This document shows positions 1-39,381 of a stretch of 39,381 nucleotides of DNA, one piece after another. Made by a program: the position numbers and the translations under genes. The stretch lies in NCBI GenBank assembly GCA_000826855.1, contig JTLS01000036.1, positions 1-39,381 of the forward strand. Reading direction: 5' to 3'. How positions within the stretch are numbered: the first letter of the stretch is position 1; every line of letters starts with the position of its first letter. This DNA is from Basidioascus undulatus. Its lineage: Eukaryota. Under the pieces are notes generated by a model, which saw nothing but the letters and a program-made list of their open reading frames with translations, did no database searches and was not told the origin of the DNA.

Positions 1-15
1 TCCTTCCCCACCTAG

Positions 16-946
16 CTAGCTACTTAGCATCTGTTCTTCCCTCCCGTTGTTGTTTCCCTGCCCGCCTCCGAACCCGCCGAGGCCGCCTCCCGACCCGAAG
101 CCCTGGCTGAAGCCACCACCTTGCCCTTGCCCCCCGCCCGACGCGAAGCCGAACCCTCCGCCAGCGCCCCCACCTTGGCCGAACCCGCCGCCTCCGCCCG
201 CACCGAACCCGCCGCCTCTGCCCGCACCGAGCCCGCCGCCCTGTCCTCCCTGCCCATCGTCCTGCCCATCTCCCCCAAAATCACCATCGTCGCCATTATC
301 GTTCCCATTCGCATCGCCCCCATCGTCCTGCCCATCATCCCCTCCAAAGGCCCCGGAGCCTTCGAAGTCCCCCCCTTGTCCCTGTCCGAATCCACCGCGC
401 CCTCCACCGTACTCCTTGCCCTTCTTGCCGTAGTGCTTGATGACAGGCTTCTTGTAGTGCTCCTCGCGGTGCGGCTGGATCTCCTTCTTGTGGAGCTGGA
501 GGACAGGGTTTAATAAGCTACAGTGAAGTTTCAAGTGCCATACATGGAAGATGGGACGTACCTCGTGGCCGCTTTGCTCAGTGTGGTGCTTGAAATGCTG
601 CAGCTCACAACCACGTCAGTACAGACTCAACTTCGTCAACACTAGTAGAAAAACCATCGCACGTTGTGCTCTTTCCCCTTCTTGTCGTGGGGCGTCTTGT
701 GCTATTTGTGGGTGTGACATCAGCCTGGCTCTGTGGTACATTGATTAAAGGGGGGCGGACCTTCTCATGCCCATGCTTCTTGTGCTCATGGTGCTTCTTC
801 CCATCTCGCCTCTCCACAAAGCCGTTGAGCTCGTGAGGCGGCCCTCCTGGGCTTCGGGCTGAGAGATGGTTCTCTTTGATTGGGGACGCCCTCGCCAAGC
901 TGGTTGCGGAGACGGCGAGGACGGCGAGGAGTAGAGCGCTTTGCAT
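16..946 (-). CDS. Secreted low-complexity protein: signal peptide, dibasic site, His/Lys-rich middle, Gly-rich (GGGFG/GQG) C-terminus; about 246 aa, 4 exons
   Basis: Exons 946-761, 701-663, 597-562 and 495-16 join in frame through three phase-0 GT-AG introns. Protein begins MQSALLLAVLAVSATSLARASP, continues ERRDGKKHHEHKKHGHEK|HKTPHDKKGKEHN|HFKHHTEQSGHE|LHKKEIQPHREEHYKK and ends in a Gly-rich tail. Confidence 0.85.
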
Positions 947-1055
947 GTTGGGGGTTGCGCAAGCAAGGATGCGGATTGGTGGAGAGTGTGCTCGGAGAAG
1001 AGAGGATGGAAGGGATGGGTGGATGAGATTTTGGTATTAGGCGGATACCGGGTAG

Positions 1056-1063
1056 TTTATATA
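1056..1063 (-). promoter_or_regulatory. Putative TATA box (TATATAAA) of the secreted Gly-rich protein gene
   Basis: Consensus TATATAAA on the minus strand, about 110 nt upstream of the ATG at 946. Confidence 0.55.
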
Positions 1064-1559
1064 CGGAGGACGAGGTTGACCCAGTCCGCTTTTGGCTGCA
1101 GGGCAGCGATAAGTGAACGAACAGCCATCCTGCGTCGCACGCCTGCCGCTACCGGCTTCAAACCTTTCTTGGGGTTGACCTACTCTGCTAAAATGCGGTG
1201 ATGTTTTCCGAACGTACCGATGTGCTGTCCATGGGCGGTATGCCAATGGAAGGCGACTTGGTAAAAGCGGTGCAGCCTCATCCGAACGCGGCGGAGACAA
1301 GCCTGAGTTCAACAAGTAGAAGGCCGCCGCGCCTGGGCAGTTCCTACCGTTCAACACGACTTGCACAGACGCTCATGGCTGTTCGTAAGCGTCGAGTACC
1401 TTTCTGTTCGTATTCAGACTATGACCAAGAACGGTCGCTCTGGCAGGCGAGGCCGCAAGCGTCAACATCCGCTCGCTGCTTAATGCACCATGCACTGCCT
1501 TCGTTCCATGCCATAACCGGGTACGACAACCTTCATATGCCTCAAGGAACCCGCAGCCA

Positions 1560-2489
1560 TCACAGCGCCCCACTCTTCCATTGCTCCTCCCTCTCGCCCA
1601 GCACCAGCAGCGCATCCTCCAACACCTCCTTCGGCCACAACTCCGCCTCCCTCACAACGTCGCAGTCCGGATCGCACAACCTCTCACAACACCTCCGAAC
1701 CAGCCTCTCCCACGTCCGCTGCTCCAACTCCGTCTGATCTGGTATGATCGTCGCGCCGCGCTCCGGAAAGCGAAGACGCCGCGCGCGGGACTGTGCGCGT
1801 TCAAGGAGTGCCAGTGAGCGGTGCAGGTGCTGGAGGTGCTGGTTGTCGGTCGCTAGGACGGAGTGGAGGATGTCGGAGGGGGTGCGAGGAGGAGTGGTTG
1901 CGGTGCTGGATTTTTTGGTGGAAGGAGGGGAAGATGCTGGCGAAGGGGGGAGGATGGGTATGCAGAGTCCGTTGTGGTGCAGTGCGTCTGTGAGCGCATT
2001 TTGCAAGTGCGAGAGCTCGTCGGACGTGAGGGCGAGTGTAGGCGGCGGAGACGGGCTGGACAGCGCCGGGGAGCGGTAGCCGTTCTTTACAGGCGAAGGT
2101 ATTTTGAAGAAGGATGGGGATCCGAGGCGCATGGTGCTTTTGGTGATTGAGGGAGACGAGAGCGAAGACGGAGAAGGAAGACGACCCACAAAATCGCGCT
2201 GCTTTTCAAGCTTTTTGCCCAGCCTTGCGGACCTTTCGCTTTGAATATTATGCCCAGCGTATCCCGCCATCGCGCACATTCCCTCGCTCCTCATGAGCGC
2301 GGGCGAAGGAAGGGTTCGGAAGCGGCTTCCCAGATTGTCACGCGGGGCGCTTGCGCAGGCGCGAAAAGCGAAACTCCCGCATGAGGATGAAACGCTCATG
2401 CTCGTCGCATCCTGGCGCATCTCTCTGAAGAGAGCGCGCTGCAGAATGTCCGCATGTTTATCAGAAGGCACGAAGGTCTGAACGGGCAT
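1560..2489 (-). CDS. Hypothetical protein (309 aa), Ser/Pro-rich middle and predicted helical C-terminal region
   Basis: Long uninterrupted ATG-initiated ORF with protein-like C-terminus (LQHLHRSLALLERAQSRARRL...LWPKEVLEDALLVL) and a TATATAAA about 100 nt upstream. No family recognised. Confidence 0.6.
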   Translation of the reverse strand: MPVQTFVPSDKHADILQRALFREMRQDATSMSVSSSCGSFAFRACASAPRDNLGSRFRTLPSPALMRSEGMCAMAGYAGHNIQSERSARLGKKLEKQRDFVGRLPSPSSLSSPSITKSTMRLGSPSFFKIPSPVKNGYRSPALSSPSPPPTLALTSDELSHLQNALTDALHHNGLCIPILPPSPASSPPSTKKSSTATTPPRTPSDILHSVLATDNQHLQHLHRSLALLERAQSRARRLRFPERGATIIPDQTELEQRTWERLVRRCCERLCDPDCDVVREAELWPKEVLEDALLVLGEREEQWKSGAL

Positions 2490-2586
2490 CGTGAACCTCC
2501 TATCACAAAGCCGGGCAACTTGTGTAAATGCATGTCAAAATCTCGAGGAAACACTGCAGCTGTCAGTTGAATGTGTACCACCCGCG

Positions 2587-2594
2587 TTTATATA
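2587..2594 (-). promoter_or_regulatory. Putative TATA box (TATATAAA) of the 1560-2489 gene
   Basis: Consensus motif about 100 nt upstream of the ATG at 2489. Confidence 0.5.
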
Positions 2595-3583
2595 GCACAA
2601 GATTAAGCTCCCCGGCGACATAGATGTTATACAGAAGTCAAACAGATTATTCCTTCCAAGTGAGGGCATGGATGAGCCTTGACGAGCAATGTTTTTGCCG
2701 CTTGAGGCAGCAGGCTACGCTGTGTACACACAGCTTGTTTGCCTTGTTACTGAGATCGAGATGACCAACTGAAGTTTACGTAGACTCATTGCTGGCTACT
2801 ATACCGAAGGCGGGCACTAGCGCTGAGGGGCTCCAGGCCTCGGAGAGCTGAGTCTGTGAAACCATACGCCTCACCTACTTGATCAACGTTTGTGCTTTCG
2901 AAGAGGCTTTCAAAGCTTAGAAGACAACGAGTGTACTCCTTCTAGTCGTCCTTCATTTCGAGCCCTTTCTCTTTTCACATCACTGAGTCACTCTTGACAG
3001 GCTCGCACAGGGCCGGTCCTCTCGTGAGGCCGTCCTTGTTGAAGGAGTTGAGGGCGTTTCGCAGCCTACACAGTCAGACTGGATCTGTAAAGGAGAACCT
3101 GGAGCTTGCGGATATGCAGAAAAATTGTGGGACGAGGGGTGTGACGAGGAGGCCACAGAGAGTGTGACCGCACGGGAGGTGAAGCGTGGAGCCGCTACAA
3201 ATATTGTGAACAGTGACGCTAAATTGCCAGTGTAGAAGCAACTTTCTCTCCCCAGTCCGTGAATATGAATTCAAAACGGAGTCGCACTAATTGGCTGCCC
3301 ACGAACAACAGTAGTCGTTGGTCGGCTGCACTGCACAAATGCCGAAATGTTCGCTGATAAGCAGTCGTCCTCCTGACCGGCAATACGTACAGGCCAAGGC
3401 CGTAAACTCAAATATCGGAACGAGGGATCAATCAAAAGGATGCTGGCCTTCAACAGAAATCGGATCACAGCCCCGAGGCTGTGCCTGTGCCTGTGCGATA
3501 AGCCAGGAAGCCGCTGCCCGTGATTCAGGATCACAACTTGGTCCCGCACAACGTTCATCCCGCCCCATCTCCTTTCTCACCCA

Positions 3584-4474
3584 ATGCACTACCTCGAATC
3601 CAAAAAAGCTCACACTACCCGATCTGGTTCCAGAGCTCATTCAGATTGATATCTGCTCCTTTCTCGAACCTAGCGACATTCGCGTTTTCTCGCTCGTTTC
3701 ACACCATGCCCGGGCTCTCGTGCTGTCGAGTCTCTTCGGCAGAACAAGGACGATGGTCCTCAGCTCGCGCACAGTGGGAGTGGATTGGACGTTGGGATAC
3801 TGGGGAGGAATTAAGGTGAACGATAAGATGCCACCACTCCGTTGACAAGAGCGCTTCAGGTGGTAGGCTGAACATAAGCGACGATCGTCCAGATCGCTGC
3901 GCATCGAAGCGGACTACTGGCCAACATTTCGGCATTCGTCCACCCCTGATCACTCTATGAGGCTGTTCCGCGCCCTCAGCTCACTGCACAACCTCGAGCG
4001 CCTCTCCTTCCGCAGTACGGAGGGCTCGTGGCCTTTTCGGATCTCCTCGCCACCGTGTCCTTCAGCCAACGTCTTTCCAAGCTGCGCACACTCGAGCTCA
4101 ACATTCACTGGGAGTCTGTTCTGGACTAGGTACCACGTTGAGGCACGTGTGGGTAAGACCACACGCATGGCTCCAGACGACTGCAAGAATTCCGTGCGGC
4201 AGACTTGGAAGGTGCTCAGGATTCCAAGAGCGCATCCAGTTGCGGACAGTGCACCCGGAGCAGGTCAAGCGGACTCGTGTGCATGACCGGGACCTCCCCC
4301 CTTCCATTCACCTCCCCTGCTTGCATCGACCAAGGCTCAACTCGCTCGTACTCACCCTTTAAAAGCACCAGTCCCGGGGTGTGTTTGCTGCAGATGGTCG
4401 AGGTTGAGGATGAAGACGCCGAAACGGAAGCAACGTCTGAGCTTCACCTGTCCTCGTGGCTTTGTCACACGTGA
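3584..4474 (+). pseudogene. Degraded F-box / LRR-like (RNI-like) protein gene
   Basis: F-box-like motif LPDLVPELIQIDICSFLEPSDIRVFSLVSHHARALV. Downstream LRR-like pieces (LSSLHNLERLSF, LRTLELNI, PRLNSLVLTL) lie in different frames with stops. The ATG at 3584 is out of frame with the F-box. Boundaries approximate. Confidence 0.55.
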
Positions 4475-6386
4475 CCGCGGGCGTATCGTCAGGGAGATGA
4501 CCTCATTTTGAGCAGCGAACGCGAAGGTATTTGCACGCGTATGCTTTCTTCAACACACTTCAGACACTTTCAAGCAGAGGCTGCATTTTATGTCAATTTC
4601 TTAATGCGAACCAGCAACGCCGTCAGTAGTAGTAAGCGAGCGGGCGTGCCGTCCTCCTCCCGAACCTCGCTCCCTCGCTCGCTCAGCCTCTGAATCAACC
4701 TCCGATGCCTCCCTCTCTCTTTATTTCTCCCTCACCTCCTGCTCCACAGCTCTTCACCCCTTTGTGTGTTCTAACTTCAACGCCGCCCATACTTTTCCCT
4801 TTCATCCGACTTCATCCGTGTCCCTACCCGCCCGAGCCCCCTTTTCTTTCAACGTCCTTGCCTTTTTCTCTTCAACGTCGGCTGCATCTGCGCACTTGAC
4901 ATAGTTTCGTTGGTGCAGCTAATCAGCGAGCAGTACCTCTTATCAGACCGGTAGCTTCCTGGTTCCTCCCTCCCCTTTCTACAAATTGGGTGCCTCCGCG
5001 CACTCAACGCCTCCTTCTTCCCTCTTCCGTTCGGCTCTAAGTGCCTCCGAGTACCATCGCGCCGTGGCTGTCTTTCCCCGTGGGAATCTGCTACATTCAG
5101 AGGACGAGTACCTCTGTGCACTCACCCTTGCCACTCCATGCGGCTCCTCTGGTGGCTAGCGGGCCTTTCCACACACGCACCCCCCTCCATTGTTTCCCCG
5201 TTCCTCATTCTCGAGTACCTCAACTCACTCGATCACTTCCCTTGGTCTCTATTGGCCTACGTATCTTAGGTCAAGTATCTCTTTCCCAAGGCATATCACG
5301 TTTCCCACCTCGTGTTCCCAGTGAAGGCGGCTCCGCTGCGGGCAAGTGCCTCGTTGCACATGCACACTTTCTCATCTCCACTTTCTTTCCTCCTGCTCAA
5401 GTCAGGTCCTTGTTTACTCCGAGGTTCACACATTCGGAAATTTCGCACCTGACTGTACCCACGAGGGGGGTGCCGACGCAGAGACAGTTCGAAGCCGGTT
5501 GTAGCACGCGCCTTCTACCGACTGCAAAAAGACATTCAGCCTTGACGTGCCCAGCGCGCGAAGTCCCCCTGTCGAGGCTGCCGGTACAGAAGTATAGATG
5601 GTGAAGATAGGGGTGGCGAGCGCTTAAGTGGCCGGCTGGTCAGTTAACAGACTGTTGGAAGTGTTGAGCGCGGAGGATGGCAGTGAGCAGGGCCGAAAGG
5701 CCCAGTTTCTGAAGGCCCAAGACGAGCATGGGGTGACGATGGCAGACCAAGAAAACACAGCCATATATGAGTAAAGACGACCATGAAGGCCCTCGTCCGA
5801 TATGCTGCTCAGGGGACCATGCGGCGAGTAGATAAAACAATTCGTAAGGTTGCATACAAACGGGAAGGGACAAAGATAACTTGTTTGAAAGAGCACTTGT
5901 GCAGAGGGACCGCAACGTATGTACCACCGCTGTCTCGGTATACATGAATCGTGACGGGTGCACAAGCTCCTGATTGATGCGCGGCACCGCCGCAACACTG
6001 CGCACTTGACGGTCCTCTTTTCCGCCGTCGAGTGCTTTCAGGCACTCGTATTGTCAATAGTTCTTATTTAGTGTTCAACTGCTCCTTGGACACATGAAGC
6101 TGGCTATGAATTGTCTTTTGCCCGAAGCTTTCCTTGCTATAGCCCAGTGGTCGTCGCACTGCAAGCCACTATGGTCTCAAAGAGGACCGCTTGCAGTTAG
6201 GCATTCAATGTCATTCGATCCAAGCTAACACGCTCACGCATGTAGCTGATAATATGTTTTCACTCGTCCGCCTACGTTGTCCCTCCTTTACAGAGCATCA
6301 TATGACTGCATGGTAGACTGATAGACATGCATGGTCTATGGTACAATATCTGATTCAGGGAACGAGCGCTTCTCTACTGCTCCCCT

Positions 6387-7111
6387 TCAAAAGCGGAAAT
6401 GTACGTTAGATTTGACGATAAACTGCTGCCCCTGCGGCTCTCGCATCAAGCACGCGTACGCCCGCTCCTTATCCCCGAACCACATCTGCCCAGGATTCTC
6501 CCACCCCATCCGCTCATACAGACCTATAACGTCCGCGCGCGCTTCAATGTAGCAGGGCAATCTATCCGCGTCCGCACCGGTTGCAACCCTATGCGAGCGC
6601 AGTCGACGCCCCGCCAAGGCCCTGGTGGTCCGGGTGCGTGAAGACGCCCATCTGGTCTAAACTTCCCAAGTAAAATCAGGCATGGCCTCAAAGATGGAAG
6701 ACAAATGTTTGGTCAACTCACGCTCGATAGTGATGCCGCCCGCCCATAAGTTCTTTGTATTTCTCCCATAGCGCCCTCCGAAAAGCCCTCTGCTTCACCA
6801 GCACCTTCTCATCCATCCCCTCCGGCCCATTCCACTCCTGGTACCCCGGTATCCCGTTCCGCTACCCCTCACCAACGGGCAGCCCCCACGTCGCAGGTGT
6901 GATGATCTCCCCCGTGTCGTCTCGCACAACCTTGAGTAAAGCTGTGCGTTCTTCGCGCTCGATTAGCTGAAGGAATTGCCCGGCGCCCCAAGAGATGCGC
7001 CCCTCTGTCGGGGAACCGTCCTTGAAGGCCAGGATGGGAGAGGAGCGTGATGGTCCGCGCGTCGGTGGGCGTGGCGGGGGAGACTGTGAGCGTTGGGCGG
7101 GAGGAGGTCAT
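6387..7111 (-). pseudogene. GNAT-family N-acetyltransferase pseudogene
   Basis: Acetyl-CoA motif A VFTHPDHQGLGGAS, then ADADRLPCYIEA...IGLYERMGW...LMREPQ, and N-terminal pieces (LTVSPATPTD, LLKVVRDDTGEII). In-frame TAG at 6862-6864 and 6589-6591, and frameshifts near 7030 and 6576. Confidence 0.75.
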
Positions 7112-7711
7112 CGTCAAGTCAGGAGAAGCTCGCGTGTATCTGCAAGGTTTGAGAGTAAGGGCGGTGTAATGACTTGAGTGAAATAAGCCCGGCAAAAAAT
7201 GAGATACACCTGACGGAGGAGCGAGATGGGGTGGTTGCTTATCGCACCATGAGGGTCACGGTCTTGGAGACTGCGTGCTCCCTTGCACTTTCCGTTGTCA
7301 GCCGCACGCGCTCTCAACCACGTGAAGTTCCTGACACACAAATACCACCCAGAGCTTCCATTCATATCAAAATGGTTTGGGAAGGTTCTGAAGCTGGGAC
7401 ACAGGCAAACGACAGGCTCCTGCTTTGGTTGCAGTCAGCGCCGTGTCGGCGCTCTCGTCTTGGTCCCTCAGTGAATTGGCATTTGAGAGAAAGCAACGAG
7501 GTTCAACTATGCGGTAGCACAGGAATATTGTCTTGCAACCTGCATTAGTGAAATGGTGAAAACCACACTGTTTGGCACCCGACTATTAACTGCTAATCAG
7601 CATGACTTCATTGCCTGCTTATCGCCGACAGCGACCACTCCGGCCTTCCCACCGTCGCGTCTTCGACGTTGCCTTCCACGTTCACAACGCCCAACCCAAA
7701 GCATTCTCGTC

Positions 7712-8667
7712 ATGGCCGCATCCGCTAACGCCGGCGCCCTGCGCCCTCTGACCGCTCCGCCCGCTTCGATTTCCCCGTCCGACCACAGCACCCTAACCTC
7801 GGCCACTCCGTCGTCGTTCACGACCATTCCGCCCGTCCTGCGCCGCCTGGAGGACAACGTGCGGATTACATTCGAGCCGGCGCCGGAGGGCATCAATGTT
7901 GAGGGGGAGGGAATGCTCTTTGTCACCGAAGCGTGCGTCTTACCTCCGCTATACTATGGGAGGTGGAGCTGACGGACGCGCGGGCGACAGCGAGCTTTCG
8001 TTCTTCACCAACGCTCTGACCGGATTCGCTCTCCCGTATCCTTCCATCACCCTTCATGCGGTCTCCCGCGACCCCGAGGGCGGCGCGCCCTGCATCTACT
8101 GCCAGCTCGATGAGCGGGATCCGTCTCTACCGGAGCCTGCGGAGGACGAGGAAATCGAGACCCGGGAGATGCGGATCGTTCCCTCCGATCCTGCTGCGCG
8201 TGCGTCCGTTTTCTAATTATCAAGTGTCTTTGCTGAAAGCTCTATGACTTCGTAGTGGAGCCGATTTTCGAGGCTCTGTCGTACTGCGCTTCGCTGCACC
8301 CGGACAAGTACGGCAACCAGTCTGACGAAGAGCGCTTCGACGACTTTGGCGGGATGCCGGGCGCGGACGACGAGGATGAGGCGGACATGACTGAGCTCGG
8401 CCGGGTGCGCAGCGATTTCGCTACACCCTCCACGAGGTTCGCGCCGTATTAATTCTATTCGATTCGTGCTATGTCCCTTCAAAGGCTGCGCTGGCCCAGT
8501 TGGAGTCGATCATCGAGTGGCCGGCTGGCATGCGGCTACCGCGGGATGAAGAGGCGGAGGGAAGTCAAGAAGGGCAGGGTGCTCGGGAAGACGAGCAGAA
8601 GGAAGAGGGCGCCGCGCTGCTTACCAATGGCGCGACCAGTGACAAGCCTTTGCCCAATGGCATCTGA
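7712..8667 (+). CDS. ICln / Lot5-like (Voldacs domain) Sm-assembly chaperone homologue; two possible C-termini (stop at 8452 or 8667)
   Basis: Exons 7712-7932, 7991-8199, then 8256-8404 plus 8485-8667, or 8256-8452 with the last intron retained. Family motifs GMLFVTE, ITLHAVSR, PCIYCQL, IFEALSYCASLHPD, acidic patches, TELGR|AALAQLESII. Confidence 0.85.
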
Positions 8668-9187
8668 ATGCAACATTGTGAACTGTTGTGTTGGGTGTTC
8701 CGAGGCGGCTAGATCTCCTAGTTTGAAGAAAGCGTCGACATCGTCTGTGTTCTTAGTGCGTTGGATCTGCGGAGCGGTCACCATTGAAAGGACAATCTTG
8801 CCTTATGGTCGTTTCAGTGAAGAGTGGCAATACAGTGGATGTAAGTTACAGCTTATTGGAGAACTGAAATTTTGTCACCGCAAACAAGATGCGGTACTTG
8901 AGCTAGTGCGGTTCGCGTTGCCAGCTATTCGTAAAGAAGCAGACCAGTTGATGACAGCGTTACTTGTATTTAGATGTAGAAGAACAACGTGAAGGTAGCG
9001 CAGAAAAGAGGTATTGGGGCGGGGTGGACAGAACAACAAGCAACGCACTATGCGATGGGGCCAAAACGAGGAAAACGACGGATACTGAACTAATGATTGA
9101 CTGCGATAAGTCCACTCTAAGCACGCTGCGCCTCAGCCGTCCGGACCTCAGAGGCCCGACCGAACCCGTCACCAGATCCCGTCCACT

Positions 9188-10279
9188 TCAACTCCGTCCC
9201 GTCAGCCGGCTGAGCAGGACAGCGGCGAGGAGGAGCAGCGCCCACCGCCAGCGCTCCCACGCCGTTCGCGGCCTCTCCACCTCGCCCCCTACTGCCCCGC
9301 CGGCCGCTGCCGGTGGTGGTGCGGCGACGGGGGGTGGAGCGGAGGCGGGCGGGTTGAAGCTGGGAAGGGGGATGGGTCCGCCGGCGTCGAGGATGGAGTC
9401 GAGGGTGCGGGTAGCGGTAGGGTCAAGGAGATCGGAGAACACCTGTGGCGAGGGTACGCGTTCGTGAGCGCTGGTGCGAGGGTAAACACGCGAAGAGAGC
9501 GGGCCAGACGCACCTCAGTGAACTTCCGGTTCTTTGAAGGCTCGCGGTTCCACTCTCTACTCCGCGCAGCAAAGACCCGCCTCTCCGCCGCCGTCGATCG
9601 TATCGCGCCGGTGGTCATCTCCTCGTCGAGCATGAACGACAGCAGGCCTGGAGAGCCAACCAGAGTGAGCTTCGACAGCGAGCGCGACAGGGGTAGAGCA
9701 GGCGATCGTACCAGTCAGGATGGTCGATACCGACCAGGCCGGGTTCCATGAGCCGGGATGGAAGTCGCTCATGGACGTGCAGAGCCTGTGACCAGAGTCA
9801 GTGAAGAAGGTCGGGAGGCGGGTTATTTAGGTGAGCGGTCCTACTTGCGGTCCGGTTGGAAGCGGCCGGAAGGGGTGTACATTTCTGCATTGGAGCGCGT
9901 GAGCTCCTCACTCGGCCACACCGAAATACAACAAGACGCACTGATCCCAGGCGGCGCAAAGGGGTAGCTCGGAGGAAACATCAGGATGCCTGCTCATCCC
10001 ACTCATCAGCCACCGCGTCCCTGCCGCTCAGCGCGCCGACCGTGAGACGCACCATGGTACTCCCCTCCCTCATACGGACTCCCCGGTGGTCCTCGCAGGA
10101 CGTAATGCCAGTTAAGGAGATTGGACTCCTCCGGGCGCGCGTAGACGTACGGCGGCGGATTCGCCTCCATCGACGCCTGCTCTTTCATGAGGCGCTTCTT
10201 GGCGGTTGCGGAGGCCTGCGAGACAAAATGTCGTCAGCATCCCCGATATCTCGCACTCAGAAGTACTGCGACTGACCAT
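9188..10279 (-). CDS. UBC6: Tail-anchored ER ubiquitin-conjugating enzyme E2 (Ubc6/UBE2J2 class), 7 coding exons
   Basis: [13 protein letters not shown]...[24 protein letters not shown]...[52 protein letters not shown], plus a hydrophobic C-terminal tail. All splice phases are consistent; the ATG (10279-10277) is followed directly by intron 10276-10216. Confidence 0.93.
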
Positions 10280-10849
10280 GAGTGACAGAGTTGCGTAGAA
10301 GTGAGGGAGGAGGTCGGGAGCGACGGTGGGGTGTGGACAACGGTCGAACGACCTGTGGCGCGGAGAGCGGACCGAGGCAAGTCGGGTCGCACGTGCTTCC
10401 TATCCAAGCGCAAGGCATACACGAGAGACTGCGTCGTTTCGGCCCAGGCACAAGTGTAGAACTGACTATATTTAAGACGGTACAAATAGCCTGAGGTTAC
10501 GAAAACAAACGTACTCAAGAGACACGGAGACCGTTAGATCTGGACATCGATGTCGTCTCGGGGGTGCCCTCGAATGCGCGGCAGTCTTTGCTTCGACCCA
10601 ACTATCCACTTGTTTCCACGTTCCCATCATCGAAACTTACAGCGGAGCGTTTGAACCACTAGAACGATGTTTACTCGTATTGTATTTGAAAGTGGTATGT
10701 TGCACAGGATAGAACTGCAAGAGCATCCTTCCTCCTTTCGCAGGTCCGAGGCACGCTCCTCCCCCCTAGTTCTGATGATTGTCAACCCATACCAGTACAC
10801 ACGAGAGAACAACGCAAATTCTGATATATTGCGCCCATCCGCAGCCTTT

Positions 10850-12120
10850 CCCATCCTCCGTCGTAGCCACGGTCACCAACACTCCCCGCTTCCCTCATGT
10901 CCCTGGTAGGTCCCATCGTTGCTGCGCAGAATTTTTGCCAACTTCATGTCGCTACTTCAACGGGTCTCTGAGCCCTGGAAAGTGTCGAGCGAACTTCTCG
11001 CAGTTCTCATGGACATGGAGGTGCGTCAAGCGTCTGAACGGAAGAAGACGTTCAATGAGAAACTGGAAAGGGTTATGTTAGTTCATTTGAGGAGGCTATC
11101 CATTGAGGAAGCCTCACCGAAAGATTTGCGATCTCGTCATCGTCCTCATCTCCTTCTTCGTACGGGCAGGCTTGCGGGGCCGATAGCGCTTCGAGCAAAG
11201 GTCCCGCTGGGCCAACAGATCGAAAAAATGCGTCCTGGTAGAACGTTTCGAGGCGGTTGAATCGATGGGGAGGGGCACGGATTCGAGAGAATGTTCCGTT
11301 ACCCGTGTGATGGTGGACATTGTGCAAAACAAGCTCCCGAAGATTGGGTTGGCGGGCGATCAAGTTCGACAAGAAATTCGCCTCAAATAGAATATCGTGA
11401 AGTCTGAGGACCGTCAAGTGGGTGGAGAGTGTTGAGACGGTTTGAGCATCGAGGATGCTGGATAACGGCAAGTGCTGAGTACGCAAGCCATAATTGGAGT
11501 ATGCGAGAGATAACTCCTCCAGGTTGGGGTTGGATGAGATGATCGAACGTATCTGTGAAGCAAGCGGCGAGGCAAGGAGGATGGGGCCGGACACCGTGAA
11601 GGACTGGAGAGCGGACACGCGCGATACAGGCGCGGTCTTGACGGCACCTTCGACCGGCGCGTCATCGCGTAAAGAGCCTGAAGCGTGGATTGAACTTTCA
11701 TAGCGTTCCGGACGCTTGCGCGGTCTTGAGCAACTCCGAGAGGTACATGAGCATGTCAGACGACACTTTGTCTGTGTGACGGGGCCAGCGTGACACAGGC
11801 GCGTACTCAAACTTCAGCTCTTGAAGATTGAAGCACTTGTGAATAACTTCCTTGGCAAGGCGTCGAAGGATTTAGATGGACTCAGCCCCTTCAATGGGCG
11901 AATGAGAGCGCACGCACGAGTCCGCCGCGTGAGGAACGTCCTGTCGAGCGCGTGAGTGAAGGCCGCCACGCGCAGGACAGCCTGTAAGACAACATATTTC
12001 ATGCGAGAGCTATTGCAAGGCAGTCCCGAACAGGCAGATGTGTGTGCGAGGATGTCGATGAGAACTTCCGCAGGGAGCGTGGTTATGGTGCGAGATCGGC
12101 TAGTCGCAATAGAAGATGAC
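10850..12120 (-). pseudogene. F-box / LRR-like protein gene, probably degraded
   Basis: N-terminal ITTLPAEVLIDILAH (F-box-like) has no nearby in-frame ATG. LRR-like segments NPNLEELSL, HLTVLRLHDI, QPNLRELVLHNV, FNRLETF occur in ORF 11073-11810, with stops in flanking segments. Boundaries approximate. Confidence 0.5.
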
Positions 12121-12452
12121 TCGTTTAGAAAATAGCGGGAAATTTGAGTGATGAGTGTTTGTGATAGAAGTTACTGCGAAGGAGAGTGTACAAGCGAGTG
12201 AAGGACGAGTCCGGCGAGTCAAGCAACGTCAGGCGTCTGTGTAGCCTGGGGACGTTCGTGTGGCTTGGCTTTGCCAAAATTCCGCCTTGTTTGTCCAGCC
12301 AATAAATGTTCTGAGACGCTCTTAATTGAACCCGTAGAAAAGCACATTACAGAATAGGTACGCTTGTCTCCTAGATATCAACTAGTTCGGCCAGGTGGCG
12401 GTGGTCACATGAATAGACGTTCCAATATTAAACGTTCCAATACAGCTATTAA

Positions 12453-12534
12453 TCTTTGGTAGTATAGTGGCTAGTATATCCGCTTGTCATTCAGATGACC
12501 GCGGGCGACCCGGGTTCAATTCCCGGCCAGAGAG
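12453..12534 (+). tRNA. tRNA-Asp (GTC) with a 10-nt intron (12490-12499)
   Basis: Acceptor stem TCTTTGG/CCAGAGA with G discriminator; D arm TAGTATAGTGG; anticodon loop TT-GTC-A; intron TTCAGATGAC at the canonical 37/38 position; T arm CCGGG-TTCAATT-CCCGG. Confidence 0.95.
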
Positions 12535-12535
12535 A

Positions 12536-12541
12536 TTTTTT
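12536..12541 (+). terminator. RNA polymerase III oligo-dT terminator of tRNA-Asp
   Basis: T6 run immediately downstream of the tRNA 3' end. Confidence 0.8.
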
Positions 12542-12980
12542 CTCCCTCTGACCGAGGGAGGGCCTGCAGGCGCCCTTTTCCTTCGCAAAGCGAAGGTGTC
12601 ATGGTGCATGCCAGTCCTTTTGACCTGATTTCATGCATTTATACTCTTTCGCGTGATGTTTATCGTCAACCTCGGACAGTCACCTTGGGCTGTTACTACC
12701 GCCAGAGCCAGACCGCTGTTCAGTGTGTCAGGGTGGGTTGAACGCCTGGGACCATTCAATCGGACTCCAGGAACATCGTGAGTGTATTCGTCAATAACAT
12801 TTGTCTTTTTGGTATACTCCATACACCATGCGTCCAGGGGGACAGGTTGCCTTCGACGGCAAGGCTTGCTCCGACAAGACTGCGACGTAAGATCCCATAG
12901 ATACGACGATTTCACACCCTGAAATACAGAAAATGCATCTTTCGGGAACCCGAAACTAAAAGGAAAGTTCAACGTGGCGT

Positions 12981-14570
12981 TCACGCCCGCTGCGCCGCCC
13001 GCCATTGGTCGTACTTGAGCACAGCGTGCAGCAGGACTTGCGCGCCGGTGGCACTGAAAGTCAAACGAGCACGGGATCAGCAACTTGCACAAGATAAAAA
13101 TAACTTAGATAACAAAGATGAACAGACTTACCACTCTTCAGGAGACGTGTACTCCCGTGGGTTGTGCGACAACCCATCCTTCGACGGTACGAAAATCATC
13201 GCAGTGGGGCAGCGCTTCGAAACGGCGCAGCTACCAATGAAGACGCGACGAGCGACATCTGCATGTGGCCCGGGCAGACGTTGGTGCTGCGGGGCGAGAG
13301 AGTGAGGATGCCCTGTGGGCGTTGGAAAGACATATGTGTCAGACAACCAGGGTAAACAACCTCTGCCGGGAGGAAGCGTAGGACCAACGGTCGAAGCGAG
13401 ACCCTTGTGCTTTTTGGCGATGGCGTTGCTGGCGGTGATGATCCGCGCTGCGCAGAGGAGGGAGTCGGCTCTGGCCGAGAACGGCGTGGAGCCAGTGTGG
13501 CAGTCGCGGCCGTGGATGTCGATCGTGAACCAGCGGTACGCCTGCCCGCCGCGGACGACACCGATCTTGGCGTTCTCCTCTCCCAGAATCGGTCCTTGCT
13601 CTGGCATGAGACGCGTTAGTCTCTTGCGTCTGGAATGTGACAGGACAGCCATGAAATACTTGCCGATATGCAGCTCGAAGTGCGCCCCGAGCGGGAACCC
13701 CTGGTGGCTGCACGCCGTCTCGCCGAGGAAGCCGATGCGCTCGAGCTCCGACTTCATCGTCGCCGTAGAGTCGGCCACGTCCTGCAAAGACCATGCCTTA
13801 TCGAGGGGGGTGTGGCCCGCCCAGACGGCGGAGGAAACGATGGATTTCGGGAAGCGAGCGCCTTCTTCGCTGCAAAAATACAAACTTGTAAATGAACTTG
13901 TTCAAGGGCCGGGTAACTGAATGTGGCCAAGGATCTGTACTTCGTCCAGTTTACGACAGCCACCGGGTACTCCGTCTCGACCTTGTTTTCATGCAAGCTG
14001 CGCATGACTTCCACCCCGGCGAGCACGCCGAGGATCCCGTCGTATCGCCCGCCTGAGGTAGAAGCGTGAGCCGGCGACCCATGTCTGAACATAACGATAA
14101 GTATTACTCACCGGTCGGCTGAGTGTCCAAGTGAGAGCCCATGGCCGTCGGCGGCCCCTCGCGCTTCCCCGGCCGGACAGCGAAGATGTTGCCCATCTTG
14201 TCGACGGTCACGGCGCAGCCGAGCGTCTCCATCTCCTTCACGAACCACCTCCGGAACTTCGCGTCATTATCGTCGAGTGAGAGGCGCGCCATGCCGGTTT
14301 CTGTCGGCCCGCTGTACGGGCATAACAGCAAGGCAAACGATGAGCATGCAAAGGTAAGCGGGCGGAGGGGACCACTTACGGGCCGTAACGAAGCGCCGCC
14401 CCAAATTCGCAAGTTTCGTGAAGAGTCTTGTTGAATCGGTCGGCATTGACTCGAAGCGCGGATGAGTACGCGCGACAAAGAAGTACGGGAGCAAAGCTTG
14501 AGGCTGAGCCGCGGACCGCCCGCAACGTGCGCGGGAGTAACGGCCGTACGCGAGGGTTAACAGTGAGCAT
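12981..14570 (-). pseudogene. M20-family N-carbamoyl-amino-acid hydrolase (beta-alanine synthase/PYD3-like) with an apparent internal deletion
   Basis: Mitochondrial-presequence-like N-terminus and motifs GSHLDTQPTGGRYDG, NWTNEEGARF, AHFELHIEQGP, HTGSTP, MIFVPSKDGLSHNPREY, GAQVLL..VLKYD. After TNVCPGHMQMSL (~13249) the sequence jumps to an intron 3' end (TAG 13233-13231), so the D-x-R and SGAGHD segment is absent. Confidence 0.82.
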
Positions 14571-15204
14571 TAGGAGATATCACAGAGGTCCAAGTGAGAA
14601 GGGAGTGAGGTGAAAAGGAGGGGTGAGGTGAAAACGGAGAAGACCTTGGTGGGAAGTCTTCTCCGTCGCAGTGCGGTACGCATATGATACCATCTCGATT
14701 TCCGCAGGTTATACAATCCTGCGCTTGTATCGGAGCGGAGTATCTCTAGTATCACGTTTAAATCAGGCCATCTTCATTTGCAGCGACATGCAAAGTGTAT
14801 CGATAGAGGTCGAAAAGTGGCTTTCAACCAAGGGGCAGTAGCCTTTGCCGCGACAGCCCGCGATAGCCATGCATGCCAGCCTGCATGTCATGAGTGACTC
14901 GACCCTACAAATTGGAGTATGACTACCAGTGGCCACACAGTTTTTTATAGTGTAGTTTGTGGGGATTGTGAACATGGCACGATCCCGTCCGATCCACTTC
15001 GCCTTGTCTTCGCTGGCAGGGTGTCTTCGCGACACGCGTGCTGTCGTTTTTCTTGCCTTCCTCTCTTCGCGACTGACTCACGCAGTGCCCGTCTTCCTAC
15101 CGACTCTTTAGCTTCAGCAGCTTAATACCGTAGATCTACACCTTTTCATGCCTCTTCATATCTAAAGAACACATGCTGAATACGTGTTAGCATCTTCACA
15201 GACG

Positions 15205-16377
15205 ATGACCCTTCCCGACTGGTATTCAAACCCGGCCGCTCGCAGCTGGGCCAGCCTCCGGGCGTCTTCTGACCATCCCTCGGTCTTCCACCGCGGTGTA
15301 CTTCCAAACTACTCCCAAACCCCCCTCATCGATCTCCCCTCCGTCGCCGCTGAGCTCGGCGTCGCGCGCGTGCTGCTCAAGGACGAGTCCTCCCGCCTCG
15401 GCCTTCCGGCGTTCAAGATCCTCGGCGCGTCGTAGGCGACTTTCCTCGCTCTCTGCTCGCGGTTCTCGCTCGATCCAGATTCGGCGACTCTCGACGAACT
15501 CCGGGCGCGCTGCGCGCAGGCCAGTCCGCCTCTGACGCTTCACGCTGCGACGGACGGCAACCATGGCCGAGCAGTAGCCAGGATGGCACACCTTCTGGGT
15601 CTCCGGGCCCGGATCGTCGTTCCCGCTGCCGTCACAGCTCGGTCTAGGGCTTTCATCAGTCCGAGTGCGCGGACGTCGTCATCGTCAACGACGACTACGA
15701 CGCTGCCGTCCGCGCCGCCGCCCGCGCCGCCGCTCGCGCGCCGAGGAAGCCGGCCCGGACACTGCGCTCCTCATCCAGGACACGGCGTGGGACGGCTATG
15801 AGGACGTCCCGATGCAGATTGTGTCCGGGTACACGACGCTCTTCACCGAGATCGACGAGCAGCTCGCTGCGCTTTCCAGTTCTTCGCCCTCGCTCGTCGT
15901 CGTCCCTGTCAGCGTCGGCTCCCTCGCGCACGCTGCAGTCCTCCACTACCGCTCCTCCTCTCGCTCCTCCGACCCGCCTTCGATTCTGACAGTCGAGCCA
16001 GCCACCGCGGCATGTATTCTGCCAGCTTCTCGGCCGTCAAGGCCACGTCCATCGCCACGGGTGAGACGATCATGCTCGGCCTTAACTGCGGCACCGTGTC
16101 GTCCCTTGCCTGGCCCGACCTCCTCGCCGGCATCGACGCTGCCATCGCCATCCAGGATCGCGAGGCGGACAAGGCCGTGCACGACCTCGCCCAGCTGGGC
16201 GTCTCTTCGGGACCGTGCGGCGCGGCCACGCTCGCTGCACTGCGAGGCGTCCTTGGCGGTCCGCATGCTGCCAAACGCCGCGCGACCCTCCAACTTGGGT
16301 CCGACGCGGTGGTGGTCATCGTCAGCACTGAAGGGAGCCATGTGTATTTGGATACGGCGGTGGAGGAGGCGTCTTGA
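15205..16377 (+). pseudogene. Diaminopropionate ammonia-lyase-like PLP enzyme (fold type II), intronless, disrupted
   Basis: Motifs TPLIDLPSVAAELGV..VLLKDESSRLGLPAFKILGAS, ATDGNHGRAVARMA, LIQDTAWDGYEDVP, VGSLA, ETIMLGLNCG, GPCGAA, VSTEG. In-frame TAG at 15433-15435 (expected Trp) and frameshifts near 15657, 15740 and 16020. Confidence 0.85.
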
Positions 16378-17280
16378 AGCTTAACGGAGCAATGTGATAT
16401 TTGGCTCGCTGAAAGCTGTGCGCACTGCGTGACAAATTCATGCGATTGCGCGCTGCGATGACCTGCTGTAGCTCTTAACAGCATTTATCTTGGCCTGAGG
16501 GTTTCAGAGAAAGTCAGTACAATAATTCAGACGGCAATCCCCCCCCCCCTTCCACGTCCACGCAATGCGCAGAGCGAGTCAATGCTGCGATGGCGCCCGA
16601 GATGCCCTCTTTCATGCCAGTCTGTTCCACAGTTTGCTATCCGACTGTCATAAATGTCCGTCTTCGTACGCATCCACTCCACTCCTACGTAGGCCTCCCA
16701 TCCAGTCTCAAGGCAAGTCTGAACGAAAGACAATCACGCTCAACCCGGTACAGCACACCTCGACCTTTGCATGGTGCAGTAGGAACAGACAGAAAAGAAG
16801 CGAAGCGGCGGCAGCAGCAGATGAGCACAAAGGAAAATTCAAGAAAGGTGACAGCAGGTAGACCACCGAGCAGTTGAAAGAGACGAGAGAAACGAAGCAT
16901 GAAGACGATACGGTTGTTGTGTAGTGAAAGAGATGATTCAACGCCAACGTGAGTTGTTTGTTGTGTGTGCGGTGTGGTGAATAAAAGCGGTAATAGAAAG
17001 CGACGAAGCAAGGAAATTGAGCGGAAAAGAAAAAGAAGAGCAGTAAGCGGCAGCAGCGTTGCAATAGTTTCCCCCCCTCCGGTACCCCAGTCACTCTCCC
17101 CCCCGAACCCCTCCGGTTGACCTCCCTCCCCGAAGCCCTTCCCCCACCCGTCTTCAAATCCGTTTGACCCAAATGCGAATGAGTCCCCGTTCGACCCTAT
17201 CCCGACTTCTACCCAGCCTAATTACGCCTCGTCCTCCCTTTGTTCCTCACCTCAACCCGCCGCCGATGCCCGGTTCCGCC

Positions 17281-19384
17281 TCAAGCAGCCTCCGCGGGCT
17301 TCTCCGCCGTCTCCTCCTTCTCATCCTCGACCTCATGGGCCTTCTCTGCCACGGCCTGCTTCACGCCCTCCACGATCTTCTGCTTCCCCTCGTCGCCCTG
17401 CCCCTCGAACTCGACCTTCGGCGCGGGCGGCGGCACCGCAGCGGCGACGGCGGGGGCCGCTTCGGCGGCGTCGCTGGGGCTCGTCCGGCCCGTGGTGACG
17501 CTCCCCTCGGTCGCGGACGTGGCCGCCGTCGTGGCTGTCGCGGAGCTGCTGTCGATCGTGCTCGCGGGCGCGTCGGGCAGGACCCACTTCTTCCACACGC
17601 CGTGCCGCAGGCGGACCTTGAGCTCGTACACCTCGACAAGGTCCGAGAGCGCGAGCGTGTCGCGCAGGGTCGGGATGTCGGTCGAGAGCGCCTTAATGCG
17701 GTTGAAGGTCGTGAAGACGGGGATGTCGACCCAGCCCTCAGAGTCCATCTGCACGCGCCCCGTTAATACAATGTCAGTTACAGTGCGTACAATCGAGACC
17801 TGGCACGAATGCAGACGCACCTGCTGCCGCAAGAAGAAGTCCCGGACGAGGTTTTGAGTGGTGAAGTAGTACTCAAGCTGAGCGTCGCAACAGACGATCA
17901 GCAGTCCCGCCTCTACCGCAGCGTGTCAACGGCCCGTACCTGACCAAGGAGGTAGAACCGCAACGGGTCGAGCGCGACGGGCGAGTTGGTTATCGGCGTG
18001 GGCATGGGCATCGGCGCGGGCTTGATGTGGCCGCCGGCCGCGGGCGGGGCGCCGAACATCTGGAAGCTCGGCTGCTGGCTCGCCTGAGGGACAAAGTACA
18101 TGGGGGGCGCCATGGCGCCCGGCGGCGGGCCGTGGAAGTGGTGTCCTCTCGGCGCACGGGGGCCGCCGCGCGGACCGCGACCACCTGGCGCACGCGGAGG
18201 GAACGTCGCGCCAGGCGCGGGGTGCGCGAGACCGGTGCCGTTCGCCTGCTGAGAAGGCTGCCGGGGTTGCGACTGCTGCTGGGGCTGCTTCTTCGGCGGC
18301 GCGGAAGGTTGGGCGGGTGCGCCGTTCGTTTGGGGTGCGCTGGCGCCGACAGGTGCGGCCGGGGCGGCGGGAGCGATGAGGGAAGCGGAGGAAGGAGTAG
18401 GAGCAGACCCAGCGGGGGCCTTCGCCTTCGCCTTGGACTTCTTGCCCTGGCCAGCGGGCGCGGTCGGCGCCGCGCCCGACTCGTCGCCGGCGGGAGCGGT
18501 GGGCGTCCGAGGACCGGACGACTTCGGTTGCCGAGAGGACGCGGAGCCGGCCGCACCGCCCTGCTGCCCCTGGCGCCCGCGCGCAGAGTCGGCCTTGCGG
18601 CGCTGCTCGCGGTCGTTCATGGACGGGGGGAGGATCATCTCCGAAGCGGGGATCGAGACCCAGTTGCCCTTCTTGCCTGCTCATCCAATCACGCACCAAG
18701 CTCATCACCATCAGCACCTGCATCATTAAGCCAGAGGGGAAGGGAAAGTGATTTAGACGCACCCTTCTTCCCGCGCCCCTTGCCCCCTGACGGCGCTGGC
18801 GCCGGCTGCCCCTCGCCCTCAACACGCGGTTTCCGCTCCTTGCGCTTCTCCTTCTTAGCCACCGCGTCGCTCGCGCTCGGCCACGCCGACTCGTCCGTCA
18901 CGGGAGGCGGCAGAGCCACCGCGGGGGTGGGCGCCGACTCCTTCTTGCCCGCCTCGTCGTCTTTCTTGTCCTCGGGCGCAGCCACAGCCGCGTCCTTCTC
19001 CTCGCCTGGCGACAACGGCGCTGAGCCCGGCGCGGGCGGGGATGACGGCGCAGAGCGTGTCGCGGCCGCAGCGGCCATCTGCTCGCGGCGCACAGCCCAG
19101 ATGTTCACCTTCGGCGGAGAAGGCGGCGGCACGGGCTTCTTCTCGGCGGGCGCGGACTCGGACTCGCCCTCCTCCTTCTCCTTCTTATCCTCGGTAGCGA
19201 CCTCAGCAGGCGCGGGTGTTTCGGACGACTTGTCCATGGAGACCTCGTGCTCGATGGCCGTCTCGGGCGCGGTGGTGCTGGATGCGGGGGAGTCGGAAGA
19301 CGGCGTCGCTGCTGCGTCTGAAGACGTGGCGGAGGCCGAGGGACCGCGGCGGGCGCGCTCGGCCCACGAAAGAGACGTGGCCAT
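17281..19384 (-). CDS. La-motif RNA-binding protein (LARP1 / Sro9-Slf1-like), 4 coding exons
   Basis: La motif LRFYLLGQ|LEYYFTTQNLVRDFFLRQQ|MDSEGWVDIPVFTTFNRIKALS...VEVYELKVRL; N-terminal low-complexity region with PPKVNIW, ESAWP and KKGNWVSI motifs. Splice phases are consistent. Confidence 0.9.
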
Positions 19385-21394
19385 TTTGTTCGGAAGGGTT
19401 GGGCAGGAGACGAGGTGGAGATGCGAAGGTCTGCGCCCGGTCGAAGGGAAGGGGGCCAAGTTGAGATGGATGTCAGTCGATTGAAATCAGATGAGCGGGT
19501 AAGGTGCGATGTAGATCGAATCCCAGGTCTGAGATCCGCGGCGCCAAATTGAAAGGCATCGGTGCGGACCGAGCCTAATAAGACGGACATGGGCCAGGGA
19601 ACGAAGCGAGAAGACGTCCGCGCCGCTCGCCCGCGCCCTGCCCGGTAAATCCCAGACAAGTTCACCGCGCAACGCCAGCACTCCCGCCCATCTCACCCCG
19701 TTAGACACGCCTACACCATTCTGACTGCCCCAGCGCACCGAGGGCGTTCTGCCCGGTCTGTCCCCGCCTGTCGCTTGGACAGACATAAAAATTGTGTTCC
19801 GCACCGGCGGGTGGGCGTGCGAATGGCCGGGAAGCGTGCAGCCGATTTGGTGAATATGTGGGACTGAATCTGCAGCTCACCTCGGACGAAAGTACGAGAC
19901 GATCTGTGGCTCGAGCGCAGACACACGGCGCTCGGGCGGAGAGATGCGAGGCGGGTTCGGACGAGCGCGACGGAGGGGGGGCAAGGGCGTAGGTTCGAGC
20001 GGTCTTCACGACAGTCGCTTCGAATTCGGCGGGGGCGGGTAGAGTCGCAAGCGCGGGGGGGAACGGGGGGATCCGGGTGCGTAAAAGCGGGCGGAGAGGG
20101 TAAAGCGCAAAAGGGTGAGACTGGCTCGAAGAGGAGGTCGTGCGTGGCCAAGCGCTCAGGCAAAGAAGTTGGACGGCGAAGGCGTGTCGGCGTTTACCCG
20201 CCGGTTTCTAAGGAAATGACGGCCCAATTCTCATTGTATTTCCTAGAAAGGCATAGAACGCAGCTGCCGTGCGTCTTCCTTTCTGCTTTTCAGAAGGCAA
20301 TGTGCCCCATGTAGAATTATTTTTATTGGTCTTTTGAGCAACTGAAGCATCATTATTACCTGTTCTCTGGGGTACCATTCAGCGAAGTACCGGTAATGCC
20401 CGAGGGACCGAAGCTCAATGCTCGCAGGCCAACAACATTTTACAGCCCTCCCACTTGGAGATGTTGAAAGGAGCGACAATAGAGCTTTTGATGGTTCTTG
20501 GACACCACTGTCTCGGACAAGACGTCCGTATGCGGCCTCACAATCGACAGTTAGACTGCCGAACTTCCCTCTGTCCCGCAATGCCGTGTGTCGTTCCGAA
20601 GTCCGTGTCTGCCTTGTCCTGTCAGAGTGCAGCTTATAACAGTACTATAGTTCTTGACGGTATTCGATTTCCCTTCCCCATATCTTCTATCTGGCAGGTT
20701 CGGATGATGTCGACGCTTGCAGTTGCTGGACTGTGACGTCCATAATGTTGCTCACGCTCTTTGTTTAACCGCATTAGGCTTCAATAGACTGTGCTATTCC
20801 TCTGAGGCTTATTGATCGCTGGACCGAGTCAACCACCAAGACGCAGCAGAGAAGACGGAGGCAATACCGGAGTCAAAATGCCACACCAAGAAGAAGCGTC
20901 GCGCAGTCAACCCGGTCGAGCCTGTCAAACATGGTACTCAAGGCGTCGAGGTGACCCCTTTCGATAACGCTCCAGGTTGCCTGAGGGCTATGCGCTTCTG
21001 CGCTAACCTGGCTTGGAGCTCAGCATGGAGTCGGAGGAGCTCCTCCTGGCGAGCAAAATACCTCTTGAGGCTCGTGAAAATGTTCTCAATCTGAGCAACG
21101 AGGTGTTGTGTCTCCGCGGCACTGAATTCCGGGGTTATAAAGATTGAATTTACCCTCCTTCTATTAGGCACATGAAAGGTCCAACCGACCACCCCATAGC
21201 CTGCTCGCAGTCTCCATCATAACTCCAAGCATCAGAAGCGCTGTGGATCTTTTTCGGTGCTTCACGCCAAACAGGGTCATCGTTATGCACCAGCTCCCGT
21301 GGCTCCGCACACGTCTTCTGACTTGTTCCATCTTCCCTCTTCAGCCGCAGATCACCATCGCTCCCTTCTCGTACATTTCTCTGCCGCTTGATTG

Positions 21395-24300
21395 ATGGAC
21401 TACATCAACCTCCAAAGCGGGCGAGCAGCGCTCTCGCCATTCTCGGGCGCGCTCGTCCCCGTCAACGGCCCGCCCCAGGCGCTCGACGACCCAGATTGGG
21501 AGACCATCCTGTGCGCCTTCCCCTTCCCGTCTTCCTTCTTAAGACCGACGAAATAAATTCCATTCTTTCTCAGTGAGATCCCCAACGGCCAAGTAGTCCT
21601 CTACCACCCGGCCTCGCACGCCCTTGCCGTCCAGACCCCGCGTCCCTCCGACCGCCTCCGCAGCCTCCCTCCAGCATCCTCGGCCTCCCCAGGCCCACCA
21701 TCAACAGCCCAGCACCCACCCTCCAGTCCTGCCGCGCCCCAAACCTGCCCAACCTGCCACCGCCCCCTCCCACCAACCCAGCAGCGCCGCAAGAGCCCGC
21801 GCGAGACGAACTACTTCCATCTCCTCAGCCAGGCCAACTCGGCAGCGGCCAGTCGCGCGGGGACGCCGGCGCCATCAGAGGGCGGGACGGATGGCGAGGA
21901 GGATACGGACGCGGGGAATAGGGCGGATGGGTACTACGAGGTGCGTTGTGGCTTGGGTCAGGGGTGAGGGAAGACGAGCGCTGAAGGCTTGGGTGCAGAG
22001 GTTCTTCGTGGAAGAGAAGAAGCTGGGGCGAGGGGCTTGGGGAGGCGTGTACTTGTGCCAGGTGCGTCGTTTGAGCTCGTGCCGACAAGGCGACATGCTG
22101 ACCGACGCGTGGACGGATGAGCAGCACGTCCTGGATGGGAACTTCCTAGGTGCGCAATCTCGTCTAAATCCACATCCGCTCGGCGTTCAGAATGAATGTG
22201 GTGCTCACATGTGTGTTCTTCTGTGCAGGCCACTACGCTGTGAGCTCACTCTCCTTCTGGGAATGAGAGCTCAACGAGACTGAAGCTGCGCGACTGCATA
22301 TACAGGTCAAGAAGGTCTGTCCCTCTTCCTCTCGTACCTGTTTTCACCTGGCTGATCATCCCTACACTCACAGATAGCAGTCGGGACGTCGCACGAGTAC
22401 CTGCTCAACACCCTCAAAGGCACGCGGTTCTTGCCCACTAACCCCAGAATCCTCCCAACTTTTTTCCTCCGGCGCGCACTGACGAACATGAACCCCACAC
22501 GTTAGAGGTCCGTCTGCTCGAAACGCTCCGGCACCCCAACATCGTCGACTATCACCACTCTTGGGTCGAAAATAGCCGGCTCTCGGCCTTCGGTCCGGCC
22601 GTGCCAGTCCTCTAGTTTGTCCCTTCCTCGCCCTTCTGCCCAAGCTCCCGATCCCTCTTCCCTTGTCCCTGCAACTGCAAAGCCACTAACCCCCCCTGCC
22701 CACGCAGCGTCCTAATGTCATACGCCAACGGCGGTTCCCTCGCGCAGCTCGTCAAAGCGCGGCAAGGGTTCCATCCGACGTCCTCACTCGAGGGGGATGT
22801 GATCGCCTCGCCCTCGGACCAGACCCGCGAGGAGCGCATCGCAGCTGCGAAAGCTGCGCGCAGAGGCCGCCGCGCAAGTGAGCATGCTGGCGCCGGGGGG
22901 GGCAGGAGGAGCCCCCGGAACTCGGCGGTCCACTATTTGAGGCCGGATGAGATGCTCGGGCTGTTTGAGGATGTCGCGACGGGGCTGGGGTTCTTGGTGA
23001 GTGCGCCGGGCATGCGGGATGATGTGACAGGGGAGGAAACTGATGTGCGGGTGGGAGGGTAGCACTCGAAAGGGATTTTGCATTTGGATTTGAGTACGTT
23101 CGATGCTCCCACTGTCATCAGTTGTCCGTTCCTAAAACAGCTCAACTCCAGAACCGGCCAACGTCCTCCTACAATGGGATGACGACGACCTGATGTACGT
23201 GTCCTCTCCTGCCCCCCACTTGCCACCCTTCCACCCGCCCACTAGACCCCTCCCTCTCTGACACATCCCTATCTCCCAGTCCGCGCGCGATGCTCTCCGA
23301 CTTCGGCTCGGCGCTGTCAGCGCACACAAATGCGCACGAGCGCTCGGGCGCGTCGGGTACGCTTGAGTACGTCGCGCCCGAGACGCTCGAGGTCGACCCG
23401 CGCACGGGACGGCTCTGCGAGTACACGACCAAGAGCGATATGTGGTCACTTGGTGGGTCTTGGATCCTCCCTCTCCCCTCTGCTATACTTGGTTTCCTCC
23501 CGGGCGATATTTAGATGCAGGGCGCTGATAGAGAGCGTGCGGTGGATCAGGAATGATCCTCTTCGAGATGTGCTTCTTCCGCTTGCCGTACGACGATGTG
23601 GACGATATAGACCGACTGACGAACAATATACGAGGATACCGAGGGTGCGTCCATCCTCCCTCTTCTGTCCTCCGTCCTCTCCTCTCCCACTCCCTACTCG
23701 TCACCCACTCTGACGCCGCTGAACGCTGATCATGGGGAAACGAAACTAGGTTCGACGCTGCAGCCCGACATGCCGCGCGCGTCTCGCGCCCCAATCTCCC
23801 CGTCGAGTTCCTGCACCTCTTGTCTAGCTTGCTCAGCCTCAATCCCGTCGAGCGCCCGTCGACGGACCGGATCTTGAGCGCGATTGAGCAGGCGAGGAAC
23901 GAGGTGCGTCGGGTCCTCTTTTCCTCCTTCCCTCCCTTTTTTTTCTACTTTCGCCCTGCTTGCTTCCCTTTTCTTCGTCCTCTTTTCTTTCTGCTTTCCC
24001 AGGCCATGTTGATAGAGCTGGCCGGATGCTCTCCCCTAGCAGGTGCGCTTCAATGAAGTGGCCGCAACCGAAGCCGTCGCGCTCGTCCCACGCCGCCCGT
24101 CTGACACGCCGCACATCCTGTTCGACCCCTCCCGCAAAACTGTCCCGGGCGTCCCGCCGTCGCCCTCCCTCAAGCCGCTGACCGTCTCTCACGCCTTGCC
24201 GCCGCCTCCTGCGCCCGCCCCGCACCTCGCAACCCGTCGCACGAGCGTGAGTTTCTCTTTTCTTTGCTTTCGCCGCGTTGCGGGCGTGATGAGTGAGGGA

Positions 24301-24709
24301 GGTCGGGGGGATTAGATTCCGAGAGCGAAGGCCGCGATTGCTATGGTCCCGGGGTATCATCGCGCGCGCGAAGTGCTCCATCGCCGGAGACGACGTGGGA
24401 CATCGGCGAGGGACATCCAGCTGCTGAAAACTGTCTGTGCGATACTCAAGGTGAGTACCTCGCATCCCTTTACCGTTCCATTCCTCTTGCCCCCGCCTTC
24501 GACGTCTGATGCTGGTAAGCGAGGGACAGCTCTACACCCTCTTCCGATCCTGCCCGGGGGACACCCTTCCGCGCGCCCCACAGACCTACCTCGTCTTCGC
24601 GTTCGCGCTGCTTGACTTCTGGCTGCCCGGGATTTGGGCGTCCGTCGCGCTGCTGGGTGTGCACTTGGGCGTCCTGCTCTGGCCGATCAGCCGGAGGTGT
24701 GCGTTGTGA
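21395..24709 (+). CDS. IKS1: Ser/Thr protein kinase, Iks1-like family, with C-terminal hydrophobic segments; many introns including microexons
   Basis: DPDWETIL|EIPNGQVVLYHP, CPTCHRP, NYFHLL, GYYE|RFFVEEKKLGRG.WGGVYLCQ|HVLDGNFL|GHYA|VKK|IAVG, HLDL|KPANVLL, LSDFG, GTLEYVAPE, KSDMWSLG, PVERPS. Confidence 0.88.
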
Positions 24710-25397
24710 TTCCGGTGTATTGGGTGGGGAGGGGTTGATGGCGCGGGAAGGACGAGGAAAAGGGAGGGGGATAGTAAGGAAGGCATCGAGTGCCAAGGCT
24801 ATGGGCTGTGTCGTGTGCTTGGATTTCTAGTGGACATGCATTCCGTTTCTTGAGCTGGGTGAAAGGGTGAAGTTCGTTCAAAAACCCTTCGTCGGGTGTT
24901 GCGGATACTAAGCACAGGGACTTTACAGGCCTGCAGTTGCGTGTGCATGCGCGTCAGTTACAAGGCCATTAATTCAGCAGCGCAACCTCGGAGAACGACC
25001 TTTCCTCGTCGTGGCCATCCGACTTGCCTTTTTTCCTGCTATCTACCCAGTCTCTCCATTTTGTTCAAGAACCAAACCATACTCGAATTTTCCTCATCAA
25101 TTCCACAGAGCCGAGGATCAGTCGGATACCCTCGCTGCTGGTATAGGCTAAACTATTCTAATAATGTTCAGAAATGTGAAATATACCTCAATTTTGAGGC
25201 TACGATAGAACAGCGAAGGAGTGGGGACTGAAGGAGGGCGGCCGAAGCATGACGTCTTCGTGCTACGTACGGGTCGAGTTGCCCCTGCTCAACAATCCGA
25301 AGAAAGACAAAACAACAATGCGATGAATGACAAGGATATGCGTTACAGAAGGCTTGCAAAGCGGGTATTGCAGAGCGTCGGGAAAGTGAAATATCGT

Positions 25398-27051
25398 CTA
25401 CGCCAGCCAGCTCCACCAGCTCCGCAACCGAGATGGTTCGGACAGCTCGCGCTCAGACTGCCAGAAATCCGTGCCGTTGGGGCCATAGATTTGGTTGAGC
25501 ACCGCTGCCAGGCGGATCCCGCCTACTGCGAGGGTCTTTTCGAGCAGGTGCGGGCCGTGGATGGGCTGAGAAAGACATGGTCGGGTCAGTACACATCGGT
25601 CGGTAAGTAAGCGAAAGAGAGATGGCGAGGAGTTATGAGAAGGAGAAGGGGCGCGACGTACGTCGAGGTATTCTGGAGTTGAAAGCTCTGGGATCGGCTC
25701 CATAGACGCGGGGAAGGCGATTCTGCAGGAGCATACTTGTCAGCCATAAGCTCGCCGCGAACAGACCAGCTGTTGCGGAGGCGTCTCACTGGCATGTCAG
25801 GCGCCTCGTGTCGCTTGCCCAGAAGAACGGACAAGCCGGCAAGTTGGGGTCCGGCGCGTCCGGGATGTCCGGCGCCCCGAGCACCAACTGCTTGACCCTG
25901 CCGAGCGTCGTGGAAGGCGCAGTCGGAGCGGGGAAATGGTCGCCTTCGAGAGGACAGTCTACCCAGTTGGTATGCTGCGTGGCCCACCATGACTGAATGC
26001 CTTCGGTGATGATCCAGCGGACGCTGTAGATAGTCCGTGAGTGACGGGAGCTATGGGGCGTGCGGCGGTTGACCTACTAAGGATCATAGATATTCCCGCG
26101 CAAAGCGGACTCGATGCGCTTTCTGCAAAGAGGTCGGTCGGTATTGAAGCAGATGATGAGCAGTGAATCAGACGAACGAGGGGAGGGGCGTAGTGTAGTT
26201 CGAAAGCTCGCGAATGCGCTGGTTGATGAGGAGCGAGTCCCAAACCGAGTGCAAGTTTGTGTGCCGGCCGTCAAATGTGACGAAATCTAGGAAGCAAAGA
26301 ACGTATACTATCAGCACAGCGTCGGAGAGGACAAACGGGCAGTCTGACCTTGGTTACCGCCGTAGTGCCGTCCTGTGAGGTGCAGCGGCTGGTGCAGATC
26401 ACCGAAGAAGTGGACGAGGAAGCGGAGTGGTATATCACTGCTCAACCATTCGTTAATCTTGTCGCTGCTGAAACCAGGTAGAAATCTCCGGGCGCACCCT
26501 CCACCGTCTATCAGCTGCTGCGTCACTTTCCAAATGCCAGTGATGATGTTGCTCGTCGGATAACTCCAGCCGTCTTCGCCGAAGGAACAGTGAGAAGGTG
26601 GGTAATCAGTATTCGGGTTGATGTAATGGAGTTTCGAGAGTTCGGGGCTTGGTGAGGACATGCGGGCTGTTAGCGTTGACTCGCTGATGCATAATCGAGC
26701 TGGACGAGACTAACTGTTCGCGCCGGATCGTGTCTGCCCATGCAGCTACAGACGCGAGCTGGGGATGAAAAGGTATCAGGAAAAGCAGGAGATGACTCCG
26801 TAGCGAAGATGTGCACATGTCCTTTTGCCCACGGCGGCAGTATGATCGACAATTTACGGATGGTTTCGGGATGCAGATGTGCTTGAGCAATCGTTGCGAC
26901 GATTCGATGACCTTTTTGAACGTAACGACGGCGTAATCAGCAGCGCTATGCGACATGCAAATCTCGTCGACAGACCGTCAGCTCCCCAGGCAAGTGTCGA
27001 TGGCAGCACCGCAGCGAGGACGGTGAGACCGGCGATCGAGCACAGCCGCAT
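25398..27051 (-). CDS. Secreted S1/P1-family nuclease
   Basis: Signal peptide ending TLA-WGAD|GHRIVATIAQ; AAWADTIR; LHY; FLVHFFGDLHQPLH; GGN; NLHSVWDS; LEKTLAVGGIRLAAVLNQI. Confidence 0.92.
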
Positions 27052-27808
27052 GATAATATATGGCGAGGTATCAGCGAGGAAGTGAGTAGATCAGTCGTGG
27101 GTATGGGTATGGTCGAATGAGCGGTAAGTAAAGATGGTTGGAATGAGGAATGGATGTGAGATGAGATGAGATGACTGTCGAAGGGGATGAGAGGGGGGGA
27201 CTCCGATTGTGGTATCGCCAGCCACTTGCTCAGGGCCGGCGCCATCCCATCTGCTGCGCCAAGCTGGGTCGGAGATACTCTTCTTTGTAACTTTCAAGGC
27301 TATTCCGGTTTAAACTGGTCTTCTTATGTACTGTACGAACGCTCAGGTGACAGACAAAAGGTTGTCGTGGGAGGGAACCCCTTAATCGGCAGCGCACAGA
27401 CATTCACCGACCGATCCCGCATGATGTGTTGGGCTGCAGTCCGCATTCTTTCAGTAAACTCGAAAGACTTTTAAGTTATTCCAGCCGGGAGGATCAACCA
27501 AAAGTTCCGGGATCCCGTAACTAAGCAAATGAAGGCAGCTGCAGCGACTCACAGCACACGTCTCTGAGTTGCCCGTCAAACTGCCTGAAATTCCGAGACG
27601 TTAGTGAGATTGGAAAGCTAACCTTTGTCTTTATGGCACTTCTAGTAAAGGCAACAATTCTGTCGAGCGACATGCGTGATACTTCATTCAGCTACTGCAT
27701 TCACAGCATATAACACTGCCACTCCTTCACCGCTCTTCCACAAGTCAAGGTGATTAGGGCCCATTTTAAGGTATGTAGTTCCATTTTAGTTATCCGGGGT
27801 CAGAGAAA

Positions 27809-28769
27809 TCAAGACGAGCCGCCGCCAAACCCGCCATCAGACCCATCGTCCTGGCCACCGCCCTGGCCACCCCCCGAGTCCCACCATTACCGAAGCCAGC
27901 CCCATTACCGCCGCCGTTGCCATTGCCGTTGCCATTCCCACCATTCCCACATTTCCGCCCCCATTTCCGCCCCCATTCCCATTTCTATTCCCACCATTCC
28001 CATTCCCGTTGCCATTCCCGTACCCGTTCCCGACTCAATCTTCCGCCCCGTCGCCGAAGCACGCTGCGCCCCACTTGAGCTTTTTCTTCTCCGGCTTTTC
28101 CACATACTTGATGACCTGCTCGGGATTCTCGACGATCTTCTCCACGGGCTTCTCCACGACTTTCTCGACGGTAACGGACTTTTCGACGACTTTGTAGACC
28201 GGCTTCTCGACGTACTTAACTTCCTTCTTGGGCCGCGGCGCGACCTTGTATTCTTGGGCTTCTCCACTCTGTACACCTTCTTGGGCTGCATGAAAGCTTG
28301 TTAGGGCGAAGGAAGGGAGGGTGAGGAAGGAGAGAGACGTACGCAGACGTGGTACTCCTTTTTCGGCCGGTAATGGTGCTTTTACGGCTGTGATAAGGCA
28401 CTCGTGAGCAGCATATCCCAAAACCTTCAGACCCTGCGGAAGTAATTACCCTTTTGTGATTTTGTGATACTCCTGGCTGTGCCCTCCGTTCCTGGAGCCT
28501 CCTCCATGGCCACCGCGGCCACCGCGATTGCGGCCGCCTCCCCTCCCGCCGCTGCGTCCGCCGCTGCGCCCGCCACGCCCGCCTCGACCCCGACCGTCCC
28601 GCCTCTGAAGGTTATTTTCACCCAGTCTCTCTCCCTGGTCGGCTTCCTCTTGAGGGCTACGTTTGACGAGGCCGAGGCCGTTGCCTGAAACGACATCGGC
28701 GCTGCCTGCGATAGCAGCTAGCGCGGACGCCGAAAGAGAGAGGACAATGAGGATGATGGAAGTGCGAAT
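27809..28769 (-). pseudogene. Disrupted paralogue of the secreted Gly-rich protein at 16-946 (RGG-rich, His/Lys-rich, VEK repeats, Gly/Asn tail)
   Basis: Signal peptide (I)RTSIILIVLSLSASALA begins with ATT (28769-28767) with an upstream in-frame TAA and no ATG. Continues LVKRSP...LQRRDGRGRGG. TAA at 28384-28382, frameshift near 28253, TGA at 28037-28035 and further frameshifts in the GN/GQDDG tail. Confidence 0.72.
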
Positions 28770-28849
28770 TACGGTGTTCCTATGAGTTTAAGATGTGCTG
28801 GAACTGAAGGGGCTGGTGTGCATTCAGCAAGTGAAGATTTGTGAAGCCG

Positions 28850-28858
28850 TTATATATA
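28850..28858 (-). promoter_or_regulatory. Putative TATA box of the disrupted secreted-protein gene
   Basis: TATATATAA about 80 nt upstream of the ATT at the expected start position. Confidence 0.45.
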
Positions 28859-29524
28859 CTTGAAAGCTTGGCTGCGCTGCGTGGTAATTTACCAGCTGCG
28901 CCAGAAAATAGTCTGGCTGAGCCTTTACCGCAGGTGTCCACGAGCTGTTTCGACAGTCATTAGAACTGCTGGCGGCTTCCAAGCTGCGTGTCAAGCTGCG
29001 TGTCGATTCGCAGTCTAGAAGGAAACTGCGGAGCCCGAACAGGGAAGGTCCAAGAACTTGAAGGAACCTTGGAAAGCAAGTTCACTGCAACAGCTGGACA
29101 ACTAAAGATCATGGGCCTCTACGGAATAATATAGCACTTCCACAGCATAGATCCTGTAGGTGGTTGTGGCTGAAATCTCCGCCGATGCATCGCAGTTTGC
29201 GAAACGCGGTGCAGTGTAATTGACCTTTGATAGACAGTGTGAATGGGAAATCGGCGCAAGTTAAAAAGACCAATAAGAGGAATATATATATCCCAGGCTC
29301 ACAGTGGAAAGTGAACGGGGTGCTGTGAGGGCATGTGCAGCTTGGCGCTCCACATCGATACCGGCAACTCCCCGACGGCCTGCCCCGCCTGACGCGTCTG
29401 AAGCCGCGTCCTGAGGATCGCGTCGCGTTCCCTTCGACCGCCATCGCTCGTTCACTCTCAAAGCCTTTCTCAAACTCACTCTCAGCGCTGACCGCACGTT
29501 CCGTGCGAAGCGCAATCTCCAACG

Positions 29525-32500
29525 ATGCCGGCGCAGGAGAAGGCAAAGAAGCTCAAGTTCAAAGACAAGCTCGTCCAGAAGGGTCAGTCCTACCGGATTC
29601 CGACATCGGGACTGCATGCTGAGATCTGTGCGAGTAGGCGTTCAAACGAGCGAGCTCCTCCGGAGATTGAAGGTGAGCTTTTTCTGAGGCTTCTTCTGGA
29701 TCGTGTTGCTTATCTCCAAGGCAGGCTCTCCATGACGAGCTCGCCGAGATGGACCAGGAGACGGTGGACAAGACCAGCCTGTCCGCCGTCGCCAAGCAGC
29801 TCCTTGATAAGTCGATTCTCCTGCACAAGGACAAGGCCGTGAAGGCGCTTGCAGCCTGCGGCTTTGTCGATCTGCTTCGTCTCTACGCCCCAGAAGCGCC
29901 CTATACCGCCCACGAGCTCAAGGTGAGCCATCAATTCCGCTGGGGGAACAATTAGGCCTTTGGGTTGACGGGGGCATTGTGCCATTCAGGACATCTTCAC
30001 CTTCATCTTCCGCCAACTTCAATCGCTATGGAAGCCTCCGAAGGGCACCAAGCAGTCCGAGGTCCCCAACTACAACCAGTACGCAATGTCCTTTGGGCGC
30101 CCGCTCTCCTCGTCGTGCCGCACCAGGCTGACGCGTGCTGTCAGATACTACTATCTCGTCAACAGCATGGCCGACGTCAGCAGCGTTGTGCTCGTTTGCG
30201 ACGTTCCCTCCCCCGACGACCTCATCATTGAAATCTTCCGCAACTTCTTCGACGGCATCCGACCCGATACGTCCGGGCGGCTCGAAGGCTACATGGCCGA
30301 TATCCTCTCGCAAATCATCGACGAGTGCATCATACTTCCGCAGGACGTGCTCGAGATCCTCCTTGCACAGTTCCATGAGAACAACATCGTAGGCAGCGCA
30401 CGTATCTTCTGATGAACATGCTGTTGACAGCTCAGGGGCAAACAGAAGCTCAATCCGGCGGCACATCAGCTCGCGGTGGCGGTCTGTAATAAGACGAGCG
30501 AGCGGCTTCAACGCAACGTTTGCCAGGTACACATCTCCTGTCATAAACGCCGGCCAGACCGAAGGCGCTCACCGCTCTGACACAGTACTTCACCGACACG
30601 ATCATGCAAATATCGCACTCGTCGCCGACCGAGGAGGAGATCGAGGACGTCGAGTCGGCGCACAAGCTCATCCGCGCCATCCACCAGTCCGCTCCGGGCT
30701 TGCTCCTCAGCGTCATCCCGCAGCTCGAAGCCGAGCTCACGTTCGACGACGTCACCCTCCGCCTCATGGCGACGAAGACGCTGGGCGAGATGTTCGCCGA
30801 CAAGCCCACGGGGCAGAAGGCGGGCGGCGAGCTTGCTCGCGGATACCCGCAGACGTGGAAGGCGTTGCTAGGCCGCAAGGTGGACAAGGCCGTCCAGGTC
30901 CGCGTCGCGCTCGTCGAGGTGTCGAAGCAGATCCTTGCAAACCACCCGCAGCTGGGGAACGATTTGAACGGTATGTGAAGATCACTTTCGCAGCGGCGGT
31001 TATTGAAACTGTTCGGATTCGGGTTCTCAGAGCTGCTCAAGGTCAAGCTCATCGACCCCGACGAGAAGGTCCGCGCCGCGACCTGCCGTCTCTTCTCCGA
31101 GATCGACTACGAGACCGCCATGCACCACACGCACCTCGATCTTCTCCAAGCTCTCGCAGAGCGCTGCAAGGACCGCAAGGTAGCTCGAGGTCTGTTCGGC
31201 CTTTAATTGCTCAGATACTGATCCAAATGGACACGCAGCACTCGGTGCGCGCCGAAGCGTTCAAGGCACTCGGCCGTCTCTTCGATCTCGCATACCCGGA
31301 GATGTGCGTACTTCTCGTGCGATCGCAGATTGTTCGATTGTACTTATATGTGTTACACAGCGAGAGCCACGACGGCGCCGCGATCCAGCAATTTGGGTGG
31401 ATCCCGCAGGCGATCATTGCACCGGTAGCCATCGCGCTTGACCGGGAGACGGCCAGCATTCGGTGAGCGCGACCGCTGATTGCCATATTCAAGCAAATGC
31501 TAACTGACGCCCCGTTGCAGAGTGCTTGTCGAGGAGACCGTCGCGCAGCAGATTGTCCCTCTCCCATCGCGCGCCGACGACGAGGCCGCCTGGGTCGACC
31601 GTCTCCTCACCGTGCTGGCGGGAATGGCCGATATCGGCCCAATCCTTAACATGGCTCGGCTGAGCCCGTCGTGCGTTCAGTTCTAGATATCTTTAGAAGA
31701 GCGCGGTGCTGACCCCGTCCGGCGCCTTCTAGAGCTCATCAGCTCTTTGAACGTTTCGTCAAAGCGTCGGAGAATTACAACGTTTGCATTAAATCACCCA
31801 CCTTCAGCTTTACGCACGAGTTGACCCGCAGTTGACCGACAGGGCGGCGTTATCGACGAGAACGAGAAGGAGGTCACCGACAAGCTGAACCAGATCACTC
31901 GTGCCCTCGCTGGTACGTTACGCCGCTCTACGGCTACAGCATCCACACTCACACTCAGTCTTTGAGTCTCGGCAGCCTCATTTCCCGACCCCTCCAAGGC
32001 GCTCGGCGACCTCCAGACGTTCTATAAGGCGAACGAGGTCCGCACCTACAGAATGCTTCGGACCATCATGGATCCGCAGACCGACCTCAAAACGCTCATC
32101 AAGACCAACGTAAGCAAAAATTGTTCTAACCTCAGTTCAATCGCGCGTGCTTATGGATTGCTTTTCCTGCAGGCCGAGCTCGTTCGTCGAGTCGAGCAGA
32201 TCTCCTCATCGATTGTGGACACCTTCAAGACCTTCATCCGCCGCTGCAGCTACCCGCTCATCAACCGCTCCTCTGTCTCGGCGCTGGTCAAGCGTCTGCA
32301 GCGCACGGACGGCACCGACGATGCTGAGAGCATGGCTGCGCGCGCGAAGACGATTCTGGAGGCGATCGCCAAGTGGTCGCCTCACATGTTCCGCTCGCAC
32401 GTGCATGAGCTCGCGAAAGCCATCGCCGACGACAAAAACGAGCGCCTCGTCGAGGTCTGCCTGCGCGCGCTGGCGTCGGTCGCGAGGGTCGATGCGTCTG

Positions 32501-34889
32501 CTGCGCCTACCGATCGGTTTGTCTGCGTTATCCGTGCCCTCCTTTTCCAGCTGCTCACAAGGAAGGCGCCTCTAGGCGAGCTGTGGAACGGGCCAAGCAC
32601 TATGTCCTCGAGGGCACCGCGCTGCAAGCCAAGTTCGCGACTCGTTTGCTGGCGCATACGCCTGATGGCGATGACGTCCTGCGGGAGATCATCGAGGTGC
32701 GCATTTGCCCTTGACCTGTCGGGAGCGCGTATCGACGGCCGCTGAGTGGTTGGCGTCGCCAGACGATCGCTGAGGGCATCACCGACGCCGAAGGGGACGT
32801 TCTTGCGGCGCGGACGAGCGTCCTCGCCGAGACCGCGAAATCGGCGCGCGAGGTGTTCGAGTCGCAAGCCGAAGTCATCGTGCCCTTCGTCCAAAAGGAC
32901 CTTTTGCACCGTACAGACGAGGTTCGCATCTCGTTCACTCTCAACCCCGTATTCTCGCCATTACTTAAACAACCACGCGCTGCGCAGAAGACCGCGGGCG
33001 AGGAGGAGTGGCTCGAAGATGGCGAGATCGACTCGCTTACGAAAGCGAAGGTTTCCGGGCTCCAAGTCCTGACCGCCCGCGCGCTCGCGCACAAGGACGA
33101 GGAGACCGCGCCCGACACCGCAAAGCCCGTCTCTCAGCTCCTCCTTCGGCTGTTGGAACACGAAGGCGCGTTCGAGGCGGATTCAGGCTGGAGGTACGTC
33201 CATACCTGTTTTTAATACGGCAGCTCGCAGCGTTCACCCTTACGCGATCGTTGCAGCAACGGCGTCCGTACCCGTCTTCGGCTGAAAGCGGGAACCTGCC
33301 TTCTCAAACTCGCGGCGCACCAACCATACGACCGCGAGGTGATTGGCCGCGAGATCAATAAGATCGCACTCGTCGTCCAGGTGAGTTTATTCGGACTTCC
33401 GGGTTTGCCAACCTGCGATCGTTGACATTCATGTGCTGTCGGGTAGGACGAGCTGCCTCAAGTTCGACACGCTTTCGTCACCAAACTCACGCGCTACCTT
33501 TCCATCGGTCGGCTTGGCTACCGCTGGCAAATACTACCATTCGTCGCTGCGAATGACCCCGACAAAGAGATTAAGAATCTTGTGAGGCTTGTGTTTACAA
33601 CCCTGGCTTTTTCATCCTTTCTGATGCCCTCGCGTTCGCATGACGCTCAGGCCCGCTCATACGTCGTCAGCTTGTCGCGGAGAATGCCGCAGCGTTCGTT
33701 GTTTCTTACACCAAGTCAGACTCCCGACTAACTTGGTTTCGCACTCCAGAACAACGACTGGCGGCGTTCGAGCTGGGCTTCCTCCGCTTGCTTCATCTCA
33801 TCGCGCACCATCCCGACTTCGACGCAACTGAACCTGAGGAGGTTCGGATGTCCGCTGCGTAGGCTCCGCGTTCAACCTTCCGCGTCCCTTCAGGTTCGTT
33901 GCTGATACTCCGCACAGCTACATCTACTTCTACCTCGAATGCATCGCCACGCCCGAGAACATCACCCTGCTCTTCCATCTCGCTGGCAAGCTCAAGACCG
34001 TCCGCGACGCCGACTCTCCCGCGATGTCTGAGGTTCGAGATTACGTTGCTGATGGCTGCGCCAGATCCCCATCTTACCATACCTTTTTTCGACAGAACCT
34101 GTACGCCGTCAGCGACCTCGCCCAGCATATCACCAAGGCGGTGGCGAACGCGCGCAAATGGCCGCTCGGATCGTACGCCGGAAGCGTTAAGATGCCATCC
34201 GACATCTTTCGGCAGTTGCCGAGCGCCGAGGCGCAACGCGAGGTGATTCATTGTCGCCGATTTGTCTCTGCAACGAAGCTGACACGCCGTTCATGTGTTC
34301 AGATCCAGAAGCGCAGCTTCCTCAAGAACGACGTTCTCGAAGCGCTGAAGACCTCCAGCAAGCCCAAGCCTGCTCGTTCTTCCCCGAAGGTGCGCTAGGC
34401 GTCAGCCTCAATTACAGCCAGAGGTTGAACTAACTCATCGTCCCTGCTGCAGTGCAAGGCGAAGGCGGATGCTGACGGGGAAAAGCCGACGAAGACGAGG
34501 AAACGACCTGCAGCCAAGTCGCTGTCCAAGTAAGTCTCGCGATCTCAAAAGTCCATGACTCAGGCTCACTTTCGGTTTACATAAGACCACGCCGCAAGAA
34601 GCGCGCCGCCAAGGCCGAATCGTCCGACGAGGACGTGTCCGAGGCGTCTGGCACGGAGGACGAGGACATGGACGCGGAATCGGCTGCGGCGTCGTCGGAG
34701 TCGGAGGAGGCCGAGCTTGACGAGGATGGCGAAGAGAAGCTCGGTCGAGGCGGGAGGCGGAAGGCGGCACGTCGGGCGGCTAAGGCCGTGACGAAGAAGA
34801 AGCGACCGCAACCGAGGCCGGCCGTGAAGTCGAACGGCGCCAAGGCGAAGTCTCCTCCAGCAGATTCCGACGAGATGGATGAGGACTGA
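29525..34889 (+). CDS. PDS5: Sister chromatid cohesion protein Pds5 (HEAT repeats), more than 20 introns
   Basis: KLKFKDKLV, ELLRRLKALHDELAEMDQE, LHKDKAVKALAACGFVDLLRLYAPEAPYT..ELKDIF, VIPQLEAEL, RLMATKTLGEMF, KLIDPDEKVRAA, LLHLIAHHPDF, basic/acidic C-terminal tail. The junctions checked are in frame. Confidence 0.95.
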
Positions 34890-35160
34890 GCGCTTCTTTC
34901 TCTTATTCTGATGTACCCTGCTTGCTGCGTCTGTGTGTTGTTCAAGTAGGCGCTATCGTACGATACCCCTGTTAACTGTTTCGGGTTTGCCACTTGTGCT
35001 TGCGCGTCACCTCGCAGCTCGATAGCTGTAAAGTATCTGTAGCTGTTTGGAGCAGCACTCTGGTTCGTGGCTCGTCTTACACCAATCGTCACGCACAGCT
35101 ATACATCGTAGGGATTCAGGTCAAATTGCCGGCTCTTAAGTCGAGCACATGCCAGAGCGA

Positions 35161-36862
35161 TCACTTCAAACCGGTCTTCTCTTTCGCCTTTTCCTTGACC
35201 TGCTCCGTCGTCTCCTTCGCCTTGTCCTTCCATTCCTCTGCCTTGCCCTTCACCTGTTCCGCAAGTTCCTTGGTTTCCCCCTTCAACTCCTGTGCCTTGC
35301 CCTTGGCCTCCTCCTTCTCTCGCTTCGACCTCTCCAGTAGCTCCTCGACCTTCTGCTTGACCTTCTCCCAAACGCGCTCTTTGGAGTCGCTCCCGTCGAT
35401 CTGCTACAGCGCGTCAGCCAAGCGCGGCTGCACAAGTGCGAGTGTGGCCAATACGCACCTGGATAAGGTTGCCTTTCTTGCGGAAGTGGTCGATCAGCTT
35501 AACCTCTTCCTGGAATGCGGTGAATTGTGCACTGTCAGAGAGATTTTGAATCCGATGGTGTGTTGGGACTGTTCGATACGCACGTCGCCAAACTGTTCGT
35601 GCCCGCGAATGAGATCTTCGATGTTACCGGACGGCATCGACCGGGCCACAGCCTCCTCGATGGGGATCTTTTACCACAGGTCTCTGTCACTACAATGCAA
35701 CCTTCGCGACGCAGTATCGGGACGCACGTCTATAAAAACCAGACCGACAACCGGCGCCACCTGTTTTGTGTGTCAGATCATCGTCCTGCCCCGAGCGCAA
35801 GATAGGATGGGCAAAACCGCACGTCGCTCTCAAATGCGTCCGACTCTTCAACAGTATGCGGCCACGCCTCGATTAAGATGCTGGGCGTGTCGCGCAGCTT
35901 GACTCCGGGGTCGCCGCCGCCGCTGCTGACGGGCGCATCCGCTCCAAGGCGCGGCCAGTTGCCGACGGTGCGGTCGACCTCCTCCTCAGGCTCACGTCCT
36001 GAAGGTGTTGATCGAGCTCAGCGAACGAAGGAACATCGCCAGTGTGTATTCGACTTCACCGTCAGCGTGCGCGAATCCAAAGTTCTCGCACAGACGCCCT
36101 GCGTGGTTGACAAAACGAAAGGGAGCAGAACACTCCGTCAGCTCACAGGCTTTACGGCGAAGCTGCTTGATCGGACGCAGTCCAGTCCAGGCGAAAGAAG
36201 GCGTACAGGCCTGTTCGCTTTTGCCAGACTGCGGTGCACCTATGCAGAGCGGTGAAATATAGGTCGGTGGTCAATGATCCCACGAAACAGTGGAGGAGGC
36301 CGCAACAAATACCTATAAGGAACAAGACGTTGACCTTGTCCTCGGCGTACTTAGGCTTCCCCGACTTGTCAGGAAGGACGACGACCTCCTCATCGACCCT
36401 AAGCGGCACAGCCGCCGCGCCGGGGACAGCCTCAGGCGGCACATCAGGCTTGTCGCCAACGCGGACCCCCTCCGGCAGCGCAGGTTTCCCGTCCTTCCCA
36501 ACAGGCACGTCGACGACCTCCTCCTCCGCACCAAGGGGTACGAACACGGGGCGCCCGTCTTTGTCCCGCGTCATGACGCCCTCGACGGAGAACTCAGTCG
36601 GGATCGCCATCACGCCCTCGACGCCGCCGGCCGAGCGCGGGGCGTCAGCCCGCATGGGCGCCCCGGAAGGAAGGAGCGCAAGCGCGAGAAGCGCCCCGCA
36701 AGCGCCGGCGACGGCGAGGAGGGGCCGCGAAGGCCGGTGTACGAGTGAGTCGCTGGTTTGCCAGGGAAACCGTCGAAATTGGGAGGCGAAGCTGAAGGCC
36801 CGCTGCTGCAAGGCTGGACGAGCAAGGGCGCCGAGCCGATGATGCGTGCGGGAACGAAACAT
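35161..36862 (-). CDS. Degenerate adenylate/UMP-CMP kinase-fold protein with mitochondrial-type presequence, TM segment and LEA-like C-terminal tail (about 8 exons)
   Basis: Spliced reading: KVNVLFLI|GAPQSGKSEQA|WRLCENFGFAHAD|GREPEEE...SILIEAWPHTVEESDAFESD|VAPVVGLVFID|IPIEEAVARSMPSGNIEDLIRGHEQFGD|EEVKLIDHFRKKGNLIQ|IDGSDSKERVWEKVKQKVEELL...KEKAKEKTGLK*. The element order matches the NMP kinase core. Confidence 0.78.
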
Positions 36863-37412
36863 TGTGTGTGCGTGAGTGCGGAGCCGATCGAGATGGATGT
36901 GAGTGGGAATGTCAACAGTTTAATATGAATGATTGGTGGAGAGGGCGATAGATCGTGCGAGAGCATCGCAGAAGCGAGCGAGAGGTCAGGAGGTCAGTCA
37001 TCCATTCAGGCTTCGGTCCTGCCGGAAGCGCCCTCTGAGCGAGCCGCCGACCTGGATTTCGGTCTGATCCATGAGCGTGATGATGCGAGAACTAATGCAA
37101 ATTGCAGGGGCAGGAAAGATGAAGGGGAGGGGAGGGAGAGGGGGGAGATGCGAGGGTAGGAGAGAGGAAGACGCGCGGGGGGAGAGCCGTGAATGTGAGA
37201 GGGACGTGGACCGAGTACCCGGGAGACCTAGATGAGGGAGCACAACGACCGAGAGGAAAAAGACCATGCGACTGCGTAATAAACAAGAGGTACAGTAGAG
37301 ATGCAGACCAAGGGGGAGAATGGAGAGCAGGGCATCCGTACGATGGGCGATGCAGATGAGCGGAGGGAAGAGAATGAACAACAGACAAAAGCATCTCGCA
37401 CCACCATCACCG

Positions 37413-39381
37413 TCATCTGCACTCGTAGCTGCCCGCCTCGTCCGTGCTCCCCTTGCCCTTATACCGCGCCTTCAGCGGGTAAGGGCACCACAGCCTTGTC
37501 CGCTCCGAGCCGTCGACGGGGCCGATCGCCTCGATGCGGTCGGGCGTCTGCCCGTCCTCGACCCACGCGCGGAGAACGTCGAGCCCGAAGAGCAGCGACG
37601 GCGCGTGGTCGAGCCCGTGCGCGGGGCCGCAATGCCCCGTGCACGCGCCGAGGAAGAGGCGGAAGAACTCGGACTGCTCCGAGGCGGACAGGCCGAGGTG
37701 GGATTGGACCGCTTCGTAGTACTCGATTGGCCAGTACGCGGAGAAGTACGAGTCCGCCCAGCCTGCGTGGGGGAGAGAGGGGAGGGGAAGTTCAGCTTGG
37801 AAGAGAAGGAGAGAGAAAGGTAGAATGGCAATGCACCTTGCGTGACGAGCAGCTTCCCGCCCCTCGCCTTGAACGCGGATAGGTCCGGGTCGATCGAGTC
37901 GAGGGGCTCGCCCGCGAGCCTGGCGACGTGCCGGATCTGGCTCGGGGTGAACGTGAACCAGTCCATGCTGAAGTCCAAGTTCTTGTACACGAGGTTCTGG
38001 ACGAACGGCGTCGCGAGCGTGTCGGCGAGCGTGGTCTGCCACAGCCAGCCGGCCTCGCTGCCCTTCGGCAGGCCTGGGTACAGCTGCTGGCCATCCACCT
38101 GCGGGCCCGCGTAAAGCTTCTCGACAGTCGCAATCTGCGTCGGGGAGAGGCACTTGGCCGAGTCGGGCGACTGGTTCGGCGCGCAGAGGAGCGTCTTCAG
38201 CGAGTGCGTGCACGTCGGCGGGTCCTCGAGGAACTTGTCCGCGACCCCGTCCGAGAGCGTGTCGCACGTGGAGAGCACGGAGGAGGTGATCATGTCCAGG
38301 TGCGCTTGCGTGAGCGACGGGTCGGACTGCAGCGTCCGGGCGTTGTACAGCGTCGCGAGGAAGATGTGCGACCAGTAGGCGCCGGGCGAGCCGGCGATGA
38401 TGCCTGGAGGAAGAGAAAGGGGGAGAAACGTAAGGAGAGGAGGCAGCGCGACAAGCATGAAGGAAGACCACCGTCAAAGTCTTCGGGGTATAGTTGTGCA
38501 AGGGCAAGACCTTGGGCGCCGCCGGTCGAGCAGCCTGAGAGAACAAGGCCAGGGGGTGAGTATCCGCTCTAAGCATCCAGCAGCACTTCCCGCCCAGCCC
38601 AACACCCTCCCAACGATCCCTGTGCCCGTCCTCCCTCTGTCCGGGCACTCACCCTGGAAGTAGCTCTTCTTGACGTCCTTGCCGTAGTACTGGCGGATGA
38701 ACTCCTTGCTGACGATCGAGAAGACGTGCACCGAGTGCTTGATCCAGTACAGCGTCTGGCGCTCGTTGCGCAGGAAGGGCACCTTGATGCCCGGGCCAGG
38801 GGCGAAGTTCTTGGGGGACGTATGGCCCGAGTCGGACGAGCCGACCGCGTACCCGCGGAAGACGCCGTAGAACTGGAGGTTGTGCTGGATGAGGCCTGCG
38901 AGACCAGAGTTGCCTATTGCGGGAAAGGGGGTTGAGAGGATAGGAGGAGGAAGGAGGAGGTGGAGTGACGATAGAAAGGAAAGATTAAGACGAACCAGTT
39001 GCGTAGTAATCCCCATTCCACTCATCCGGCAGCCACAGCTCGAACCCGACCTCCACGTCGCGCTCGGCGCGAATGACGCCTTCAACACGGCAGAACGGCT
39101 TGTCGTTGTAGTGCTTGCCGTCGGTGAACGTCTTCTTGGCGTGGTAGGTCGTCGCCGTCACGCGGGTCTCGGGGTACCGCGCGCGGCGGAGGAAGTCGCG
39201 GCAGGCGGCCTTGCCTGGGGGCTGCAGCGGCGCGGTGTCCTCCTGTTCGGGCGGCGGATCGGAGGAAAGGGAGGAGGGGGACTTGTTGTTGTTCAGGGAG
39301 GAGGCGGGGCGGCGACGCGAGGAGGAGAAGGAGGAGTTGGAGTAGGAGGAAGGAGGAGGTGGAGTGACGATAGAAAGGAAA
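37413..39381 (-). CDS. Tannase / feruloyl esterase family hydrolase, 5' end truncated by the window edge
   Basis: FCRVEG, FELWLPDEWNG, GNSGLAG, GYAVGSSDSGH, SYFQ|GCSTGG, YPEDFD|GIIAGSP, DLSAFKARGGKLL, GWAD, FFRLF..TGHCG, RTRLWCPYP. The CS-D-HC catalytic arrangement is intact. Confidence 0.93.
38945..39381. repeat. Exact 38-bp direct repeat (38945-38982 and 39344-39381)
   Basis: aggaggaaggaggaggtggagtgacgatagaaaggaaa occurs inside a tannase intron and again as the last 38 nt of the window. Confidence 0.9.

Follow-up and report, generated by a model that had tools for sequence, protein, structure and literature searches.

The ICln gene of the window, a 39,381-nucleotide stretch of Basidioascus undulatus DNA, probably gives rise to two real C-termini, both maintained by selection, through alternative use of its last intron (positions 8405-8484). 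If this intron is spliced, the sequence ...TELGR would be joined to exon 4, and the protein would end in the canonical C-terminus with a short helix (AALAQLESII) followed by a variable acidic tail. If it is retained, 15 codons would be translated up to a stop, and VRSDFATPSTRFAPY-COOH would replace the helix and the acidic tail. Such a dual-coding last intron switching the C-terminus of ICln had been proposed in a sequence-only reading of the same DNA, whose coordinates for the donor (8405), the read-through stop (8452), the acceptor (8484) and the stop of exon 4 (8667) are all correct in the sequence. Our analysis strengthens this proposal. Both peptides show coding-type conservation, both kinds of gene models exist, and the conservation check suggested for the intron-encoded tail and the downstream exon found them in 38 of 38 proteins and 65 of 65 loci, respectively.

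The gene was identified as ICln/pICln by exon 2, which alone matched the Pfam family PF03517 (Voldacs) with 55.6 bits and an E-value of 8e-15 (gathering cut-off 22.1). Exon 3 matched the C-terminal part of the same family (profile positions 97-134) with an E-value of 2.1e-4 and 21.9 bits, just below the cut-off of 22.1, and exon 1 alone gave no Pfam match. All parts of the gene are located on the forward strand. Exon 1 (7712..7932) begins with the ATG at 7712 and ends in phase 2 according to sequence and frame; its start codon and boundary were placed by homology to relatives (MP.V...TP.SF...PPVLR...). Intron 1 (7933..7990, 58 nt, GTGCGT / CAG) was placed by the reading frame and by the continuity of ...FVTEA/ELSFF... 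as in relatives. Exon 2 (7991..8199) encodes the Voldacs/PH-like core and is followed by intron 2 (8200..8255, 56 nt, GTGCGT / TAG), which has the same position in relatives. Exon 3 (8256..8404), assigned by Pfam and alignment and common to both isoforms, comprises LEPIFEALSYCASLHPD... and an acidic linker ending in ...DMTELGR.

The Arg codon CGG at 8402-8404 ends exon 3 and is directly followed by GTGCGC (8405..8410), which represents the 5' splice site and at the same time the codons for Val-Arg. The last intron (intron 3, 8405..8484) consists of 80 nt with the borders GTGCGC / AAG and would be dual-coding and alternatively retained. In-frame read-through yields VRSDFATPSTRFAPY and the stop codon TAA at 8450-8452 (ORF 8237..8452), which places the tail of the putative retention isoform at 8405..8452. 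From 8485 onwards the frame is open for 60 aa, AALAQLESIIEWP...PNGI, up to a TGA at 8665-8667 (ORF 8395..8667). This region was assigned as exon 4 of the spliced isoform (8485..8667), encoding the AALAQLESIIEWP helix and an acidic variable tail of 47 aa, by HMM match, tblastn and alignment. Since the length of the last intron leaves a remainder of 2 when divided by 3, exon 4 is reachable by splicing only. Long ORFs are frequent in all frames of the GC-rich window.

In the first protein search the intron-encoded tail was matched end to end, with 100% query cover, in 15 of 15 relatives. All of these end in G-[RK]-V-R...P-Y, which bears out the RVRSDF...R(F/Y)APY ends that the sequence-only reading had named for basidiomycete annotations. 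A tail search of 1.84 billion proteins resulted in 38 matches at E<=1e-3, of which 36 reached the last residue of the protein; the remaining two proteins, once retrieved, also carried the tail at their end, and the form G-R-V-R...R-[FY]-x-P-Y was common to all 38. The invariant residues of the tail are G-R-V-R...R-x-x-P-Y, with F and Y alternating at one position. On the nucleotide level our sample comprised 70 sequences, 69 metagenome loci and the window. A stop codon immediately follows PY in 69 of them (TAG in 66 of the 70), and the length of the tail varies by whole codons only. Exceptions were L069, which has AAF in place of PY and also a broken exon 3 frame, and L067 with TTG where the others have the stop.

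The conserved end resembles a PY-NLS. The hydrophobic subclass of these signals is described by the pattern Phi1-G/A/S-Phi3-Phi4-X7-12-R/K/H-X2-5-P-Y/L in the available part of Suel et al. (2008, PMC2408616). Of the 43 unique tails, 42 fit this pattern, among them that of the window, where together with the preceding L-G-R of exon 3 it starts with L-G-R-V, and so do 42 of 51 database proteins; the other nine database tails are more distant (E[ST]GRV...) and carry no hydrophobic Phi1. The C-terminus R-F-A-P-Y of the window tail agrees with R/K/H-X2-5-P-Y, and none of its R, P and Y varies in the alignments. For the PY-ended relative P0004, AF2 modelled residues 163-206 with pLDDT values below 50 and no secondary structure, with about 42 in the tail. 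Hence, the tail is predicted to be disordered, as a PY-NLS should be. The overall basic character that is required of a 30-residue segment was not found in the tail: over the final 30 residues the net charge amounts to -5 in the window and to a median of -4 among the 43 unique sequences, and over the final 20 to a median of +1. The pattern of the basic subclass was present in none of the 43 unique tails.

With the PY-NLS cargoes of Kap-beta2/transportin and Kap104 the tail thus shares the C-terminal R-X2-PY, the predicted disorder and the match to the hydrophobic subclass; the ends of the Kap104 cargoes Nab2 (RFNPL) and Hrp1 (RNNGYHPY) are given for comparison in the accessible part of PMC2408616. 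Unlike these cargoes, the ICln tail has an acidic context, comprises about 20 residues and does not fit the basic pattern recognised by Kap104p. The likeness to a PY-NLS pointed out in the sequence-only reading is therefore partly supported and holds at motif level only: it stands for R-X2-PY, the hydrophobic pattern and predicted disorder, and falls for the overall basic rule and the pattern of the basic subclass. We tentatively suggest that the tail may act as a transportin/Kap104-type PY-NLS which would direct a fraction of ICln into the nucleus.

It is quite possible, if somewhat short of an even chance, that both isoforms are real and the tail is a short linear motif with a role other than import. 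Binding of a methylosome/SMN-complex partner or of Sm proteins, a C-terminal degron, or the regulated loss of helix and acidic tail are examples of such roles. The acidic context and the missing basic pattern point in this direction, as does the behavior of yeast Kap104p: of the 6 hydrophobic PY fragments predicted, it bound none according to the available part of PMC2408616, basic PY-NLSs being the sole kind described there as bound by yeast Kap104. Moreover, conservation extends to S, D, and N residues that do not belong to the PY-NLS pattern, and in some relatives a sequence resembling the PRMT5-binding motif is present on exon 4 only, so that the switch there would alter PRMT5 binding. On the other hand, the invariant positions of the tail, the terminal R-X2-P-Y and the upstream G-R-V, coincide exactly with the defining positions of a PY-NLS, nearly all tails fit the hydrophobic pattern, and disorder is predicted. 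No alternative partner emerged from our searches, and the tail profile had no match among PDB sequences at E<=10. Under both readings the retained end would be a disordered linear motif; if it is no PY-NLS, it would be another short binding motif.

The variation among the tails carries the signature of a coding sequence. Pairwise counts, which are uncorrected for shared ancestry, gave pN 0.178 and pS 0.777 for 41 unique 16-aa tails, compared to pN 0.161 and pS 0.763 for the first 13 codons of exon 4 and pN 0.097 and pS 0.74 for the last 10 codons of exon 3. The entropy by codon position in the 41 unique tails is 0.51/0.51/1.04, indicating a three-base periodicity, and amino-acid identity between pairs averages 0.665 when frame 0 is translated, versus 0.39 and 0.40 for the other two frames. 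The conserved Arg of the tail is encoded by five codons (CGT/CGC/CGG/CGA/AGA) in the 41 tails and by the sixth, AGG, in the window. In the same 41 tails Pro is represented by four codons and Asn by AAT in 21 and AAC in 20 cases. As a control, nucleotides 7-42 of intron 2 of the same genes showed an identity of 0.30 versus 0.72 in the tail (35 unique loci), and intron 2 was unalignable. GTG CGC, one GAT codon (35 GAT, 0 GAC) and TAC TAG AC are near-invariant nucleotides in the tail; this is conservation on the nucleotide level, and these positions thus provide no evidence for the peptide. Taken together, amino-acid-level purifying selection on both endings across the Agaricomycetes and in the window is well supported by these comparisons.

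We consider it very unlikely that only the spliced protein is functional and that the first 45 nt of the intron merely represent unusual splice signals, with the PY frame as a by-product and the PY-ended models as artefacts. Such signals would account for the near-invariance of GTGCGC(AG), GAT and TAC TAG AC at third positions and for the predominance of TAG, and it is the spliced form that is collinear with human pICln; furthermore, gene callers often end models at the first in-frame stop. They would not account for the periodicity in the middle of the tail, where synonymous change is saturated, nor for the use of all six Arg codons, four Pro codons and both Asn codons across the set. The alternation of F and Y, the restriction to whole-codon indels, the stop right after PY and the excess of identity in frame 0 likewise argue for a translated peptide. 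A conserved RNA structure was not found either: RNAalifold predicted none for the intron part of 41 aligned sequences (0.0), the MFE z-scores of six single introns ranged from -0.14 to +1.55, and Rfam had no match at E<=1 in the region 7600-9000 of the window. In addition, a cDNA-like contig from a relative keeps the last intron only.

The splice signals of the last intron deviate from those of intron 2 in a conserved manner. Among 70 sequences the donor of the last intron was GTGCGC in 60, GTACGC in 9 and GTGCGG in one, and T at position +6, where the window also has C instead of the usual T, did not occur in a single case. In contrast, 38 of 44 unique intron 2 donors have T at +6. The acceptor was CAG in 54, TAG in 9 and AAG in one of the 64 sequences with exon 4, including the window, the latter being the window itself; its atypical AAG (8482..8484) contains, by reading of the sequence, the sole AG of the intron downstream of the stop. 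A yTnAy motif was present in 35 of 35 copies of intron 2, whereas downstream of the stop the canonical motif was missing in 21 of 35 copies of intron 3. In the window the only yTnAy of the last intron, again found by reading and not by script, is the branch-site-like TTAAT at 8449..8453, which overlaps the stop codon; its putative branch A at 8452 is located 32 nt upstream of the acceptor. The equivalent in relatives is a nearly invariant TAC TAG AC. These conserved non-consensus signals, C at +6, the lack of a canonical branch motif and TAC-TAG-AC/TTAAT over the stop, may keep splicing inefficient, and we see about even chances that both isoforms are made as a consequence.

A regulatory intron with weak signals could also serve a different purpose. 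Retention might be a regulated form of unproductive splicing that lowers the output of ICln by decay or nuclear hold, the tail being functionless, an explanation that we regard as very improbable. It would fit the conserved weak signals and the finding that loss of ICln cuts splicing efficiency genome-wide in fission yeast, as described in the available part of PMC11178228, since a splicing-sensitive ICln intron could then provide homeostasis. For this purpose a stop alone would suffice, whereas a peptide of 14-15 residues with a fixed PY is found under purifying selection. By the exon-junction rule a stop codon in the last intron, which has no downstream junction, should not trigger nonsense-mediated decay.

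If two functional isoforms are made, their ratio might be sensitive to the supply of spliceosomes and feed back onto snRNP assembly, although we think this rather unlikely. The support for such a loop is indirect and comes from the conserved non-consensus donor and branch region and from the genome-wide splicing defect of the ICln mutant in fission yeast. A more elaborate version, in which ICln has a deliberately weak last intron that senses spliceosome capacity, with an export/import toggle feeding back on snRNP supply as the outcome, is to be regarded with greater doubt. The weak intron would then date back at least to the common ancestor of the Agaricomycetes and perhaps of the Basidiomycota. 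Efficient splicing would yield the canonical cytoplasmic form with the helix, whose L-x-x-L-x-x-I-I spacing we take to resemble a leucine-rich export signal. Limiting splicing would result in retention, and a PY-NLS of the transportin type would replace helix and acidic tail and direct ICln to the nucleus.

Exon 4 was traced in the 65 of 70 sequences (64 metagenome loci and the window) that have at least 150 nt of downstream DNA. All 65 carry an exon with AAL.[HY]LE.II..P, recognized by script as YAG followed by the motif in 63 cases and by eye in L008 and L009. A homologous last intron was present in 64 of the 70 sequences with lengths of 57-140 nt. These lengths are distributed over all three mod-3 classes (26/16/22), hence exon 4 can be joined by splicing only. 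When all 1232 six-frame ORFs of the window were searched with an HMM built from the exon 4 sequences of 33 relatives, with the row of the window left out, a single match was significant (E 2.8e-5). This match starts exactly at 8485, directly downstream of the AG, and the runner-up had an E-value of 0.73. Of the exon 4 positions that are invariant (four) or nearly invariant (three) among the relatives, the window exon has lost none in the alignment, and the GC content remains at coding level to about 8700 and is lower beyond. The exon 4 peptide of the window alone found no longer database protein (none among 306 candidates at E<=10) and no Pfam family; unlike this single peptide, the profile of the relatives' peptides did find database proteins, and against PDB sequences it found nothing at E<=10. 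That the window gene simply ends at PY* and is followed by a 60-aa frame that is open by chance or left over from decay, as the abundance of long ORFs, the atypical acceptor and the unmatched single peptide might suggest, is extremely improbable in view of this unique profile match, the preserved positions and the coding-level GC content.

Both forms are present among the gene models and putatively RNA-derived sequences of relatives. Gene models with the spliced junction ...GR/AAL... were found in Russula, Lactifluus, Gelatoporia, Leucocoprinus, Leucoagaricus, Arthromyces, Rhizoctonia and Botryobasidium, and PY-ended models in Suillus, Trametes, Boletus, Cubamyces, Auriscalpium, Lactarius and Russula ochroleuca. 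Since gene callers terminate a model at the first stop in frame, the PY-ended ones might be artefacts of the annotation pipelines. Among proteins that were apparently called from intron-free ORFs, P0065, P0067 and P0070 correspond to the spliced form and P0014 to the retained form. The cDNA-like contig L018 is 99-100% identical to L016 and lacks exactly introns 1 and 2, while intron 3 is kept. It could represent a transcript whose processing was not yet complete, and not a mature isoform. The opposite strand of L018 is open in one frame, without interruption, for at least 911 aa.

pICln is a chaperone which holds Sm proteins for PRMT5 and passes them to SMN. The human/metazoan protein (CLNS1A; PDB 9e3a, 8g1u, 1zyi, 4f7u), a subunit of the methylosome, shares the Voldacs/PH-like domain and the acidic linker with the fungal protein. 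The spliced relative P0062 was aligned to 9e3a_L with an E-value of 1.3e-18 over query positions 50-214, unbroken through the junction of exons 3 and 4 (aelsevgraalahlesii / SHLTAEGQATLERLEGML), so that helix was placed on helix. The resemblance of the exon 4 helix to the metazoan pICln helix, which the earlier reading had noticed, is thus reflected in collinearity of the spliced form with human pICln; this homology is visible only in the full-length alignment, here that of P0062, and exon 4 of the window shares the invariant helix positions. The AF2 model of the spliced form contains a helix at 191-203 with a pLDDT of about 64.

Human pICln contacts PRMT5 via the PRMT5-binding motif (PBM), in chordates a C-terminal GQF[D/E]DA[D/E] that is not known to define fungal ICln, and via the P4I segment, residues 205-213. 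Neither contact has a detectable counterpart in exon 4 or the tail of the window. A sequence similar to the motif, [FYLI][DES]D[AG][DE], is carried by 14 of the 46 unique peptides of exon 4 and, among the annotated spliced relatives, by 10 of 15. It was not found in exon 4 of the window, and thus the motif cannot explain the switch here. A universal gain or loss of the PRMT5-binding motif was rejected as the meaning of the switch, as the similar sequence occurs in some lineages only and the window is not among them. Likewise, a relationship of the intron-encoded tail to the human 205-213 segment was discarded due to the lack of PDB matches at E<=10 and a position that is not collinear.

PY-ended ICln or alternative C-termini of fungal ICln were not reported in the full-text literature searched, to which subscription-only papers did not belong. 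Similar principles are known from other fungal genes. In Ustilago, peroxisomal targeting of glycolytic enzymes likewise depends on a splice-switched terminal signal. The malate dehydrogenase of Yarrowia lipolytica, according to the available part of PMC3372373, is another case in which the splice choice sets a short terminal targeting signal. There the signal is peroxisomal, whereas the candidate signal of ICln would be nuclear and the gene serves spliceosome biogenesis. SKI7/HBS1, as described in the accessible part of PMC3597508, is a fungal gene which also encodes two proteins by alternative splicing and has kept both in the long term. It differs in gene and splice mode from ICln, where a retained last intron would provide both the C-terminus and the stop.

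Alternative splicing resulting in two selected proteins is regarded as rare among fungi, and only a few examples are conserved between orders. In ICln both products of the intron display coding-type conservation in Cantharellales, Russulales, Polyporales, Boletales, and Agaricales as well as in the more distant window. As ICln serves spliceosome biogenesis, this gene allows a direct test of whether splicing efficiency is linked to snRNP assembly. For genome annotation it is of relevance that public ICln models of the Agaricomycetes are split between the two endings, each hiding the other isoform.

The gene belongs to the ICln family. Our model, built from reading frames and homology, places it on the forward strand with the start codon ATG at 7712 and comprises exon 1 (7712-7932), intron 1 (7933-7990, donor GTGCGT), exon 2 (7991-8199), intron 2 (8200-8255, donor GTGCGT), exon 3 (8256-8404), intron 3 (8405-8484, 80 nt, donor GTGCGC) and exon 4 (8485-8667, a frame of 60 codons plus TGA). 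In Pfam, exon 2 matched the Voldacs (ICln) domain (PF03517, E 8e-15) and exon 3 the end of this profile (E 2.1e-4; 21.9 bits, just below the cut-off of 22.1). The last codons of exon 3, GAC ATG ACT GAG CTC GGC CGG, end at 8404 and are directly followed by the 5' splice site GTGCGC at 8405-8410. The exon 3 frame extends 15 codons into intron 3 (VRSDFATPSTRFAPY) to the stop TAA at 8450-8452 (ORF 8237..8452). Read by eye, the AAG ending at 8484 is the sole AG between this stop and exon 4, whose frame (AALAQLESIIEWP...PNGI) covers 60 codons from 8485 to the TGA at 8665-8667 inside the ORF 8395..8667. The window sequence agrees with the coordinates and frames that the sequence-only reading had assigned to 8380..8667. 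GC content stays at the coding level of 0.58-0.61 up to about 8700 and then drops to 0.46-0.49. Other Pfam matches in the window were a weak PALP fragment (PLP-dependent enzyme; 15578-16381, +; below cut-off), the cohesin-associated protein PDS5 (30393-32742, +; E 1.8e-34) and a tannase/feruloyl esterase (37413-38645, -; E 2e-19), none of which has an evident link to ICln.

A search with exon 3 plus the read-through tail (64 aa) matched 15 longer proteins, all at 100% query coverage and all with the C-terminus ...ELSEVGRVRSDFxNxxR[FY]xPY, one having G-K-V-R and some showing mid-tail variants. These PY-ended proteins derive from Suillus lakei, Trametes coccinea, Boletus edulis, two Cubamyces, Auriscalpium vulgare, Lactarius quietus, Russula ochroleuca and metagenome or assembly sequences. 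When 1.84 billion representatives were searched exhaustively with HMMER, 38 proteins reached E<=1e-3; the match reached the final residue in 36, and the remaining two also terminate in the tail. G, R, V, R ... R, P, Y are the invariant tail columns of the alignments. These C-termini bear out the RVRSDF...R(F/Y)APY ends that the sequence-only reading had mentioned for basidiomycete annotations (15/15 and 38/38 proteins). The window tail, …FATPSTRFAPY (17 residues with G-R counted), is nearest to proteins such as P0016 (…FSTPSTRFQPY), whose exon 3 is almost identical to that of the Rhizoctonia solani model, and also resembles the longer proteins P0042, P0049 and P0052 (…FQTPDSRYRPY); the nearest Atlas cluster of P0042 is Basidiomycota. 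The window comes from a basidiomycete that belongs to none of the orders sampled. Two deviating sequences were noted. The ICln ORF of the database protein P0033 carries an additional ...QLLPEYISAYHWAHLLRYLEQ... within the acidic linker, ahead of ELSEAGKVRSDF..., suggestive of one more in-frame intron within exon 3 in some lineage. In the metagenome locus L069 (321-474) the tail ends in ...SRYAAF instead of ...PY and stops occur upstream in the exon 3 frame; a near-identical, fully spliced counterpart exists (P0067), and L069 may be a decaying copy or a contig of poor quality.

A scan of metagenome contigs provided 69 loci with exon 3 and the tail, giving 70 sequences together with the window. 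The tBLASTn comparison suggested in the sequence-only reading recovered the downstream exon in relatives: the window exon 4 peptide matched AALAHLESIIYDP..., ASLAYLESIIEDP... and AALEYMESIIDDP... a few tens of bases past the PY stop. At least 150 nt of downstream sequence were present in 65 of the 70; L019, L025, L027 and L029 were too short and left uncounted. A script detected YAG followed by AAL.[HY]LE.II..P in 63 of these 65, and L008 and L009 show CAG/GCTGCGCTTGCACATTTAGAG by eye. Intron 3 is 57-140 nt long with lengths of 0, 1 and 2 modulo 3 in 26, 16 and 22 sequences; therefore exon 4 is in no fixed frame with the tail, and its joining requires GR/GT...AG/AAL. Exon 4 starts with 13 conserved residues (A1, L3, E7 and P13 invariant; A2, L6 and I9 at least 90%); the remainder is acidic and variable. 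An exon 4 profile from 33 relatives, window row excluded, gave a single match among the six-frame ORFs of the window, with its start precisely at 8485 (E 2.8e-5, versus 0.73 for the next best). Some loci deviate. The exon 4 frames of L017 (726-) and L064 (1016-) comprise 97 and 86 residues versus the usual 30-48, and may have lost the usual stop or contain a contig frameshift. L025 and L027 show an exon 4 start CAG/GCACATTTAGAG (AHLESLI) about 40 nt past the PY stop, two codons shorter than the usual AALAHLE, on contigs that end soon after. In L067 (1344-1593), where TTG replaces the stop after PY, the 120-nt intron preserves the reading frame and contains no stop, so that tail, intron and exon 4 form a single ORF; either natural variation or a sequencing error could account for this.

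The exon 4 profile also found NCBI models joined as ...ELSEVGR/AALAHLESII..., belonging to Russula (four species), Lactifluus, Gelatoporia subvermispora, Leucocoprinus, Leucoagaricus, Arthromyces, Rhizoctonia solani and Botryobasidium botryosum. Of 19 sequences inspected, 14 had the GR/AAL junction and four were unspliced ORFs in another frame; the junction of the Hericium model is slightly unlike the rest. Both endings are annotated within Russula, R. ochroleuca being PY-ended and R. brevipes spliced-ended, and the orders represented include Cantharellales (Botryobasidium) and Boletales (Suillus). Human pICln (PDB 9e3a_L) aligned with the spliced Gelatoporia protein at E 1.3e-18, unbroken across the junction ('letf.tgdea.aelsevgraalahlesii' versus 'IPTFyTYEEGlSHLTAEGQATLERLEGML'); the alignment of a PY-ended protein ends ahead of the tail. 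This supports the proposed likeness of the exon 4 helix to the metazoan pICln helix, and on sequence comparison the spliced ending is the ancestral pICln end.

Codon statistics were derived from 41 unique 16-residue tails; 15- and 17-residue tails, the window's among them, were excluded. De-duplication was by exact sequence alone (51 unique of 70), and many loci are closely related. Mean entropies at codon positions 1, 2 and 3 over the 12 codons past GTGCGC were 0.51, 0.51 and 1.04. In pairwise counts that ignore phylogeny, pN and pS were 0.178 and 0.777 (saturated) for the tail, almost equal to the first 13 codons of exon 4 (0.161 and 0.763), and 0.097 and 0.74 for the last 10 codons of exon 3. 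Mean pairwise amino-acid identity was 0.665 in the real frame versus 0.39 and 0.40 in the other two. The Arg before [FY]xPY is encoded by CGT, CGC, CGG, CGA or AGA across the 41 tails and by AGG in the window; four Pro codons are used, Asn is AAT in 21 and AAC in 20 cases, and the aromatic position is TTY or TAY. The tail comprises 15, 16 or 17 residues with whole-codon changes only, and the stop directly follows PY in 69 of 70 sequences. As a control, nucleotides 7-42 of intron 2 had a pairwise identity of 0.30 versus 0.72 for the tail in the same 35 unique loci, and intron 3 past the stop (12 to 95 nt) is as unalignable as intron 2 (0.33). The tail is thus selected as a peptide, with nucleotide constraints superimposed.

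These constraints are evident at several positions. The intron 3 donor is GTG or GTA followed by CGC, T at +6 occurring in 0 of 70 although CGT would be synonymous, while the intron 2 donors of these loci vary and mostly follow the consensus, 38 of 44 unique sequences having T at +6. The Asp codon at intron +10 to +12 (8414-8416 in the window) is GAT in 35 of the 41 unique tails, never GAC, and otherwise AAT or GCT, whereas both synonymous forms occur at the other Asp/Asn codons; this preference indicates a nucleotide-level constraint there. TAC TAG AC is nearly fixed as nucleotides, the stop being TAG in 66 of 70. Neither a conserved RNA fold nor an Rfam family accounting for the fixed tail nucleotides was found. 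A yTnAy branch motif, often CTAAC or CTGAC, lies 5-45 nt from the 3' end of intron 2 in 35/35 sequences; 21 of 35 intron 3 sequences lack such a motif past the stop. The shortest introns 3 (57-58 nt) leave only 12-13 nt between TAG and the acceptor. The branch region probably includes the last bases of the tail ORF, at TAC-TAG-AC in Agaricomycetes and at TTAAT (8449-8453) in the window, and is directly followed by a pyrimidine tract in many relatives; donor and branch signals of intron 3 seem to be kept sub-optimal. This would be consistent with, though no proof of, a built-in balance between splicing and retention.

Evidence at the RNA level came from relatives. The metagenome contig L018 matched L016 in three blocks of 99-100% identity which omit exactly introns 1 and 2 of L016 (56 and 59 nt) and are continuous through intron 3 and exon 4, so that a complete PY-ended ICln of 206 aa is encoded in a single ORF. 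Since introns 1 and 2 are absent and intron 3 is present, L018 presumably derives from spliced RNA retaining intron 3 alone; a processed copy is less likely. On its minus strand, L018 contains a continuous reading frame of at least 911 aa (902-3637) convergent with ICln, whose product is S/T/P-rich with acidic runs and a coiled-coil-like C-terminal part. Among the database proteins, P0001, P0005, P0053, P0057 and P0058 are plainly ORF-only calls reading through introns. The same sources contain intron-free full-length forms of both kinds: P0014 is PY-ended, and P0065, P0067 and P0070 are fully spliced. These four probably come from transcripts.

The claim of a dual-coding last intron specifying two C-termini is well supported by the conservation of both peptides and by one RNA-derived contig. 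It would represent a new example of conserved fungal alternative splicing or retention by which one gene makes two proteins or exchanges a terminal targeting signal; SKI7/HBS1 (PMC3597508) and the malate dehydrogenase of Yarrowia (PMC3372373) are reported cases of this kind. Full-text searches of openly accessible papers turned up neither alternative C-termini nor a PY end for ICln.

AF2 models based on relatives' alignments have a confident PH-like core in both forms. The spliced form has a predicted helix at 191-203 (...VGRAALAHLESII stretch; block pLDDT ~64) followed by disorder, and the tail of the retained form lacks secondary structure (pLDDT ~42). A disordered C-terminus with an invariant R-x-x-P-Y has the look of a PY-NLS. 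According to Suel et al. (PMC2408616), a PY-NLS is structurally disordered and overall basic in character. Their hydrophobic pattern, Phi1-G/A/S-Phi3-Phi4-X7-12-R/K/H-X2-5-P-Y/L with R/K permitted at Phi3 and Phi4, fits 42 of 43 unique tails, among them that of the window (L-G-R-V...R-F-A-P-Y); their basic pattern fits none of the 43. Among 51 database tails, 9 of more distant lineages (E[ST]GRV...) have no hydrophobic Phi1, and the C-terminal 30 residues are acidic, with a net charge of -4 in the median and -5 in the window. In the study of Suel et al., yeast Kap104p bound basic PY fragments and none of six predicted hydrophobic ones. The suggested PY-NLS is a reasonable candidate at the motif level, where the hydrophobic pattern and predicted disorder favor it and the acidity, the misfit to the basic pattern, the distant tails without Phi1 and the Kap104p result speak against it; a role of the tail in nuclear import is tentative and, in our judgment, somewhat improbable. 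The proposed splicing/snRNP feedback loop is speculative.

Of 46 unique exon 4 peptides, 14 carry a sequence resembling the PRMT5-binding motif GQF[D/E]DA[D/E], as does exon 4 in 10 of the 15 annotated spliced proteins; Russulales-like loci have, for instance, GQFSDGEE, and Agaricales models FEDAE. Exon 4 of the window lacks such a sequence. A difference between the isoforms in this motif would accordingly be confined to some lineages. The proteins P0042, P0049 and P0052 (269-278 aa) carry GAFEDAEE, GAFDDAAE or GEYDDADE, which also resemble the motif, about 20-40 residues upstream of the tail, within the region that both possible isoforms would share.

Follow-up and report, generated by a model that had tools for sequence, protein, structure and literature searches.

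A decayed head-to-head pair of M20 hydrolase and diaminopropionate ammonia-lyase genes in Basidioascus undulatus, with an intact counterpart on a fungal metagenome contig

Introduction

Two neighbouring genes in a 39,381-nt stretch of DNA from Basidioascus undulatus (hereafter the window) raise the question of whether a fungus could take a ureido amino acid to pyruvate with a compact, two-gene module. One gene encodes a hydrolase of the AmaB/PYD3 type within the M20 family, the other a diaminopropionate ammonia-lyase (DAL). PYD3 acts on N-carbamoyl-beta-alanine in pyrimidine catabolism; albizziine, or 3-ureidoalanine, is a plant compound and the alpha-amino derivative of that substrate; and to our knowledge PYD3 has no link to a DAL. 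A sequence-only reading of the locus had proposed that the hydrolase acts on 3-ureidoalanine and that the resulting 2,3-diaminopropionate is consumed by the lyase, with both genes under a single bidirectional promoter.

The chemistry itself has a precedent. According to a 2025 paper (PMC12507026), the E. coli enzymes YgeY and YgeX convert albizziin to pyruvate in vitro, which demonstrates the proposed chain for an M20 enzyme of another subfamily; the chemistry is uncharacterised in fungi but no longer in biology at large. A second account has YgeY hydrolysing a ureido-diaminopropionate and YgeX acting next (bioRxiv 10.1101/2025.04.24.650524), and the two differ on which ureido isomer YgeY attacks. 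In E. coli and Clostridium, YgeY-YgeX forms the terminal module of the reductive uric-acid (2,8-dioxopurine) pathway found in bacteria.

Results

The gene pair and its lesions

The coordinates, the head-to-head layout over exactly 634 bp beside a tRNA gene, and the family identities given by the sequence-only reading are all confirmed (Table 1), while its main text was silent on the fact that neither reading frame is intact. On the minus strand, the hydrolase ATG lies at 14570-14568 and the stop codon of its last exon at 12981-12983; the DAL coding region, which is intron-free, runs from an ATG at 15205 to a stop codon at 16375-16377. The tRNA-Asp gene, whose anticodon loop carries an intron-like insertion of ~10-12 nt (Rfam), is a neighbour of the pair and lies outside the module. 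Across the 129 window ORFs of at least 110 aa, the only Pfam families are F-box, Voldacs, La, S1/P1 nuclease, PDS5 and tannase.

Table 1. Features of the locus in window coordinates
Feature	Position	Strand	Basis or remark
tRNA-Asp(GTC)	12453-12534	+	ARAGORN; Rfam RF00005, 47.8 bits (gathering score 29)
Pseudogene, PYD3/AmaB-type M20 N-carbamoyl-(beta-)amino-acid hydrolase	12981-14570	-	tblastn with relatives P0032, P0034; X3 spliced contigs
Hydrolase exons	14570-14379, 14310-14111, 14051-13941, 13869-13664, 13600-13389, 13312-13132, 13053-12981	-	
Hydrolase introns	13054-13131, 13312/3-13387/8, 13601-13663 (GC..AG), 13870-13940, 14052-14110	-	X3 spliced contigs
Hydrolase intron	14311-14378	-	Homology and GT..AG only
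Deletion scar, 17 nt	13233-13249	-	Replaces 299 nt of the intact L081 gene
Divergent intergenic region, 634 bp	14571-15204	.	Includes DAL 5'-UTR exon and 5'-UTR intron
DAL 5'-UTR exon	at least 15068-15129	+	X3 contig
DAL 5'-UTR intron, 72 nt, GT..AG	15130-15201	+	Joint 15129 to 15202 in X3 contig
Pseudogene, diaminopropionate ammonia-lyase family PLP enzyme	15205-16377	+	tblastn with P0001, P0004, P0010, P0014
In-frame TAG in FKILGAS-stop-A	15433-15435	+	Trp in 13/13 aligned relatives (invariant W76), Phe in L081

By homology, the hydrolase is a member of the AmaB/AllC/PYD3 amidase family TIGR01879 (cut-off 204 bits), a model that the intact relatives nearest to it match with 332.7 bits (P0032) and 329.2 bits (P0034). 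The best solved relative is PYD3 of Lachancea (Saccharomyces) kluyveri (SkPYD3; 1r3n, 2v8g, 2v8h), a beta-alanine synthase that P0034 matches over nearly its full length (1r3n, 7.4e-112) and the window fragment in two stretches (2.2e-38); taken separately, the hydrolase ORF pieces match no Pfam family at E<=0.01. When spliced, the frame ends prematurely within an RNA-supported exon (13312-13132, which reads GILTL...R and then a stop), with a predicted product of ~343 aa. The same exon holds the deletion scar, where, in comparison with the intact gene on the fungal metagenome contig L081, ~280 nt have been lost, namely ~84 codons ('..SL/DIRH' to 'GAGHD') and the 5' part of the following intron, the 3' end of which is kept and is now exonic and out of frame. 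The scar is anchored by tblastx and blastn on both sides (L081 4535-4470 to window 13315-13250, and L081 4170-4069 to window 13232-13131); indels were placed by protein-level tblastn/tblastx anchors, nucleotide global alignments (~60-67% identity) having misplaced the gaps.

The deletion reaches into the active site. In SkPYD3, as described in PMC12169670, His114, Asp125, Glu160, His226 and His421 make up the di-zinc site, Glu159 is catalytic, and Asn309 and Arg322, plus His397, anchor the substrate. Intact fungal relatives have motifs where SkPYD3 has its zinc ligands, its catalytic Glu and Asn309, Arg322, His262 and His397. The window copy retains GSHLD, YDG, NEEGARF, HFELHIEQG and the Asn motif (STN), but compared with PYD3 it has lost the equivalents of Arg322 (D-I/F-R-H) and His397 (GAGHDS), both present in L081 and P0034, and its di-zinc site is incomplete, the 'SHN' equivalent to His421 lying solely in the C-terminal part, which the spliced mRNA no longer reads in frame and so cannot translate. 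The window hydrolase is a pseudogene.

The window DAL is a pseudogene as well. Its homology, as traced by tblastn, moves from frame 1 (15223-15657) to frame 3 (15651-15710), frame 2 (15740-16021) and back to frame 1 (16024-16359). Besides the in-frame TAG there are thus -1 frameshifts at three sites, around 15655-15660, 15723-15739 and 16019-16023. A fragment still matches the Salmonella and E. coli DAL structures (1.5e-13 for 5ygr and 1.3e-07, respectively). Because it is frameshifted, it cannot be scored whole against NF006058 (cut-off 276), which P0001, P0014 and P0015 pass with 313.6, 277.2 and 276.3 bits and P0004, at 265.7, does not; all four relatives lie below the TIGR03528 and TIGR01747 cut-offs. 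Legible in the window are AFKILG, with the PLP lysine, and ATDGNHG, with Asp120, both in frame 1, and IQDTAW in frame 2, all three in columns that are invariant or nearly so in the alignment of DAL relatives. Asp189 (E. coli numbering) is also presumably a site residue. In the same numbering, Lys77 and Asp120 have been named as catalytic (PMC4000059).

Could the genes nevertheless be functional, the lesions being sequencing or assembly errors, or bypassed by readthrough, frameshifting or editing? Both loci are transcribed with the lesions present, and the hydrolase is spliced, correctly at five introns in a third run, X3, which is the point in favour of such a reading. However, two DNA runs from different studies, X1 (2014) and X2 (2025), contain no other letter and no gap against window 12900-16500, i.e. 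over 3601 nt, and in the cDNA-like X3 contigs the TAG and the three frameshift sites are all present unedited, one contig spanning the TAG with 0 differences (15323-15495) and another being identical to the window over 15615-16370. The recorded kind of X3 is guessed DNA, and its cDNA nature is deduced from six intron-shaped splice joints, five of them GT..AG and the sixth GC..AG, all oriented like the gene in which they fall; X3 leaves 14231-14956 uncovered, a gap that is uninformative. Any bypass would have to overcome four independent DAL lesions and the loss of ~84 hydrolase codons including active-site residues, so that functional genes are so improbable as to be almost negligible. Since both genes are pseudogenes, no active pathway is possible in this genome, and the two-step route claimed for the locus does not operate here; in the annotation of this genome, both should be labelled as pseudogenes and not as enzymes.

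Conservation of the pairing

On L081, which is only distantly related to the window, the hydrolase (7 introns, 432 aa) and DAL (391 aa) are both intact and stand head-to-head, 306 nt apart, with amino-acid identities to the window of 68% and 57%, respectively. The L081 DAL aligns over residues 36-378 with DAL structures of the 5ygr and 4d9g type (2.8e-56 for 5ygr and 1.1e-49). The pair alone is shared between the two contigs: the L081 flank has an aldehyde dehydrogenase that is absent from the window, and a Pfam scan of L081 returned only this and the PALP domain of the DAL itself. L081 was the single fungal contig among 80 loci in the metagenome scan, the other 79 being bacterial-looking (GC 0.60-0.77, DAL 46-54% identical), and conservation of the pair in fungi is thus that of the window and one further contig (n=1). 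DAL-bearing fungi include Rhizoctonia, Ceratobasidium, Marasmius and Dendrothele; the fungal DAL locus tags (FRC11_008361, FRC08_001370, FS749_011756, OPQ81_000195, RSOLAG1IB_10356, V5O48_007459) come from assemblies other than those of the hydrolase tags, which include FRC07_006995 and RQP46_004912.

Among the 80 bacterial genome loci of closest match (77 of them actinobacterial by title, with flanks of up to 10 kb per side), an AmaB-type M20 gene was found near DAL in 11, in all 11 on the same strand and within 1.7 kb, and was absent from the other 69 within the flank fetched; the same-strand arrangement within 1.7 kb recurred in 6 of the 79 bacterial-looking metagenome loci. A domain scan of six of the 11 AmaB-positive loci gave the layout LysR / AmaB-M20, DAL, ArgE/DapE-type M20, such operons occurring in L009, L014, L050, L066, L069, L072 and others, and 15 of the 80 loci have the second, ArgE/DapE-type M20. 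AmaB-M20 and DAL families are therefore operon neighbours in Actinomycetota. The sequence-only reading had staked itself on the adjacency recurring in some other genome, and with the intact L081 pair and the bacterial pairs it does; judged from these comparisons, the pairing of hydrolase and DAL is not chance.

The regulatory part of that reading fared less well. Window 14571-15204 and L081 5656-5961 have in common eight 8-mers, two 9-mers and no 10-mer, where shuffling yields 6.0, 1.3 and 0.3 on average, and HGATAR sites number 2 and 0, respectively, so that the two intergenic regions display neither a common promoter motif nor GATA-site enrichment to bear out a single bidirectional promoter.

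Origins of the two genes

In the hydrolase tree, a fungal clade of 62 rows (SH-aLRT 100) stands apart from the 10 actinobacterial DAL-linked hydrolases, its branching roughly follows taxonomy, and the window copy falls in its basidiomycete part; SkPYD3 itself is not in the tree, proteins named beta-alanine synthase lying within the fungal clade. The hydrolase is, on this placement, an ordinary fungus-wide PYD3-like orthologue, apparently vertically inherited, and not a special, 'divergent' paralogue. The fungal DALs form a clade of 13 rows (SH-aLRT 95) among Actinomycetota sequences, which are their nearest relatives at ~47-56% identity. The hydrolase family gave thousands of fungal matches against 30 for DAL, an uneven comparison, the DAL query being a broken translation. 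As the DAL-linked bacterial hydrolases lie far from the fungal clade, the fungal and bacterial pairings arose independently.

Comparison with known systems

The proposed fungal route resembles YgeY-YgeX, in which an M20 metallohydrolase takes off a ureido group and so leaves 2,3-diaminopropionate for the adjacent DAL to turn into pyruvate and ammonia. The hydrolases, however, come from different branches: YgeY is ArgE/DapE-like (NF009555/TIGR03526), whereas the fungal relatives P0031, P0032, P0034 and P0037 match TIGR01879 and allantoate-amidohydrolase-like models and none of the YgeY models (E<=1e-5). The fungal pair is also eukaryotic, intron-bearing and divergently transcribed, without an operon, and its window copies are dead. 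The context of XdhD, YgfK/UacX, SsnA, HyuA and YgeW/UacY is absent, as judged by Pfam, from window ORFs of at least 110 aa and from L081. As for YgeX/DpaL of E. coli and Salmonella (4d9g, 5ygr), the AFK and ATDGNHG motifs are kept, even in the window translation, but the fungal DALs group near actinobacterial and not enterobacterial sequences and score far below the TIGR03528 cut-off, and the window copy is a pseudogene. The actinobacterial operons come closest in composition, a TIGR01879-type hydrolase adjoining an NF006058-type DAL and these DALs being the closest non-fungal relatives; they differ in being co-directional and in often including another M20, a permease or LysE, and a regulator of the LysR type, and their hydrolases, in a separate clade, are 36-44% identical to the fungal ones.

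Discussion

Taking these findings together, we lean towards reading the locus as what decay has left of a two-gene catabolic module that is conserved in basidiomycetes and transcribed divergently from a common intergenic region. In its intact form, the hydrolase would strip the carbamoyl group from a beta-ureido amino acid, for example 3-ureidoalanine, to give 2,3-diaminopropionate, CO2 and NH3, and the lyase would break diaminopropionate down to pyruvate and 2 NH3; albizziine is at this point a purely conjectural candidate for the fungal substrate. Fungi could have acquired the lyase gene from an actinobacterium-like donor, the newcomer ending up beside the resident hydrolase, and the module may later have become dispensable in this lineage, whereupon both genes decayed. 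A more ambitious version, which we offer tentatively and with some doubt, would make of the pair an ancient basidiomycete mini-cluster of a captured actinobacterial DAL and a resident PYD3-type hydrolase, taking 3-ureidoalanine to pyruvate and 3 NH3, maintained by selection in two distant lineages, the fungus of the window and a Phenoliferia-like yeast, until both genes decayed in the former; the 3-ureidoalanine would then stem from plant albizziine or from intermediates of bacterial urate fermentation, and the pair would be a convergent counterpart, from another M20 subfamily, to YgeY-YgeX.

It is possible, though we think it rather unlikely, that the two genes are merely neutral neighbours, the hydrolase serving reductive pyrimidine catabolism as the fungal PYD3 and the lyase, gained horizontally, working on its own as a detoxifier of free diaminopropionate (or as a serine dehydratase), so that their adjacency would reflect inherited synteny or an insertion accident and their double decay a coincidence. 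The main task of the hydrolase may indeed be pyrimidine catabolism, apart from DAL, because its clade is fungus-wide and roughly taxonomic in branching, its relatives bear beta-alanine synthase names and SkPYD3 is the best structural match; the far wider spread of the hydrolase in fungi, with the unevenness noted above, and the missing common promoter motif are in keeping with this. On the other hand, the head-to-head pair recurs in two contigs that otherwise have no common content and whose proteins are 32-43% different, the same families have been joined independently in actinobacterial operons, always on the same strand at close range, and both genes died together in the window. A real module might also serve a substrate chain other than plant albizziine. 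It could start from N-carbamoyl-serine, in which case the lyase would be a serine dehydratase, from 3-amino-2-ureidopropionate or 2,3-diureidopropionate that leaks out of reductive urate breakdown in bacteria, or from a ring-opened product of 5-aminouracil or hydantoin breakdown. The disagreement between the two 2025 papers implies that both ureido isomers are biologically plausible, and the second M20 of some bacterial loci suggests two N-deprotection steps. Yet no hydantoinase, SsnA-like amidohydrolase or carbamoyltransferase was found in window ORFs of at least 110 aa or on L081, and the carboxylate-binding equivalents of Asn309 and Arg322, conserved in intact fungal members, fit beta-ureido acids including albizziine. 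We consider such alternative chains improbable.

Should the intact pair carry out the proposed reactions, the use or detoxification of ureido-alanine and diaminopropionate by a fungus would be new for eukaryotes; judged by titles, our search turned up no paper on a fungal DAL. The route would then combine a native enzyme of the pyrimidine pathway with a bacterial import, mirroring the bacterial purine pathway worked out in 2025, and this hints at a second substrate that the widespread PYD3-like hydrolases might have physiologically. The comparison also draws attention to a compact and uncharacterised actinobacterial operon comprising LysR, AmaB-M20, DAL and ArgE/DapE-M20.

Identity and layout of the paired genes

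The head-to-head hydrolase and diaminopropionate ammonia-lyase (DAL) genes are best regarded as a fungal, convergent counterpart of the known YgeY-YgeX type, the M20 hydrolase and DAL of E. coli, and the window holds a pseudogene pair only. The window itself is fungal nuclear DNA, as it carries spliceosomal introns and its best protein matches are from basidiomycetes (Ustilago, Leucosporidium, Phenoliferia, Ceratobasidium and Rhizoctonia). The arrangement of hydrolase, DAL and tRNA described in the sequence-only reading is confirmed to the base, including the 634 bp between the two divergent ATGs, which is exact; past the hydrolase stop, ~450 nt further downstream, comes the tRNA gene.

Features of the window
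Feature	Position	Strand	Basis or remark
M20 hydantoinase/carbamoylase-group hydrolase gene	14570 to 12981	minus	homology
Hydrolase joints in run X3	13054-13131, 13312/3-13387/8, 13601-13663, 13870-13940, 14052-14110	minus	CT..AC ends; one CT..GC, a GC-AG intron
DAL family gene	15205 to 16377	plus	Pfam PALP, solved-structure matches
DAL joint in run X3	15130-15201		GT..AG ends; 72-nt 5'-UTR intron
DAL homology segment, frame 1	15223-15657	plus	
DAL homology segment, frame 3	15651-15710	plus	
DAL homology segment, frame 2	15740-16021	plus	
DAL homology segment, frame 1	16024-16359	plus	
tRNA-Asp(GTC)	12453-12534		82 nt; ~10-12 nt anticodon-loop insertion, a nuclear tRNA intron
La-domain protein	17284-17925	minus	Pfam
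S1/P1 nuclease	26314-26709	minus	Pfam
PDS5 cohesin-associated protein, multi-exon	29969-34395	plus	Pfam
Tannase/feruloyl esterase	37416-39157	minus	Pfam

A 257-aa ORF fragment of the hydrolase matches the Lachancea kluyveri beta-alanine synthase SkPYD3 (PDB 1r3n) at 2.2e-38, and its closest intact relatives, the proteins P0032 and P0034, score ~330 bits with NCBIfam TIGR01879 against a cut-off of 204. For the DAL, Pfam PALP was found in four of five ORF pieces, and the solved enzymes of Salmonella and E. coli were matched at 1.5e-13 and 1.3e-07, respectively; the relatives P0001, P0014 and P0015 reach the cut-off of the DAL equivalog model NF006058, with P0004 slightly under it. Elsewhere in the window, a frame change in the tannase gene near 37760-37830 fits an intron of ~68 nt. 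At 18000-19500 (GC 0.65-0.72), both strands contain long open frames that overlap and encode much Pro, Ala, Arg and Gly; this stretch is probably a low-complexity part of the La-domain gene.

Both genes are disrupted

The window DAL is broken. When aligned with four intact relatives by tblastn, its collinear matches change frame three times, each time by a -1 shift and with no room for introns. In addition, the motif FKILGAS-W-A is read as FKILGAS-TAG-A at 15433-15435, at a column occupied by Trp in all 13 sequences of an alignment of DAL relatives and by Phe in L081, a fungal metagenome contig.

The window hydrolase is broken as well. Exons 1-5 translate without interruption to '...KGLAST', after which the exon 13312-13132 reads GILTLSPRSTNVCPGHMQMSL, then VASSLVAAPFRSAAPLR followed by a stop, while the conserved C-terminus (SCAVSKRCPTAMIFVPSKDGLSHNPREYTSPEE, then CATGAQVLLHAVLKYD...) sits in a different frame. 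At 13233-13249, 17 nt stand in place of 299 nt of the intact L081 gene, a loss of ~84 codons together with the beginning of the next intron, whose remaining 3' end is now exonic. In SkPYD3 numbering, with residue roles as given in PMC12169670, the equivalents of Arg322 and His397 are deleted and that of the zinc ligand His421 is untranslatable; the motifs with the equivalents of His114, Asp125, Glu159, Glu160, His226, His262 and Asn309 are retained.

These lesions are genuine, and both genes continue to be expressed. The locus was found in three public sequencing runs, X1 (2014), X2 (2025, a separate study) and X3, and in both X1 and X2 the interval 12900-16500 lies within one contig with no other letters and no gaps; since the assembly may itself derive from one of these two runs, no more than one of them counts as independent. 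X1 and X2 yielded no further copy with a likeness of 90% or more, and other records matched over 18-21 nt only. The X3 contigs skip six intervals, and we consider that this run, which shares its sample with X2 and whose kind is on record only as a guess of DNA, behaves as cDNA, because the joints are intron-shaped in the sense of each gene and are missing in X1 and X2. In the X3 contigs at 15323-15495 and 15615-16370, the TAG and each of the three DAL frameshift sites appear unchanged, and the hydrolase contig of this run is continuous through 13132-13311. It follows that both pseudogenes yield transcripts, with splicing of the hydrolase at five introns; contig depths in X3 are unusable for ranking expression.

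Intron 4 of the hydrolase (13601-13663, minus), 63 nt long with GC..AG ends and in frame without a stop, is spliced in the X3 contig, and its L081 equivalent begins with GT. At the start of the hydrolase ORF (14570-14457, minus) there is an Arg/Ser/Leu-rich extension of ~38 aa (MLTVNPRVRPLLPRTLRAVRGS...) absent from the L081 protein; a mitochondrial presequence is one candidate explanation, a non-coding leader another, in a region without X3 cover.

An intact pair in another fungal contig

When metagenomes were scanned using the DAL alignment, 80 loci were obtained, one of them fungal, and on this contig, L081 (8.1 kb, GC 0.60), the pairing is conserved with both genes intact. The multi-exon hydrolase on the minus strand, modelled with seven introns, encodes a 432-aa protein identical to Phenoliferia psychrophenolica P0033 at 370 of 428 positions; head-to-head with it, 306 nt away, begins a single DAL ORF of 391 aa on the plus strand that matches solved DALs at 2.8e-56 and 1.1e-49. 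In tblastx, at any strength, the similarity between the two contigs is restricted to the pair (L081 3958-7009 against window 12999-16243), with protein identities of 68% for the hydrolase and 57% for the DAL. The evidence for conservation of the pair in fungi is this one contig besides the window, and the named fungal DAL and hydrolase proteins derive from different assemblies. No promoter motif or GATA-site enrichment common to the two intergenic regions was found. An intron-bearing aldehyde dehydrogenase gene at L081 1600-3700 (+) lies tail-to-tail with the intact hydrolase; no counterpart of it was found in the window.

Origins of the two genes

In a quick IQ-TREE analysis of 72 hydrolases, 62 fungal and 10 actinobacterial from DAL-linked loci, all 62 fungal sequences fell in one clade (SH-aLRT 100), far from the actinobacterial ones. 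Groups inside this clade track taxonomy: the L081 hydrolase clusters with Phenoliferia, and the window hydrolase, placed in an unresolved basidiomycete part of the tree, is equally 67-72% identical to proteins of Cantharellales, Microbotryomycetes and Ustilaginomycetes. By tree placement and even identities it is an ordinary fungal PYD3-like orthologue, neither a bacterial import nor a special paralogue.

In the DAL tree (74 sequences sampled from best hits, quick search, midpoint-rooted), one clade (SH-aLRT 95) surrounded by Actinomycetota sequences contains the window, L081 and 11 further rows that are fungal or fungal-like, from Rhizoctonia, Ceratobasidium, Marasmius and Dendrothele plus two unnamed Logan proteins. 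This clade, the intron-free coding region and the patchy fungal occurrence would fit one acquisition from an actinobacterium-like donor, a direction of horizontal transfer that we infer. Since the hydrolases belong to separate clades, the fungal and actinobacterial pairings arose independently, and this recurrence suggests that the genes stay side by side for the sake of function.

Proposed function

Albizziine (3-ureidoalanine) is the alpha-amino derivative of N-carbamoyl-beta-alanine, the PYD3 substrate. Given this likeness, and the fact that intact fungal hydrolases keep the motifs with the Asn309 and Arg322 equivalents, it is plausible from sequence that a PYD3-type hydrolase yields 2,3-diaminopropionate from albizziine. 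In the intact module, the hydrolase would convert ureido-alanine to diaminopropionate, CO2 and NH3, and the DAL would convert diaminopropionate to pyruvate and 2 NH3; we infer that the two steps are coupled and the genes co-regulated. The window locus would then be the dead remnant of a ureido-alanine-degrading module.

The primary role of the fungal hydrolase, whose family occurs in fungi far beyond the apparent range of DAL, may instead be pyrimidine catabolism. It may also be that the decay is regional, reaching genes of the window beyond the pair.

That an M20 ureidohydrolase can supply a DAL is established bacterial biochemistry according to two 2025 papers. In PMC12507026, YgeY and YgeX together turn albizziin into pyruvate in vitro; in bioRxiv 10.1101/2025.04.24.650524, YgeY attacks 3-amino-2-ureidopropanoate at its 2-ureido group before YgeX acts. 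The fungal module is likened to YgeY-YgeX in its way of working but stands outside that system: its M20 partner is from a different subfamily, and no family acting earlier in the urate pathway lies near the pair in the window or L081. A full-text literature search, judged by titles, found no fungal DAL, and a search on albizziine or diaminopropionate likewise turned up none in fungi.

Actinobacterial DAL loci

The bacterial sample consisted of the 80 closest genome loci, most with 10 kb of flank per side, whose titles are actinobacterial in 77 cases, Chloroflexia in one and 'uncultured bacterium' in two. An AmaB-type M20, 36-44% identical to P0032, occurs in 11 of the 80, always on the DAL strand and at most 1.7 kb away, directly abutting the DAL in six; the other 69 have no AmaB-type neighbour. 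In the six of the 11 that were scanned with Pfam and NCBIfam, a layout of divergent LysR, TIGR01879-type hydrolase and NF006058 DAL recurs, often joined by a second M20 of ArgE/DapE type (TIGR01910); an amino-acid permease or LysE is present in some. The second M20 lies behind the DAL in 15 of the 80 loci, and 21 have at least one of the two M20s. Of the 79 metagenome loci that look bacterial, many being short, six have the AmaB-type M20 and five the second M20. LysR, AmaB-type M20, DAL and ArgE/DapE-type M20 form a compact, apparently uncharacterised operon, and the presence of two deprotecting hydrolases with a DAL suggests catabolism of a doubly N-substituted diaminopropionate, e.g. 2,3-diureidopropionate. 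Loci showing this operon are L009, L014 (with the permease), L050, L066 (with the LysE exporter), L069 and L072; the second M20 is also seen in L001, L005, L007, L008, L024, L034, L035, L059, L060, L065, L076 and L077.
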